Assembly (NCBI GenBank): GCA_045633845.1
Contig: JAZQZC010000036.1
Coordinates: 2,004 to 66,003, forward strand
From: Clostridia bacterium
GTDB lineage: Bacteria > Bacillota > Clostridia > UMGS1810
DNA length: 64,000 nt
Reading direction: 5' to 3'
Part shown: positions 1 through 64,000 of the stretch, piece by piece
Numbering within the stretch: position 1 is the first letter of the stretch
Layout: each line of letters opens with the position of its first letter
Notes under the pieces: generated by a model
Databases searched by the model: none
Seen by the model: the letters and a program-made list of their open reading frames with translations, nothing else
What the model was told of the DNA's origin: nothing
Position numbers and translations under genes: made by a program

Positions 1-1
1 C

Positions 2-637
2 GTGAGGGTGGTACTTGAGCAGCTCAGGAGAGAAAAATGGTTTTGCTCCGGTGTCATTTTCTGGATGCTTGCAGATTGCTGGCCCGCAGCGGTAGGCTGG
101 ACATTTATAGATTACTATCTTATGCCAAAAGCGTCCTATTACAGCTTTAAAAGGTGTTCAAAGCCTGTTGTGTGCTCAGTAGATAAAAACGACGGTACAT
201 ACTCGGTGTATGTTTGCAACGACGGCACACAGCCTTGCAGTACAAAGCTTTGTGTGTACGCGGTGGATGTTAAATGCGGCAAAACGGAGCAGCTGTACAG
301 CGGAGAGGCTTGCGTGCCTTGCGGTGAGTCGCAGCTTGTACACAGCTTTGAGTACAGCTCAGATTGCATAATTGTTGCCGATACAGATAACGACAGAGCA
401 TTTTACAAAGAGGGCGCTCTCAATGTGTGCAAAACAGATGTTGAGTACGAGCTTGGCGAAAACTCTGTTACACTTAAATCCAAAGGCTACATTCAGGCAG
501 TAGAAATAGAGGGAAATGTGCTCCCTGAGGACAACTATTTCAGTATGCTCCCGGGAGAACAAAAAACCATAAAATTTACAAAAGCATATGCCGATGAAGC
601 TGCAGATATACACATATCTGCTTATGGGATAGAATAG
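2..637 (+). CDS. GH2-type glycoside hydrolase, C-terminal part (beta-mannosidase-like); 5' end lies outside the window
   Basis: The frame is open to the window edge, so the leading M in the ORF track is an edge artefact. The block VIFWMLADCWPAAVGWTFIDYY..KASYY resembles the conserved GH2 beta-mannosidase segment, followed by a beta-sandwich-like tail. Confidence 0.5.
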   Translation: MRVVLEQLRREKWFCSGVIFWMLADCWPAAVGWTFIDYYLMPKASYYSFKRCSKPVVCSVDKNDGTYSVYVCNDGTQPCSTKLCVYAVDVKCGKTEQLYSGEACVPCGESQLVHSFEYSSDCIIVADTDNDRAFYKEGALNVCKTDVEYELGENSVTLKSKGYIQAVEIEGNVLPEDNYFSMLPGEQKTIKFTKAYADEAADIHISAYGIE

Positions 638-646
638 GATACACTT

Positions 647-1486
647 ATGAAAATAAATGCACCCGCAAAAATTAATCTTGTGCTTGACGTATTAAACCGA
701 CGCCCCGATGGTTATCATAATGTAAAAATGGTTATGCAGTCACTCGCTCTGTGTGATGTTGTAACGGTAGAGCTCGGGGGCAGCGGCATTACAATTTCGT
801 CGAATAGCGGTGTTGTGCCATGCGATGATACAAACATTGCATACAAGGCAGCAAAAATGATGCTTGATAAAGCAAAGACGGACATGGGTGTTCATATTGA
901 TATTCAAAAAAACATTCCTGTTGCCGCAGGTCTTGCAGGCGGCAGCACCGACGGCGCGGCAGTTTTGCTCGCACTCAACAGTATGCTGGGGCTCGGACTT
1001 TCAAAACAAAAGCTGATGGAAATCGGCGGCAAATTCGGTGCCGACGTGCCATACTGCGTAATTGCTGGTACAGCTCTTGCCGAAGGTACGGGCACAGAGC
1101 TTAAGGAGCTTTGCTCCTACGGCAGCCACACAGTGCTGCTTGTAAAGCCCGATATTGCGGTGTCAACACCCTGGGTGTACAAAAATCTTAATTTGAGTGA
1201 CGTTTCACACCCCGATGTTGACAAATTTGTTGAGTGCATCAAAAATAAGCAATATACTCAAAGCTATGAGTATATGGGCAATGTTTTGGAAAGTGTAACA
1301 ATAAAAGAGTACCCCGTAATTGACCAAATTAAAAGCAAAATGTACTCTCTCGGTGCGCTCGTTTCGCTTATGAGCGGCAGCGGACCCACTGTTTTCGGCA
1401 TTTTTGAAAATGAAGCAAAAGCTCAGCTTGCAGCCGAAATTTTTAAAAAAGATTTTAAAGAGGTAATTGTTACTCGAACTGTATAA
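647..1486 (+). CDS. ispE: 4-diphosphocytidyl-2-C-methyl-D-erythritol kinase
   Basis: 279 aa. N-terminus MKINAPAKINLVLDV, GHMP-kinase motif PVAAGLAGGSTDGAA, and C-terminal MSGSGPTVFG. Confidence 0.92.
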   Translation: MKINAPAKINLVLDVLNRRPDGYHNVKMVMQSLALCDVVTVELGGSGITISSNSGVVPCDDTNIAYKAAKMMLDKAKTDMGVHIDIQKNIPVAAGLAGGSTDGAAVLLALNSMLGLGLSKQKLMEIGGKFGADVPYCVIAGTALAEGTGTELKELCSYGSHTVLLVKPDIAVSTPWVYKNLNLSDVSHPDVDKFVECIKNKQYTQSYEYMGNVLESVTIKEYPVIDQIKSKMYSLGALVSLMSGSGPTVFGIFENEAKAQLAAEIFKKDFKEVIVTRTV

Positions 1487-1510
1487 AATTTAAAAGAATA
1501 GTAAATAATT

Positions 1511-1547
1511 AGGTTGGACAAACAATTTGTCCAACCTTATTTTTTTA
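1511..1547 (+). terminator. Intrinsic terminator of ispE
   Basis: AGGTTGGACA-aacaatt-TGTCCAACCT followed by TATTTTTTT. Confidence 0.8.
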
Positions 1548-1551
1548 ACGA

Positions 1552-1743
1552 GGTGACAGTGGGGGATGTTCGCATGACAACGGGGACATTCCTCGCAAGA
1601 GGTGACAGTGGGGGATGTTCCTTTGTAAAAGGTGCGTCCCCATCTGTCACCGATTAATTTATTGCCGTCTGTTTGCTTGGGCAACGAGGACACACCCCTT
1701 GCGAGGAATGTCCCCGTTGTCATGTGAACATCCCACTGTCACC
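1552..1743. repeat. Family-1 palindromic repeat, locus 1 (alpha half + beta hairpin + inverted full alpha)
   Basis: Starts GGTGACAGTGGGGGATG and ends CATCCCACTGTCACC. Positions 1602-1743 are the reverse complement of locus 2 (2408-2551). The modules are shared with loci 3-5. Confidence 0.9.
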
Positions 1744-1776
1744 TGCCAACGCTTATAAATACCAGGAGGTACTTTT

Positions 1777-2412
1777 ATGAAAAAAATAATTTCCGCACTT
1801 TGTATAGGCTTTTTGTTATGCTTTGTGCTGAATGTCCATATGGATACCACCGAGGCCGCTCTTGCAAAAGGCATAATCCGTCTGCACGTTGTTGCAAACA
1901 GCGACAGCGAGGCCGACCAGGCGCTTAAATTAAAGGTGCGTGACCGCATACTTTCGGAGTGCAGCGATGAGTTTTCTGCAGCAAACAATATAGATGCAGT
2001 GTCTGCTGATATAAGCACAAACCTCCTATATATCAAAAAACAAGCCGAGGATGAGATTGCCAAAAACGGATATGATTATACAGTGGATGTAAGCTATGGT
2101 ACCCAAAGCTTCCCGCGAAAAAGCTACGGCGACATAACCTTTCCCGAGGGGGATTACCAGGCACTTAAGGTAGTAATAGGTCAGGGCAGCGGCAAAAACT
2201 GGTGGTGCGTGTTATTTCCGCCGCTGTGCTTTGTAGACGAGGCTTGTGTAAGCGTAGATGCTCAATCTCAGCAATATCTCAAAAATCAGTTGGGGAGCGA
2301 AACATACAGTATGGTAACAGACGGAGTGGAATTTAAGCTCAAAAGCTATGAGCTGTGGCAAAGCGGCAAGGAGCTTGTAAGCAATGCTATGATGCAGCTG
2401 GGGTTGAGGTGA
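1777..2412 (+). CDS. spoIIR: Stage II sporulation protein R
   Basis: Hydrophobic N-terminal signal/anchor. SpoIIR signature blocks IRLHVVANSDSEADQALKLKVRD and GKNWWCVLFPPLCF. RBS AGGAGG lies upstream. The stop TGA lies inside the first GGTGACAG of repeat locus 2. Confidence 0.9.
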   Translation: MKKIISALCIGFLLCFVLNVHMDTTEAALAKGIIRLHVVANSDSEADQALKLKVRDRILSECSDEFSAANNIDAVSADISTNLLYIKKQAEDEIAKNGYDYTVDVSYGTQSFPRKSYGDITFPEGDYQALKVVIGQGSGKNWWCVLFPPLCFVDEACVSVDAQSQQYLKNQLGSETYSMVTDGVEFKLKSYELWQSGKELVSNAMMQLGLR

Positions 2413-2551
2413 CAGTGGGGATGCTTGCATGACAACGGGGACATTCCTCGCAAGAGGTGTGTCCTCGTTGCCCAAGCAAACAGACGGCGATAAATTAATC
2501 AGTGACAGATGGGGACGCACCTTTTACAAAGGAACATCCCCATCTGTCACC
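2408..2551. repeat. Family-1 palindromic repeat, locus 2 (alpha + beta)
   Basis: GGTGACAGTGGGGATGCTTGCATGACAACGGGGACATTCCTCGCAAGAGG...AGTGACAGATGGGGACGCACCTTTTACAAAGGAACATCCCCATCTGTCACC. About 92 percent identical to the inverted copy in locus 1. Confidence 0.9.
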
Positions 2552-2717
2552 CATCATCTGGCTAATGTTAAGAATTTTAAAAATTTCGGTCTTTACAACG
2601 TGATTTTATTAATATATAATCGTATTAACAAATTATTTGTGCTAGGTCACTGTTATGATATTTAATCAAAAACTCATTAAAATCTTACGCAGACGATAAA
2701 TAAAGGAGCACCCCAAA

Positions 2718-3872
2718 ATGATTAACAATAACACTGTTGCAGCGATAATATGCGAATACAACCCCTTTCACAACGGACACAAATATCATATAGACCAAAC
2801 TAAAAAGCAATCCGGTGCAGATTATGTAATGTGCATAATGAGCGGCAGTATGGTTCAGCGCGGTGAAATTGCAATATCCGACAAATGGCAAAGAGCAAAA
2901 ACCGCTGTACAAAACGGCGCAGATTTGGTGGTGGAGCTGCCCACGGTCAGCGTGCTGCAGTCTGCAGATAATTTTGCATTTGGTGCAGTGGAGCTGCTCC
3001 ATAAAAGCGGTGTTGTTGATTTTTTGTCCTTTGGCAGCGAAACAGGGGATACTGAGCCACTTTATCACATAGCAAATATTCTTAATAATCCGCCTGAGGT
3101 GTTTACAAATACTGTTAAAGAGCAAATGGATATCGGCATAGGCTATCCTGCTGCGGTTAGAGCGGCATTATCAGCCTGTGGTATAAAAGATAAGCTCAAC
3201 CCCAACGATATACTTGCGGTCAATTATATAAAAGCACTACTGCAGTTAAAATCAACAATAAAGCCTGTTGCAGTGCCGCGTACCAATAGCTATCACAGCA
3301 GCTTGCCAAGCGGCGATGTTGCAAGCGCAACCGCAGTGCGCAATATGATGAAAAATGGAGAAGATATATCCCTCCTTGTGCCGCAAATCCCAACAGATAT
3401 ATATGACGAAAGCAGGCTCGAGAGCCTTGTTCTCGGCTTTTTCCGTCTTGCAGATGCTGCCAGCTTGCGTGATATTGCAGGTATGGAGGAGGGGCTGGCT
3501 GAGCGTATGATAAAAAGCGCAAAGCAAAGCACCTGCCTTGACCAATTTGTAGCAGGCTGCGTTACCAAGCGCTACACCGCTCATAGAATAAGACGTGTAA
3601 TGATGTGCTCAATTCTTGGTATTAAAAAGGGCAGCAACGCAAATTATCTGCGTGTTGTTGCAGCAAACCAAAAGGGCTTTGAAATTATTTCGCAAATAAA
3701 ACAAAATGCACATATCCCTGTTATTACAAAGCTTGCAGATTTTAACACACAATGTGACGGCGCGGTTGAGCTTGATATCCGCGCAACCGATATTGCATCT
3801 CTTTGCTCGTCGGTTTCCCAAAACCGCATAGCATCAAGGGATTATACAACCTCACCGCAGATTGTTAAATAA
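2718..3872 (+). CDS. tmcAL: tRNA(Met) cytidine acetate ligase (YlbM/UPF0348 nucleotidyltransferase family)
   Basis: N-terminus AAIICEYNPFHNGHKYHI (HxGH nucleotidyltransferase motif) and MSGSMVQRGE; about 385 aa, typical for the family. RBS AAGGAG. Confidence 0.8.
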   Translation: MINNNTVAAIICEYNPFHNGHKYHIDQTKKQSGADYVMCIMSGSMVQRGEIAISDKWQRAKTAVQNGADLVVELPTVSVLQSADNFAFGAVELLHKSGVVDFLSFGSETGDTEPLYHIANILNNPPEVFTNTVKEQMDIGIGYPAAVRAALSACGIKDKLNPNDILAVNYIKALLQLKSTIKPVAVPRTNSYHSSLPSGDVASATAVRNMMKNGEDISLLVPQIPTDIYDESRLESLVLGFFRLADAASLRDIAGMEEGLAERMIKSAKQSTCLDQFVAGCVTKRYTAHRIRRVMMCSILGIKKGSNANYLRVVAANQKGFEIISQIKQNAHIPVITKLADFNTQCDGAVELDIRATDIASLCSSVSQNRIASRDYTTSPQIVK

Positions 3873-3949
3873 CTACAAATCAAATTGGTTTACATAATAA
3901 AAACATAAAAAAAGCTCCAATTTATTTGTGAAATATTGACAATATACAC

Positions 3950-3978
3950 TTGACAATATGCACAACATTTGATACAAT
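3950..3978 (+). promoter_or_regulatory. Sigma-A type promoter for the sugar-uptake locus
   Basis: TTGACA (3950-3955), a 17-nt spacer ending in TGA, and TACAAT (3973-3978). Confidence 0.55.
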
Positions 3979-4081
3979 ATGTAATAGGTGTTATGGTAAA
4001 GATAACAAAATCTGATGTTTTGGTATAGAATTTATACTTTCGTCAGATGTGTTATAAATTAAAAAAAGGAGCGAAATTTTT

Positions 4082-5644
4082 ATGAAAAAGAATTTCAAAA
4101 GACTTGCTATAGTTGCATCAGCAATTGCAGCAACAGCTATGTTGGCTTCTTGCGGTGGCGACGACGTTGCCACAGGTGGCGGTTCTAACAAAGTTACATA
4201 CTGGGTTATGCTTTCAAACAATGCAGCTCAGGTTGTGAGTAACCTTGGCGAAACCCCATTGGCTCAGAAGCTTATGGAAACCTTCGATTGTGAAATCGAA
4301 TATCAGCACCCTGCACAGGGACAGGATGGAGAAAAGTTTAACATCTTAATTGCAAGCGGTAAACTCCCTGACATTATTGAATACAAATGGCAGACAAACT
4401 ATCCCGGCGGCCCACAGAAGGCTCTTGACGACGGCATTGTTCAGGAACTCAACCTCGAAACAGATGCACCAAATCTTGCTGCTTACATAAAAGACCATCC
4501 GGAACTTGACAAGATGATTAAAACTGACAATGGTCAGTACTATGGTTATCCTTTCATCAGAGGTGAAGAATACCTTCAGACTTCTGCAGGTATGATTATC
4601 CGTGATGATTGGCTCGATGACCTTGGTCTCGAACTTCCCGAAACAGTTGACGAATGGGAAGTAGTTCTCAAAAGATTTAAAGAAGAAAAGCTGGGCGGCG
4701 CAGCACCTTCAGTAAGTGCACTTCTCAATACTCAGGGTGGATTTATGCAGGCTTATGGCGTATGCACAAACGATCTCTATGTTGACAATGGCGTTATCAA
4801 ATATGGTCCTATGGAAGATGGCTTTAAAGACTGGCTTACTCTTATGAATGACTGGTACAACAAAGGCTACATCGCATCAGATTACACATCTTCTACAGAT
4901 GAACATGCTAAAACGCTCAACGGCGAGCTTGGTGTTACCGCTGGTGCATGTGGCAGCGGTATCGGCAGAATTATGGCTGCAGCTACCGAAGAAGGCTTTA
5001 GCGTTACAGGTACAAAAGCCCCTGTTCTCAACAAGGGTGACAAGCCTATATATGGTAACTATCAGAATGCTGTAACAGGTATCTTTGGTGTTATCACAAA
5101 AGACGCTAAAAACAAAGAGCTCTGCGCTAAAATCCTCGACTACGGTTACTGTGAAGATGGTATTATGCTCCACAACTTCGGTATCGAAGGCGAAAGCTAT
5201 ACTTTGGTAGACAAAGAAGGCTACGAAGGCAAATACCCACAGTTTACAGAGCTTATCACAAAAAATCCTGACGGTCTTTCAATGGCAGTTTCTATGTCAA
5301 GATACACAAACTCTCACACAGAAGCTCCATTTGTTCAGAAAAGAGAATATATGGAACAGTATGCAGCCCTTCCACAGCAGCAGCTTGCTTTGGAAAACTG
5401 GATGTACACAGATGTAAAAGAGCACTTCTTGCCTCCATACTCACTCACAGTAGACCAGATTAACGAAATTGCTACCGAAAGAGAAAACATCACTACATAC
5501 AGAGATGAAATGGTTGCAAAATTCATTATGGGTATCGAACCAATCGAAAACTTTGATGCATTCAGAGAAAACATCAAACAGAGAGGTATTGAAAAAATTA
5601 TTCAGTACAACCAGGAAGCATACGAAAGATATCAGACAAGATAA
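4082..5644 (+). CDS. ABC transporter extracellular solute-binding lipoprotein (large LplA-type sugar binder)
   Basis: Lipobox LASCGG after a signal peptide. About 520 aa, typical of family-1 SBPs that partner with LplB/LplC-type permeases, which follow. Confidence 0.85.
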   Translation: MKKNFKRLAIVASAIAATAMLASCGGDDVATGGGSNKVTYWVMLSNNAAQVVSNLGETPLAQKLMETFDCEIEYQHPAQGQDGEKFNILIASGKLPDIIEYKWQTNYPGGPQKALDDGIVQELNLETDAPNLAAYIKDHPELDKMIKTDNGQYYGYPFIRGEEYLQTSAGMIIRDDWLDDLGLELPETVDEWEVVLKRFKEEKLGGAAPSVSALLNTQGGFMQAYGVCTNDLYVDNGVIKYGPMEDGFKDWLTLMNDWYNKGYIASDYTSSTDEHAKTLNGELGVTAGACGSGIGRIMAAATEEGFSVTGTKAPVLNKGDKPIYGNYQNAVTGIFGVITKDAKNKELCAKILDYGYCEDGIMLHNFGIEGESYTLVDKEGYEGKYPQFTELITKNPDGLSMAVSMSRYTNSHTEAPFVQKREYMEQYAALPQQQLALENWMYTDVKEHFLPPYSLTVDQINEIATERENITTYRDEMVAKFIMGIEPIENFDAFRENIKQRGIEKIIQYNQEAYERYQTR

Positions 5645-5752
5645 TTTGTTTTGACTATTTATGGTAGGTAGTGCCTTTTGGGCACTGCCTACCTAAAATA
5701 TGTAAGGCACGATAAGTGCTTAAAAAAAGCAGAAAGGCTTAGGGAATTTATT

Positions 5753-6904
5753 ATGAAAACACCATTAGAATACGGGAAATTAGCATGTGATGCATATATT
5801 CATAAATTTGAACCGCATATGCTTCCGCCGGTCGGAACTTTGTTTTATCATCAGGGAGTCTGCCTTTCGGGTATGCAAAACATCTATAAGCTATGCGGTG
5901 ATAAAAAATATTTTAATTATATAAAAGATTATGTAGACAGTGTTATCGGCCCAAATGGCGAGATTATCGGTATTAAGCACGAATTAAATACCCCCCAAAC
6001 TGCAGACCTTGCAAAAAGATCTCTCGAAATGCTCGACCACAGACAGCCAATCATTTTGTTCTACAACCTTTACGAAGAAACAAAAGACGAAAAATATATG
6101 AATGCAATCAAAACGGTGGGTGAATCTATGTATTTCTGGCCTGTTAACCGCCATGGTGGCTACTGGCATATGATGATTCAGCACAATCAGATGTGGCTTG
6201 ACGGTGCATATATGGCAGGTCCGCTTTCGTGTATGTATGCAAACCTCACCGGTGACCCAACGCTGAGAGACAGAGCAATTAATCAGATATTCCTTATGGA
6301 TGACCATATGAAGGATGCAAAAACCGGTCTTTATTATCATGGTTGGGACGATTCATACTACGAACCAAAACAACCTTGGGCAGACGAAAAAACAGGACTT
6401 TCAAGTCAGTTCTGGTCAAGAGCCGTTGGCTGGTATGCAGTTGCTATTATGGATGTCCTCGAATTAATTCCTGCAGACCACCCTGCTTGTCCTCGTCTTA
6501 AGCAGATTGAAAAAGACTTGCTTACAAGCCTTGCAAACTTCCAGGACAAAGAGACAGGTATGTGGTTTGAGGTTATCGACCGCATTGACGCGCCTGACAA
6601 CTGGGTTGAAAGCTCGGGTACAAATCTCTTTATATACGCGTATGCAAAAGCAGTGCGTTTGGGTGTTGTATCTAAAGATGAATTTGGCGAAGTTATTGAA
6701 AAAGCATATAAAGGTAGTATCGACTCAACCTATATGGATGAAGATGGCTACCTTGTTATAGATAAAGTATGTGTAGGTACCTGTATTGATGAAGGCACAT
6801 ACGAGCATTACATCAATCGTGCACAAATCAAGAATGACCTCCATGGCGGTGGTGCTTTCCTTCTTATGTGCGCAGAAATGGAACGCTACAGACAAATGAA
6901 ATAG
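5753..6904 (+). CDS. GH105/GH88-type unsaturated glycuronyl (rhamnogalacturonyl) hydrolase
   Basis: Blocks QMWLDGAYMAGP, YYHGWDDS and FWSRAVGWYAVAIMD resemble YteR/YesR-type hydrolases. I moved the start to ATG 5753, because the TTG-extended ORF from 5678 overlaps a hairpin at 5664-5694. Confidence 0.75.
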   Translation: MKTPLEYGKLACDAYIHKFEPHMLPPVGTLFYHQGVCLSGMQNIYKLCGDKKYFNYIKDYVDSVIGPNGEIIGIKHELNTPQTADLAKRSLEMLDHRQPIILFYNLYEETKDEKYMNAIKTVGESMYFWPVNRHGGYWHMMIQHNQMWLDGAYMAGPLSCMYANLTGDPTLRDRAINQIFLMDDHMKDAKTGLYYHGWDDSYYEPKQPWADEKTGLSSQFWSRAVGWYAVAIMDVLELIPADHPACPRLKQIEKDLLTSLANFQDKETGMWFEVIDRIDAPDNWVESSGTNLFIYAYAKAVRLGVVSKDEFGEVIEKAYKGSIDSTYMDEDGYLVIDKVCVGTCIDEGTYEHYINRAQIKNDLHGGGAFLLMCAEMERYRQMK

Positions 6905-6959
6905 GTCAGTAAGTTTGGTTAATATTGACCTGACAACAGTTGAAGGGAGAATTTAAAAA

Positions 6960-7913
6960 ATGGCAAAAAACAAACAAGCAGCCATAAAGCCTGTAGATAA
7001 GCTCAGCTTCAGCTACAGACTCAAATCAGACATTTCTCGCAATTACGCACTGTACATCCTCATTATTCCTGTGATTTTGTACTACTTAATCTTTATGTAC
7101 AAGCCAATGTACGGCGCAGTAATCGCATTCCAGGACTACCGTCCGGTTCAAGGTGTATGGGGAAGTGAGTGGGTAGGCTTACTCCATTACAAACGCTTTT
7201 TCTCAAATCCTGACTTTGTAAGAATTTTCCGTAACACTCTTACAATCAGTATTTCGGGCATTGTCTTTGGTTTTCCTGCACCGATTATTCTCGCTCTTAT
7301 GTTCAACGAACTCAAGAGCCAGAAGTTTAAATCAATTGCACAGACCATTTCATACTTACCGCACTTTATTTCACTGGTTGTAGCCTGCGGTCTTATCAAA
7401 ACCTTTGTTAACGAAGGCGGTCTTATCTACAATATTGTAGTTGCTCTCGGCGGACCCGAAAAATCACTGCTCTCTCGTGCAGAGTGCTTTGTACCAATCT
7501 ATGTACTTTCAGGTATATGGCAGGAAATCGGCTGGGGTTCAATTATTTACCTTGCTGCTCTCTCAGGTATTGACCAGGAGCTTTACGAAGCAGCACGTAT
7601 CGATGGTGCCAACAAATGGAAACAGGTTTGGCACATCACACTTCCGGGCATTATGCCTACAATCATCATTATGCTTATTCTCCGACTCGGTGCGATAATG
7701 GGCGTAGGATACGAAAAGATTATTCTTTTGTACAACAGTCTTATTTACGAAACATCTGACGTTATATCCTCATACGTTTATCGTGTAGGTCTTGGCAGTC
7801 AGCAGTGGTCGTATTCATCGGCAGTTGGTCTGCTCAACTCTTTAATCAACTTCATCATCGTTATGACAACCAACAAGATTTCGGCTAAAGTTTCAGATAC
7901 ATCATTGTGGTAA
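6960..7913 (+). CDS. Sugar ABC transporter permease (LplB-like)
   Basis: Six TM segments and the EAA loop YEAARIDGANKWKQVWHITLPGI. Confidence 0.88.
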   Translation: MAKNKQAAIKPVDKLSFSYRLKSDISRNYALYILIIPVILYYLIFMYKPMYGAVIAFQDYRPVQGVWGSEWVGLLHYKRFFSNPDFVRIFRNTLTISISGIVFGFPAPIILALMFNELKSQKFKSIAQTISYLPHFISLVVACGLIKTFVNEGGLIYNIVVALGGPEKSLLSRAECFVPIYVLSGIWQEIGWGSIIYLAALSGIDQELYEAARIDGANKWKQVWHITLPGIMPTIIIMLILRLGAIMGVGYEKIILLYNSLIYETSDVISSYVYRVGLGSQQWSYSSAVGLLNSLINFIIVMTTNKISAKVSDTSLW

Positions 7914-7927
7914 GGAGGGGACATAAA

Positions 7928-8848
7928 ATGGATAAAGAAATCAGCAAAAATAAAATTAAAATCAGTACAGGCGAAAAGATATTCAATGTATTTAACGTTT
8001 GCTTTATGATTGCAATGATATTTATTATGTTCTATCCTATGTGGCACGTTGTGTGTGCGTCTTTCTCAAACCCGAGATTGCTCGCAGCTCACGATGGTGT
8101 TCTCATTATACCAAAGGGATGGTCACTCATTGCATACGACCTTATGATGGAAAATCCTATGATTCTCAAAGGCTACGGAAATACATTCTTTATACTTTTC
8201 TTCGGTCTTTTGGTAAATATGGTTATGACTTGTCTTGCAGCATACGTTCTCTCAAGACGTAACGTAATGCTCAACAAGCCGATTACAATGATGATTGTAT
8301 TCACAATGTACTTCAACGGAGGTCTTATCCCTACATATCTCAACATTATGGAGCTTGGACTCCTCGATTCGCTCTGGTCACTTATCATTCCGGGCGCAAT
8401 CAGCACATACAATATGATAGTACTTCGTACAGGCTTTGCATCTGTACCCGAAAGTCTTGAAGAATCAGCAAAAATTGACGGTGCGTCTAGCCTTAGAATT
8501 TTGTGGCAGATTATCATTCCGCTTTCAAAAGCTACAATTGCAGTTATTGCTCTCTACTACGCAGTTAGTCACTGGAACTCATGGTTCGGCGCAATGCTCT
8601 ATTTGTCAGACCGTCAGAAGTTCCCACTCCAGCTTATCCTGCGTGAAATCCTCATCAGCAACGATACAACATCAATGGTTGGTGAAGGCAGTATGGCAGG
8701 ACAGGGCGGTGCAGGTGAAGCATCATTTGTTAGCGAAACTGTAAAATACGCAGTTATCATTGTATCAACTGTTCCGATTTTGTGTGTATATCCTTTCATT
8801 CAGAAATACTTTACAAAAGGCGTTATGGTTGGAGCTGTTAAAGGTTAA
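7928..8848 (+). CDS. Sugar ABC transporter permease (LplC-like)
   Basis: EAA loop EESAKIDGASSLRILWQIIIPL. ATG 7928 is preceded by GGAGGGG. Confidence 0.88.
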   Translation: MDKEISKNKIKISTGEKIFNVFNVCFMIAMIFIMFYPMWHVVCASFSNPRLLAAHDGVLIIPKGWSLIAYDLMMENPMILKGYGNTFFILFFGLLVNMVMTCLAAYVLSRRNVMLNKPITMMIVFTMYFNGGLIPTYLNIMELGLLDSLWSLIIPGAISTYNMIVLRTGFASVPESLEESAKIDGASSLRILWQIIIPLSKATIAVIALYYAVSHWNSWFGAMLYLSDRQKFPLQLILREILISNDTTSMVGEGSMAGQGGAGEASFVSETVKYAVIIVSTVPILCVYPFIQKYFTKGVMVGAVKG

Positions 8849-8930
8849 TAATCGGCAGTGCCACTTTTCCTTAGCGTTTGAAGTATCAATTTCATTTCAC
8901 CCGCGAATACAAACAGTATATTTATAATAC

Positions 8931-8970
8931 AAAAAAATACTTCTCACTTTTTTGTGAGAAGTATTTTTTT
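8931..8970. terminator. Bidirectional intrinsic terminator between the permease gene and rnhA
   Basis: AAAAAAATACTTCTCAC-tttttt-GTGAGAAGTATTTTTTT, with an A-tract and a T-tract on the two sides. Confidence 0.8.
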
Positions 8971-8973
8971 ATA

Positions 8974-9435
8974 TTATTCCTCAACAACATCCTCCAACAG
9001 ATTATCTCCGTTAATCGCACTTGTTGCAAGCTTGTCACAACGCTCATTTTCGGGGTGACCTGCGTGCCCCTTTACCCATACAAATTCCACATTGTGCCGC
9101 TCAAGCTGAATAACCAGTCTTTTAAACAAATCCACATTTTTTGCTTTTTCGCTTTTGGTTCGGTACCAGTTGTTGCTTTTCCACTTTTCTATCCAGCCCA
9201 TATTTACGGAATCGACAAGATATTTTGAGTCACTTGTCAGCACAACATTGCACGGCTCTTTTAACGTCTCAAGTGCAACTACTGCCGCAAGTATTTCCAT
9301 TCTGTTGTTTGTAGTGCTCAAATAGCCCGCACTCAGCTCTTTTGTTGCTCCGTTGTATTCGAGTATTGCACCATAGCCGCCCTTGCCCGGATTGCCGCTG
9401 CAGGCGCCGTCTGTATATACCTTTACATTTTTCAT
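8974..9435 (-). CDS. rnhA: Ribonuclease HI
   Basis: VYTDGACSGNPGKGGYG, TNNRMEILA, WVKGHAGHPENERCDKLA. Start taken at MKNVKVY, with GGAG 8 nt upstream. Confidence 0.9.
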   Translation of the reverse strand: MKNVKVYTDGACSGNPGKGGYGAILEYNGATKELSAGYLSTTNNRMEILAAVVALETLKEPCNVVLTSDSKYLVDSVNMGWIEKWKSNNWYRTKSEKAKNVDLFKRLVIQLERHNVEFVWVKGHAGHPENERCDKLATSAINGDNLLEDVVEE

Positions 9436-9459
9436 AAAAATCTCCATCTTTCGGCTATA

Positions 9460-10335
9460 TCAAATATCCTGCTCATCATCTGCAGCTTGCTTTGCAGGTG
9501 TCAGCAGGTAATTATCAATAGTAGGATATACCGAAAATGTTATTACATATCCCACAAATGCCAATGATATAATAAATGCCGCTATTGCACCATAAAACAT
9601 ATAATATACGCTTGCAAAAAGCACAGCTCCCACAATAATGCTTATAAATATATTAAGGGGCAGCTTTGCAAAGGCAAACAAAAATGCATTATGAAATATA
9701 TCCTTGAGTTTTAGCTTAAATGTTACCATCATAACGTATATATAATAGTGCATCCAAAGGTAAACAAGTGCAAAAACACAAATTGTCGCCATAAGATACG
9801 GTGCCGCAGATACAAGCTCAGGAGCCCAGTCTTTTGCCATATATCCGTAAAAAACAAGTGCAACATACATAACTGTGCAAAGCACAAGGTCAAGTATTGC
9901 CATAAGGGTGCCTTGCTTAAAGTTCTTTTTAAAGTTGTCAAAAAAGTCGCTGAGCACCCACGCGTGCTCCTGCCTCTGAAAGTTGCGGATTACATATGTA
10001 AAGCCCGCAGTTGCAGGCCCTGCAACAAACAGCGATGCCACAAGTACAATGAGTCCGATAATATCTCCCGAAAGCACAATGAGAGGATAATCCCTTAAAT
10101 CCTGCACATTTATTACTCCGTCAGCCATTATGGCAGGGTTTACTCTGAGAGAGAGTAACAGACCTATAACAAGGGGTATAAGTGTTATTGCATATATCAT
10201 ATTAAGCTGTATAAGCTTGCCCGGCTTTCGCCCAAAAAGCTCAAAAAACAAGAAAAAACGATGCTTTTCGGGTGCGTCCTTTTCAACACCCGGACCTTCC
10301 TTTAAATAGTTGTTAAATAAACCCATCAAATTCAT
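9460..10335 (-). CDS. DUF624 (YesL-like) membrane protein
   Basis: The N-terminus FNNYLKEGPGVEKDAPEKHRFFLFFELFGRK followed by multiple TM segments is typical of YesL-family proteins next to sugar ABC loci. Confidence 0.65.
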   Translation of the reverse strand: MNLMGLFNNYLKEGPGVEKDAPEKHRFFLFFELFGRKPGKLIQLNMIYAITLIPLVIGLLLSLRVNPAIMADGVINVQDLRDYPLIVLSGDIIGLIVLVASLFVAGPATAGFTYVIRNFQRQEHAWVLSDFFDNFKKNFKQGTLMAILDLVLCTVMYVALVFYGYMAKDWAPELVSAAPYLMATICVFALVYLWMHYYIYVMMVTFKLKLKDIFHNAFLFAFAKLPLNIFISIIVGAVLFASVYYMFYGAIAAFIISLAFVGYVITFSVYPTIDNYLLTPAKQAADDEQDI

Positions 10336-10446
10336 TTCCTTTCAGTAATATATAAAAGAGTATATCACGAATACGCATAAAAATCAAATATATTTTGTTG
10401 TCATATTGCTAGTTTTGTGATATACTGAACTGAGGTAGGTGATTGT

Positions 10447-11175
10447 ATGAAAAAAACTGCAATAATTACAGGCGGTACACGCGGTATAGGAGCTGCCTGT
10501 GCAAAAAGGCTATACGATATGAACTATAATATTGTGCTTGTATATTCCTCTGACGATGTTGCCGCAAACAGCTTTACTGAGGGCAGAGATATGACACGCA
10601 TAATGCTTGTAAAAGCAGATGTGTCCGACTTTGATGCAATGCAGAAAATGGGGCAAAAGGTAATGCAAAAATTCGGCTCGGTTGAAGTACTTATTAACAA
10701 TGCAGGTATTGCAAGCCAAAAAATGATTAACGATATTTCGGAATACGAGTGGGACAGAATGTTTGCCGTAAACACAAAGGGCTGCTTTAACTGCGTAAAG
10801 GCAGTGCTCTCCTGTATGATACACAACAAATACGGCAGAATTATTAATGTTGCATCAATTTGGGGCGAGGTTGGAGCTTCCTGCGAGGTTCATTATTCCG
10901 CCTCAAAAGCTGCTGTAATCGGCTTTACAAAGGCTCTGGCAAAAGAGCTTGCACCGTCGGGCATTACTGTAAACTGTATATCTCCTGGAGTTATTGATAC
11001 CGATATGAATTCACACCTTGGCAAGGAGGTTTTGCGCGAGCTTGCCGACGAAACACCTGTTGGCAGAATAGGCACTGCCGACGACATTGCCCATGCAGTG
11101 GAGTTTTTGATATCAGACAAATCATCTTTTATAACAGGTCAGATTATTGGTATAAACGGCGGATTTGTAATTTAA
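10447..11175 (+). CDS. Short-chain dehydrogenase/reductase, 3-oxoacyl-ACP reductase-like
   Basis: TGGTRGIG Rossmann motif, NNAG, and catalytic YSASKAAV. Confidence 0.85.
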   Translation: MKKTAIITGGTRGIGAACAKRLYDMNYNIVLVYSSDDVAANSFTEGRDMTRIMLVKADVSDFDAMQKMGQKVMQKFGSVEVLINNAGIASQKMINDISEYEWDRMFAVNTKGCFNCVKAVLSCMIHNKYGRIINVASIWGEVGASCEVHYSASKAAVIGFTKALAKELAPSGITVNCISPGVIDTDMNSHLGKEVLRELADETPVGRIGTADDIAHAVEFLISDKSSFITGQIIGINGGFVI

Positions 11176-11216
11176 ATATTATCTTACATAAAATTTATAA
11201 AGGTTAAAGCTAATGA

Positions 11217-11457
11217 GCAAAATCGGTGCAAACAGAGTCTGCATATGATATGGTTTTTACAAGTTGTTTTTATATTTTGCCCGATTTGGTGGTAAAATGC
11301 CAAGAACAAAATAAGTTCCATAATTATCTTGGCATTTTAGCGCAACCACGACGAAAAAATTTCGGCGGCTTTGCGCGTGCCATTAAATCGGGTAAAATAT
11401 AAATTACAAATTGTTAAACCACTTATCATCCGCAGACGACGTTTGCACCGATTTTGC
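11217..11457. repeat. 241-bp rod-like palindromic element (family 3, single copy in window)
   Basis: 17-bp perfect termini GCAAAATCGGTGCAAAC / GTTTGCACCGATTTTGC. Nested inverted repeats include GTCTGC/GCAGAC, TATATTTTGCCCGATTT/AAATCGGGTAAAATATA and AAAATGCCAAG/CTTGGCATTTT. Confidence 0.85.
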
Positions 11458-11571
11458 AAATTTTACATCCACATTATTTTTAGTTTGTTCACAATTCACT
11501 AATGTTTTTTTAATGTTAAAATGATATACTTGTTAATATAATAAAGCATATTGTGTAAAAGGAGACCAACT

Positions 11572-13350
11572 ATGAAAATTTTAAAGCTTCTTGACGGAAA
11601 AGTAAATTTAAAATTAGGCAAAAAAAGTCTGGAAATCAGCAAAAAAATTCTGGCAATCATAATTGCGGCATTGCTTGTAGTTTTTGTGTTTACATATTCA
11701 TTTTTTACAGGCAGCGACAAAACATCCGCTGAGCTTGTTAACGCCCAGGTTACAAGAGGTGACATTGTAAGCTCTATTGAGGGTACAGGAGTAATTGAGG
11801 CAATTAATCAGTACGAGGTAACCTCTCTTGCAAAAGGTGATATAATTGCCGATTATTTTGAAGAAGGCGACTATGTAGAAAAGGACCAGCTCCTTTACGA
11901 GATGGACAGCTCTTCTGTAGCAAGCACTATTGAGAGGGCGCAGTCAAGTCTTGAAAAAGCGCAGATGAATTACGACCAGGCAACCGAAGATGTTGCCAAC
12001 CTTAATATAAAGGCAGACATTTCGGGTGTTATTACATCACTCAACATTAAAAAGGGCGACCAGGTAGGCAACAATACAGTTGTTGCTGAGATTATAGACA
12101 GAAGTACAATGCTGCTCCGTATTCCATTTAATGCAAACGATGCACAAAAGCTTTGGGTGGGGCAGAGTGCTACAGTAAACTTAGAGAGCTCATTTACTTC
12201 GGTAAACGGCAAGGTTTCAAGAATTGCAACAGGCTCAACCATCAACTCCTATGGTGTTGCAGTAACAAACGTTGAGCTTGAGGTACCTAACCCCGGCTCC
12301 ATTAAGCCAGGTGACAAGGCTACTGTTGTAGCAGGAGATTGTGCTTGCAACGACGCAGGTGAATTTGAATATAAAAATGAGTCTACAATCACCGCAAAGG
12401 TGTCGGGCAAGGTTACGGCTTTAAATTACCACGAGGGTGACAAAATTTCGCAAGGCGCAGTAATTGCGCGTCTGGAGAGTGACAGCGTAACATTAAGCGC
12501 ACGCTCAAACAGGCTTTCGCTCAATGATGCGGTAAGCTCACTCAAGGATGCGCAGGAAACTCTTGACGATTACAGAATAACGGCGCCTATTTCGGGCAAG
12601 GTTATAGAAAAAACTGCAAAAGCAGGCGAAAAGCTTGACACAAACTCATCCTCAACAATGGCAATCATTGCAGACCTTTCATCACTTATATTTGAAATGA
12701 GCATTGATGAGCTTGATATAAGCAAAATCAAAGTGGGTCAGGAGGTTCAGATAACTGCCGATGCAATAGAAAATACCACTTTTACAGGAACTGTAACAAG
12801 TGTAAGCATAGTAGGAACTTCGACTCAGGGTGTTACAAGCTATCCTGTAAAGGTTACTATACAAGACGGCGAGGACAGCGGACTTATACCGGGAATGAAC
12901 GTAACCGGTAATATTATAGTTGAATCGGTAGAGGACGTACTCCGCGTACCTGTTTCGGCAGTAAGAAGAGGCAACTTTGTTATAGTTAAGGATGACGGAA
13001 CAGTTGACCAAGCAAATTACGATGACGGAACAGTTGACGAAGCAAATTACGATGACGGAGCAAAGCTTGACGATGCAGACAAACAGGCAGCACGCCTTGA
13101 AAATATGAAAAAACAGCTTGACATACCTGACGGATATACAGTTGTTCAGGTAGAAACAGGCTTAAGTAATAATACATTTATCGAAATTAAGAGCGGACTT
13201 TCCGAGGGGCAGACAGTTTTACTTCCCGATACCACCGAATCAGCCGCAGCAACTCAGCAAGGTATGATGGGCGGTATGAGAGGAATGCCCGGTGGAATGG
13301 GCGGTATGCCTTCAGGCGGAGGAATGCCCAGTGGCGGTATGCGCCAATAA
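11572..13350 (+). CDS. HlyD/MacA-type efflux adaptor (membrane-fusion protein)
   Basis: N-terminal TM segment, coiled-coil and lipoyl/beta-barrel blocks (ITAPISGKVIEK), directly upstream of MacB-type ATPase and FtsX permease genes. ATG 11572 follows AAGGAG. The C-terminus carries a Gly-Met-rich tail. Confidence 0.85.
   Translation: MKILKLLDGKVNLKLGKKSLEISKKILAIIIAALLVVFVFTYSFFTGSDKTSAELVNAQVTRGDIVSSIEGTGVIEAINQYEVTSLAKGDIIADYFEEGDYVEKDQLLYEMDSSSVASTIERAQSSLEKAQMNYDQATEDVANLNIKADISGVITSLNIKKGDQVGNNTVVAEIIDRSTMLLRIPFNANDAQKLWVGQSATVNLESSFTSVNGKVSRIATGSTINSYGVAVTNVELEVPNPGSIKPGDKATVVAGDCACNDAGEFEYKNESTITAKVSGKVTALNYHEGDKISQGAVIARLESDSVTLSARSNRLSLNDAVSSLKDAQETLDDYRITAPISGKVIEKTAKAGEKLDTNSSSTMAIIADLSSLIFEMSIDELDISKIKVGQEVQITADAIENTTFTGTVTSVSIVGTSTQGVTSYPVKVTIQDGEDSGLIPGMNVTGNIIVESVEDVLRVPVSAVRRGNFVIVKDDGTVDQANYDDGTVDEANYDDGAKLDDADKQAARLENMKKQLDIPDGYTVVQVETGLSNNTFIEIKSGLSEGQTVLLPDTTESAAATQQGMMGGMRGMPGGMGGMPSGGGMPSGGMRQ
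12991..13059 (+). repeat. In-frame 30-bp tandem duplication inside the adaptor gene
   Basis: GATGACGGAACAGTTGACCAAGCAAATTAC is repeated at 13021 with one mismatch, plus 9 nt of a third unit. It encodes DDGTVDQANY DDGTVDEANY DDG. Confidence 0.9.
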
Positions 13351-13378
13351 GCATCAGTAAAGGAGATATAGCCGCATA

Positions 13379-14065
13379 ATGATAGAATTAAAAAACATAT
13401 ACAAAATTTACTCAGACGGCGACAGCGAAATAAGAGCACTTGACGGCGTATCACTGCATGTGTCACAAGGTGAATTTGTATGTATTGTAGGCTCTTCGGG
13501 TTCGGGTAAATCCACCTGTATGAACATCATAGGCTGCCTTGACATCCCCACAACAGGTGAATATTGGCTTAATGGCACCGATGTCAGCACAATGGGCGAA
13601 AAGGAGCTTGCTCACATACGCAATCGCGAGCTTGGATTTATTTTTCAGCAATACAATCTCATTCCAAAGCTCACTGTGCTTGAAAATGTGGAGCTTCCAC
13701 TTTTGTACAAGGGCTTAAAGCCCGCCGAAAGAACGGAAATGGCAAAAAAAGCTCTCCAAAGAGTAGGACTTGCCGACAGAGCCAAAAAATATCCGTCACA
13801 GCTTTCGGGAGGTCAGCAGCAGAGAGTGTCTATTGCACGTGCTCTTGCAGGCAACCCGCCTGTTATACTTGCCGACGAACCCACAGGTGCACTTGATTCA
13901 AAAACAGGTAGAGAAGTGCTTGAATTTTTAAAGCAGCTAAACCGCGAGGGCACAACAATAGTACTTATCACTCATGACAACTCAATAGCTGACCAAATAA
14001 AGCGCGTAGTGCGAATTCACGACGGAAAAATAGTTGCCGATGAGGTAAAGGAGGATGCACAATGA
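13379..14065 (+). CDS. ABC transporter ATP-binding protein, MacB/LolD type
   Basis: Walker A GSSGSGKST, signature LSGGQQQRV, Walker B ILADEPTGALD. Confidence 0.92.
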   Translation: MIELKNIYKIYSDGDSEIRALDGVSLHVSQGEFVCIVGSSGSGKSTCMNIIGCLDIPTTGEYWLNGTDVSTMGEKELAHIRNRELGFIFQQYNLIPKLTVLENVELPLLYKGLKPAERTEMAKKALQRVGLADRAKKYPSQLSGGQQQRVSIARALAGNPPVILADEPTGALDSKTGREVLEFLKQLNREGTTIVLITHDNSIADQIKRVVRIHDGKIVADEVKEDAQ

Positions 14066-15240
14066 ATATAAAACAGGCATTCGGCCTTGCACTCAAAAGC
14101 CTTGCCGGAAGCAAAATGCGCTCATTTTTGACAATGCTGGGCATCATTATCGGTGTTGCAGCGGTTATAGTTATTGTAAGCATAGTAAATGGTATGACTC
14201 AGGATGTTTTGAGTGAGTTTGAAAATCTTGGTGCTACCACAATAACAGTAAGCGTAAGGGGCAGAGGCGGCAACAGAAGCGTATCTATAGATGATATGCA
14301 AAATCTTGTTGACGACAACCCCCAATACCTTGAGTCTATGACACCAAACATTGTGGTTGCAGGCGCAACTGCCAAAAACGGCAGCACAAATGTTGATGTC
14401 TCAAGCTGTGTGGGCGTTAACGAAAATTATGCTCACATTAAGGGGCTCACAATAGAACAGGGCAGAAGCATCGAATATGTGGATTGCGAAGCAATACTGC
14501 GTAACTGTGTAATAGGCACATATATAGCAAATGAGCTGTACGGAACCAACGATGTTGTAGGTGAAACAATAAAGCTTAACGGATATTCATTTCAGATTGT
14601 GGGCGTACTTGAAGAAACTGCCGACAGTGAAGAGGCAAGCGCCGATGATGTGATAATTATTCCGTACACAATGGCATCGAGAGTGTCAAACAGCTTTACA
14701 ATGGGCAGCTATACCTTTAATGCCACAAGCAAAGAGGTTGCTGACAAGGCTCAGGATTTTATTGAGGAATATCTTTTTGGTGTGTTTTCAAATACCAATG
14801 CTTACACGGTGAGCAATATGGCAAGTATAATAGAGGTTATCAATGAGCTCACTGACACAATGTCCCTTGTGCTTGCGGGTGTTGCAGGTGTTTCGCTTCT
14901 TGTTGGCGGCATCGGTATTATGAACATAATGCTTGTGTCGGTAACAGAGCGCACAAGAGAGATAGGTATACGCAAATCCCTCGGTGCCACGCCGTGGGAT
15001 ATAATGAGCCAGTTTGTTGTAGAAGCAATAACTACAAGCTGTATAGGAGGGGTAATTGGCATCCTGCTTGGTATTGCCGGGTCGTATGCCGCCACGCTGT
15101 TTGGATTGACAGCGATACCATCCGTTCCGGCTATGCTTATATCTTTTACTGTATCTGCATTTGTAGGTATAGCATTTGGTTATTTCCCTGCAAAAAAAGC
15201 AGCATCGCTCAATCCGATAGATGCTTTGCGATATGATTAA
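14062..15240 (+). CDS. ABC transporter permease, FtsX/MacB type
   Basis: MacB_PCD-like extracytoplasmic domain between TM1 and TM2. C-terminal FtsX block RTREIGIRKSLGAT...AKKAASLNPIDALRYD. Overlaps the ATPase stop by 4 nt. Confidence 0.9.
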   Translation: MNIKQAFGLALKSLAGSKMRSFLTMLGIIIGVAAVIVIVSIVNGMTQDVLSEFENLGATTITVSVRGRGGNRSVSIDDMQNLVDDNPQYLESMTPNIVVAGATAKNGSTNVDVSSCVGVNENYAHIKGLTIEQGRSIEYVDCEAILRNCVIGTYIANELYGTNDVVGETIKLNGYSFQIVGVLEETADSEEASADDVIIIPYTMASRVSNSFTMGSYTFNATSKEVADKAQDFIEEYLFGVFSNTNAYTVSNMASIIEVINELTDTMSLVLAGVAGVSLLVGGIGIMNIMLVSVTERTREIGIRKSLGATPWDIMSQFVVEAITTSCIGGVIGILLGIAGSYAATLFGLTAIPSVPAMLISFTVSAFVGIAFGYFPAKKAASLNPIDALRYD

Positions 15241-15259
15241 AAAAGGAGTTGATTTAAAT

Positions 15260-17566
15260 ATGAAAAAAAGAATTTTGTGTTTAATAGTGGTATTATCAAT
15301 GCTGCTTTGCTCATATCCAACACTAAGTTTTGCATCTGATGCTGCATACAACGAGGAGAGTGCAATAACTCTTGTTAAAACACTCCAAATAATGATTGGC
15401 GACGAAAACGGCGATATGGAGCTTGACAAAAATGTTTCCAGAGCAGAATTTGCAAAAATTGCCGTTGTAATGTCGCAGTTTCGCAAAACAGTTGCAACAT
15501 CCGGTACAACATCGGTATTTTGGGACTGTACCTTTAAGCACTGGGCGTCACCATATGTAAGAGTTGCTGTTACAAACGGAATTATAACAGGATATCCCGA
15601 CGGCACCTTCCGCCCCGAAAACACTGTTGCTCTGGAGGAAGCAGTTACAATAATGCTTAAGCTCCTTGGCTATACAAACGATGATTTTGGCACCTCGTGG
15701 CCATATGGTCAGATGGGTATTGCAGCAAGCGCCCACATTCTTGACAACGTAGACAAAAACATAGGTGATACACTCAAGCGCAGGGATGTGTTAAAAATAG
15801 TATATAACACGCTTGTTGCAAATCCAAAAAATGCACAGAGCGTGTCGTCAAAGTATCTTGAACAGCTTGACTGCAACTTGTACGAGGATGCAATAATCAT
15901 TGCCACAAATAAGCAAAACAACTCTGTAACACCCGGCTATGTGCTCACAAGTGCAGGCACCTTTAAAATAAGCGGCAGCCTTGACGACGACCTTATTGGC
16001 CGCAAAGGCGACCTCATAACCGAAAACGGCAACGACTATGCGGGCTTTATGCCATCTGTTCAGACAGCGCAAAAGCACGTTGTATATTCAAGGCTCAGCG
16101 ATACACTTGTTACATACTGTGACGGTGCAATGACAAGCTTTTCGGTAGATTCAAACGTTACTGCATATTTAGATACAAACAAAACAACATACGGCTCTGT
16201 TAAAAGCTCAATTTCTACAGGTGACACCATTTATCTTATGAAAAATGCGTCGGGCAGCGTTGACTACATAACAGTTGCCACAAATAATATGGAGGGCCCA
16301 AAAACAGTTACTTCATCGGGATGGTACAATTCGTTTACATCTGATGTGTCGACTCTTACAGTTATGCGTGATGGTGTAAGGTCGGCTGCTTCGGATATTC
16401 AGACAAATGACATTGTGTACTATCTTGAGGATGTAAACACTGTGTTTGCATACAGCCGCAAAATTACAGGTGTGTACGAAAAAGCTACACCAAACAGAGA
16501 TATGCCTACTTCAATTACAGTGTCGGGTACACAATATACTCTCGAAACTGCTGCCGCATTTGACAAGGTTTCGTCAAACGGTGATTGCAAAATAGGTGAT
16601 ACTATCACACTTCTTATAGGCAAAGACGGTCAGGTTGCTGATGTTATGTCGGCAACCGGCTCAACCTCTGCAGTTGCGGGCTATCTTGTGGCAACAGGTA
16701 CAAAACAGTTTACAAATGCCGACGGCGATGCGTATTCTTCGGTATATGCGTCGCTTGTGTGCTCTGACGGCAACGAGCTTGAGGTTATTACAAGGAACGA
16801 CTATTCAACATATATCAACAAGGTAATGAATGTAAAATTCAACGATGGTGTTGCCTCTCTTTCGGTTGCAAAGGCAGACACAAATGTGTACGGAGCAGTT
16901 GACAGCGATACACTTAAAATTGGCACACACACCGTTGCCGAGGGAGCAAATATTCTTGATATAACAACCAACGACAGCGATGACGAGCCTGGAGCATATA
17001 CTGTTACATATCTGCAAAGGCTTGACGGAGTATATGTGGAAGCAAATAAGGTTTTGTACTGCAAAAAGAACAACAAGGGTGAAATATCCGATTTGATTCT
17101 CCAAAATGTAACAGGTGATGCATATAGCTACGGTGTAATAACAAACCTTACCGAAAGCGGCTCAAACGAGGGTATGTCGGTATCCTCCAAGCGATACACC
17201 TGTGATATTCTTGGAAAGCAGTACTCCTGCTCAATCAACTATGGCAGTACTTTTAAAAAGAGTATGCCTGCAGCGTTTATTCTCTCGGGAGGAAGCATTG
17301 TGGGTATGAAGGCTCTCAATCACTATTCGGGAGTTGTAAAAGCAGTTAACGAAGGTACAATCACAATTGCTTCAAATACTTATCTTTTGAGCGACGATGT
17401 GGCAGTGTACAAGGTAACGGCAAGCGGAAGCGCAACCTCTGCATTTACAATACTGCCTATAAGCGAGCTGAAAAATAATCTCAGTGACTATTCGGTATCC
17501 GCTTATTATGACAAAACTCAGGACAAGGGCGGAAGAGTTAGGGTAATAATAGCTAAGGAAAGATAA
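15260..17566 (+). CDS. SLH-domain cell-wall-anchored protein
   Basis: Signal peptide, then SLH repeats (VSRAEFAKIAVVM; HWASPYVRVAVTNGIITGYPDGTFRPENTVALEEAVTIMLKLLGY). The remainder is beta-rich and of unknown function. ATG 15260 follows AAGGAG. Confidence 0.75.
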   Translation: MKKRILCLIVVLSMLLCSYPTLSFASDAAYNEESAITLVKTLQIMIGDENGDMELDKNVSRAEFAKIAVVMSQFRKTVATSGTTSVFWDCTFKHWASPYVRVAVTNGIITGYPDGTFRPENTVALEEAVTIMLKLLGYTNDDFGTSWPYGQMGIAASAHILDNVDKNIGDTLKRRDVLKIVYNTLVANPKNAQSVSSKYLEQLDCNLYEDAIIIATNKQNNSVTPGYVLTSAGTFKISGSLDDDLIGRKGDLITENGNDYAGFMPSVQTAQKHVVYSRLSDTLVTYCDGAMTSFSVDSNVTAYLDTNKTTYGSVKSSISTGDTIYLMKNASGSVDYITVATNNMEGPKTVTSSGWYNSFTSDVSTLTVMRDGVRSAASDIQTNDIVYYLEDVNTVFAYSRKITGVYEKATPNRDMPTSITVSGTQYTLETAAAFDKVSSNGDCKIGDTITLLIGKDGQVADVMSATGSTSAVAGYLVATGTKQFTNADGDAYSSVYASLVCSDGNELEVITRNDYSTYINKVMNVKFNDGVASLSVAKADTNVYGAVDSDTLKIGTHTVAEGANILDITTNDSDDEPGAYTVTYLQRLDGVYVEANKVLYCKKNNKGEISDLILQNVTGDAYSYGVITNLTESGSNEGMSVSSKRYTCDILGKQYSCSINYGSTFKKSMPAAFILSGGSIVGMKALNHYSGVVKAVNEGTITIASNTYLLSDDVAVYKVTASGSATSAFTILPISELKNNLSDYSVSAYYDKTQDKGGRVRVIIAKER

Positions 17567-17570
17567 GTCG

Positions 17571-17620
17571 ACCTTCAAAAAAGGATGCACCGCAAATGCG
17601 GTGCATCCTTTTTTGAAGGT
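17571..17620. terminator. Bidirectional intrinsic terminator
   Basis: ACCTTCAAAAAAGGATGCACCGC-aaat-GCGGTGCATCCTTTTTTGAAGGT, a 23-bp stem containing A and T tracts. Confidence 0.85.
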
Positions 17621-17673
17621 CTTGTAATCTTAGTAGGGGTCGATGCCCACATCGACCCGAAAAATCATATAAA

Positions 17674-19221
17674 TTATTTGTATGATATAAAAAAGTTGCC
17701 TATATCACCATAAAAGGTAGACATATTTGCGGTAATGCCGCCTTTGATGTAGCTGCTTACAAACAACGCAGTGTTTGTGTGAAACAATGGGATTTGCGGC
17801 ACATTTTCGTCAAAATATTTACGGAAGTTTTCAAAAAACAGCTCGCTGTTTTGCTTGTCGGGTGACATCATATTGAGGTTTGCAAGCAGACTGTCAAATT
17901 CGTCATTTGCAAATGTACATACATTCTGGTTTGTTTTTTGAAGCGAGCTGAACATAAAGTCCATATTCATATTGTTGTTCATTATAACTTCGCCAATATA
18001 CAAATCATAATCCGCTTCGCTTATTCGCTGCTTGTATTGTTCAAAGTTAACTGCCTCAGGCACAAGAGTAATTCCGTAAGGCTCAAATGCCTTTTTGAGA
18101 TAGGCGGCGGTTCGCTGTTTAATGTCGCTTTCACTGTTGTACAAAAGCTTAAGCGAAAGGTTGTATTTAAGTATCTGAGGCTTTTGGGTGCTCTGTGAGC
18201 TGCCGCTTTCACTTTTTGCAGCATTTTCAAAATAATATGCGGTGGATATTATAGGCAGTGTTGCGGGAGATGCGTGTGAAAACATTACATCCTCCACAAT
18301 TTCATTTCTGTTTATAATGCTGTTTATATCACGCCTCAGTACAACATCGCTTGTGGGCTCTTTGTTTGTGTTGATGCCGATAAAGGCATAACGCGGTGAG
18401 CTTGTTTCGTATATTTTGTGATTTGCAGTAAAGTTGAATTTGCCCCAGTTGCTTCCATTGGTGGTGAACATATCAATTTCGCCTGCATCAAATGCGTGAA
18501 CAAGGTCGTCTGAGCTATGCATAAACGAAATCTTTATACTGTCAAGATATGCCTTTTTGCTGCCGTACCATTGGTCGTTGCGTACAAAGGTCATATTTTT
18601 GTTTTGCAGTCTGCCATCATATTTGAATTTGCCTGTTCCTATTGGCACAAAAGAAGAATTCTCCTTTGCAAAGCTCTGCTTTGCAAGCCCTGCGGGAAGT
18701 ATAGGAAAGTCAAGAGCATTTACAAAATCAGCCTGTGGTGATATAAGCTCTATGGATACTGTAAGGGCATCTGTTATTTTGTAGCTGAGTACATTTTTAA
18801 AAAGCTCACTGTACGGAGTTTCGTAGTGCTTAATATAGTCAAAGGTTGCAACAACATCTGCTGCATCTAAGATTGTACCATCGTGAAATTTAATATCGGG
18901 CTTTATTTTAATGGTATATATTTTGTTGGATGTAGAAACTGTGTAGCTCTGCGCAACAACAGGAGTTGCCTCAAGGGTGCTTTCTGCCTTAAAAAGACCT
19001 TCGTACACAATCATAAGCACATCGCGCACATTCTGATACTGTGTGGCAAGGGGGTTGAGCGTATCGGGCACAAAGCATGCAAGAGTTATGCTGCCTCCCT
19101 GCTGAGGTATTAAATTTTCGGAGCTTGGCTGCTCGCCCTGCGTATCATCCTTTGTGCATCCGCCAAATACAAGTGCCGCAGCCATAACAAGAGCTGCCAG
19201 TTTAAAAGATTTGTTTTTCAT
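17674..19221 (-). CDS. Family-5 (peptide/nickel type) ABC substrate-binding lipoprotein, with no cognate permease nearby
   Basis: Lipobox VFGGCTKD, with length and blocks typical of OppA/DppA-like SBPs. Start moved to MKNKSFKL (19221), which follows GGAG; the longer ORF would overlap ymdB. Confidence 0.75.
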   Translation of the reverse strand: MKNKSFKLAALVMAAALVFGGCTKDDTQGEQPSSENLIPQQGGSITLACFVPDTLNPLATQYQNVRDVLMIVYEGLFKAESTLEATPVVAQSYTVSTSNKIYTIKIKPDIKFHDGTILDAADVVATFDYIKHYETPYSELFKNVLSYKITDALTVSIELISPQADFVNALDFPILPAGLAKQSFAKENSSFVPIGTGKFKYDGRLQNKNMTFVRNDQWYGSKKAYLDSIKISFMHSSDDLVHAFDAGEIDMFTTNGSNWGKFNFTANHKIYETSSPRYAFIGINTNKEPTSDVVLRRDINSIINRNEIVEDVMFSHASPATLPIISTAYYFENAAKSESGSSQSTQKPQILKYNLSLKLLYNSESDIKQRTAAYLKKAFEPYGITLVPEAVNFEQYKQRISEADYDLYIGEVIMNNNMNMDFMFSSLQKTNQNVCTFANDEFDSLLANLNMMSPDKQNSELFFENFRKYFDENVPQIPLFHTNTALFVSSYIKGGITANMSTFYGDIGNFFISYK

Positions 19222-19235
19222 TTTAAATTCTCCAG

Positions 19236-20012
19236 TCAGTCGGTGTACAACAAACGGCTTATTTTTGTGCATTTGTTTGTATTTTCGTCTATTTGTACTA
19301 TAATGCCGCATAGCTTTGCTTTGCCGCTTGCATGCTCAAATTTTTGGGGCAGGGCAGTGGTAAAGCGCTGAATTATTATCTCTTTAGAAATTCCCAGCAC
19401 CGAGTGAATTGCCCCTGTCATACCAATATCGGTTATATATGCAGTGCCTTTTGGCAGTATTGTTTCGTCAGCCGTCTGCACATGGGTATGAGTGCCAAAC
19501 ACACAGGTCGCTTTTCCGTCCAGAAAATATCCCATAGCAATTTTTTCGCTTGTGGTTTCTGCGTGAAAATCCACCATTATAATATCGGCTTCGTTTTTGT
19601 ATTTTTGTATTTCTGCTTCTGCTGCCTTAAAGGGGCAGTCAATATTAAGCAGATTAACTCTGCCCATAACGTTGATTATGCATATTTTTTTGCCGTTGCA
19701 ATTAAGCAGCATACTGCCACAGCCTGGTGTACCCTCGGGGTAATTAAGAGGCCGCACTATATTGTTTTCGTTTTCGAGAATTTTTACAACATCCTTTTTG
19801 CCAAAGGTGTGATTGCCCATTGTAAATGCATCAATGCCAATTTCGCAAAGTGTGTGGTAGTCGCCAAACGTGAGTCCGTTGCCACCCGACACGTTTTCGG
19901 CATTTGCGATACAAAAATCTATGTTGTAATCCTGTTTTATTTCGCGGAGAACAAGGGATGTGTAACCCAGTCCGCAATCTCCGAAAATATCTCCGATAAC
20001 CAAAATATTCAT
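19236..20012 (-). CDS. ymdB: YmdB-type metallophosphoesterase (2',3'-cyclic-nucleotide 2'-phosphodiesterase)
   Basis: MNILVIGDIFG, ANAENVSGGNGLT, GNHTF, and DFHAETTSEK. The position directly downstream of rny matches the arrangement in Bacillus. Confidence 0.88.
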   Translation of the reverse strand: MNILVIGDIFGDCGLGYTSLVLREIKQDYNIDFCIANAENVSGGNGLTFGDYHTLCEIGIDAFTMGNHTFGKKDVVKILENENNIVRPLNYPEGTPGCGSMLLNCNGKKICIINVMGRVNLLNIDCPFKAAEAEIQKYKNEADIIMVDFHAETTSEKIAMGYFLDGKATCVFGTHTHVQTADETILPKGTAYITDIGMTGAIHSVLGISKEIIIQRFTTALPQKFEHASGKAKLCGIIVQIDENTNKCTKISRLLYTD

Positions 20013-20065
20013 TTTAAAATAGCCTTTCCATATATATCTTATAGCTTTATGTGCTTTGTTTTCGA

Positions 20066-20104
20066 TGAAAAATATAAAGAGCGGACTTATAAAAAATCCG
20101 CTCT
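20066..20104 (-). terminator. Intrinsic terminator after rny
   Basis: On the minus strand: AGAGCGGA-ttttttataag-TCCGCTCT followed by TTATATTTTT. Confidence 0.6.
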
Positions 20105-20117
20105 CAAATTATGTTAA

Positions 20118-21662
20118 TTATTTTGCGTAATCTACTGAACGAGTTTCTCTGATAACGTTAACTTTTATCTGTCCCGGATACTCAAGTTCACTTTCTATTT
20201 TTTTAACTATATCTCTTGCAAGGAGTATGGTATCCTCTTCTTTAACGCTTTCGGGCTTAACCATAATTCTGATTTCTCTGCCCGCCTGAATTGCGTAGGA
20301 TTTTTCTACTCCGCTAAATGAATTTGCAATTTCTTCAAGTCTTTCAAGTCGTTTGATGTATGTTTCCAGGTTTTCACGTCTTGCACCCGGTCTTGCAGCG
20401 CTTATTGCGTCACAGGCCTGTACAATGCAGGCAATAACAGTGTTTGCCTCAACATCACCGTGGTGAGCGGCAATTGCGTGAATAACCTCTTGTGATTCGT
20501 GATATTTTTTAGCAATATCTACACCAATGTCAACGTGTGAGCCTTCAATTTCGTGGTCGATAGATTTACCGATATCGTGAAGTAAGCCCGCTCTTTTTGC
20601 TGTTTTGATATCAACGCCAAGCTCTGCAGCCATAATACCTGCAAGGTGTGCAACCTCGGTAGAATGCTTTAATACATTTTGACCATAGCTTGTACGATAT
20701 TTCATACGGCCAAGAAGCTTTATAAGCTCAGGGTGCAGACCATGTACACCTGTTTCAAATGTAGCCTGTTCACCCTCCTGCTTGATAATTGCATCAAGCT
20801 CCTTGCGTGATTTTTCAACAGTTTCTTCAATTCTTGCCGGATGAATACGTCCGTCAACAATGAGCTTTTCAAGTGCCATTCGTGCAATTTCTCTTTTTAC
20901 AGGGTCAAAGCACGAAAGAATAACTGCTTCGGGGGTATCGTCTATAATAAGGTCAATACCTGTAAGAGTTTCGAGTGCTCTTATATTTCTGCCTTCGCGG
21001 CCGATAATTCGGCCCTTCATTTCGTCGTTGGGGAGAGCCACAACAGAAACGGTAGTTTCTGCAACATGGTCAGCCGCACATTTTTGAATTGCAAGACTGA
21101 TAATGTTTTTTGCTCTCTTCTCAGCCTCGTCTTTAGCCTGAGATTCAATATCTTTAATCATTATTGCTGCTTCGTGACGAACTTCTGTTTCAATATTTTT
21201 GAGCAAATACTGTTTTGCGTCCTCAACAGACAAACCTGATATTTTTTCCAACATTTCAAGCTGAGCATTTTTAATCTTGTCAGTTTCGGCCTTGAGAGCT
21301 TCGGCTTCTTTGATTTTTTGATTAAGCAGCTCGTCTTTTTTTTCAAGAGCTTCGGACTTTTTGTCCAATGCTTCTTCTTTTTGCTGAATACGACTTTCCT
21401 GTCTATTCATTTCCTTGCGTCGTTCTTTAGATTCTTTTTCAAATTCATTTCTGCTTTTATGAATTTCATCCTTTGCCTCGAGCAAAGCTTCTTTCTTCTT
21501 TGTTTCGGCTTCTTTTACGGCCTGATCAACAATAGCTTTTGCTTTTTGTTCAGCACCGCCGATTTTAGCCTCGGCAATTTTCTTTCTGTACATGCTGCCT
21601 GCAAAAAAGGCAACAACACAGCAAACTGCCGCAGCTGCAATTGTAATTATTAATTCTGTCAA
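20118..21662 (-). CDS. rny: Ribonuclease Y
   Basis: N-terminal TM segment, long Lys/Glu coiled coil, KH domain ([15 protein letters not shown]), HD domain (HDIGK...HHGD). TTG start follows AAAGGAGG. Confidence 0.95.
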
Positions 21663-21806
21663 GTTAAATCCTAACCTCCTTTTCTTTTAGAAATTTGTTT
21701 TCACTTAGTTTTTGGGCATCGAAAATATAAGTCGATGAAAGCAATGCGCAAAGTGCACATACGCATTGTTTGAATTACACAAAAATAAATAATAACATAC
21801 ACATTT

Positions 21807-21835
21807 ATTTTATAACATTTTTGGGCTTGTGTCAA
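21807..21835 (-). promoter_or_regulatory. Sigma-A type promoter upstream of rny
   Basis: On the minus strand: TTGACA, a 17-nt spacer, then TAAAAT, about 145 nt upstream of the rny start. Confidence 0.5.
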
Positions 21836-21854
21836 TGTTTTTTTGGACGTTTGA

Positions 21855-22706
21855 CTACATATTATTCTGCTTTTTTGCAGCGGTAACCGTATTTCGCATA
21901 AGGGTTGCTCTTGTCATAGGGCCTACGCCGCCCGGTACTGGGGTAATGTGTGATACTATGTCAAAAACCTCGTCAAAGTTTACGTCACCGCAAAGCTTGC
22001 CGTCGGCATTTCGGTTCATACCTACGTCAATTACAACTGCGCCCGGCTTTACGGCGTCCTTGCCAATAAGATTTGCTTTGCCAACTGCTGCAACGAGTAC
22101 GTCTGCATTTTGGCATATTTCGTTAAGATTTTGGGTTTTTGAGTGGCATATTGTAACTGTGGCATTTTTGTGCAGCAGCATCATTGCCTGAGGCTTGCCC
22201 ACAATGTTGCTTCTGCCCACAACCACGCAGTTTTTGCCGCAAAGGTCAATTCCCGAAAGTTCGATTAAGTCCATAACACCTGCAGGTGTACAGGGAAGAA
22301 ATTCGTAATCACCTGTCATAATTTTGCCTACATTCTGTGGGTGGAATGCGTCAACATCCTTTGAAGGGTCAATTGCATTTATAATACTTTTTTCGTTTAT
22401 GTGCTTTGGCAGCGGCAGCTGAACAAGTATGCCGTTGATGCTTTTGTCGTTGTTAAGCTTGTGTATAAGCCTAAGCAGCTCTTGTTCTGTTGTGTCACCA
22501 CTGAGGGTAATTTGCTCGGAGTGCATTCCCAATTCAATGCAGTCTTTTGATTTGGAATTTACATATACCTTTGATGCGGGATTGTCACCTACAAGTATTA
22601 CTGCAAGCCCGGGGGTGATGCCTTTTTGCTTTAAAACATCAACCTCTGCTTTAAGCTGATTTTTGATTTTTTGCGCAAGCATTTTTCCGTCAAGTATTTT
22701 GCTCAT
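21855..22706 (-). CDS. folD: Bifunctional methylenetetrahydrofolate dehydrogenase/cyclohydrolase
   Basis: ILDGK...[34 protein letters not shown] and [11 protein letters not shown]. Confidence 0.95.
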
Positions 22707-24547
22707 TTTCTGTTTCTCCTTGAATATAATTTGTTGTTGTTTGTTTGCCTGTGATTTTCGGGCGGAACAAGGCAGCCCTGCGAATAACCTATCAAATCCT
22801 CTCTGCCTGCAAGCTTTAGTGCTTTAATAACAGTTTTTCTGTTTTCGGGTCTGTCAAACTGGAGCAGTGCACGCTGCATCTGCTTTTCGTTTATATCCCT
22901 TGGCACATACACCTCCTGCATTGTAAGAGGGTCAAGCCCTGTGTAAAACATACAGGTAGAAAGGGTAAAGGGTGTAGGGTAAAAGTCCTGTACCTGCTCG
23001 GGATGCATATGATGCTGCTTTAAATAAAGGGCAAGCTCTATTGCATCGTTTAGCGTGCTGCCCGGATGGCTTGACATAAGGTATGGCACAAGATACTGCT
23101 TTTTGCTTAGGTTTTTGTTTATGCTATAAAACTTTTCGCTGAATTTATCGTATACCTTTTTCGATGGCTTGCCCATAAGCCTCAGCACATTGTCGGATAT
23201 ATGCTCGGGAGCTACTTTAAGCTGACCGCTTATATGGTGCTTGCACAAATCGTAAAAGAATGTATCGTCTTTGTCATTTATAAGGTAGTCGTAGCGTATG
23301 CCTGAGCGTATAAACACTTTTTTTACGCCTGGCAGGCTGCGCAGCTTTCGTAAAAGTGAGGTATAACGCCTGTGATTGATTTCAAGATTTTTGCAAGGCT
23401 CGGGGAAAAGGCATTGCTTGTTTTTGCAGGTTCCTCTTTGCATCTGCTCTTTGCACGACGGCCCGTCAAAGTTGGCTGTGGGTCCGCCTACATCGTGAAT
23501 ATAGCCTTTAAAATCCTTGTCCTTTGTCATAGCAGTTGCTTCGTCTATTACCGACTGGTCACTGCGCGACTGCACAATTCTGCCCTGATGAAAGGTGAGT
23601 GCACAAAAGCTGCAGCTGCCGTAGCAACCACGATTGTGGGTTATGGAAAATTTAACCTCTTCTATTGCAGGCACACCTCCCATACTCTCATAAACAGGGT
23701 GGTATGTGCGCATAAATGGCAGGGCATATACCTCGTCAAGCTCACGGGAGCTTAGAGGCATCATCGGCTTTGTTGCCACAAGATATCTGTCGCCGTGCTT
23801 TTGAACAAGCGTTTTGCCCCTTATGGGGTCTTGATTTTGGTATTCTATTTTTGTTGCAATGCAATACTTTTTATTGTCGTCACGTACCTCTTCCATAGAG
23901 GGCAGCTCAATATAATCGTCAATCTCCGATATATCTTTTTTTATATAGCAGCAGCCGTCTGCGCAGGTGTCATCGAGTGCAATGCCATCGCGTAGTGCGT
24001 TTGCAAGCTGTACAATAATTTTTTCGCCCATTCCGTAGGTCAAAACATCTGCACGCGAGTCAAAAATTATGGAGCGGCGCACCTTGTTGTCCCAATAGTC
24101 ATAGTGGGCAAAGCGGCGCAGACTTGCCTCTATTCCGCCTATTATAATAGGCACGTCACTGTATGCCTCTTTTATTCTGTTGCAATACACAATTACCGCT
24201 CTGTCGGGTCTTTTGCCTGCCTCACCGCCCGGGGTGTAAAGGTCGTTGCTGCGCTTTTTCTTTGCGGCGGTGTAGTGGTTTACCATAGAGTCAATGTTGC
24301 CTGACGAAACAAGGAATGCATACTTTGGCTTGCCTAAGCTTTTAAAATCCTCGCAATCGTGCCACCTGGGCTGTGCAATAATGCCTACCGTAAAGCCGTG
24401 CTTTTGCAAAATTCGCGAAATTATGGCATGACCAAAGCTCGGGTGGTCCACATAGGCGTCACCGCACACATATACAAAGTCGAGCTGTTCAATTTTTTGT
24501 TTTTCCATATCCTCGCGGCATATGGGCAAAAATCCTTTTTGTATCAT
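22703..24547 (-). CDS. ygiQ: YgiQ-family radical SAM protein (UPF0313)
   Basis: N-terminal block [25 protein letters not shown], radical SAM cluster [10 protein letters not shown]; about 614 aa. The stop overlaps the folD start. Confidence 0.88.
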
Positions 24548-24556
24548 TTTGGTTCC

Positions 24557-26914
24557 TTATTTCATCAACATCTCATTATATTGCTCTCTTGTTATAAGCA
24601 CCTGACGAGGCTTGTTGCCGTCAAGCTCGGATATTATTCCGCGTCGTTCCATCTGGTCTATAATGCTTCCTGCTCTGTTGTAGCCTATGCGAAATCTCCT
24701 TTGCAAGAGAGATGTGGATATTGTACCACTGTCTACCGCCATTTCGATTGCCTCGGGCAGCAGCTCGTCTGCATCACCCGGGTCTTGTCCGTCGGGCTCG
24801 TAGTGTTCTTCGCTCTCAAGCTGCTCTATAACAGTTTCGTCATAAGACGGTGTATAGTCGCTGGAGACAGCCTCCACAACTTTTTTAACGTCGCCGTCCG
24901 ATACAAATGCACACTGCATACGGCTTGGCTTTGTTTCGCCAACAGGCATATAAAGCATATCACCTTTGCCTATAAGCTTTTCGGCGCCGCCCATATCAAG
25001 AATTGTTTGCGAATCACGCACCGACGCAACCATAAACGAAATACGGCTGGGTACATTGGCTTTAATGTTACCTGTAATAAATTTTACAACAGGTCGCTGT
25101 GTTGCAATTACAAGGTGCATACCTGCAGCGCGGGCAAGCTGAGCAATACGGCAAACATAGTTTTCTACATCGCCGGGGGCAACCATCATAAGGTCGGCAA
25201 ACTCGTCTATGAGTATAACAATAGACGGCATTTTGCCCTCGGGAGTCCCGTTGCGCTCCATAAGCTCGTTGTAGCCCTGAATGTTACGCACATTGTTTTG
25301 CTCAAAAATTGAGTATCGCTCGGTCATTTCTTTAACTGCCCAGCCAAGAGCACCTGTGGCTTTTTTTGCATCCTTAACCACAGGGATAAGCAGGTGGGGA
25401 ATACCGTTGTACACGCCAAGCTCAACCTGCTTGGGGTCTATCATAACAAGCTTTACTTCGTTTGGGTCTGCCTTGTACAAAAGGCTTATTACAAGTGTGT
25501 TTATGCATACACTCTTACCTGCACCTGTAGCACCTGCAATAAGCAAGTGGGGCATTTTTGCAAGGTCCATAATAATGGGCTTTCCGCTTATGTCTTTGCC
25601 CAGTGCAACCGCAAGCTTTGAGGGGTGATTTTTAAATTCGTCACTCTCGAGTACATCGCGCAGCATAACGTCGCTTCTGTTTTTGTTTGCAAGCTCAATT
25701 CCTATTGTGGTTTTGCCGGGTATTGGTGCAACCATAACGTCTTTTTCTGCCGCAAGGGCAAGAGCAAGGTCTTTTGAAAGTGAGGTTATCTGGCTAACCT
25801 TAACACCCTCGGCAGGCTTAACCTCGTAGCGTGTAATTGTGGGGCCCTGGCTGATTTCCACAACGCTTGCATCTACCTTAAAGCTGTGGAGTGTTTCAAC
25901 AAGCTGACGTGCATTTTGCTGAAGCTCCTCGCTTGATGCACCAGGTCCTGCGGCTCTTTTTGGCTTTGAAAGCAAGTCGAGCTGCGGGTAGTTGTACTGC
26001 AAAATCAAATCATTCTTTTCGGCTGCGGTTGTTTCCATCTCGCGCTTTATTTCGCAGTCAAGCTGCTCTTTTTCCTGCTCGGTAAGTCGCGGTTCAACCT
26101 CTGGCTCGGCAGCAACCTCGTGGTCGATGTATTCTTTTTCGCCGTTGGCTTTTATAATTTCTTTTCCTGCCTCTGTGTTTATTGTAATGTCGTTCGGCAT
26201 AACTTCAAACTGCTCTTCAACAGCCTTGATTTCCTGTTCTGCCTGTGCAACCTTTTTCTTGTCAACCTTTACCACTGTGTGAGCAACAGGGTTAAATTCT
26301 TCGTCTGCTTCTTTTCGGTTTTCTTCTTTTATGGTGTCAATATCCTCTTTTATGTGACGTGCAGTGCCTGTAATCATACGGATAATACTATTTATCACTT
26401 TTACAATGGAAATATTGAATATTGCTATACAAAGTATTATAAACAGTGCAAAAAACAAAATATTTGCTCCTACTGAGCCAAGAAGTGCCTGCATAGGCAT
26501 ACCAATGCTTGCACCTATAAGTCCGCCGCTTGGGTGAAGCTGTGCGTATGTATAGTACATTGCGTATTCCATACCGCTGCTTGAGGCCAAAATCATATGG
26601 AATATTGCGGTAAGGTCAATAAATGCAACGCCCGAGAGTATCATCTTTTTGCTTATTCCGTTTTTTTCGGGAGCAAACAGGCAGTATACCGTTGCTGCAA
26701 TTGCGGCAACAGGCAGCAAATATGCACAGTAGCCAAACAATCCCATAAAGCATTCGGATATAAAGCCGCCTACTGCACCGCCGCTTCCCGAATAGATGCT
26801 TATTGCAAAAAATATGCTTGCTGCAATTATGCAGACAGCAGTGATTTCAAATGATGCTGTACTTTTTGGGGCAGTACTTTTTACCTGCCTCTTTTTAGTG
26901 CTTTTTTTAGCCAT
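24557..26914 (-). CDS. ftsK: DNA translocase FtsK/SpoIIIE
   Basis: N-terminal TM domain, Walker A GATGAGKS, DEFADLMM, and a C-terminal gamma winged-helix (LLQRRFRIGYNRAGSIIDQME). Start set at MAKKSTKK (26914, RBS GAGGAA). The 24 extra N-terminal codons in the ORF track read into the inserted element. Confidence 0.93.
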   Translation of the reverse strand: MAKKSTKKRQVKSTAPKSTASFEITAVCIIAASIFFAISIYSGSGGAVGGFISECFMGLFGYCAYLLPVAAIAATVYCLFAPEKNGISKKMILSGVAFIDLTAIFHMILASSSGMEYAMYYTYAQLHPSGGLIGASIGMPMQALLGSVGANILFFALFIILCIAIFNISIVKVINSIIRMITGTARHIKEDIDTIKEENRKEADEEFNPVAHTVVKVDKKKVAQAEQEIKAVEEQFEVMPNDITINTEAGKEIIKANGEKEYIDHEVAAEPEVEPRLTEQEKEQLDCEIKREMETTAAEKNDLILQYNYPQLDLLSKPKRAAGPGASSEELQQNARQLVETLHSFKVDASVVEISQGPTITRYEVKPAEGVKVSQITSLSKDLALALAAEKDVMVAPIPGKTTIGIELANKNRSDVMLRDVLESDEFKNHPSKLAVALGKDISGKPIIMDLAKMPHLLIAGATGAGKSVCINTLVISLLYKADPNEVKLVMIDPKQVELGVYNGIPHLLIPVVKDAKKATGALGWAVKEMTERYSIFEQNNVRNIQGYNELMERNGTPEGKMPSIVILIDEFADLMMVAPGDVENYVCRIAQLARAAGMHLVIATQRPVVKFITGNIKANVPSRISFMVASVRDSQTILDMGGAEKLIGKGDMLYMPVGETKPSRMQCAFVSDGDVKKVVEAVSSDYTPSYDETVIEQLESEEHYEPDGQDPGDADELLPEAIEMAVDSGTISTSLLQRRFRIGYNRAGSIIDQMERRGIISELDGNKPRQVLITREQYNEMLMK

Positions 26915-26950
26915 TTTAATTCCTCGCTTATTTTTTTCTGAAGGTTTCCA

Positions 26951-27228
26951 TAGTGTGACAGGATTCGAACTCTCAATGCCTGACATCTGAAATTTTTGAA
27001 ATCTTTCAGTTTGTCGGTTTTGACGGGCGTCAGCCCGCCTGCAACCTGTCGCACTGAAATCTCAACAAAAATTTCAAGATGGCAGGTGCAAAGCAGTTTC
27101 ACATAGAAAAATTCTTCTGAAACAAGGTAAATTACGAAGGGAATACTTGCGTATTTTCAAGGAATTTACCGATGTTTTAGGTGAATTTTTTATGTGAAAC
27201 CAATGTTGGTTCGAGTCCTGTCACACTA
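26951..27228. mobile_element. Family-2 MITE-like element, copy A (274 bp plus flanking TA/TA)
   Basis: Termini GTGTGACAGGATTCGAAC / GTTCGAGTCCTGTCACAC with TA on both sides. 260/276 identical to the inverted copy at 48823-49098. Overlaps the last 16 codons of rho. Confidence 0.85.
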
Positions 27229-28526
27229 AGTTCTTTGTTACTTTTTGTTTTTAATAAGTTTGCAATCAGGGTTTCGGTAACATCGGCACCGCCGTTGCCT
27301 GACAGGCTTCGCCTTAATGCCCACGAAAATTCTTTTTCGCTTTTGGAGAGGATTAGCTCGTCTTTTCGTGTGCCAGATTTGTAAATGTCAATTGCAGGGA
27401 ATATTCTGCGCTCCGAAAGCCGTCTGTCAAGGTGAACCTCCATATTGCCTGTGCCTTTAAATTCTTCAAAAATTACATCGTCCATTCTGCTGCCTGTTTC
27501 GATAAGGGCAGTTGCAAGGATGGTAAGGCTGCCGCCTTTTTCGATGTTTCGAGCCGCACCAAAAAACTTTTTGGGCTTGTGCAGTGCAGCAGGGTCAATG
27601 CCGCCCGAGAGTGTTTTGCCTGTAGACGGAACAGTAAGGTTGTACGCTCTTGCAAGCCTTGTAATGCTGTCAAGGAGAATTACCACATCCTGTCCGTGCT
27701 CAACAAGGCGCTGTGCACGCTCCAAAACCATCTCGGCAACCTTTATGTGGTGCTCAGGCAGCTCGTCAAAGGTAGAATAAATAACCTCGCCGTCTATTGA
27801 GCGCTTCATATCGGTAACCTCTTCAGGTCTTTCGTCTATAAGCAAAACAATCAGGTTTACCTCGGGGTTGTTTTTGCTGATGCTGTTGGCAATGGATTTG
27901 AGCAGGGTGGTTTTGCCCGCCTTTGGCGGAGCAACAATCATACCTCGCTGACCCTTGCCTATGGGAGCAATAATGTCTACAAGACGCATTGCGTGGTTGT
28001 CTGGCTCTGCTTCAAGGCGTATCCTCTCGTTTGGATACACAGGGGTGAGCACGTCAAAGGGCTTGCGGTTGATTGCCTTGTCGAGAGTGTCGCCGTTTAT
28101 ATCCTTTACATATATAAGTGCGTCGGAACGCTCTCTGTCATTTTTTGGTCGGCATATGCCGTGAACCATATCGCCTGTCTTAAGACGAAAACGTCTTATC
28201 TGAACAGGTGATACATATGTATCGTCGTCTGTAGACAAATAATTTTCACCGCGCAAAAAACCATACCCATCCTCGCAAAGCTCCAGTATACCTGTAACCT
28301 CGTAGGTGTTATTTTGATTTTCGTTTTCGTTTTGGGGGGCTTTTTCGGCAGGAGTACCGTCGGGTATCTGTTCGGGGAGTGCTTGGTCGGTTTGTAAATC
28401 TTTATCGGACAACAAGTTTATAAGCTCGTCTTTTTTCAGCTTGCTTATGCTTTTGATGCCCTTTTCTTTTGCAAGCTCCTTGAGGCTTGCAAGTGACATT
28501 TTTTGCAATTCGTTTTTTGTGCTCAT
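27177..28526 (-). CDS. rho: Transcription termination factor Rho, with C-terminal 16 aa encoded by the inserted element
   Basis: Rho N-terminal domain ([14 protein letters not shown]), CSD-like RNA-binding domain (GYGFLR), Walker A PPKAGKT, and Q and R loops. The tail after ...KTKSNKEL is element sequence. Confidence 0.95.
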
Positions 28527-28692
28527 ACAATTACTCCGTTAAATAAATTATTTATTATAATAAGTATATCACAATTGTGCAATTAATGCAAATAACAAAA
28601 AAGTTACATTTTTTAAAAATAACACTAGAAAATATTATTATAATAATGTATAATAAAATTATAATATATAAATTGCGGTGGTGCAACGGTTT

Positions 28693-29490
28693 ATGAAAAA
28701 AATTTATAATTATTTACATATGCTTGTACAAAAAATCCTGGATGATGAAATGCTGCTTAGAGCATCAAGCGTCAGCTTTTATATTTTGCTTGCGTTTTTT
28801 CCTTTTGTAATTATTGTATTTTTGCTAAGCACATTTATCAGCCCCACAATAAGCAATTGGCTCCTTCATGCTATTGAGGTATTCCCCGATGATGTGGAGA
28901 TCATCATAACAAGCCTTGTTACCAATGCCGAAATCAGCAGTGCGCTCATTTTTGCCCTGGTGGGTGTTTCGGTATGGACACTTTCAAGCGCTCTTGTTAC
29001 GCTTTCAAATTCACTCAATGTGTTTTACAAGGTAAAGGAAACAAGGAGTTATATAATAACACGCCTCCTTGCAATACTGTGGGCAATTTTGTTTTTTGTG
29101 CTTATTGTTTCTATTATGGTTATTGTTGTATTTGGTGATTTGATTTTGGGTATGCTGTATCGGCATTTTGGTATAGAGCCTCACGGACTTGCGCTTGAGC
29201 TTGCGGGGTATGCAACTCTTTATATAATAGTAACTTTTTTAATTGCGGTTATATACAAATTTGTACCTAATATAAAGATTGTATTCACTTCGGTTATAAA
29301 GGGTTCGGCAATAACAACGCTTTTGTGGGTGGTTTCATCTTATGTATTTTCTATATATGTAAACAATTTTGCGAGGTACCATCTTCTTTACGGCTCTATT
29401 GCAGGTATTATTATTCTTGTAACGTGGATATATATAACCTCAATGGTTTTGCTGCTCGGTGGCGAAATAAATGCATTATCTCAAAAATAA
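28693..29490 (+). CDS. YihY/BrkB-family membrane protein
   Basis: Six TM segments with the family block SSVSFYILLAFFPF and C-terminal YGSIAGIIILVTWIYITSMVLLLGGEINA. Confidence 0.8.
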   Translation: MKKIYNYLHMLVQKILDDEMLLRASSVSFYILLAFFPFVIIVFLLSTFISPTISNWLLHAIEVFPDDVEIIITSLVTNAEISSALIFALVGVSVWTLSSALVTLSNSLNVFYKVKETRSYIITRLLAILWAILFFVLIVSIMVIVVFGDLILGMLYRHFGIEPHGLALELAGYATLYIIVTFLIAVIYKFVPNIKIVFTSVIKGSAITTLLWVVSSYVFSIYVNNFARYHLLYGSIAGIIILVTWIYITSMVLLLGGEINALSQK

Positions 29491-29602
29491 TTTGAAAATT
29501 TTTCAAAAAACACTTGCAAATTGTGTTTTTATTTGATACAATATACCTTGTGTTTATTTGAAATGATATATTTTTATGAATTTTAGCAGGAGGTGCATAT
29601 AC

Positions 29603-29791
29603 ATGGCAAAGTGTGAAATTTGCGGTAAGGGTGTTACTTTTGGTATTAAAGTAAGCCACTCTCACAGAAGATCAAACAGAACTTGGAAAGCAAACGTAAG
29701 ATCAGTAAAGGCTGTAGTTAACGGTACACCTAAAAAGATTAATGTTTGCACAAGCTGCTTGCGTTCAAACAAGGTAACAAGAGCCGTTTGA
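29603..29791 (+). CDS. rpmB: 50S ribosomal protein L28
   Basis: MAKCEICGKGVTFGIKVSHSHRRSNRTWKANV. AGGAGG lies 7 nt upstream of ATG 29603. Confidence 0.95.
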   Translation: MAKCEICGKGVTFGIKVSHSHRRSNRTWKANVRSVKAVVNGTPKKINVCTSCLRSNKVTRAV

Positions 29792-29816
29792 TTGCATCAA
29801 TTATTTATAGAAAATC

Positions 29817-29846
29817 GCAGGGCGCATATAGCAGCCCTGCTTTTTT
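29817..29846 (+). terminator. Intrinsic terminator of rpmB
   Basis: GCAGGGC-gcatatagca-GCCCTGC followed by TTTTTT. Confidence 0.8.
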
Positions 29847-29856
29847 CTGTTTTTAA

Positions 29857-29925
29857 CTACATTCTGAAAATTGCTTTCAAAAATTTTCTCATTAGCTTTG
29901 GTGCAGTAAGTACAACTATTTTCAT
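29857..29925 (-). CDS. spoVM: Stage V sporulation protein M-like 22-aa peptide
   Basis: Not in the ORF track (under 60 aa). MKIVVLTAPKLMRKFLKAIFRM matches the amphipathic SpoVM pattern (B. subtilis MKFYTIKLPKFLGGIVRAMLGSFRKD). RBS AGAGGTG lies 7 nt upstream. It sits next to rpmB, as in Bacillus. Confidence 0.7.
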   Translation of the reverse strand: MKIVVLTAPKLMRKFLKAIFRM

Positions 29926-29941
29926 ATTAAATTCACCTCTG

Positions 29942-30094
29942 TTATGACCAATAATAGCACCAACACAATATACCAAGCAATATACCCTCAACAATGGCTA
30001 TTATTATCGGAGGGAAAACAAATGCCAGAAACATCCCTGCCACAAACCCCATAATAATGCAGCCGCATATTCTGTGATGAAATTTTTTGAACAT
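29942..30094 (-). CDS. 50-aa hydrophobic small protein (two predicted TM segments), function unknown
   Basis: Not in the ORF track. MFKKFHHRICGCIIMGFVAGMFLAFVFPPIIIAIVEGILLGILCWCYYWS. Strong RBS GGAGGTG 6 nt upstream of the ATG. The stop lies 16 nt upstream of spoVM. Confidence 0.5.
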   Translation of the reverse strand: MFKKFHHRICGCIIMGFVAGMFLAFVFPPIIIAIVEGILLGILCWCYYWS

Positions 30095-30165
30095 TGTATT
30101 CACCTCCGGTTATTGTAATATATTCTTGAAAAACCCATCTTGTCACAAAAAATTAAATTATATAA

Positions 30166-30194
30166 TTGACAAAAGTGCATACGATATATATAAT
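30166..30194 (+). promoter_or_regulatory. Sigma-A type promoter of acpP
   Basis: TTGACA (30166-30171), a 17-nt spacer, and TATAAT (30189-30194). Confidence 0.6.
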
Positions 30195-30227
30195 ATATTT
30201 AGCATATTTTAGATGGAGGTGAAATTA

Positions 30228-30458
30228 ATGGAATTTGAAACAATAAAAAGAATTCTTGTAGAACAGTTGGGAGTGTCTGAAGATGAAATCACACTTGATT
30301 CTACATTTGAAAATGATTTGGGTGCAGATTCACTCGACCTTGTTGAAATTTTGATGGCACTTGAAGAAGAATACGGCTTTGAAGTATCTGAAGACGAAGT
30401 TGAAGGAATTGATACTGTTGGCAAAGCGGTAGAATACATCAAGGCACATGCCGAATAA
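30228..30458 (+). CDS. acpP: Acyl carrier protein
   Basis: LGADSLDLVEILMALEEEYG, carrying the phosphopantetheine-attachment Ser. ATG 30228 follows GGAGGTG. Confidence 0.95.
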   Translation: MEFETIKRILVEQLGVSEDEITLDSTFENDLGADSLDLVEILMALEEEYGFEVSEDEVEGIDTVGKAVEYIKAHAE

Positions 30459-30469
30459 GGAGAATATTA

Positions 30470-31156
30470 ATGAAGAGTAATCTGGCACAGCTGGAACAAA
30501 AGCTCGGATATAAATTTAAAAACCCAAAGCTGCTTACACAAGCACTGTGTCACAAATCATATATAAATGAAAGTGATGGCAGCATCAAGTCGTACGAAAG
30601 ACTTGAGTTTTTGGGCGATTCGGTATTGGGAGTTGTTGTCAGCCGATACATATACGATAACTATGCATCGTTTCCCGAGGGTGAGCTAACAAAGCTTCGG
30701 GCAGCTGTTGTGTGCGAAAGGTCGCTTTCGCAGCTGGCACGCAACCTTAATATGGGAGAGTATATATATTTAAGCAAAGGCGAAATGCAAAGCGGAGGGG
30801 CAGACAAGGATGCTATACTTTGCGATGTGTTTGAAGCGGTAATTGCAGCAATATATCTCGACAGTAATATGGAAAAAGCGCGCACGTTTATATTAAACAA
30901 TCTTGCCGATATAATACAAAAGCAGGCGCAGCTCGGCAGTGACTTAAACGATTACAAAACAACCCTGCAGGAAATTGTGCAGCAAGACGGCGGCACTGTT
31001 GAATACAAAATTGTTTCGGAATCGGGGCCCGACCACGCCAAGCAGTATGAGGCAGCTGTGTATGTAAACGGAAGCAGTGTTGCATTGGGCAGCGGCGGCA
31101 GCAAAAAGAAGGCACAGCAGGATGCCGCAAAAAATGCAATTAAACTAATAAAATGA
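30470..31156 (+). CDS. rnc: Ribonuclease III
   Basis: Signature ERLEFLGDSVLG and a C-terminal dsRBD (GPDHAKQYEAAVYVNG...KKKAQQDAAKNAI). Confidence 0.95.
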   Translation: MKSNLAQLEQKLGYKFKNPKLLTQALCHKSYINESDGSIKSYERLEFLGDSVLGVVVSRYIYDNYASFPEGELTKLRAAVVCERSLSQLARNLNMGEYIYLSKGEMQSGGADKDAILCDVFEAVIAAIYLDSNMEKARTFILNNLADIIQKQAQLGSDLNDYKTTLQEIVQQDGGTVEYKIVSESGPDHAKQYEAAVYVNGSSVALGSGGSKKKAQQDAAKNAIKLIK

Positions 31157-31169
31157 ATAATAAGCTAAA

Positions 31170-31205
31170 ACAGCATTCTCATTAAATTGAGGATGCTGTT
31201 TTTTT
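31170..31205 (+). terminator. Intrinsic terminator of rnc
   Basis: ACAGCATTCTCA-ttaaat-TGAGGATGCTGT followed by TTTTTTT. Repeat locus 3 starts 3 nt later. Confidence 0.75.
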
Positions 31206-31207
31206 GT

Positions 31208-31480
31208 GGTGACAGAGTGATAAGAGGGGTGACAGTGGGGAAGTTCCTTTGCAAAAGGTGCGTCCCCATCTGTCACAGGTTAGTGTTTGCCATATGTTCG
31301 CACAACAAGCGAGGACACACCTCTTACGAGGAATGTCCCCGTTGTCATGCGAACATCCCCATTTGTCACAGTTTAGTGTTTGCCATATGTTCGCACAACA
31401 AGCGAGGACACACCTCTTACGAGGAATGTCCCCGTTGTCATGCGAACATCCCCATTTGTCAAAACATCCCCGTTTGTCAC
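31208..31480. repeat. Family-1 palindromic repeat, locus 3 (beta hairpin + two tandem 93-bp inverted alpha units + terminal motif)
   Basis: GGTGACAGTGGGGAAGTTCCTTTGCAAAAGGTGCGTCCCCATCTGTCAC, then 31277-31369 and 31370-31462 almost identical. Confidence 0.9.
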
Positions 31481-31583
31481 TTGCTCTTTTGTGTAAAATT
31501 GTTAAAAAGTGCGTTTGCGTTTGTGACTTTTTAACAAAAATGCAAAAAAAGCGAAAAATCACAAAAAAATTTTGCATTAGCTA

Positions 31584-31612
31584 TTGCAAAAGTGCCAAAA
31601 ATGGTTTAAAAT
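31584..31612 (+). promoter_or_regulatory. Candidate mraZ (dcw) promoter
   Basis: TTGCAA (31584-31589), a 17-nt spacer, and TAAAAT (31607-31612). Confidence 0.45.
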
Positions 31613-31622
31613 TTAGTTATTA

Positions 31623-31658
31623 GTGGTGATTTGTGGTACAAAGTGGTTAAAAGTGGTA
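31623..31658 (+). promoter_or_regulatory. Putative MraZ operator: four direct GTGGT repeats with exact 10-bp phasing
   Basis: GTGGTGATTT GTGGTACAAA GTGGTTAAAA GTGGTA, starting at 31623, 31633, 31643 and 31653, just downstream of the -10 box and 27 nt upstream of mraZ. Confidence 0.6.
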
Positions 31659-31684
31659 AATTTTATTTGAAATGAGGTGAGAAA

Positions 31685-32119
31685 ATGTTCACAGGGGAGT
31701 ACCGTCACAGCGTTGATACAAAGGGCAGAGTCATTATGCCTGCCAAATTCCGCGAGACACTTGGCAACAAGTTCTTTTTGACGCGCGGACTTGACGGCAA
31801 TCTGCAGATTTATTCATACGACGAATGGATGAAGGTGTGTGAAAAGCTCAGCAGCCTTCCTACCTTGGTGGACAAAAACTCACGTGCACTTTCAAGACAC
31901 TTGTTATCGGGATGCGTTGAGTGTGAAGTAGACAAGCAGGGCAGAATACTCATTCCGTCATCACTTCGTATCAGTGCAAAAATAGATAAAGACGTTGTGG
32001 TAATCGGCAACGGCAACAAGGTGGAAATATGGAGCAGCGAGGTATGGGATGGCTACATTGACGAAATAGACACCGACCAGATTGCCCAAAACCTTTGTAA
32101 CCTTGGCATAATGATTTAA
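31685..32119 (+). CDS. mraZ: Transcriptional regulator MraZ
   Basis: MFTGEYRHSVDTKGRVIMPAKFRE and a second SpoVT-AbrB repeat DKQGRILIPSSLR. Confidence 0.95.
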   Translation: MFTGEYRHSVDTKGRVIMPAKFRETLGNKFFLTRGLDGNLQIYSYDEWMKVCEKLSSLPTLVDKNSRALSRHLLSGCVECEVDKQGRILIPSSLRISAKIDKDVVVIGNGNKVEIWSSEVWDGYIDEIDTDQIAQNLCNLGIMI

Positions 32120-32134
32120 TTCGGCGGTATAATT

Positions 32135-33067
32135 ATGGATTTTAGACATATATCGGTTTTGCTTGAAGAATCGGTACAAAATCTCAATATAAACAAAGAC
32201 GGCATATATGTTGACTGCACTATGGGTGGTGGCGGACACAGCCAAAAAATTGTGTCGCAGCTCTCGCCAAAGGGTACGCTTGTTGGCATAGACCGCGATA
32301 CCGAGGCTCTTGCTGCAAGCAGACAGCGGCTTTCGCAGTATAACAACGTAATATATGTACACAACAATTTTCACAATATAAAAAGCGTTCTTGCGTCACA
32401 TAGCATCAGCGAGGTTGACGGAATTATAGCAGACCTTGGAGTGTCATCCTACCAGCTCGACAACAGAGAGCGCGGCTTTAGCTATATGGAGGATGCGAAG
32501 CTTGATATGCGTATGGATGCAACATCTGATTTTGATGCATACAAGCTTGTTAATACATACAGTGAAGCACAGCTTGCAGATGTAATATTCCGCTATGGCG
32601 AAGAAAGATTTTCGCGCAAGATAGCAAAAGCTATTGTAGATAAGAGAGCGGACAAGCCTATTGAAACCACACTGGAGCTTGTTGAAATAATCAAAAAAGT
32701 AATACCCGAAAGGTTCAGACAAAAGGGCTCACACCCTGCCAAGCGAACCTTCCAAGCATTAAGAATAGAAGTAAACAGTGAGCTTGACCCGCTTGCACAG
32801 GCAGTGGAGGATATGTTTGATTGCTTAAAGCAGGGCGGCAGGCTCAGCATAATAACATTTCATTCTCTTGAGGACAGGATTGTTAAAACAAAGTACAATG
32901 AGCTGTCGCAAGGGTGCATATGCCCGCCTGATTTTCCTGTATGCGTGTGCGGTAAAACACCTCGGGGTAAGGTAATTACACGAAAACCCATACTTCCCAC
33001 AGAGGATGAATGTGAACAAAACAAGCGCTCAAAAAGCGCAAAGCTCAGAATTATAGAAAAATTGTAA
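32135..33067 (+). CDS. rsmH: 16S rRNA (cytosine1402-N4)-methyltransferase
   Basis: [39 protein letters not shown]-like [12 protein letters not shown], and AKLR. Confidence 0.95.
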
Positions 33068-33078
33068 AGGAGTGCAAT

Positions 33079-33498
33079 TTGTTGGATAAATATGTCAGCG
33101 GTACAGCAGCATACAACTACGGCAGCGCTTTGCCGTATGAGTCACAGCAGATACGACCACAGCTTAAAGAGGTAAAGGCACCTTGGGTAAACAAAAACAG
33201 AATAATTGCAAAAACGTTATGTGTGTATATGGCTGTTGTGTTTGTACTTCTTATAGGTATATTGTACAGCCAGGTGCTCGTAATGCAGGCAAAAAGCAGC
33301 ATCGACACAATGGAGCAGCAGCTTGCAGCTATTACAGAAGAAAACAGCATCAAAAAAATTCAGCTTGAACAAAGCGTTGACCTTAAAAAGATAGAAGAGA
33401 TTGCAATATCACAATATGGTATGCAGCGACCTGACAACAATCAGATTATTTATGTGAGAGTGGTTCAGGACGATTATGGTGAAGTAATAAAAAACTAA
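33079..33498 (+). CDS. ftsL: Cell-division protein FtsL-like (single-pass, coiled coil)
   Basis: 139 aa. One TM segment (LCVYMAVVFVLLIGILY) followed by a coiled coil. Sits in the canonical slot between rsmH and the division PBP. TTG start 6 nt after AAGGAG. Confidence 0.6.
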   Translation: MLDKYVSGTAAYNYGSALPYESQQIRPQLKEVKAPWVNKNRIIAKTLCVYMAVVFVLLIGILYSQVLVMQAKSSIDTMEQQLAAITEENSIKKIQLEQSVDLKKIEEIAISQYGMQRPDNNQIIYVRVVQDDYGEVIKN

Positions 33499-33661
33499 CA
33501 TAATTGACACATTTGTACAATAATAATTTAAAGACTAAAAAAGTGTGAAATCATTACCCCATTGGTCATTTTGGCCGTGGGGTAGGCTTGGCTTTAGCCA
33601 TTGGAGTTCGGATAGTACTCCAATGGCTAACGAAAATAAATAATCAGGAAAGGGAACGGAT

Positions 33662-35842
33662 ATGAGCAGAGACGAAATTATGTTAAAAAAGAGAATAATT
33701 CACATTATATTTGTATTCGGACTCGGTATGCTTGTAGTTCTCGCTTCTCTTTTCAGATGGCAGATTATAAAGGGCGACGAGCTGCAAAAAAAGGCGATTG
33801 CACAGCAAACTCAGGAAAGCAGCATAAGCTCTGACAGAGGCGTAATTTATGACCGAAACGGCAAAATTCTTGCGCAGAATTCCTCGGTAGAAACTGTAAC
33901 CGCAAGCCCAAAGGACGTACAAAAGGCGGGCAAGGTAGACGAAACAGCGCAAACTCTCGCGCAAATTCTGGGTCTTGATGCCGAAACGGTTAAAAACAAA
34001 TTAAATCAAAATCTTGACCACGTGGAAATAAAGAAAAAGGTTGACATCGAAACCACAAATCTCATCCGCGAAAAAGACCTTGCAGGTGTATTTTTGGTTG
34101 ACGATACAAAAAGATATTACCCATACGGCTCGCTTGCAGCTCACGTAATAGGAACAACCGGTACCGACAATCAGGGGCTTTCGGGCGTTGAAATGGTATA
34201 CGAAGAATATCTCAAGGGCAAGCCGGGCAGACTTATTTCAAACCGCAACGACGACGTTACCGATATGCAGTATGAAGAATATGAGCGCTCTGTTAACGGC
34301 AGCAACATTGTGCTTACAATTGATGAAATTATTCAGCATTTTGTTGAATCGGAGCTTGAGCAGGCGTGCAAGGATTACAAGGTAGAAAACGGCGCTGCGT
34401 GTATAATAATGAACGCAAAAACAGGCGAAATTCTTGCAATGGCAACATACCCTACATTTGACCTTAACAATCCCTTTACTCTTACCGACCCCGATGTACT
34501 TGCGAGTCTTGAGCAGTACGAGGGTGAGGAGAGAACACAAAAATACAATGACGAAGTGTATAAGCTGTGGCGAAACAAAGCGGTTGTTGACTCATATGAG
34601 CCAGGCTCCACATTTAAATCAATCACAGCTTGTATGGCGCTTGAAGAGGGTGTTGTGAGCCTTAATGAGGTGTTTAACTGCAGCGGCAGTATGCGTGTTG
34701 CAGATACAAACATCAGCTGCTGGAAGGCAGGCGGTCACGGCTCCGAAACCTTTGTACAGGGTGTTGAGGGCTCTTGTAATCCGCTGTTTATGACACTTGG
34801 CGCAAGAGTAGGCGCAAAAAATTTTTACAAATACTACAAAGCATTCGGCTTTACCGAAACAACAGGCTTTGATTTGCCGGGCGAAGCATCGGGCACATTC
34901 CACGAAATGAGCAATTTTAACGACGTAGAGCTTGCAACAAGCAGCTTTGGTCAGACATTTATCATTACACCGCTGCAGCTTATTACGGCTTATTCGGCAA
35001 TTACAAACGGCGGCAATATGGTGCGCCCTCACATTGTTAAGCAGATAATCGATGACAATGGCAACGTTATAAAAAATAATGAAACCGAAATTATAAGACA
35101 GGTTGTGTCGGAGGATACTGCTCAGACAGTATGTAATGTGCTGGAGGGCGTTGTTTCCAAAAATACAGGTAAAAACGCATATATAAAAGGCTTCAGAGTT
35201 GCGGGTAAAACAGGCACAAGTGAAAAATTACCTCGTGGCAACGGTAAATATGTTGCATCGTTTATCGGCTTTGCGCCCTGCAACGACCCCGAAATTATAG
35301 GTCTTGTAATGCTTGATGAGCCTATGGGCGTATCACATATGGGCGGCGCAACTGCGGCTCCTACATTTAAAAATATTTTTGACAATGTTTTGAGATATCT
35401 CAACATAGAGCCTCAGTACACCGAGGAGGAGCTTGCATCTCTCGACAATTCGGTTCCTAACGTTGAGGGGCTTGGCAAATCGGATGCTATTGCAAAATTT
35501 GCAAATACAGGTCTTAAATACAATATAATAGGCTCGGGCAGCAAAATAACAAGCCAGATTCCAAAAGGCGGCTCCACACTTCCCGATGGTTCTACTGTAG
35601 TGCTTTACACCGAGGATGCGCAGACTCAGCAGGTAGAGGTGCCAAACCTTATTGGTATGACTGCATCTCAGGCTAACACAGCGCTTACAAATTCGGGGCT
35701 TAATATTAAAGAAATCAATGTTGCCGAAAATGCATCAAGCGGAACTGCGGTTGTAAACAAGCAGGAGCCTGCGGCGGGCACAAAGGTTAACCGCGGTACT
35801 GTTGTAAACGTTCAATTCAGCTACACCGACAATGTTCATTAA
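33662..35842 (+). CDS. Class B penicillin-binding protein (FtsI/SpoVD type) with C-terminal PASTA domains
   Basis: N-terminal TM segment, dimerisation domain, and transpeptidase motifs STFK, SCN (SxN) and KTGT. The C-terminal PASTA-like repeat includes VEVPNLIGMTASQANTALTNSGL. Confidence 0.9.
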   Translation: MSRDEIMLKKRIIHIIFVFGLGMLVVLASLFRWQIIKGDELQKKAIAQQTQESSISSDRGVIYDRNGKILAQNSSVETVTASPKDVQKAGKVDETAQTLAQILGLDAETVKNKLNQNLDHVEIKKKVDIETTNLIREKDLAGVFLVDDTKRYYPYGSLAAHVIGTTGTDNQGLSGVEMVYEEYLKGKPGRLISNRNDDVTDMQYEEYERSVNGSNIVLTIDEIIQHFVESELEQACKDYKVENGAACIIMNAKTGEILAMATYPTFDLNNPFTLTDPDVLASLEQYEGEERTQKYNDEVYKLWRNKAVVDSYEPGSTFKSITACMALEEGVVSLNEVFNCSGSMRVADTNISCWKAGGHGSETFVQGVEGSCNPLFMTLGARVGAKNFYKYYKAFGFTETTGFDLPGEASGTFHEMSNFNDVELATSSFGQTFIITPLQLITAYSAITNGGNMVRPHIVKQIIDDNGNVIKNNETEIIRQVVSEDTAQTVCNVLEGVVSKNTGKNAYIKGFRVAGKTGTSEKLPRGNGKYVASFIGFAPCNDPEIIGLVMLDEPMGVSHMGGATAAPTFKNIFDNVLRYLNIEPQYTEEELASLDNSVPNVEGLGKSDAIAKFANTGLKYNIIGSGSKITSQIPKGGSTLPDGSTVVLYTEDAQTQQVEVPNLIGMTASQANTALTNSGLNIKEINVAENASSGTAVVNKQEPAAGTKVNRGTVVNVQFSYTDNVH

Positions 35843-35854
35843 AGGGTGATAAAC

Positions 35855-37285
35855 TTGAAATTAACCGAGTTGTTAAAAGGAGTATCCGTTATAAAAATAC
35901 ACAATGAGCAGGATTGTGACATTACGGGTGTTCAGTATAATTCATTAAAAATACAAGAGGGTAATTTGTTTGTGGCAATAACAGGCTTTTCTACCGACGG
36001 GCACAAGTATATTTCGTCTGCAGTGCAAAATGGTGCTGTTGCCGTTGTTGCCGAAAAATATACCCCCGATGTAAATTGCGTACAAATTATTGTACAAAAT
36101 TCGCGCATTGCCGAGGCGCAAATCAGCGCAAACTACTTTGGCAATCCTGCAAAAAAATTCAAGCTTATAGGTATTACAGGCACAAACGGCAAAACAACCT
36201 GCACATATCTTGTTAAAAAGATACTCGAGCATTCAGGCTATAAGGTTGGGCTTATAGGCACAAATCAAAATATGATTGGCTCAGAGGTTTTTGAAACAGG
36301 GCGTACAACTCCCGATTCTTTTGAGCTCTGGCAGCTTTTTGCCAAAATGGCACAGCAAAATGTTGACTATGTGGTAATGGAGGTTTCATCTCACGCACTG
36401 GAGCTTTTTAGAGTTTACGGATGCAATTTTTATGTAGGTGCATTTACCAACCTTACGCAAGACCATCTTGATTTTCACATTACAATGGACAATTATGCTG
36501 CAGCAAAGCAAAAGCTTTTTGATATGAGCGCAGCGGCAGTAATAAATACAGACGACAAATATGGCATGCAAATGGCTCAAAAATGCGATTGCTCTGTTAT
36601 AGGCTACGGAGTAAAAAACAATTGCGACTTGCAGGCAAAGCAAATAGAGTACAGCGACAGCGGTGTGGCATTTGAGGCTCATGGGCAGCAGTATAAGCTT
36701 GGTATTCCGGGCGAATTTTCGGTTTACAACGCTCTTTGCGCAATTGGTGTGTGCAAGCGGTGCGGAATTGACGCAAATGCTATTGCCGATGCATTAAAGG
36801 CAGCAGACGGTGTAAAGGGCAGAGCAGAGGTGGTAAACACAAATACCGACTACACAGTTATGATTGACTATGCTCACACACCCGACGGCATACAGAATAT
36901 ATTAAACACTGTAAGAGGCTTTGCAAAAGGCAGAGTAATAATACTTTTTGGCTGCGGCGGTGACAGAGATAACACAAAAAGACCCATTATGGGCAAGGTT
37001 GCAGGGGAGCTTGCAGACTTTTGTATTGTAACAAGCGACAATCCGCGAAGCGAGGACCCAATGGCTATTATAGATATGATTGAGCCTGCGGTAAAACAAA
37101 CGGCAACACCGTATGTGGTAATTCCCGACAGACGCAAGGCAATAAAATATGCCCTGCAAAACGCAAAAAGCGGCGATGTAATAGTACTTGCAGGCAAAGG
37201 CCACGAAACCTATCAGGTGCTTAAGGGCGGCACAATACATTTTGACGAAAGAGAAATTATACACGAGCTTTTAAAAAAACAATAA
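35855..37285 (+). CDS. murE: UDP-N-acetylmuramoyl-L-alanyl-D-glutamate--2,6-diaminopimelate ligase
   Basis: GITGTNGKTT, the DNPR motif (TSDNPRSEDP, meso-DAP type) and GKGHE. The ORF opens at GTG 35846; TTG 35855 (MKLTELLKG) has better RBS spacing. Confidence 0.9.
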   Translation: MKLTELLKGVSVIKIHNEQDCDITGVQYNSLKIQEGNLFVAITGFSTDGHKYISSAVQNGAVAVVAEKYTPDVNCVQIIVQNSRIAEAQISANYFGNPAKKFKLIGITGTNGKTTCTYLVKKILEHSGYKVGLIGTNQNMIGSEVFETGRTTPDSFELWQLFAKMAQQNVDYVVMEVSSHALELFRVYGCNFYVGAFTNLTQDHLDFHITMDNYAAAKQKLFDMSAAAVINTDDKYGMQMAQKCDCSVIGYGVKNNCDLQAKQIEYSDSGVAFEAHGQQYKLGIPGEFSVYNALCAIGVCKRCGIDANAIADALKAADGVKGRAEVVNTNTDYTVMIDYAHTPDGIQNILNTVRGFAKGRVIILFGCGGDRDNTKRPIMGKVAGELADFCIVTSDNPRSEDPMAIIDMIEPAVKQTATPYVVIPDRRKAIKYALQNAKSGDVIVLAGKGHETYQVLKGGTIHFDEREIIHELLKKQ

Positions 37286-37316
37286 ATGTGCTATTTGATA
37301 AACGGGGGAAGTAGAT

Positions 37317-38288
37317 ATGGAAAATACAATTTACAAATTAATACTTGCGGCAGTTGTTGCATTTGCAATAGCGGTAGTTGCGACACCAATTTTTATACCT
37401 GTGCTTCACCGACTCAAATTTGGTCAGGAAATCAGAGAAATAGGGCCCAAATGGCATCAAAAAAAGAGCGGCACACCAACAATGGGCGGCATTATATTTA
37501 TAATTCCCGTAATTGTGTGTTCAATACTTTTTGTACGTAATCTCACAGGGCTGTGCCTTGTGCTTTTTGGTTTGTCATTTGGCATAATAGGCTTTATAGA
37601 CGACTATATCAAGGTTGTCAAAAAACGAAATCTCGGGCTTACCGAAAAGCAAAAATTTTTACTTCAGCTCGGGGCAAGCATAATATTTTTGCTTGCGGCA
37701 ATGAGGCTTGATATTGTTACAACCGAGGTTGTAATACCTTTTGCAAAAATTACAGTTGATTTTGGCTTTGTTTACATACCATTTGCTTTGTTTGTGCTTT
37801 TGGGTACCACCAACGCAGTAAATTTAACAGACGGAATTGACGGACTTGCATCATCTGTTACGGTTGTTGTGAGCGTTGTTTTTGCAATTGTTGCATATTT
37901 TTCGGGTAATATTGCTGTTACCGAATATGCCATCATTGTTGCGGCAGGATGCTTTGGCTTCTTTTTGTTTAACAAATGCCCCGCAAAGATTTTTATGGGC
38001 GATACGGGTTCGCTGTTCCTCGGCGGCTCGGTATGCGGGATGGCACTTGTGCTTGGTCAGCCCATACTTCTTGTAATTGTCGGCGGAGTGTATGTGCTTG
38101 AAACCTTGTCGGTTATTTTGCAGGTTGCATCATTTAAGCTGACAGGCAAAAGAATTTTTAAAATGTCACCAATTCATCACCACTTTGAAATGTGCGGATG
38201 GAGCGAAAACAAAATTGTAACAGTGGCTGTAACGGCATCTGTTATTCTTGGTATTATTGCCGTGTTGGGAGGAGTTAACATTGGCTGA
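37317..38288 (+). CDS. mraY: Phospho-N-acetylmuramoyl-pentapeptide transferase
   Basis: KxGTPTMGG, NAVNLTDGIDGLA, MGDTGSLFLGG, and PIHHHFE. Confidence 0.95.
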   Translation: MENTIYKLILAAVVAFAIAVVATPIFIPVLHRLKFGQEIREIGPKWHQKKSGTPTMGGIIFIIPVIVCSILFVRNLTGLCLVLFGLSFGIIGFIDDYIKVVKKRNLGLTEKQKFLLQLGASIIFLLAAMRLDIVTTEVVIPFAKITVDFGFVYIPFALFVLLGTTNAVNLTDGIDGLASSVTVVVSVVFAIVAYFSGNIAVTEYAIIVAAGCFGFFLFNKCPAKIFMGDTGSLFLGGSVCGMALVLGQPILLVIVGGVYVLETLSVILQVASFKLTGKRIFKMSPIHHHFEMCGWSENKIVTVAVTASVILGIIAVLGGVNIG

Positions 38289-39426
38289 GCGAACACGCAG
38301 AACAACAGAGACAAAAAGTAAAAGACGAAAAAATCGTGATGTTAATTATACATTTTTTGTAATGGTAATTGCACTTTTGGCGTTTGGGCTTATTATGGTG
38401 TTTTCCGCATCAAGTCCGCGAGGTCATTACAACTATTCCGATGCCCTGTACTTTGTAAAAAGGCAGGCTATATTTGCCGTAGTCGGATTTTTGCTTATGA
38501 GCTTTGTATCCAAAATATATTACAAGGTATGGTATAAGCTTACGTGGATTGTTGCGGGCATCACCCTTTTGATGCTTGCGGCAGTTGCGGTAATGGGCAC
38601 AACAGGCGGCGGTGCACAGCGCTGGCTTGCCATTGGTCCTATAACAATGCAACCCTCTGAGGTGGCAAAATTTGCGGTTGTTGTGCTTATGGCACGAATA
38701 CTTACTGATTACGGAAATGATATGTCATCATTTTTTAAGGGCTTTTGCCTTATGATGGTTGTACCTGTGGTATTTTGCGCAATTGTCCTGTTTGAAAAAC
38801 ACCTCAGCGGAGCGGTAATTATACTGCTTGTAGGTATAGTACTGGTGTTTGTTGCAGGTGCAAAAATAAAGCATTTGCTTATTTGCCTTGCTGCAATAGT
38901 TCCTCTTGGAGCAGTTGCGGTAATTATTGAGCCATACAGAGTAAAAAGAATACTGAGCTTTCTTGACCCGTTTGCGGATATCAAGGGCGACGGATATCAG
39001 ATTGTACAGTCACTTTACGCAATCGGCTCAGGCGGCTTGTTTGGAGTAGGCCTTGGTCAGAGCAGAGAAAAATATCTTTACCTGCCCGAGGCACATACAG
39101 ATTTTATATTTTCGGTAATATGCGAGGAGCTTGGATTTTTTGGCGCTTTGCTTGTAATAGTTATGTTTACAATTCTTGTTGTAACAGGCTTTAAAATTGC
39201 AATCAAATCACCCGACAAATTTTCTTCACTTCTTGTAACAGGATTAACGAGCCTTGTCGCAATGCAGGTGGTATTTAATATTGCCGTTGTTTCGTCAACA
39301 ATGCCTTGCACAGGTATTACACTTCCGTTTTTTAGCTACGGTGGCTCGTCGCTTATAATCAACCTTGTTGAAATGGGCGTAATACTAAATGTGTCAAGGT
39401 ATGTGAATAATCAAAATAAACTGTAA
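38281..39426 (+). CDS. ftsW: SEDS protein FtsW/SpoVE (peptidoglycan glycosyltransferase)
   Basis: 10-TM SEDS pattern with MVFSASS, QPSEVAKF, PEAHTDFIF and LPFFSYGGSS. Start proposed at TTG 38281 after GGAGG; the ORF opens at 38248, inside mraY. Confidence 0.88.
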   Translation: MAERTRRTTETKSKRRKNRDVNYTFFVMVIALLAFGLIMVFSASSPRGHYNYSDALYFVKRQAIFAVVGFLLMSFVSKIYYKVWYKLTWIVAGITLLMLAAVAVMGTTGGGAQRWLAIGPITMQPSEVAKFAVVVLMARILTDYGNDMSSFFKGFCLMMVVPVVFCAIVLFEKHLSGAVIILLVGIVLVFVAGAKIKHLLICLAAIVPLGAVAVIIEPYRVKRILSFLDPFADIKGDGYQIVQSLYAIGSGGLFGVGLGQSREKYLYLPEAHTDFIFSVICEELGFFGALLVIVMFTILVVTGFKIAIKSPDKFSSLLVTGLTSLVAMQVVFNIAVVSSTMPCTGITLPFFSYGGSSLIINLVEMGVILNVSRYVNNQNKL

Positions 39427-39438
39427 GGTGGTTATATA

Positions 39439-40539
39439 ATGAAAATTCTTTTGGCAGGAGGAGGCACCGCAGGACATATAAATCCTGCAATTGCCATAGC
39501 AAAATATGCAATTACCCAGGACAAAAACTGCGAAATTTTGTTTGTGGGCAAAGCAGGCGGTATGGAGTCACGTCTTGTACCTGCTGCAGGGTTTGATATT
39601 GAATATATCGAAATTGAGGGCTTAAAGCGCAAGCTTACCCTTTCCAACATCAAAACTGCGGTAAAGCTTGTTACCTCGGTGTCAAAATGCAAAAAAATAA
39701 TAAAGCGCTTTAAACCCGATGTGGTTGTGGGCACAGGCGGTTATGTGTGCGCTCCTGCGGTTATTGCAGCAAACAGCAAAAAAATCCCCACGCTTATACA
39801 TGAGCAGAATGTTTTTCCGGGCAGCGCAATAAAAATGCTGTCCAAAAAATCAACAGTTACCGCAATCAGCTTTGAAGAAAGCAAAAAATTTCTTTCGGGG
39901 GCAAAAAATGTTGTGTTTACAGGTAACCCCGTAAAGCCCGATATTACTCAGACAGACTACCAAAGCGCCCGCAAAGAGCTCAGCATTGGTGACGAAAAAT
40001 ACATAGTTGCATTTGGCGGAAGCCTTGGTGCAAAAAAAATAAACGATGTAATTACAGACTACATCAAAATAATAAACAACAAGCCTGACATAAGGCTTTG
40101 CTTTGCAACAGGCATCAACAATTACGACGGAGTTGTAGGTGAGCTTAAGCGCCAGGGCATAACCATAGGGGCTAATATCGAAATCCGTAAATACATAGAC
40201 AATATGAATGTTGTTATGAATGCGGCAGACCTTGTTATATGCCGCTCGGGTGCAATTACGCTCTCGGAGCTTTGTGTGCTTGGCAAGCCATCAATACTTG
40301 TGCCGTCGCCAAATGTTACAAACAACCATCAGGAATATAACGCCCTCGCTCTTCAAAGGGGCGGTGCGGCGGTTATGATAGCCGAGAGAGAATTTGATGC
40401 GCAAGTCTTGAATTTGCAAATAAACAAAATACTCTCCGACCAAAACGTTTACACAGATATGAGCATTTGCGCAAAAAAGCTTTCAAGCGCCGATGCAACC
40501 CAAATTATATACAACAAGCTAAAGCAAATTAAAAAATAA
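39439..40539 (+). CDS. murG: Undecaprenyldiphospho-muramoylpentapeptide beta-N-acetylglucosaminyltransferase
   Basis: GGGTAGHINPAIAIA, GTGGYV, and RSGAITLSEL. Confidence 0.95.
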   Translation: MKILLAGGGTAGHINPAIAIAKYAITQDKNCEILFVGKAGGMESRLVPAAGFDIEYIEIEGLKRKLTLSNIKTAVKLVTSVSKCKKIIKRFKPDVVVGTGGYVCAPAVIAANSKKIPTLIHEQNVFPGSAIKMLSKKSTVTAISFEESKKFLSGAKNVVFTGNPVKPDITQTDYQSARKELSIGDEKYIVAFGGSLGAKKINDVITDYIKIINNKPDIRLCFATGINNYDGVVGELKRQGITIGANIEIRKYIDNMNVVMNAADLVICRSGAITLSELCVLGKPSILVPSPNVTNNHQEYNALALQRGGAAVMIAEREFDAQVLNLQINKILSDQNVYTDMSICAKKLSSADATQIIYNKLKQIKK

Positions 40540-40742
40540 CCTTGCAAAAAATCGCTCAGCGATTTTGGATATACTCCGCAACCCCTCTACCACCTAATAT
40601 TTTATGCGGAGTAAATAACTCCATCACTGTCACACTAAGTGATGGAGTTAAATTTATAAATAATGTTTTAAAATATAGATGTGTAACTTTGAATATTTTT
40701 TCGGCATAATATGTAATTGACTACAATGTCGGAGGGATATTT

Positions 40743-41999
40743 ATGAATTCAATAAGAGTAGGGTCAAAAAACAAATTATATGGCGATGTAACCGTACAGG
40801 GTTGCAAAAATGCCGTACTTCCAATACTTGCAGCCGCTCTGTTGAATGAAAAGCTCAATGTAATACATAACTGCCCGATGCTGTCGGATGTAATAACAAC
40901 TCTTGATATTGTTAAAAGTCTCGGGGTAAATGCACAATTGTATGGCTCAACTGCAGTAATAGACAGCAAAAGCATAAAGGATTATTGTATTCCCGAGCAT
41001 ATGATGGGCAAACTGCGTTCGTCAATTATTTTGGCTGCACCTGTTTTGTCACGATGCAAAAAAGCACAATTTACCATGCCTGGGGGCTGCGAAATAGGCA
41101 CCCGCCCCATAGATATACATCTTGCCGCTTTTGAAAAAATGGGTGTTGATGTTGAGTGTAACGATGGCGTTGTAAGCTGTGACGCCAAAAACCTTCATGG
41201 CGCAGATATTCATCTGCCTGTTCCGTCGGTAGGAGCTACCGAAAATATAATGCTCCTTGCCTGCAGGGGCAGGGGAGTAACCACCATATACAACGCTGCC
41301 AGAGAGCCTGAAATATGCGATTTGGCGCAATTTTTAAACAATATGGGAGCAAGGGTTTTTGGTGCCGGTACCGATACCATTACAATATATGCGGTAAAAA
41401 GCCTTGGCGAGAGCGAATATACAGTAATGCCCGACAGAATAGAGGCAATAACATATGCCTGCGCCTGTGCATGCGCAGGGGGTATTGTAAATTTGCACAA
41501 TATCAATTATAATCATATTAACAGTGTTATGACAGTGCTTTGCAATATGGGTCTTAAGGTAGTTCCGTACTGCGACAAAATGACAGTATCGGCAAAATCA
41601 AAGCTTAAGTGTCCTCATTTTGTTTCCACAAGGCCGTACCCGGGATTTCCAACAGATGCACAGTCAATACTTATGTCTGTAATGAGTATGTCCGACGGCA
41701 GCGGAAAAATTGTGGAAAATATATTTGAAAACCGCTTAAAGCACGCATATGAGCTTGTCAAAATGGGTGCGGATATTGTGGTTGAGGATAACAGCGCAAT
41801 TGTAACAGGCAAAAGCTTAACAGGAGCAACAGTAGACGCCTGCGATTTGCGCAGCGGAGCCGCACTAGTTATTGCAGCGCTTGGCTGCGAGGGCGAAAGC
41901 ATTGTAAACAAATGCGAATATATAGACAGAGGTTACGAAAGCTTTGTGCCAAAGCTCAAAGCTCTGGGCGCAAATGTAGAAAGGATGAAAAACGAGTGA
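40743..41999 (+). CDS. murA: UDP-N-acetylglucosamine 1-carboxyvinyltransferase
   Basis: GSKNAVLPILAAALL, the catalytic-loop block PGGCEIGTRPID, and YPGFPTD. Confidence 0.95.
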   Translation: MNSIRVGSKNKLYGDVTVQGCKNAVLPILAAALLNEKLNVIHNCPMLSDVITTLDIVKSLGVNAQLYGSTAVIDSKSIKDYCIPEHMMGKLRSSIILAAPVLSRCKKAQFTMPGGCEIGTRPIDIHLAAFEKMGVDVECNDGVVSCDAKNLHGADIHLPVPSVGATENIMLLACRGRGVTTIYNAAREPEICDLAQFLNNMGARVFGAGTDTITIYAVKSLGESEYTVMPDRIEAITYACACACAGGIVNLHNINYNHINSVMTVLCNMGLKVVPYCDKMTVSAKSKLKCPHFVSTRPYPGFPTDAQSILMSVMSMSDGSGKIVENIFENRLKHAYELVKMGADIVVEDNSAIVTGKSLTGATVDACDLRSGAALVIAALGCEGESIVNKCEYIDRGYESFVPKLKALGANVERMKNE

Positions 42000-42742
42000 T
42001 AAACAAAGTAAAACAGTATATAAATAAATACTTCGGCACCAAAAAGCAACAGGGCATATTTGCTATACTTGTTTTGCTAATTGTTTTTGTTTCGCTTTTT
42101 ACGCCTATATATGAGATACAAAACATCGAGGTTCAAGGCAATACAACGGTAGATGCAAACACAATCATAAAAGCATCGGGAATAAAAATAGGTGAGAGCG
42201 TATTTAAGCTTGATGCCGCGTCGGCAAAAAAAGGTGTTTCAAAGGTTGCGTATATCGACACGGTTAAAATCAAAAGGCGCTTTCCCGATACTGTGGTAAT
42301 TGAGGTTACCCAGAGCACCGAGTGCGCATACATAAATTTTGTAGGCGGTTACGTGGGCATAGACGAAAAGGGCAAGGTGCTTAATGTAAAGCAAAAATTG
42401 ACTGATGTAACTAAACCCATTGTGTACGGAATAAGCATTTCAAATTTTGAAATAGGCAGCAATGTCACCATAGGTGATGAACAAAAAAGAAAAGTTCTTT
42501 TTGAAATGCTCGGTCAGATAAGGTCAAGCGGCATTGAAGAAAAAATTCAGTATATGGATATTAATGATTTTGACAATATTACATTTACTCTCAAAAACAA
42601 AATTTCGGTAAAGCTGGGCAACACCAACAGCCTTAAATACAAAATTGCATATCTTAAGTCTGTGCTTGATGAGCTTGGCGATACCACAGGGGGAGTTATT
42701 GACATTACCGACACCGAAAATGTTGTGTACAACGCAAATTAG
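41996..42742 (+). CDS. ftsQ: Cell-division protein FtsQ/DivIB (POTRA domain)
   Basis: TM segment IFAILVLLIVFV followed by the POTRA block IQNIEVQGNTTVDANTIIKASGIKIGESVF. Start proposed at GTG 41996, overlapping the murA stop (GTGA). Confidence 0.75.
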   Translation: MINKVKQYINKYFGTKKQQGIFAILVLLIVFVSLFTPIYEIQNIEVQGNTTVDANTIIKASGIKIGESVFKLDAASAKKGVSKVAYIDTVKIKRRFPDTVVIEVTQSTECAYINFVGGYVGIDEKGKVLNVKQKLTDVTKPIVYGISISNFEIGSNVTIGDEQKRKVLFEMLGQIRSSGIEEKIQYMDINDFDNITFTLKNKISVKLGNTNSLKYKIAYLKSVLDELGDTTGGVIDITDTENVVYNAN

Positions 42743-42921
42743 TGCCAAATACACAAAAAATGTGTATATAAATTAACAAATTGTAAAAATTTTAAAAAAA
42801 TGCTGGTAATATTGGAATTTGTGTGATATAATTAAAAAGTCTTAATATATCATAGCGTAAATATGCGCTTTTTCACTTATAGCAAAACAACTGATAAAAT
42901 AAAAAAACGGAGGAGAAAATT

Positions 42922-43986
42922 GTGTTGAATTTGGATATCGAAAAAGATTTGACCGCCAAAATGGTCGTTGTAGGTGTAGGCGGAGGCGGTAACAACGCCG
43001 TTAGCCGTATGATCAGTGAAGGTCTTGTTGGTGTTGAATTTGTAGCTATCAACACAGACAAACAGGCACTTTATAAAATCAATTCCGAAAAAGTAACCGC
43101 AAAAATTCAGATTGGCGAAAAGCTTACAAAAGGCCTTGGCGCAGGTGCAAACCCTGAGGTTGGCCAGAAAGCTGCCGAAGAAAGCAAGGAAGAAATCAAA
43201 AAAGCAATCCAGGATGCTGATATGATATTTATCACAGCAGGTATGGGCGGCGGTACAGGTACCGGCGCAGCTCCTATTGTTGCATCTATTGCAAAAGAGC
43301 TTGGCATACTCACTGTTGGTGTTGTTACAAAGCCCTTCTCATACGAGGGCAAAAAGAGAATGACAAGAGCTATCGAGGGTATTGGCAATCTTCAGGGCTA
43401 TGTAGATGCACTTATCGTAATCCCTAACGACAAGCTCGAGGATACCTGCATCGAGCAGACAAAGGTTCTTGATGCATACAAAATGGCAGACGGCGTTCTT
43501 AATCAGGGTGTTAAGGGTATTGCCGACCTTATTTCGAGCCCCGGTATCATCAATGTTGACTTTGCAGACGTTACCACAGTTATGCGTAATTCAGGTATTG
43601 CACATATGGGTATAGGCAGAGCTACAGGCGAAAACCGAACTGAAAGAGCAGTTAATATGGCTATCAACAGCCCGCTTCTCGAAACCTCTATTGTTGGTGC
43701 AACAAAGGTTGTTGTTAACGTAGCAGGTGGCTCCGACCTTACATTGTTTGAGGTTAACAAAGCAGGTGCTCTTATTCACGACCTTGTTGACGAGGATGCT
43801 GACATTATATTTGGTAACTCTATGGACGAGTCATTGGGTGACGAAATTGTTGTTACAATTATTGCCACAGGCTTTAACGGAAATGCTGCTCCTGCGCTGG
43901 ATTCAGCAGCGCAGCAGGACGAAAGCTTTCCAAAATCTGTATTTGATGAAGACGATGTTGAAATCCCTTCATTTCTTCGTAAATAA
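42922..43986 (+). CDS. ftsZ: Cell-division GTPase FtsZ
   Basis: [10 protein letters not shown], the tubulin signature [10 protein letters not shown], and NVDFADV. GTG start follows GGAGGAG. Confidence 0.96.
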
Positions 43987-44011
43987 TTGAGAAAGGCATA
44001 GGCGTATCAAT

Positions 44012-44464
44012 ATGAAATGTCCGTTTTGTGAATATACCGAAAGCAAGGTTATAGATTCAAGACCTGTTGACGAAGGCGCTTCTATCAGACGAAGAAGAGA
44101 GTGCCTCAAATGCGAAAAGAGATTTACCACATATGAGCAGATTGAGTCAGTTCCTCTTATTGTTATCAAAAAAGACGGCAAAAGAGAGGTGTTCAACAGA
44201 CAAAAGCTTATCAATGGTATTTTGCGTGCTTGTGAAAAAACACAGGTGAGCTACTCTCAGGTTGAAAACCTTGTAAGTGAAATCGAAAGCGGTATGCACA
44301 ACAGATTGGATAAAGAAATTCCCTCTACCGAAATAGGTGAGCTTGTTATGAACAAGCTCAAAACCATTGATGATATTGCATATGTTCGCTTTGCCTCTGT
44401 TTACAGAGAGTTTAAGGATGTAAATACATTCCTTGAAGAATTGAATAGGATATTGCGAAAATAA
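44012..44464 (+). CDS. nrdR: Transcriptional repressor NrdR
   Basis: [18 protein letters not shown]...[17 protein letters not shown] zinc ribbon plus an ATP-cone. Confidence 0.95.
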
Positions 44465-44511
44465 GTGAGGAATAAAGGGATGCCTTCGGGACATCCCTTT
44501 TTATATGTATT

Positions 44512-45495
44512 ATGTATATCGGAAACGTAAAACTAAATAACAATATATTTCTTGCACCAATGGCTGGTATTACCGATTTGCCTTTTCGACTTATGTGCAA
44601 AAAATATGGGGCAGGGCTTGTGTTTACCGAAATGGTAAGCTCCAAGGCTATGTTTTACGATGACAAAAAAACAATGAGCCTGATTGAAACAAACGAGCAG
44701 GAAAAGCCCTTTGCCGTTCAGATTTTTGGCAGTGACCCCGATATAATGGCAAAAACTGCCTACAAGGCACTGTCTACAGGGGCGTCAATAATAGATATAA
44801 ATATGGGCTGCCCTGCACCAAAGGTTGCCAACAACGGCGACGGCAGCGCACTGCTTGAGCAGCCGCAGCTTATCGGTAAAATTGTAAAAAGCGTGTCGTC
44901 GGCGGTGGATGTACCTGTAAGTTGCAAAATTCGCAGCGGCTTTAAACAGATTGCCGATGTTGAATACATTGCCAAAACCATTGAGCAAAATGGAGCGGCG
45001 GCAATAACAGTGCACCCACGCACACGTGAAATGTACTATTCGGGCACTGCAGACCGCAGTATAATAAAGCTTGTAAAACAAAGTGTGTCAATCCCTGTTA
45101 TAGGCAACGGCGACATTTTTGATGCTAAAAGTGCAAAGGATATGATAGATTATACAGGTTGTGACGCCGTAATGGTTGCCCGCGGTGCACAAGGCAATCC
45201 TTTTATATTCAGGCAGATAAACGAGCTTTTTCAAAATGGCAGGGTAGAGTATTACCCGTCAAACAGCCAAAAATTAGACGTTATGTGTGAGCATATAGAT
45301 ATGCTTGTAAAGCTCAAGGGCGAATACATCGGCGTTCGTGAGGCACGCAAGCACATTGCATGGTACATCAAGGGTATGAAGGACAGCGCCAAAATGCGTG
45401 AAAGCGTGTGCAGAATTTGCACATATGATGAACTGAAAAACAAAATAAAAGAGTATCGTGAAATGATAAAAAACGAGGGATCTGTAGCAAAATGA
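44512..45495 (+). CDS. dusB: tRNA-dihydrouridine synthase
   Basis: LAPMAGITDLPFR, DINMGCPAPKV, ITVHPRTR, and GNGDI. Confidence 0.9.
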   Translation: MYIGNVKLNNNIFLAPMAGITDLPFRLMCKKYGAGLVFTEMVSSKAMFYDDKKTMSLIETNEQEKPFAVQIFGSDPDIMAKTAYKALSTGASIIDINMGCPAPKVANNGDGSALLEQPQLIGKIVKSVSSAVDVPVSCKIRSGFKQIADVEYIAKTIEQNGAAAITVHPRTREMYYSGTADRSIIKLVKQSVSIPVIGNGDIFDAKSAKDMIDYTGCDAVMVARGAQGNPFIFRQINELFQNGRVEYYPSNSQKLDVMCEHIDMLVKLKGEYIGVREARKHIAWYIKGMKDSAKMRESVCRICTYDELKNKIKEYREMIKNEGSVAK

Positions 45496-45538
45496 TTTTT
45501 TCGGGACGTCCAGGAGGCCGTCCCCTACATATATTGCA

Positions 45539-45717
45539 GGTGACAGGGGGATGTTCGCATGACAACGGGGACATTCCTCGCAAGAGGTGCATAGGTGACA
45601 GTGGGGAAGTTCCTTTGCAAAAGGTGCGTCCCCATCTGTCACCGATTAATTTTTTGCCATTTGTTCGCACAACAAACGGGGACGCACCTTCTGCGAAGGA
45701 ACTTCCCCCACTGTCCC
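45539..45717. repeat. Family-1 palindromic repeat, locus 4 (alpha half + beta hairpin + linker + beta variant)
   Basis: GGTGACAGGGGGATGTTCGCATGACAACGGGGACATTCCTCGCAAGAGG...GGTGACAGTGGGGAAGTTCCTTTGCAAAAGGTGCGTCCCCATCTGTCACC...ACGGGGACGCACCTTCTGCGAAGGAACTTCCCCCACTGTC. It ends at the gatD stop codon. Confidence 0.9.
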
Positions 45718-46422
45718 TTACGGCATTGGCTCCCTATTAACTATATATTCGTTTGCTTTTGTTTCAAATTCGTCATCCAAAGGCAAAAGCTCAATATCCT
45801 CGCCGTATTTTTTTGTAAGGGCACATTTTATTATATAATCTGCAATTTCGGGGTTTTTGGGAAGCAGCGGGCCATACACATAAGTGCCTATAAGGTTGTT
45901 GTATATAATTCCTTCGCTTTGGTTTGACGGAAAAATCATATTGCCAAGAGTGTTATAGCCATCTGTATTTGTACTGCGGCTTTTGTTAATAAAACCGGTT
46001 ATTTTTGTTTTAAACAAATTGCTTTCGATTATTACGTCACTTGTTATTTTTTGACATTTGGTGGTTGTTGTATTCAAAATACCAATACCTTGTATTGCTT
46101 TTTCGCCAATTTCGCAATTTGTTCCAAGCATTTCGTAGCCGCTGCATATTGCAAGCACACATCCGTTTTTCTCTATATAATTTTTTAGCTCCTCTTTTTG
46201 CTCTGCAAGTCTTTGGCAAATGTCCTCCCAGTCTTTGTCAGAGCCACCGCCTATATACAAAATATCGGTATTTTCAAAATCTATTTTGTCGTCGCCGTAG
46301 TACTCTGTTACCTTTGATTCAATTTCTCTTTTTTTGAGTCGGTAGGTTAGAGCCATAATGTTGCCTTTGTCACCATAAAGGTTGAGTACATCGGGATATA
46401 AATGTGCAATTGTAATTTCCAT
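45718..46422 (-). CDS. gatD: Lipid II isoglutaminyl synthase, glutamine amidotransferase subunit (CobQ-like GATase)
   Basis: HLYPDVLNLYGDKGN, the block ICSGYEMLG containing the catalytic Cys, and its position directly downstream of murT. Confidence 0.88.
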   Translation of the reverse strand: MEITIAHLYPDVLNLYGDKGNIMALTYRLKKREIESKVTEYYGDDKIDFENTDILYIGGGSDKDWEDICQRLAEQKEELKNYIEKNGCVLAICSGYEMLGTNCEIGEKAIQGIGILNTTTTKCQKITSDVIIESNLFKTKITGFINKSRSTNTDGYNTLGNMIFPSNQSEGIIYNNLIGTYVYGPLLPKNPEIADYIIKCALTKKYGEDIELLPLDDEFETKANEYIVNREPMP

Positions 46423-46425
46423 TGT

Positions 46426-47772
46426 TTACTCCTCCTTTTGTTCAAGTGATTTGAGTACCTGTTGCGTTTTAAAAAGCTCTGTATAGTTAACAAGCACATA
46501 GCATACTTCGCCGCTTTGGGCTATAAGCTGCTTTAAGGTTTGTTCGTTGTTTTCTTTTGCCTGCACATCTTCAAAGCCTGCATATTTGAGCCGCAGTGCC
46601 AAATCGTATTTTCGCATACCGCCTGCAACAATTGTATTTACGTTTGCTTTTGTTAAGTTTTCCACGTCCATATCCCACATCCACGAAATATCGCATCCGT
46701 CAGAGGGGTTGTCGTTTATTGCAATAATCACATCCTTGCTCCGCTTGTCAGATGCAAGTGTTGCTATTGCCTGATTAAAGCCTGCAGGGTTTTTTGAAAG
46801 GTTGAGAATAACTGTTTTTCCGCCGATTGTAAATGCTTCCATTCTGCCAATTTGCGGCTTGTAATTGTTGTATACTTCGTTTATGCTGTGGGTAGGCAGA
46901 TTTGCGCTTTCGTATGCACAAAAGGATGCCAGTACATTATATATGTTGTAAAAACCGCGGTAATTGAGTGAAAGGTTTAATGCTGTGCCTCTGTAATTTA
47001 CATCAAAGGACATTCCGTTTTTGAGATTGATATTCACTGCGCCGTAATCGCAGTCAGGACGCTTAAAATCACATTTAGGACATTCAAAGCTGCCGAGCTG
47101 ACTGTAATGATAGTAGTTGTATTTAAGCTCTGCTCCGCATTTTGGGCAATTTCTGCCTTCTCTTGTTTCGGCAATATTGTTGCTGCTGCAATCCTGGTCA
47201 ATTCCGTAGTAAAGGCACTTTCTGTCTTTTCCGAGCTGCACGCACAAGGGGTCGTCGGCGTTGAGTATCAGTGTTGTGTCGGGCACTTTTTGGATTGCCT
47301 CATCAAGCAATGCGGCTGTCATTTCTGTTTCGCCGTAGCGGTCCATCTGGTCACGGAACAGATTTGTAACAATAATTTTGTGGGGCTTAACGTGGTTTAC
47401 AATGTGTCTGAGGCTCGCTTCATCACATTCTATTGCCGCATAATCACAATTGAGCCTTCCGCTGATTTTTGCTTTGCTTATAAAGCTGCACGCAACCCCG
47501 GGCAGCATATTTGCTCCCACATTGTTGCACACAACCCTGCTCCCTGCACATTCAAGCAGCTCGCAAAGCAGGTTGTTTGTTGTGGTTTTGCCGTTTGTTC
47601 CGCATACGGCAATTATTTCGTGCTTTATCTGATCTGATAGTCTTTTGAGTATCCCAGGCGAAATTTTGAGTGCAATTGTTCCGGGGCCTGACGAGCCTTT
47701 TTTGCCCATCATTTTGCTGATGCCAATGAGTGTTTTACATGCTATTATTGCTATTGAATCTCTTATATTCAC
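46426..47772 (-). CDS. murT: Lipid II isoglutaminyl synthase, Mur-ligase-like subunit
   Basis: Mur ligase P-loop CGTNGKTTT, a zinc ribbon CPKCGAELKY...CPKCDFKRP, and a DUF1727-like C-terminal domain. Start set at GTG 47772, 8 nt after AAAGGAG. Confidence 0.88.
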   Translation of the reverse strand: MNIRDSIAIIACKTLIGISKMMGKKGSSGPGTIALKISPGILKRLSDQIKHEIIAVCGTNGKTTTNNLLCELLECAGSRVVCNNVGANMLPGVACSFISKAKISGRLNCDYAAIECDEASLRHIVNHVKPHKIIVTNLFRDQMDRYGETEMTAALLDEAIQKVPDTTLILNADDPLCVQLGKDRKCLYYGIDQDCSSNNIAETREGRNCPKCGAELKYNYYHYSQLGSFECPKCDFKRPDCDYGAVNINLKNGMSFDVNYRGTALNLSLNYRGFYNIYNVLASFCAYESANLPTHSINEVYNNYKPQIGRMEAFTIGGKTVILNLSKNPAGFNQAIATLASDKRSKDVIIAINDNPSDGCDISWMWDMDVENLTKANVNTIVAGGMRKYDLALRLKYAGFEDVQAKENNEQTLKQLIAQSGEVCYVLVNYTELFKTQQVLKSLEQKEE

Positions 47773-47793
47773 CTTAACTGCTCCTTTCAAATA

Positions 47794-48804
47794 TTACAGC
47801 TTTAATTTAAGGTCGTTTGGTTTTATCCAGTTAATCTTTTTAAGTATTGCCGAAAACAGCGGTGTAAGTATTGCCGGGAGCACAAAGCAAACCAAAAGCA
47901 TACCCACAAGCTTAAATGTGTTAAAGCCTGCATCGGTCATAAGTCCTATCGGGCCTACAAGACCGCAGGTGCCCATACCCGAAGCTATTGCAACAGGGTT
48001 TTCAAGCTTAAAGAGTATTGTTGATATGGGGCCTGTAATTGCACTTGTAAGTATGGAGGGAATCCATATTCGCGGGTTTTTCATTATGTTGCCCATCTGC
48101 AGCATACTTGTGCCCAGGCCCTGAGCAACAAGGCCGCCAAAGCCGTTTTCTTTAAAGCTCATAAATGCAAAGCCCACCATCTGCGCACAGCAGCCTGCTG
48201 TTGCCGCGCCGCCTGCAAGGCCCACAAGCCCGAGGGATGCACAAATTGCAGCAGAGCTTATGGGCAGTGTGAGGCATATGCCCACAACAACCGAAACAAG
48301 CATACCCATCCAAAATGGCTCAAGCTCAATACAGGTCATAATAAAGCTGCCGAATGCTGCCATAACAGACGAAACAGCAGGGCTTACAAACATAGCCATT
48401 GCAGTACCTGCCGCAATTGTAACGGTGGGGGTTACAAGTATGTCTATTTTTGTCTCTTTACTAACTATTTTACCAAGCTCGCATGCAACAACAACTGCCA
48501 CAAATGTACCCATAGGCCCACCAAGAGTGTTTGAAGCAAAGCCCACTGCGCAAAGGGAGAGCAGCACAAGGTTTGGTGCGTTCATTGCACTGCCTATTGC
48601 CACCGCCATTGCAGGGCCTGTTGCAGATGTTGCATATTCCTTCATTGTGGCAAAAAATTCTATACCTGTTTTGTCATACACAGTGCCGAATATTGTGCCG
48701 ATAAGTAATGATGCAAAAAGACCGAGCGCCATTGCTCCCAGTGCATCAATAAAATATGCCTTGAATGTAATGTTGATGTTTTTGCGTTTTAAAAAGTTTT
48801 TCAT
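47794..48804 (-). CDS. PTS EIIC-like integral membrane protein (stand-alone EIIC_2-type)
   Basis: About 336 aa and highly hydrophobic, with Gly/Ala-rich helices (GPAMAVAIGSA, GLVGLAGGAATAGCCAQM), as in orphan EIIC-like proteins. No EIIA/EIIB partner lies nearby. Confidence 0.55.
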   Translation of the reverse strand: MKNFLKRKNINITFKAYFIDALGAMALGLFASLLIGTIFGTVYDKTGIEFFATMKEYATSATGPAMAVAIGSAMNAPNLVLLSLCAVGFASNTLGGPMGTFVAVVVACELGKIVSKETKIDILVTPTVTIAAGTAMAMFVSPAVSSVMAAFGSFIMTCIELEPFWMGMLVSVVVGICLTLPISSAAICASLGLVGLAGGAATAGCCAQMVGFAFMSFKENGFGGLVAQGLGTSMLQMGNIMKNPRIWIPSILTSAITGPISTILFKLENPVAIASGMGTCGLVGPIGLMTDAGFNTFKLVGMLLVCFVLPAILTPLFSAILKKINWIKPNDLKLKL

Positions 48805-48821
48805 TTGTTATCATTCCTTTG

Positions 48822-49099
48822 CAGTGTGACAGGACTCGAACCAACATTGGTTTCACATGAATAATTTACCTGAAACTTCAGTAAATTCCTTGAAAATACG
48901 CAAGTATTCCCTTCGAAATTTACCTTGTTTCAGAAAAATTATTCTATGTGAAACTGCTTTGCACCTGCCATCTTGAAATTTTTGTTAAGATTTCAGTGCG
49001 ACAGGTTGCAGGCGGGCTGACGCCCGTCAAAACCGACAATCTGAAAGATTACAAAAATTTCAGATGTCAGGCAGTGATAGTTCGAGTCCTGACACACTA
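48822..49099. mobile_element. Family-2 MITE-like element, copy B (inverted relative to copy A)
   Basis: GTGTGACAGGACTCGAACC...AGTTCGAGTCCTGACACAC, flanked by CA on the left and TA on the right. 94 percent identical to the reverse complement of copy A. Lies 19 nt upstream of the EIIC-like start codon. Confidence 0.85.
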
Positions 49100-49209
49100 T
49101 ATTAATATTATTCTATACCAAATTTAAAAAAAGTTCAACAGTTTAAAGTGTATTTTATGCATAATTCGTCATTTGGTATATATTTATATAATTGAAAGGA
49201 GTTTTTTTG

Positions 49210-50157
49210 TTGAATAAATTAATAATAGATAGCGGAACAAGACTGGTTATAGAAATAAAAAACAACAATATTATATGTGATGACGGCAAACACGAGCAGC
49301 TTTTGTCAGACCAATTGTATAATGATTTAGACGGCTATGTGACCGATAGCGGAATTACCGAAATATTTGCTTCAGGCGATACATATGTTACGAGATTTAC
49401 ATATAACGGAGTATGGCACAAAACAGATGTTGTAAGCAACGCTGCGGGCAGCGGCAAAATAAAAGGTGTTAAAGCTCTGACGGTTGGTTTGTATAAAAAC
49501 CTGTTTTACAGCGTGTACAAAAATGGCAAAAATATTCTTGTGCATCATATTATGGGCAGTGGAATAGACAAAGTATCTGCTGTGGATTACCTTGGCAGCC
49601 GCTGCAGATATACTGTGTTTTGCGATGGTAACGACAATATAAATATATGGTATGTTAATGAGACAGAAGAGCTTTGCAGCGCTAAATATATATGGTCGCA
49701 AAAAAAGTACTCACAAAAGGAGCTGCATGCCCAAAATGTGCTTAATTTGTGCGTGGTGCCGTGCAAATCGGGTGATACATACATTGCCGTTGTACAAAAA
49801 AACAAAGGCTACAACGAGGTGTGCTTTAAGTCAAAATCAGACGAAAATTTTGCAATGCTTGGCTTTGGCGTGGATTTTAATTGTGATGTGGCGGTTGTAA
49901 GTACTGAGGGGGCAGTTTATGTGCAGTGGATAGACTCAAAGGGCTGCGCAGAGAGCGTAAGCTATGACGGTGGCAAAACCTTTGGGCGCCCCAGTGATGT
50001 ACACAATATAAAATCTGCTCTATGCAAAATGTGTGCATACCGATGCGTGCAAAATTATAATGTAAAAACAGTTGATTTGTGCGTATCGGGCGGCAAAAAG
50101 CTCTTACACGAAAGTGCAATTATAGAATTATTAAAAAAGGAGACAGAAAATGAATAA
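49210..50157 (+). CDS. Hypothetical protein (one BNR/Asp-box-like motif)
   Basis: About 315 aa and beta-rich, with SYDGGKTF resembling an Asp-box. I recognise no other family motif. TTG 49210 lies 8 nt after AAAGGAG. Confidence 0.4.
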   Translation: MNKLIIDSGTRLVIEIKNNNIICDDGKHEQLLSDQLYNDLDGYVTDSGITEIFASGDTYVTRFTYNGVWHKTDVVSNAAGSGKIKGVKALTVGLYKNLFYSVYKNGKNILVHHIMGSGIDKVSAVDYLGSRCRYTVFCDGNDNINIWYVNETEELCSAKYIWSQKKYSQKELHAQNVLNLCVVPCKSGDTYIAVVQKNKGYNEVCFKSKSDENFAMLGFGVDFNCDVAVVSTEGAVYVQWIDSKGCAESVSYDGGKTFGRPSDVHNIKSALCKMCAYRCVQNYNVKTVDLCVSGGKKLLHESAIIELLKKETENE

Positions 50158-50749
50158 TTATGTAAGATTTTTTAATGCAGATTGTCAGGGCAGAAACATT
50201 TCGTTTTATATCAATGACGATATGGGTGCCGAAAATATTGAGTTTGGCAGCTTTAGCAGATACATACAAATAAACGGCAATCAGGCAACCTTTGGTATGT
50301 CCTGCCTCGATTGCAAAATAGGTGACTGCGGCACCCTCACTCTTAACTTTGACAGCTCCTCCGTTTATACTGTTGCGGCAGTGTGCATAGGCGGAGAGGT
50401 TTGCCTTTACGGCATAAGAGAAATGTTTGGCGAGCCCAACCGCGCAAGCGCAAACTTAAGGGTGTGCAACTTAAGCCCCGATATATCGGAGGATGATTTG
50501 TATGCAAACCGATACAAAATAATAGGGGATATAGACTATCTTGAAGTAAGCAAGTATATCAAAATGATTCCCGATACATACGACTTTACAATAAAAGACG
50601 ATAAGGAAATTAAATTCAACATAGGCAAGCAGACGCTCAAAAACGGAAAGTACAATACATTTTATATTATAGGCAAGCTCAAAGCAAAGCCCGAAATGAG
50701 ATGCATTGTATCAACAGATGCAATGAGCTACGAGGGCGACGCACTGTAA
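50150..50749 (+). CDS. DUF4397-like protein
   Basis: Two repeats of the pattern hRhhN.sPD...h.hY.N......h.Y...S.Yh (VRFFNADCQGRNISFYIND; LRVCNLSPDISEDDLYANRY). Its start overlaps the upstream stop by 8 nt. Confidence 0.45.
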   Translation: MNNYVRFFNADCQGRNISFYINDDMGAENIEFGSFSRYIQINGNQATFGMSCLDCKIGDCGTLTLNFDSSSVYTVAAVCIGGEVCLYGIREMFGEPNRASANLRVCNLSPDISEDDLYANRYKIIGDIDYLEVSKYIKMIPDTYDFTIKDDKEIKFNIGKQTLKNGKYNTFYIIGKLKAKPEMRCIVSTDAMSYEGDAL

Positions 50750-50776
50750 TTTAAAATATGCCAAACGGCAATGCTC

Positions 50777-51050
50777 GTGACAGTTGGGGATGTTCGCATG
50801 ACAACGGGGACATTGCTCGCAAGAGGTGTGTCCTCGCTTGTTGTGCGAACAGATAAAAACTAACCAGCGACAGACGGGGACGCACCTTTTGCAAAGGAAT
50901 ATCCCCATTTGTCACTTTTGCACAAAAGAGCTCGGTGGGGGATATTCGTCCGCAGGACGTGTGTCCCCGCATCCGGGCGACCGCAAGTGACAGTAGACAG
51001 ACGGGGACGCACCTTTTGCAAAGGAACATCCCCGTCTGTCTACTGTCACC
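50777..51050. repeat. Family-1 palindromic repeat, locus 5 (alpha + beta + degenerate beta + extended beta)
   Basis: GTGACAGTTGGGGATGTTCGCATGACAACGGGGACATTGCTCGCAAGAGG... ending with a perfect 21-bp stem GTGACAGTAGACAGACGGGGA / TCCCCGTCTGTCTACTGTCAC. Confidence 0.9.
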
Positions 51051-51079
51051 CAAAAATATCAAAAAGTTTAAAAAAGGTA

Positions 51080-51108
51080 TTGACAAACCAAATTTCGGGT
51101 GATATAAT
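51080..51108 (+). promoter_or_regulatory. Sigma-A promoter of the infC-rpmI-rplT operon
   Basis: TTGACA (51080-51085), a 17-nt spacer with an extended TG, and TATAAT (51103-51108). Confidence 0.7.
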
Positions 51109-51111
51109 ACT

Positions 51112-51220
51112 CAAGGAAAGTAAAGCAGAAGTCCACTTCTCACCTGCGGATTTGGTATGTCCGTATGGTTAATACATTTGTTTTATGTGTATAAGTGGGT
51201 GGATTTCGCCCACTTTTTTT
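51112..51220 (+). promoter_or_regulatory. Ribosomal protein L20 leader (attenuator) of the IF3 operon
   Basis: About 110-nt structured leader between the promoter and infC, ending in the terminator AAGTGGG-tggatttcg-CCCACTT plus TTTTTT (51193-51220). This arrangement is typical of the Firmicute L20 leader. Confidence 0.6.
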
Positions 51221-51244
51221 AATTTATTTTGGAGGTGCTTTATC

Positions 51245-51754
51245 ATCGCTATTAAAGAATGTTCAATTAATGAAGAAATCAAAGCAAAAGAAGTCAGATT
51301 AATTGGTGTTGACGGCTCACAGCTTGGTGTTATGTCTGTAAAAGAGGCTATGGCAAAAGCCGAACAAAGTAATCTCGACCTTGTGGAAATTTCGCCTCAG
51401 GCAGTTCCGCCGGTGTGCAAGATTATGGACTACGGAAAATACAGATTTGAACAGGCAAAGCGTGAAAAGGAAACTAAGAAAAATCAAAAAATTGTTAACA
51501 TCAAGGAAGTTAAAATGTCACCTTCTATTGATGTTCATGATTTTAACACCAAGGTTAATCAGGCTGCAAAGTTCTTAAAGTCGGGTGATAAAGTTAAAAT
51601 TACCGTTAAGTTCAGAGGCAGAGAGCTTCATCACACAGCTCTCGGTCAGGAGCTGCTCGAGAGAGTTGCAACTGCTCTTTCGGAGGTTGGCAACGTTGAA
51701 AAGCAAGCCAAGCTCGAAGGTAGAAATATGGCAATGGTAGTTGCCCCTAAATAA
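51245..51754 (+). CDS. infC: Translation initiation factor IF-3 (non-AUG start)
   Basis: INEEIKAKEVRLIGVDGSQLGV, DLVEISPQAVPPVCKIMDYGKY, and C-terminal FRGRE. There is no in-frame ATG after the RBS GGAGGTG (51231-51237). Candidate starts are ATC 51245 (7-nt spacing), ATC 51242 and ATT 51251. Confidence 0.9.
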   Translation: MAIKECSINEEIKAKEVRLIGVDGSQLGVMSVKEAMAKAEQSNLDLVEISPQAVPPVCKIMDYGKYRFEQAKREKETKKNQKIVNIKEVKMSPSIDVHDFNTKVNQAAKFLKSGDKVKITVKFRGRELHHTALGQELLERVATALSEVGNVEKQAKLEGRNMAMVVAPK

Positions 51755-51797
51755 AATATATTTTAAATGATTTTAATTATCGGAAGGAGTGTTCGTA

Positions 51798-51995
51798 ATG
51801 CCAAAAATTAAAACCCACAGAGGTGCGGCAAAAAGATTTAAACTTACCAAAAGCGGAAAGGTTAAAATTAACCAAGCATTCAGAAGACACATTTTGACCA
51901 AAAAGTCAACTAAGAGAAAAAGAGCTTTGAGAAAGCCGGCTTATGCAGCAAGCGCAAATGTTGCTACAATCAAGAGATTAATTTTGTATAAATAA
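51798..51995 (+). CDS. rpmI: 50S ribosomal protein L35
   Basis: [27 protein letters not shown] lies upstream. Confidence 0.95.
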
Positions 51996-52016
51996 GATAT
52001 AGGAGGAGGCATCAGA

Positions 52017-52370
52017 ATGGCTAGAGTAAAAGGTGCATTGGCAACCAGAAAAAGACGTAAAAGAGTTTTGAAACTCGCAAAAGGATACAGAGGCGCAAAA
52101 TCAAGATGTTTCAGAACTGCTAAACAGGCAGTAATGAAATCTTTGGTATATGCTTACATCGGCAGAAAGCAGAAAAAGAGAGAATTCAGACAGCTCTGGA
52201 TTACAAGAATCAGTGCTGCTGCTAAATTGAACGGCATCAACTATTCACAGTTTATGAACGGTCTCAAAAAAGCAGGCATCAATATGAACAGAAAAATGCT
52301 TTCTGAAATCGCTATTGCAGATCCTGCTGCTTTCACCGCATTGGTTGAAAAAGCAAAGGCAGCTCTTTAA
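52017..52370 (+). CDS. rplT: 50S ribosomal protein L20
   Basis: [29 protein letters not shown]. Confidence 0.96.
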
Positions 52371-52397
52371 TAATCGAAAATTATAAAACAAATACAC

Positions 52398-52436
52398 AAA
52401 ACGTCACTGTATGATCGCAGTGACGTTTTGTTGTTA
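52398..52436 (+). terminator. Intrinsic terminator of rplT
   Basis: AAAACGTCACTG-tatgatcg-CAGTGACGTTTT followed by GTTGTT. Confidence 0.75.
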
Positions 52437-52501
52437 TTGACTTTATGTTGGGTTTGGGCTATAATTATAATGTATTATTATAATGTTTGGGAAGTATATA
52501 T

Positions 52502-53281
52502 ATGATAACAGAGATACAAAGCAGTTCAAACCTATTATTTAAAAATACAAAAAAGCTTTTAAATGCGTCCGACCGCAAAAAAGCAAAAAAGTTTATTGTT
52601 GAGGGATATCGCATAGTAGCAGATGCAGTAAGGCACAATGCAGATATAGATTATATCGTAATCAGCCAGGAGTATCAGCTTGAAGCCTTTGAGCAAAGCC
52701 ACAGGGTTTATCGCTTTAGCAAAAAGCTTTTTTCACAAATAAGCGGTACTGTTAATTCACAGGGGATTATTGCAGTGGTCAATTGCTTTGACACACAAAT
52801 AAATATTGCACAAGGTAACTATAGCAACATTGTGTATCTCGATTGTGTTACCGACCCGGGCAATATGGGCACAATACTTCGCACCTGCGATGCAATGGGG
52901 GTAGATTGCGTTATTGCGTCAAAGGGCTGTGTGGACATATACAACCCCAAGGTTGTGAGGGCCACAATGGCAAGTATGTTCTGCGTTCCTGTATTTTGCG
53001 ATGCTGACGATACAGTTATCACTGAGCTTAAGCAAAATGAATTTTCTGTTGTGGGAACTGTCATTGACGGCAGTATTTCGGTGTTTGACAGTGACCTTAC
53101 AGGCAAAACCGTTATTGTTATGGGTAACGAAGCAAACGGAATAAGCGACAAGGTAAAGCAAATGTGTGATGTAAAAATAAAAGTACCAATGTCGGGCGGG
53201 GCAGAATCACTCAATGTGGCAGTGTGCTGCGCAATGGTGCTTTACGAAAAAACAAGACAGAACTATATCGGGGAGGTGTAA
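52502..53281 (+). CDS. TrmH/SpoU-family RNA 2'-O-methyltransferase
   Basis: DPGNMGTILRTCDAMG, GNEANGIS, and ESLNVAVCCAMVLYE. Confidence 0.85.
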   Translation: MITEIQSSSNLLFKNTKKLLNASDRKKAKKFIVEGYRIVADAVRHNADIDYIVISQEYQLEAFEQSHRVYRFSKKLFSQISGTVNSQGIIAVVNCFDTQINIAQGNYSNIVYLDCVTDPGNMGTILRTCDAMGVDCVIASKGCVDIYNPKVVRATMASMFCVPVFCDADDTVITELKQNEFSVVGTVIDGSISVFDSDLTGKTVIVMGNEANGISDKVKQMCDVKIKVPMSGGAESLNVAVCCAMVLYEKTRQNYIGEV

Positions 53282-53284
53282 CTG

Positions 53285-54124
53285 ATGGGTGATATTTTAG
53301 CTTTTCTTATAGACAATATCAAAATGGTGCGTGTACGTGACATAATAGATATCGCCATAGTATCTTATGCTCTTTACAAGGGCATAAAGCTCATCAAAGA
53401 AACAAGAGCAGCACAGCTTATAAAGGGTGTTGTAATACTTATACTGTTTACACAGCTTTCGGGCTGGATGCAGCTTAATTCAACAAACTATATTTTGTCA
53501 AATACTATGCAGGTTGGTGTTTTTGCTTTGCTTGTAGTATTTCAGCCTGAGCTTAGGCGCATACTCGAAAAAGTGGGTACAACATCCTTCGGCAAGTTTT
53601 TTTCGCAGGATTATGACACCGAAAACATAACTCCCCACATATGCGAAGCGGTAGAATATATGTCGTCACAAAAAATCGGTGCGCTTATTCTTTTGGAGCG
53701 TAACACAAAGCTCGGTGACATTATGACGTCGGGCACAGTGCTCAATGCAAAGGTTACTCCCCAGCTGCTTATAAACATATTTATGTCAAACACACCTCTG
53801 CACGATGGTGCAACTGTTATTGGTGACAATATAATAAAAGCATCTGCCTGCTTTTTGCCCCTGTCGCAGAGCAGCGAGCTCAGCAAGGAGATGGGCACAA
53901 GGCACAGAGCTGCCGTTGGTGTGTCGGAGGTTACCGACTGCATTGCCATTGTTGTAAGTGAAGAAACAGGCAACATTTCTATGGCAAAAAACGGCAAAAT
54001 CACACGCAATTTAACGTCCAAAAAGCTTGGTGACGAAATAGACAAAATAATGCAGGCGGACAAAACCATTACAGATACAGATATCAAAAATAAATTCAGA
54101 ATTTGGACGGTGAAAAAGAAATGA
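53285..54124 (+). CDS. cdaA: Diadenylate cyclase CdaA
   Basis: Three N-terminal TM segments, then the DAC domain motifs TPLHDGATVI and GTRHRAAVGVSE...IVVSEETG. Confidence 0.95.
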   Translation: MGDILAFLIDNIKMVRVRDIIDIAIVSYALYKGIKLIKETRAAQLIKGVVILILFTQLSGWMQLNSTNYILSNTMQVGVFALLVVFQPELRRILEKVGTTSFGKFFSQDYDTENITPHICEAVEYMSSQKIGALILLERNTKLGDIMTSGTVLNAKVTPQLLINIFMSNTPLHDGATVIGDNIIKASACFLPLSQSSELSKEMGTRHRAAVGVSEVTDCIAIVVSEETGNISMAKNGKITRNLTSKKLGDEIDKIMQADKTITDTDIKNKFRIWTVKKK

Positions 54125-55164
54125 AATCATTTATAAAATCAGATTATTTTATAATGCTTATATCCGTTCTTGTTTCTATTTTTTTGTGGATTTATGTGGC
54201 TTACGACCAAAATCCTATCCACGAAACCTGGATTAAGGATGTACCAATAATGTACACAAATCAGTCCCCCGATTTTGAAAGCGGCAAGCTTGTTGTGCTT
54301 GAGGGCAAGCTTGACACCGTTGATGTAAAAATAAGAGGCAGACGCAGCATTATTTCTACAGTAGACGCATCACAGCTTACCTGCAGTGTCAATATGAGCG
54401 AGGTAACCAAAAGCGGCTCGTATTCCATACCTATATCTTTTTCGTCAGCAGTTTACGGAGTGGAGCTAACGCAAAAAAATCCCTATAATGTAGATTTGAT
54501 TGTGGACAAAACAGTAACAGACGAAAGAGAGATTACCGTTACAACAACAGGCAGTGCAAAAGACGGATTTGTTGTGGGTGAAGTAATCGGCGAGCCAAAG
54601 GTTGTAAAGCTTACAGGCCCTCAGAGCATTATATGGAGCGTTGATGAGGCAGTTGTTTCGGTTGACGTTACAGGTGCCGACGCAGATATTGTAAACCTGT
54701 ACAAAATAAAGCTTTACAATGACTCGGGAACAGAAATTACAGACAACAGAATAAGCAAAAATATAGAATACTGTGATGTTACATGTCATATATTCGCCAA
54801 AAAGCAGCTTAATGTAACACCGCTTTTGGGCAGTGAGTTTAACAGCAGAGGTGATAGGATTGTTGTATCGGGTGTTAATCCTCAAAGCATAACCCTCATA
54901 GGTACAAAAGAGCAGCTTGAAGGAATAACTGCAATATACACAAAAAATATTAATGTGTCCGATATTACAGAGCCTGCAGCTGTTACGGCGCAGCTCGATT
55001 TGTCGCAGCTTGTGCAGGGTGTTGCCGTTGAAGGCAATATTACCGAGGTTCAACTACAGCTTTATGCGGAAGGCTCGCAGCAAAATGATGAGCAAAACCA
55101 AAATGATGAAAAACAAAATAATGAACAGCAGGACGAACAGTCCGGCAACGGAGGAAATGAATAA
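54121..55164 (+). CDS. cdaR: CdaA regulatory protein CdaR (YbbR-like repeats)
   Basis: N-terminal TM segment, repeated YbbR-type beta domains, and a Q/N/E-rich tail. ATGA overlap with the cdaA stop. Confidence 0.8.
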
Positions 55165-56513
55165 TGGGTAGATTATTTGGAACAGATGGTGTAAGAGGTA
55201 TTGCCAACAAAGAGCTCACAGCGGAATTGGCTTTTAAATTGGGACAGGCAGGTGCACTTGTGCTTACAAAGCACAGTGAGGGCGCGCCAAAAATTCTTGT
55301 TGGCAAAGATACAAGAATTTCGGGAGATATGCTTGAGGCAGGGCTTATTGCGGGATTTTGCTCGGTGGGCGCACAGGTTGTATGTGTGGGTACAATACCA
55401 ACCCCTGCAGTTGCATACCTTGTACGCAAATACAAAATGGATGCAGGCGTTGTAATTTCGGCATCCCACAACTCAATGGAATACAACGGTATCAAATTTT
55501 TTAACAAAGACGGCTACAAGCTGAGTGATGATATCGAAAACGAAATAGAAGAATACATCCTCGACGGCAAGCCAATTGGCGAGCTCCCCGAGGGTGCAGG
55601 CGTGGGCAGGGTTTCACGCATCGACACAGGCAAGAGAGATTACGTAGATTTTGTAAAATCTACTGTCAGCGGTGATTTTTCAAGCCTCAAAATTGCAATC
55701 GACTGTGCAAATGGTGCATCATATGAGTGTGCAAAGCTTGTGTTTAAAGAGCTTGGTGCAGATGTAATTTTAATTAACAATGTTCCCAATGGTACAAATA
55801 TCAACGACAAATGCGGCTCCACACATATGGAGGGCTTGTCGGAGTTTGTTGCATCTAACGGCTGCGATCTGGGTCTTGCTCTCGACGGCGACGCCGACAG
55901 ACTTTTGGCAACAGATGAAAAGGGCAATATTGTTGACGGCGACAAAATTATGATACTTTGCGGTATGGCTCTTCGTGAAAAGGGAATGCTTAAAAATAAC
56001 ACCATAGTTGGCACAGTTATGAGCAATCTTGGATTTTTTAAAGCACTTGACGAGCTTGGCATCCTGTACGAAAAAACTGCAGTAGGCGACAGATACGTGC
56101 TCGAAAATATGCTCAAAAACGGCTATGCAATAGGCGGCGAGCAGTCGGGTCACATTATATTTATCGACTACAACTCTACCGGTGACGGCTTGCTCACAGC
56201 AGTACAGCTTGCAGCGGCACTTCGTGACAGCGGTCTGAGTATGTCTGATTTTGCATCGTTTATAAAAATCTATCCACAGGTGCTTGTAAACGCAAAAATA
56301 AAAAATGAGTACAAATCAACATATATGGATGTACCCGAAATTGCCGATGCTATTGCAAAAATCGAGCAAAAATTTGAGGGCAACGGCAGAGTGTTAATAA
56401 GACCTTCGGGCACAGAGCCCCTTGTGCGAGTAATGCTTGAGGGCAGCAACAGGGATGAGCTGCTTGAAGATGCAACACAGCTTGCAAAACTTATGGAAGA
56501 AAAATTGGGTTAA
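55164..56513 (+). CDS. glmM: Phosphoglucosamine mutase
   Basis: LFGTDGVRG, the active-site block [25 protein letters not shown], and GEQSGH. Confidence 0.96.
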
Positions 56514-56516
56514 AAT

Positions 56517-57161
56517 ATGAAAAAAAAGGAACGTGTTTGTGAAATTGCAAAGGTTTTTGACACTGTTTATCCAAATGCCGAGTGTTCTCTTGATTACACT
56601 ACCGATTTTGAGCTGCTTTTTGCGGTGATTTTGTCGGCTCAGTGCACAGATGCAAGGGTAAATATTGTAACAAAGCAGTTGTTTAAAAGATATAAAACTA
56701 TTGAGGACTACGCAGGTGCCGATTTAAACGAGCTTATGGATATAGTCAAAACCTGCGGCTTTTACAAAAACAAAGCAAAAAACATAATCAGTGCAGCAAA
56801 TTCCATTGTTAATGATTTTGGGGGCAGGGTTCCCGATACAATTGAGGAGCTTACCTCTCTTGCGGGGGTAGGGCGCAAAACGGCAAATCTTATTTTGGGC
56901 GATATTTTTGGTAAGCCCGGAGTTGTGGTTGACACCCACTGCATACGTTTGTCAAACCGCTTTGGACTCACAACTCAGCAGGACCCGGTAAAAATAGAGC
57001 TGGAGCTTGCAAAAATTATTCCTCCCGAAATTCAGAGTCATTTTTGCCATCAGCTTGTGCTTCATGGAAGGGCATACTGCAATGCCCGAAAGCCGCTTTG
57101 CCAAAACTGCCCTGTAAGCCACCTTTGCAAATACTTTGAAAAACAAAACAAAAGGAGATAA
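56517..57161 (+). CDS. nth: Endonuclease III
   Basis: HhH-GPD block LAGVGRKTANLILG and the C-terminal 4Fe-4S motif C..ARKPLCQNCPVSHLC. Confidence 0.93.
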   Translation: MKKKERVCEIAKVFDTVYPNAECSLDYTTDFELLFAVILSAQCTDARVNIVTKQLFKRYKTIEDYAGADLNELMDIVKTCGFYKNKAKNIISAANSIVNDFGGRVPDTIEELTSLAGVGRKTANLILGDIFGKPGVVVDTHCIRLSNRFGLTTQQDPVKIELELAKIIPPEIQSHFCHQLVLHGRAYCNARKPLCQNCPVSHLCKYFEKQNKRR

Positions 57162-57165
57162 CCAA

Positions 57166-58023
57166 ATGGCATATTTCGGACCTTCGGGTAATGAAGACGC
57201 TTTTTATGAGGCAGGATATAAGTCATCGGTTCAGATGCCCGAATATACGGCAAAATTAGGCCTTGATGCATATGAGTATCAGTGCTCACGAGGTGTAAAA
57301 ATAACACAAAAAACTGCAAATGCCTTGGGCGACGAAGCAAATAAGCACAACATAAAGCTTAGTATTCACGCACCGTACTATATCAACCTTGCAACAGACG
57401 ATGAGCAAAAAAGAATAAACAGTATAAAATATATAACCGACAGTATGATTGCGGCAAAGCATATGGGTGCCGACAGGGTTGTTGTTCACTCAGGAGCCTG
57501 CTCCAAAATGTCGCGCCAAGCTGCTATGGAATATGCCTTTAAAACACTTAAAATGGCATATGACGAAGCAAAAAATCTTGGTGTAGAGTCTGTTCACATC
57601 TGCCCCGAAACAATGGGAAAAATAAATCAGCTCGGTGATTTGGAAGAGGTGCTCAGCCTTTGCGCAATCAACGACTCGTTTTTGCCTACAATAGACTTCG
57701 GTCATCTCAACGCGCGGACTTTTGGAGGATTGAAGGCATATGAGGATTATGAACATATATTCAACAGAATAGAGGATGTTCTGGGCTTTGACAGGCTCAA
57801 CTGCTTTCATGCCCATTTTTCACGCATAGAGTTTACACCAAACGGCGGCGAAAAAAAGCATCACACTCTTGATGATACTGAGTACGGCCCCGAGTTTGAT
57901 CCAATTGCCGAAATTTTAGCCAAAAGAGATTTGCATCCCACCATTATTTGCGAGTCAAACGGCAATATGGCACAGGATGCGCTAAGACTTAAAAATATGT
58001 ATCTTGCTGCAAAAAGAGGGTAA
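57166..58023 (+). CDS. Xylose-isomerase-like TIM-barrel protein (AP endonuclease 2 / Endo IV-related)
   Basis: LSIHAPYYINLA, VVVHSG, and IDFGHLNAR. ATG 57166 follows AAGGAG. Confidence 0.65.
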   Translation: MAYFGPSGNEDAFYEAGYKSSVQMPEYTAKLGLDAYEYQCSRGVKITQKTANALGDEANKHNIKLSIHAPYYINLATDDEQKRINSIKYITDSMIAAKHMGADRVVVHSGACSKMSRQAAMEYAFKTLKMAYDEAKNLGVESVHICPETMGKINQLGDLEEVLSLCAINDSFLPTIDFGHLNARTFGGLKAYEDYEHIFNRIEDVLGFDRLNCFHAHFSRIEFTPNGGEKKHHTLDDTEYGPEFDPIAEILAKRDLHPTIICESNGNMAQDALRLKNMYLAAKRG

Positions 58024-58027
58024 CGCA

Positions 58028-59071
58028 ATGGATAGAGCACACAAACTTTTACCGCTTTTGTCGGAGCTTGGGCTTGATGCAATACTTGTAACCGACCGCA
58101 AAAATGTTTTGTATTTTTCGCACTTTTCGGGCAGCAACGGGTATCTTGTTGTTACAAAGACACAAAAAATACTTGTTACCGACTCTAGATATACAACTCA
58201 GTCAAAAATGCAGGCACCCGAATTTCAAATAGAGGAAATGAGAGATTTTAAAATTGAGAATGTCCTGGGTGACAAGGCAAAGGTTGGCTTTGAAAACAAA
58301 ACAATTCTGCACTGCGAATATTGCTCATTCAGCAGCAAAATCAAACAGCTTGTGCCCCTTGATTTTGCTCTTACTCAAATAAGAAGTATAAAAGACGATG
58401 AAGAAATAAAAAATATATCATATGCCGCACAAATTGCTGACAAAGCATTTTTGCATATGACAGATTTTATTCGCGAGGGGATGACAGAGCTTGAGGCTGC
58501 GTTTGAGCTCGAAATGTATATGCGAAGCCTCGGCGCATCGTCAGTGTCTTTTGAGTCTATTGTTGCTTCGGGCAAAAACGGCGCAATGCCCCACGCACGG
58601 CCGTCAGACAAAAAAATGCAAAACGGCGACCTTGTTGTTATGGACTTTGGCTGTGTGTATAACGGCTACTGCAGCGATATGACCCGCACCATTGCAATAG
58701 GAGCTGTATCACAGCAAAAGCTTGATGTGTACAATACTGTGCTTAAGGTTCAAAAAGAGTGTATCAATATGGCAAAGCCCGGAGCAAAATGCAGTGACAT
58801 ACATAATCATTCATTTAAAAGCCTTGACAACATTTACAAAAATTGCTATGGTCACGGCCTTGGTCACGGAGTGGGGTTGGAAATACACGAGCTGCCAAAC
58901 CTCAATTCAAAAAGTGATTATGTGCTCCAAACGGGTAATGTAATAACCATAGAGCCGGGTGTATATATCGAGGACTTATGCGGTGTCAGAATAGAAGATT
59001 TGGTTTTAATAACAGATGAAGGATGCAAAATTTTATCGAATTCTACCAAAGAATTAATAAAAATCAAATAA
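58028..59071 (+). CDS. M24-family Xaa-Pro aminopeptidase
   Basis: Creatinase-like N-terminal domain, then metal ligands in DFGCVYNGYCSDMTRT, HGLGHGVGLEIHE, and IEPGVY...RIED. Confidence 0.88.
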   Translation: MDRAHKLLPLLSELGLDAILVTDRKNVLYFSHFSGSNGYLVVTKTQKILVTDSRYTTQSKMQAPEFQIEEMRDFKIENVLGDKAKVGFENKTILHCEYCSFSSKIKQLVPLDFALTQIRSIKDDEEIKNISYAAQIADKAFLHMTDFIREGMTELEAAFELEMYMRSLGASSVSFESIVASGKNGAMPHARPSDKKMQNGDLVVMDFGCVYNGYCSDMTRTIAIGAVSQQKLDVYNTVLKVQKECINMAKPGAKCSDIHNHSFKSLDNIYKNCYGHGLGHGVGLEIHELPNLNSKSDYVLQTGNVITIEPGVYIEDLCGVRIEDLVLITDEGCKILSNSTKELIKIK

Positions 59072-59156
59072 AATTGCAAAAAACACTTGCAATATATGTA
59101 AAAATACAGTAAAATGTTAATATCTAATCAAATGACTAATCGGAGGTATATTAAAT

Positions 59157-59714
59157 ATGATTACAGCAGGTGAATTTAGAAACGGTGTTACATTCGAGCT
59201 CGAAGGCAACGTTTTTCAGATTGTTGAATTCCAGCATGTAAAACCGGGTAAAGGTGCAGCTTTTGTACGTACAAAGCTTAAAAACGTTATTACAGGCGGT
59301 GTGGTTGAAAAAACCTTCAGACCTACCGAAAAAATGCCAAAAGCACATATAGAACGTAAGGATTACGAATATCTTTACAACGATGGTGAGCTCTATTACT
59401 TTATGGAGCAGGAAACATTCGAGCAGATGCCTCTCAGTGCAGACCAGCTCGGTGATTCACTTAAATTTGTTAAGGAAAATATGGTAGTTAAAGTATTGTC
59501 TTACAAGGGCAATGTATTTGGTGTAGAGCCTCCTACATTTGTAGAATTGGTTGTTACCGAAACAGAGCCCGGCTTTAAAGGCGATACAACAACAGGTGCT
59601 ACAAAGCCTGCAACTCTCGAAACAGGTGCTACAATCAACGTACCGCTCTTTGTTAACCAGGAGGATACAATCAGAGTTGACACAAGAACAGGCGAATATA
59701 TGGAAAGAGTTTAA
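59157..59714 (+). CDS. efp: Elongation factor P
   Basis: [44 protein letters not shown]. Confidence 0.96.
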
Positions 59715-59754
59715 TTTCTGTTTAAATAATTTTTAAGAAAGGTTGGTTGTTGTT

Positions 59755-60174
59755 ATGGAAAATATTTCAAATCAGATTTCTTATTTAAAAGGTCTTGTGG
59801 AAGGTCTTGATATAGACGCATCTTCCAAAGAAGGTAAAGTATTTGAGGCTATTATAGACGCTCTTGACGAAATTAATGATACAATCAACGATTTGTATGA
59901 TTATCAGGACGAAATTGCAGAGCAGGTAGATATGATTGATGACGACCTTGCAGAGATTGAAGAAGAGCTCATCGATTGCTGCGACGAGGATTGCGATTGC
60001 TGCGACGACTGTGATTTTGATGACGATATCGAGTATTACGAAATTGAGTGTCCCAACTGTCATGATGTAATCTGCATCGATGAAGATTGCTTTGAGGATG
60101 ATGACGAAATCGTTTGCCCTAACTGCAGCGAGCCAATCGAAATCAATTTTGAAGTAGAACAAGACGAAGAATAA
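59755..60174 (+). CDS. Highly acidic Cys-rich zinc-ribbon protein (function unknown)
   Basis: 139 aa. Helical acidic N-terminal half, a CCDEDCDCCDDC cluster, then CPNC...17 aa...CPNC. Confidence 0.5.
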   Translation: MENISNQISYLKGLVEGLDIDASSKEGKVFEAIIDALDEINDTINDLYDYQDEIAEQVDMIDDDLAEIEEELIDCCDEDCDCCDDCDFDDDIEYYEIECPNCHDVICIDEDCFEDDDEIVCPNCSEPIEINFEVEQDEE

Positions 60175-60180
60175 TTTACC

Positions 60181-60213
60181 AAAAAGAAGTATACATTATT
60201 GTGTACTTCTTTT
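60181..60213 (+). terminator. Intrinsic terminator after the zinc-ribbon gene
   Basis: AAGAAGTATAC-attatt-GTGTACTTCTT followed by TTT. Element C starts at the next nucleotide. Confidence 0.7.
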
Positions 60214-60490
60214 TAGCCGAAAGATAGTAATCCGAACCTCGATTTTAAAAGGTGAATTTTCGCTTTCGTTGTGTTAAAATACTCGGTAATCCACCAAGGA
60301 TTACCTGCGTTTTTGCCTTACGCAACCAAAAATTCACTACTTTTAAAATTCCACGACCTGAACCAGATGGAATTTTGAGTAAATTTTGGTGCGGAAGATG
60401 AAGCAAGGCTGACGCCTTGCAACTAGACATAACCGAAAGTTACCCAAATTACGCTGTTTCAGGCGGGTTCGGATTACTCTCTTTCGGCTA
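60214..60490. mobile_element. Family-2 MITE-like element, divergent copy C (273 bp plus TA/TA)
   Basis: Termini GCCGAAAGATAGTAATCCGAACC / GGTTCGGATTACTCTCTTTCGGC, flanked by TA on both sides. It has the same length and helix layout as copies A/B and shares GGCTGACGCC at the same offset. Confidence 0.75.
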
Positions 60491-60550
60491 GCCTTATCTG
60501 CCTACGGTAAGGCTATGTACAATTTTTGTTTATATGTAGGCGGAAAGGCT

Positions 60551-62650
60551 ATGGAAAATCAAATGACAAGAGTATCAGATATGTTTGGTTCAATGGTGTT
60601 TAACGATACTGTTATGAGGGAAAGACTCCCGAGAGAAACATATAAAGCACTTCAAAAAACCATAAAAGACGGCAAACATCTTGAGCTTAGTCTTGCCACT
60701 ATTGTTGCAAATGCAATGAAGGATTGGGCTATCGAAAAAGGTGCTACACATTATACACACTGGTTTCAGCCTATGACAGGCATCACTGCCGAAAAGCACG
60801 ACAGCTTTATTACCCCTACCGAAAACGGCAAGGTTATAATGGAGTTTTCGGGCAAGGAGCTTGTTAAGGGTGAGCCTGATGCGTCATCATTCCCATCGGG
60901 CGGACTTCGTGCTACCTTTGAGGCGCGCGGTTACACTGCCTGGGATCCATCATCATATGCATTTATAAAAGATAATATCCTTTGTATTCCCACAGCTTTT
61001 TGCTCATTTGGCGGCGAGGCTCTTGACAACAAAACCCCGCTTCTTCGCTCAATGGAAGCTATTAACCGCCAGGCAATGCGCGTAATCAAGCTTTTTGGCA
61101 ACGAAAATGTCACATCTATTAAAACAACTGTGGGTCCCGAGCAGGAGTATTTTCTTATTGACAAGGATGTGTACGAGCAGCGCAAGGACCTTATATACAC
61201 AGGCCGTACTCTTTTTGGTGCCCGCGCTCCAAAAGGTCAGGAAATGGATGACCATTACTTTGGCGCCATAAAACCGAGAGTTGCAGCCTTTATGGATGAA
61301 CTCAATGAGGAGTGCTGGAAGCTTGGTATTCTGGCAAAAACACAGCATAACGAGGCAGCTCCTGCGCAGCACGAGCTTGCTCCTGTATACACAACAACAA
61401 ATATTGCGGCAGACCACAATCAGCTCACAATGGAGCTTATGCAAAAAATTGCAAAAAAACACAATATGGTATGCCTGCTTCACGAAAAGCCCTTTAAAGG
61501 CGTTAACGGCAGCGGCAAGCATAACAACTGGTCACTTACCACAAACACAGGTGTTAACCTGCTTGAACCAGGGGACACCCCATACGAAAATGCACAGTTT
61601 ATATTGTTTTTGTGTGCAGTTATCAAAGCAGTTGACGAGTATCAGGATTTGCTGAGAATTTCCATTGCATCGCCAGGCAACGACCACCGACTTGGTGCCA
61701 ACGAAGCGCCGCCTGCAATTGTGTCAATGTTTTTGGGTGATGAGCTAAATGAGGTTCTCGAGGCTATCGAAAATGATACAGGCTACGATGCTAAAGAAAA
61801 AGAGGTTATGAGAGTCGGCGTACATATTTTGCCAAAATTTAACCGCGACACCACCGACCGCAACCGAACAAGCCCCTTTGCATTTACAGGCAACAAGTTT
61901 GAGTTTCGTATGCTTGGTTCGTCTGCATCGGTTTCGTTTAGCAACGTGGTAATAAACACCGCTGTTGCAGAGGTGCTGCGCACATTTGCCGACGAGCTCG
62001 AAAATTCAAAGGATTTTGATAACGATTTGCACGCTTTGGTTGCAAAAACAATAAAAGAGCATAAGCGTATAATCTTTAACGGCAACGGTTATGATGATGC
62101 CTGGGTGGCAGAAGCCAAAAAACGCGGACTTTTAAATCTCAAATCCACACCCGATTGCCTGCCGTACTTTATAAAAGACAAAAACATTGCTCTGTTTACA
62201 ACACACAAGGTATTTTCCGAAACAGAGATGCGTGCAAGATACGAAATAATGCTCGAAAATTATTCAAAGCTTATTAATATCGAAACACTCACTGCTCTCG
62301 ATATGACTAAAAAGCAGATACTTCCTGCGGTCAGCGCATATATTAAACAAATTGCCGAAACGGCACTTGCAAAAAAACCTTTTGGTGCAGATACCACATA
62401 TGAGGTTGAAACACTCACTTTAATGTCAAAGCTTGCAGGTGAGGCGCATAATCTTGTTTGCGAGCTTGAAAATCACTCGCGTGAGGCAGAATCAATAAAA
62501 GATGCAAAAGAAAAAGCGGATTATTATAAGGATAATGTACTTGTTACAATGGCACAAATCAGAGAAAGAATTGACGCTCTTGAATCTATGACATCTGCAA
62601 AATACTGGCCATATCCTTCATACGGCGAGCTGCTTTTTGGTATTAAGTAA
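60551..62650 (+). CDS. glnN: Glutamine synthetase, type III
   Basis: About 700 aa. N-terminal [18 protein letters not shown] and [12 protein letters not shown], then [10 protein letters not shown]. The start at ATG 60551 is uncertain; ATG 60563 is also possible. Confidence 0.88.
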
Positions 62651-62664
62651 TTTGGAGGAATATT

Positions 62665-63249
62665 ATGGAGTTTACACAAATCAAGGGTACCATTTTTGGG
62701 TACAAAAAGGTTGATGTTGTTCAGTATATAAGCGAGCTCAATGAGCTTCACACTGCGCAGCTTCAAAATAAAAAAGACGAGCTTGAAGAGCTCAAAAAAG
62801 CAAACGATGGCGAAATTAATTCGTTAAAAGCGCAAAACGAGGAGCTTGAATTAAAGGTTAATGAGCTCAAAGAGCAGCTTAACAGTGTTCAGACAGAGCT
62901 TAATTCTACACTTTCTGCGCTTGAGCTTTTAAAGAATGAGCACAACAGCCTGCTTGAAGAAACAACAGATTTGAGAGATAAAAGCGAGTTTATTGCAACT
63001 GCTATTATCAAAGCCGAAAAATGTGCAGGTCTGCTTGTTAACGAGGCTCGTAGCAATGCAACCGAAATTGTTAATCAGGCACACCAAAAGGTTGAAGCCG
63101 AAAAGCAAAAGCTCGAAAAAGCAAAGGAATATGTATCTGATATCAGAGCACAGTTCAACAACCTTGCAACTCAGATTAACACTGTTTTGGGTTCAACCGA
63201 AGCTGAGCTTAATGTAAAAATCAGCTCAATCGAAAAGGCAAGCAAATAA
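62665..63249 (+). CDS. DivIVA-domain-like coiled-coil protein
   Basis: The N-terminus FGYKKVDVVQYISELNE resembles the DivIVA N-domain pattern (GYd..eVd.fld). The rest is a long coiled coil. Confidence 0.55.
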   Translation: MEFTQIKGTIFGYKKVDVVQYISELNELHTAQLQNKKDELEELKKANDGEINSLKAQNEELELKVNELKEQLNSVQTELNSTLSALELLKNEHNSLLEETTDLRDKSEFIATAIIKAEKCAGLLVNEARSNATEIVNQAHQKVEAEKQKLEKAKEYVSDIRAQFNNLATQINTVLGSTEAELNVKISSIEKASK

Positions 63250-63252
63250 AAG

Positions 63253-63281
63253 TTGACAAAACACAAAAAAAGTGTTATCAT
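63253..63281 (+). promoter_or_regulatory. Sigma-A promoter of the pheS leader
   Basis: TTGACA (63253-63258), a 17-nt spacer with TG, and TATCAT (63276-63281). Confidence 0.6.
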
Positions 63282-63287
63282 CTTTTT

Positions 63288-63538
63288 TGTAGGCGTTGAA
63301 GATGTGTAAGTAGCAAAAGAATTTTCTTCAAAGAGAGAGCATATCGTCGGCTGTGAGTATGCTTGTTGAAACCTTTTGTGAATTTCAGCATTGGAGCCTT
63401 CTGCGAAAAGTATTTTGCGTTAAGCAGACATTACCGTAATGGCAAAAATCGGACTAAAAGAGCGAAATTTATATTTCGAAATAGGGTGGTACCGCGAGCA
63501 ATCTCGTCCCTTACATATGGGCGATGATTGCTTTTTTG
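63288..63538 (+). promoter_or_regulatory. T-box riboswitch, Phe specifier (UUC)
   Basis: AGAGAG bay, distal-loop GCTGTGA, a specifier-loop candidate GAATTTCA (UUC followed by A), the T-box sequence AATAGGGTGGTACCGCG (63480-63496), and the terminator GAGCAATCTCGTCCC...GGGCGATGATTGC plus TTTTTT. Confidence 0.85.
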
Positions 63539-63602
63539 CTATAGGAAATTCCGCTTTTGTGTGTTCGCGAGTGAGATGAAAACAAGTCTTGTTCGTGACA
63601 AC

Positions 63603-63626
63603 AGCGGCAATCGCCGCTTTTTGTTT
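63603..63626 (+). terminator. Second terminator-like hairpin between the T-box and pheS
   Basis: AGCGGC-aatc-GCCGCT followed by TTTTGTTT, 35 nt upstream of the pheS ATG. Confidence 0.5.
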
Positions 63627-63660
63627 ATATAAATATTAACTTGATATATATGGAGGTAGC

Positions 63661-64000
63661 TATGAAAACCAAAATAGCACAAATCAAAGCAGACTTGGAA
63701 AGCAAGCTTGTTGTGGGAATTGGTATGGAGGAGTACAAGCTTCTTCGCGAACAATATCTCAGTAACAAATCGGGCGAAATTCCAAATCTTATGAAAGCAA
63801 TGAGAGATGTACCCAAAGAGGAAAAGCCTCAGATGGGCAAAATTATCAATGAGCTTAAGGTATGGGCAGAGGAGCGCTTCGGTGAAGTTGATGCGGCTCT
63901 TAAGGCAACCGAGCTTGCCGAAAAAAATGCAAAAGAATCTGTTGATATCACAATGCCTGCAACCAAAAATGAAACAGGCTCACTTCACCCCACAACACTC
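63661..64000 (+). CDS. pheS: Phenylalanine--tRNA ligase alpha subunit, N-terminal part (3' end outside window)
   Basis: The ORF is open to the window end and so is absent from the ORF track. MKTKIAQIKADLESK...YLSNKSGEIPNLMKAMRDVPKEEKPQMGKIINELK matches the coiled-coil N-terminus of PheS. RBS GGAGG lies upstream and the gene sits downstream of a Phe T-box. Confidence 0.85.

Follow-up and report, generated by a model that had tools for sequence, protein, structure and literature searches.

The window, by which we mean the whole 64,000-nucleotide stretch of Clostridia DNA that was analysed, consists of housekeeping DNA, including the dcw cluster, rho, ftsK, efp and glnA, and contains three copies of a small element, designated A, B and C. 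Copy C, a complete 273-bp non-coding element of the C-type subfamily, lies at 60216-60488 on the plus strand, between a small acidic ORF and the glutamine synthetase III gene, and abuts the A/T tract of a terminator, as do several other copies. TA is found on either side (60214-60215 and 60489-60490), and the termini, GCCGAAAGATAGTAATCCGAACC and the reverse complement of GCCGAAAGAGAGTAATCCGAACC, form a 23-nt inverted repeat with one mismatch (60216-60238 and 60466-60488; chance expectation 0); a sequence-only reading of the window had proposed precisely these boundaries, flanks and termini, and the sequence is as it claimed. No other sequence resembling these 23-nt ends occurs anywhere in the window. 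The sole ORF of at least 50 aa within copy C is one of 61 aa in antisense; a promoter scan found no promoter-like site in or before the copy, and no terminator was found following it.

In its minimum free energy fold (MFE -107.6 kcal/mol; z = -10.9 against dinucleotide shuffles), copy C forms a 22-pair terminal helix, P1, of which the left repeat is the 5' strand and the right repeat the 3' strand, and which encloses two long imperfect hairpins: arm P2 (60241-60350; 42 pairs, with covariation in helices 1-4) and arm P3 (60354-60465; 35 pairs, with covariation in helices 5-8). The apex of P2 (60285-60305) is flanked by an A-tract and a T-tract and has a terminator-like score on both strands, and in C-type copies generally this apex resembles a bidirectional terminator. 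The apex of P3 is the hairpin GCAAGGC-TGAC-GCCTTGC (60403-60420). For copy B the fold has an MFE of -115.6 kcal/mol (z = -13.1), and the claim that C and B have the same helix layout holds, each folding as a terminal stem and two long arms.

Copies A (26953-27226, minus strand) and B (48824-49097, plus strand) are both 274 bp long, belong to the A-type subfamily and are 94% identical to one another. Copy A interrupts the last codons of rho, with ftsK as its neighbor on the other side, and has TA at 26951-26952 and 27227-27228. B has a membrane protein gene on one side and an unknown ORF on the other, and is 19 nt upstream of a divergent start codon; its right flank is TA, and its left flank, which had also been described as TA, is actually CA. 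The 10-mer GGCTGACGCC had been reported to occupy nt 192-201 in C (60407-60416) as well as in B (49015-49024), and it is exact in both; it is also present in copy A (27026-27035, minus strand), giving three occurrences in the window, one per copy, versus 0.03 expected in shuffles. B and C additionally have ACCTG, GTGCG, GAAAG and TCAGGC in common, with identical spacing.

Beyond a likeness of shape, C is homologous to A and B, judging from profile comparisons. The sequence-only reading had stated that most of the primary sequence of C does not align with A and B, but it aligns once profiles are used: a profile HMM built from 12 A-type copies gives a collinear, same-strand match to C at E = 2e-8, while a profile built from 49 C-like metagenome copies detects A at E = 1.8e-26 and B at E = 9.7e-24, near full length. 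In addition, the subfamilies L019, L021, L038 and L047 bridge the A-type copies and C. The possibility, raised at the outset, that copy C is a remnant of an unrelated IS is contradicted by these reciprocal, collinear, same-strand matches, and the proposal of two subfamilies of one structured mobile element was correct but understated, A/B and C being two of at least 12 terminal-repeat variants.

Copy C is a discrete and recent 273-bp insertion that duplicated its TA target and is polymorphic between close strains. At this site the window reads ...CTTCTTTT-TA-[273 bp]-TA-GCCTTATC..., whereas locus L199 (a contig of GCA_052839005.1) reads ...GTGTACTTCTTTT-TA-GCCTTATCTGCC..., with one TA and the element absent. 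The two are collinear either side of copy C at 95% nucleotide identity, and the glutamine synthetase beside C has a 99% identical protein in GCA_052839005.1. The copy is present in L001, which is 98.7% identical to the window, and is absent from the more distant relative L195 and likewise from L196, the latter judged by the 78-nt gap between the flanking genes.

A second empty site is provided by copy A. The rho ORF of the window runs on into the element, and removal of copy A together with one TA in silico restores the rho end ...KELMETFRKK*, as had been predicted beforehand; the closest Rho homologue (91% identity) ends in ...KELMETFRKK and more distant ones in ...ETFRKK, and the DNA encoding the closest homologue (L067) has no element at the position of copy A. 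Insertion of this element can rewrite gene ends, the last 7 rho codons having been replaced in this genome. Both of these comparisons of filled and empty sites show a 2-bp TA duplication. Copy C itself is very probably a TA-duplicating, non-autonomous DNA transposon.

Copies A, B and C belong to one large homologous family that extends across uncultured gut and rumen Clostridia. A first scan, of one genome per GTDB species with a pattern describing the P3 core, yielded 64 loci, in which the true members were mostly 58-nt matches and were confirmed by profile search; the high-G+C matches were rejected as members, being chance matches. The hosts of these members are MAGs labelled Clostridia, Oscillospiraceae, Acutalibacteraceae, Ructibacterium, Congzhengia and Eubacteriales, and the sample sources include the guts of humans (Hadza), sheep, goat, buffalo and roe deer. 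No MAG contributed more than five loci matching this pattern; JAZQEG has five, and nhmmer adds further copies within them. A second scan, of metagenomes with a pattern taken from the P2 apex only, yielded at least 120 loci, in which nhmmer confirms at least 112 matches. Both scans together gave at least 77 distinct full-length elements of 272-289 nt, and the elements are multicopy and dispersed (three in the window alone), with flanks that are unrelated between copies.

The family is apparently undescribed so far: no description was found in the literature searched, and the motifs of the element are absent from the 200 of the 408 supplementary files of a human-microbiome structured-RNA catalogue that were covered (PMC8040213). 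Since the apical 10-mer formed part of the first scan pattern, its invariance in that set is built in. The second pattern did not include it, and among the matches listed it is exact in 18 of the 49 second-scan members; it is common, then, but not the family invariant for which it might be taken. In this second set the GGC/GCC stem of the P3 apex is mostly kept, and the loop reads TGAC, TGGC, TAAC, CGGC or TCGC.

Among the matches listed, 58 of the 77 elements have a TA at, or adjacent to, each of their two ends, and a stricter register test, again among the matches listed, finds a clean TA-TA pair at 54 of 74 distinct insertion sites. The base preceding TA is T in 34 of these 54 and the base following it is A in 32, an excess that points to T-TA-A as the preferred target. 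With rare exceptions the copies are intergenic, and they occur in both orientations relative to their neighbors. Of 78 copies, 30 have a ribosome-binding site plus start codon no more than about 20 nt away, at the 5' end of the element in 21 cases (a count that includes one locus sampled repeatedly) and at the 3' end in 9.

Comparison of the shared helices with shuffled controls had been set as a test of the original proposal, and the helices surpass those controls clearly. RNAalifold on 19 representatives places 63 pairs in P2 and P3, of which 43 show pair-keeping changes on both sides, versus 17-23 pairs with double changes when the partners are slid. Overall, 91.2% of the cells are paired, against 70.7% in shuffled alignments (none of 500 shuffles reaches the observed value) and 36-51% when partners are slid by 1-3 columns; the covariation score is 0.53, against 0.16 for the shuffles and about 0.10 for slid partners. 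The arms P2 and P3 covary strongly, and there is no role for such covariation in the standard DDE mechanism. The two strands fold alike (mean MFE -120.1 kcal/mol for plus and -120.8 kcal/mol for minus), and only 2-13 of roughly 105 pairs are G-U.

P1 was left out of the MAFFT alignment, being too divergent between subfamilies, and was measured element by element. Over its outer 22 positions, the 77 members among the matches listed average 19.7 Watson-Crick pairs, 0.7 G-T pairs and 1.6 mismatches, while the 5' arms of different elements have only 32% ungapped identity. The terminal repeats of an ordinary MITE family are conserved better than any other part of it. In the present family, by a gapped measure, the outer 16 nt reach an identity of 0.55-0.57 from one subfamily to another (the random baseline, which belongs to the outer ends, is 0.49) and the interior reaches 0.65-0.73. 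The conserved parts of the ends are short, consisting of TA-RSS and, in most subfamilies, the inner motif ATCCGAAC, which is absent from subfamilies L021, L038 and L047; one MAG carries at least four end variants.

A single sequence-specific transposase is not easily reconciled with all of these end variants. The variability might reflect numerous co-evolving transposases, a single enzyme confined to reading TA-RSS and (in most subfamilies) ATCCGAAC, or recognition of the fold itself. Retention of the interior fold while the repeats diverge would call either for many co-evolving transposases or for one enzyme to which almost any paired end is acceptable. Complementarity of the arms could also be maintained, without selection, by templated correction of quasi-palindromes.

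Among the A-type copies we counted 65 pair-breaking, 18 wobble and 35 compensated changes, the compensated ones mostly common to sub-lineages, and the rate of change is 0.059 per site at paired sites versus 0.085 at unpaired sites. We read this as decay of the resident copies, with pairing kept only in lineages that are still transposing.

Terminal repeats, a TA duplication, a small non-coding body and dispersed copies make the element a MITE in every feature tested except an autonomous partner. Our preferred reading, to which we assign a probability of roughly 0.7, is of a MITE whose movement depends on a TA-specific DDE transposase acting in trans, most likely one of the IS630/Tc1-mariner type. 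A DDE transposase encoded elsewhere in the genome would bind the terminal repeats, make 2-bp staggered cuts at TA and move the element in trans by cut-and-paste. Only copies with intact complementary ends and arms would propagate, and active “master” copies would stay complementary while residents decay. The three-way fold of P1, P2 and P3 would then reflect selection on propagating copies, or else templated correction of quasi-palindromes; it may aid transposition by bringing both ends together, and it may blunt harm to neighboring genes by adding hairpins and terminators to transcripts made from either strand.

The standard example of 2-bp staggered cutting at TA is the IS630/Tc1-mariner superfamily. 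A 2-bp TA duplication combined with 16-28-bp inverted repeats is its signature, and the original suggestion of such an enzyme fits the duplication and repeats seen here; on balance we lean slightly toward an enzyme from this family. Other DDE families with 2-3-bp duplications include IS30 and the IS427 and ISL2 groups of IS5. ISY100, an element of the IS630/Tc1-mariner family, inserts almost exclusively at TA, which it duplicates, and its 24-bp inverted repeats suffice in cis (PMC2170065). The present element is like ISY100 in its TA target and 2-bp duplication and unlike it in that the outer repeats vary across the family and that the sequence searched yielded no DDE_3-type transposase carrying the corresponding ends.

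Searches for the mobilizing enzyme covered the window and the loci recovered in the scans. A terminal-repeat search allowing up to 3 mismatches found no longer element with matching ends in the window and about 1.4 Mb of loci, and the only inverted repeats 600-4000 bp apart that enclosed ORFs belonged to an unrelated IS30-like element (L085) and to another IS (L162). A phmmer search with an IS630 transposase (the query was checked and is 100% identical to a Shigella sonnei protein) found no homologue among the 2677 ORFs of the loci, which is a weak negative for a single-sequence query in a divergent family. Pfam identified no transposase among 10 unassigned ORFs of the window, and nothing related was found in plasmid and phage collections by blastn or in viral contigs by pattern scans.

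Several derivatives of the element were also encountered. Short, internally deleted forms, roughly 110 nt long, were found at independent loci in three MAGs; they begin at AGTGCGACAGG, which lies internally at about nt 172 and nearly copies the 5' end (AGTGTGACAGG at nt 1). Three copies stand in tandem at L065, one element is inserted in the apical P3 loop of another at L038, and at L058 an inverted C-type 3' half is joined to an A-type 3' half at the apical P3 hairpin. In some subfamilies the internal segment 5' of the P3 hairpin resembles the 5' end (scores of at least 7 in 22% of own-element comparisons, versus 7% of cross-element controls), a weak signal owed to a few subfamilies that entered the count repeatedly.

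It is unlikely, in our judgement, that the three-way-junction fold rather than the repeat sequence is what is recognized and propagated, with the ends set by intramolecular single-strand pairing in an ssDNA or RNA intermediate and with a structure-specific enzyme that would be new to TA-duplicating elements; such recognition would explain the covarying helices, the hypervariable complementary ends and the several end variants per genome. A related reading, which we consider quite unlikely, is that the single strand, folded into a three-way junction whose terminal helix is blunt and capped by TA, serves as the substrate of an HUH/Y1-type or other structure-specific ssDNA enzyme, as for IS200/IS605, REPINs and integron attC, which would leave the terminal helix free to vary as long as it is paired. 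It accommodates the pairing of all three helices while their sequences change, outer repeats that are near-random between subfamilies and about 90% complementary within an element, and the coexistence of several end variants in one genome; against it, staggered DDE cleavage has as its signature a 2-bp TA duplication and repeats that extend all the way to the tips, and nothing marks one strand as active, since the two fold equally well and contain few G-T wobbles. The apical P3 hairpin is a rearrangement site (the L038 insertion and the L058 chimera), which would suit a structural substrate, as would the internal resemblance to the 5' end (22% versus 7%), were that signal not weak and dependent on a few subfamilies counted several times. 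Further, no HUH gene was seen near any copy, in neighborhoods that were annotated unsystematically.

A functional, transcribed three-way-junction RNA, serving as guide or partner RNA of a mobile-element enzyme or as a retron-like template and spread by duplication or retro-mobilization, would likewise have a very stable, covarying fold, and the terminal stem with two stem-loop domains does recall retron ncRNAs. An RNA gene might also be suspected from the base pair at the foot of P2 that is always G-U or U-G, and from the P2 apical loop, which in A-type copies is usually GNNA. We nevertheless regard such a gene as highly improbable: copy C has neither a promoter-like site in or before it nor a terminator after it, folding lacks strand asymmetry, flanks are unrelated between copies, pair-breaking changes build up in resident copies, and the TA duplication at the exact ends fits DNA transposition. 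No reverse transcriptase or other partner gene stands beside A, B or C. The view that the element is not a recognized named RNA is borne out by Rfam 15, which at the gathering threshold matches the window only at a T-box (63287-63514) and which, at E <=10 in the regions of C and B, gives best scores of at most 21 bits (E >=0.65).

That the element is an immobile host cis-regulatory element, a terminator or leader of adjoining genes, is scarcely credible: the proximity of 30 of 78 copies to a ribosome-binding site and start codon and the terminator-like P2 apex of C-type copies would fit, but presence and absence vary at otherwise collinear loci, two empty sites contradict it, the neighboring genes are unrelated and in both orientations, copy A sits inside the rho coding sequence, and a leader in particular is rejected because the orientation bias is merely 21 to 9, repeated locus included, and the empty sites oppose it.

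Two other identities were considered and set aside. A strand-specific RNA is not indicated, the plus and minus fold energies being equal and copy C having no promoter. As for tRNA, ARAGORN finds no tRNA or tmRNA in the window. The 18-nt A-type end does equal the T-arm/acceptor 3' end of some phage tRNA genes, but other subfamilies lack it and the GGTTCGA motif lies inside a fully paired helix, and we attribute the match to chance or to a shared GGTTCGA motif rather than to a tRNA origin.

The MITE reading invites comparison with several known small repeats. Stowaway MITEs are small, TA-flanked and hairpin-prone; here the interior consists of two independent covarying hairpins and not of one fold-back. 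Among the Firmicutes, a precedent for such a MITE is RUP of Streptococcus pneumoniae, a TA-targeting MITE attributed to IS630-Spn1 (PMC2229807). RUP (107 bp) is likewise a Firmicutes MITE that is intergenic and multicopy, with terminal inverted repeats, TA insertion and presumed mobilization in trans (PMC2229807). The repeats of RUP match a known IS630-family element, whereas the present element is 2.5 times longer and has three covarying helices, widely differing ends and no parent in the sequence searched.

CIR, ERIC/YPAL and Correia are also small bacterial mobile repeats with conserved predicted secondary structure. CIR, of Caulobacter and Brucella, has two long arms joined by a linker and a conserved motif in a terminal loop (PMC2229807), and ERIC and Correia transcripts influence the mRNA of adjoining genes. 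These repeats belong to other phyla and have no sequence relation to the present element, in which a long terminal helix made of transposon ends closes the arms and in which mobility and target duplication are shown directly.

REPIN/RAYT elements and IS200/IS605 palindromes resemble the family in being non-autonomous, hairpin-forming and multicopy, and in their case recognition is structure-dependent. IS200/IS605 and REPIN elements, whose hairpins are subterminal, are not known to have either a target duplication or inverted repeats to their tips; copy C has a TA duplication and repeats that reach the tips, and membership in either group was rejected on these grounds. The msr-msd ncRNA of retrons is alike in having a terminal stem formed from both ends, stem-loop domains and a similar size. 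Retron RNAs occur in single copy, with a reverse transcriptase gene directly downstream of them. The elements described here, in contrast, are dispersed, stand beside unrelated genes and are bounded by a TA duplication, and the neighbors of A, B and C are not reverse transcriptase genes, which led us to reject membership among retron ncRNAs.

The family is abundant, and has moved recently, in uncultured Clostridia from the guts of humans and ruminants, where it places a very stable 275-nt hairpin cluster directly before many ribosome-binding sites. Its presence or absence differs between genomes at 95% nucleotide identity and could serve for strain typing. Many metagenome contigs terminate inside a copy, from which it appears that the family probably breaks assemblies.

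In these ~275-bp elements, rearrangements have occurred at the apical hairpin of arm P3, as seen at two loci. In L038 (4715-5170, minus strand), a whole element is inserted in the P3 apical loop of another element, and in L058 (3860-4013) an A-type 3′ half is fused to an inverted C-type 3′ half, with the junction falling exactly at GGC-TGAC-GCC. Short derivatives of ~110 nt are found at independent loci (L018, L064, L059 and L040), and their left boundary is an internal near-copy of the element 5′ end, AGTGCGACAGG, at approximately nt 172; in copy B, one of the two A-type copies in the window, this near-copy lies at 48995-49006. An internal likeness to the element end is also present in a few further subfamilies, and the enrichment of the internal end-like segment over controls was weak.

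In C-type elements, arm P2 is capped by a G+C-rich hairpin (window 60285-60305, with flanks spanning 60275-60317) that has an A-tract on one side and a T-tract on the other and is scored as an intrinsic terminator on each strand; the sequences that flank it, GTTAAAATRCTCG and CTGCGTTTTTGCC, belong to the most strongly conserved stretches of the C-like subfamilies. At the ends of the element, GTTCGAGTCCTGTCACAC, the 18-nt terminus of the A-type, matches without mismatch the T-arm and acceptor 3′ strand of tRNA genes on several phage contigs (viral contigs L068-L073), and in many subfamilies the motif GGTTCGRAT is present towards the inner end of the terminal repeat.

In the MAG JAZSDP (L050 2030-2469, L056 355-1348, L061 and L030), the element is embedded in a larger repeated unit, with ~441 nt common to its loci. 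L056 carries a perfect 33-bp inverted-repeat pair, 994 bp apart, with no sizeable ORF between; the arrangement may represent an element nested in another non-autonomous element. An L047-type copy was also found in L004 (7861-7992), a contig assigned by binning to Hallerella sp.; if this genus falls outside Clostridia, as a member of the Fibrobacterota, the copy reflects either misbinning or transfer beyond Clostridia.

Within the window, copy A has altered the end of rho: the rho 3′ end (27177-27228, minus strand) has lost its last seven codons (METFRKK*) to the insertion and now has in their place a tail of 16 codons encoded by copy A. The start of the ftsK ORF as listed also falls within copy A, and translation probably begins instead at the ATG of MAKKSTKK, downstream of the copy.

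The window also carries a second repeat family, unrelated to the element, of G+C-rich palindromic units of ~45-60 nt (for example GTGACAGTGGGGAAGTTCCTTTGCAAAAGGTGCGTCCCCATCTGTCAC and CATGACAACGGGGACATTCCTCGCAAGAGGTG), clustered in both orientations at 1553-1746, 2416-2551, 31218-31461, 45536-45717 and 50777-51042; these units look REP/BIME-like. The only window sequence to reach the Rfam gathering threshold was a T-box leader at 63287-63514 (RF00230, 102.9 bits), which is predicted from synteny with L199, a related strain's contig, to lie upstream of phenylalanyl-tRNA synthetase. From 52436 to its end, the window is collinear with L199, with 95% identity; to the left of 52436 (against L199 1-2178) the sequences diverge, and L199 has a cellulase gene there.
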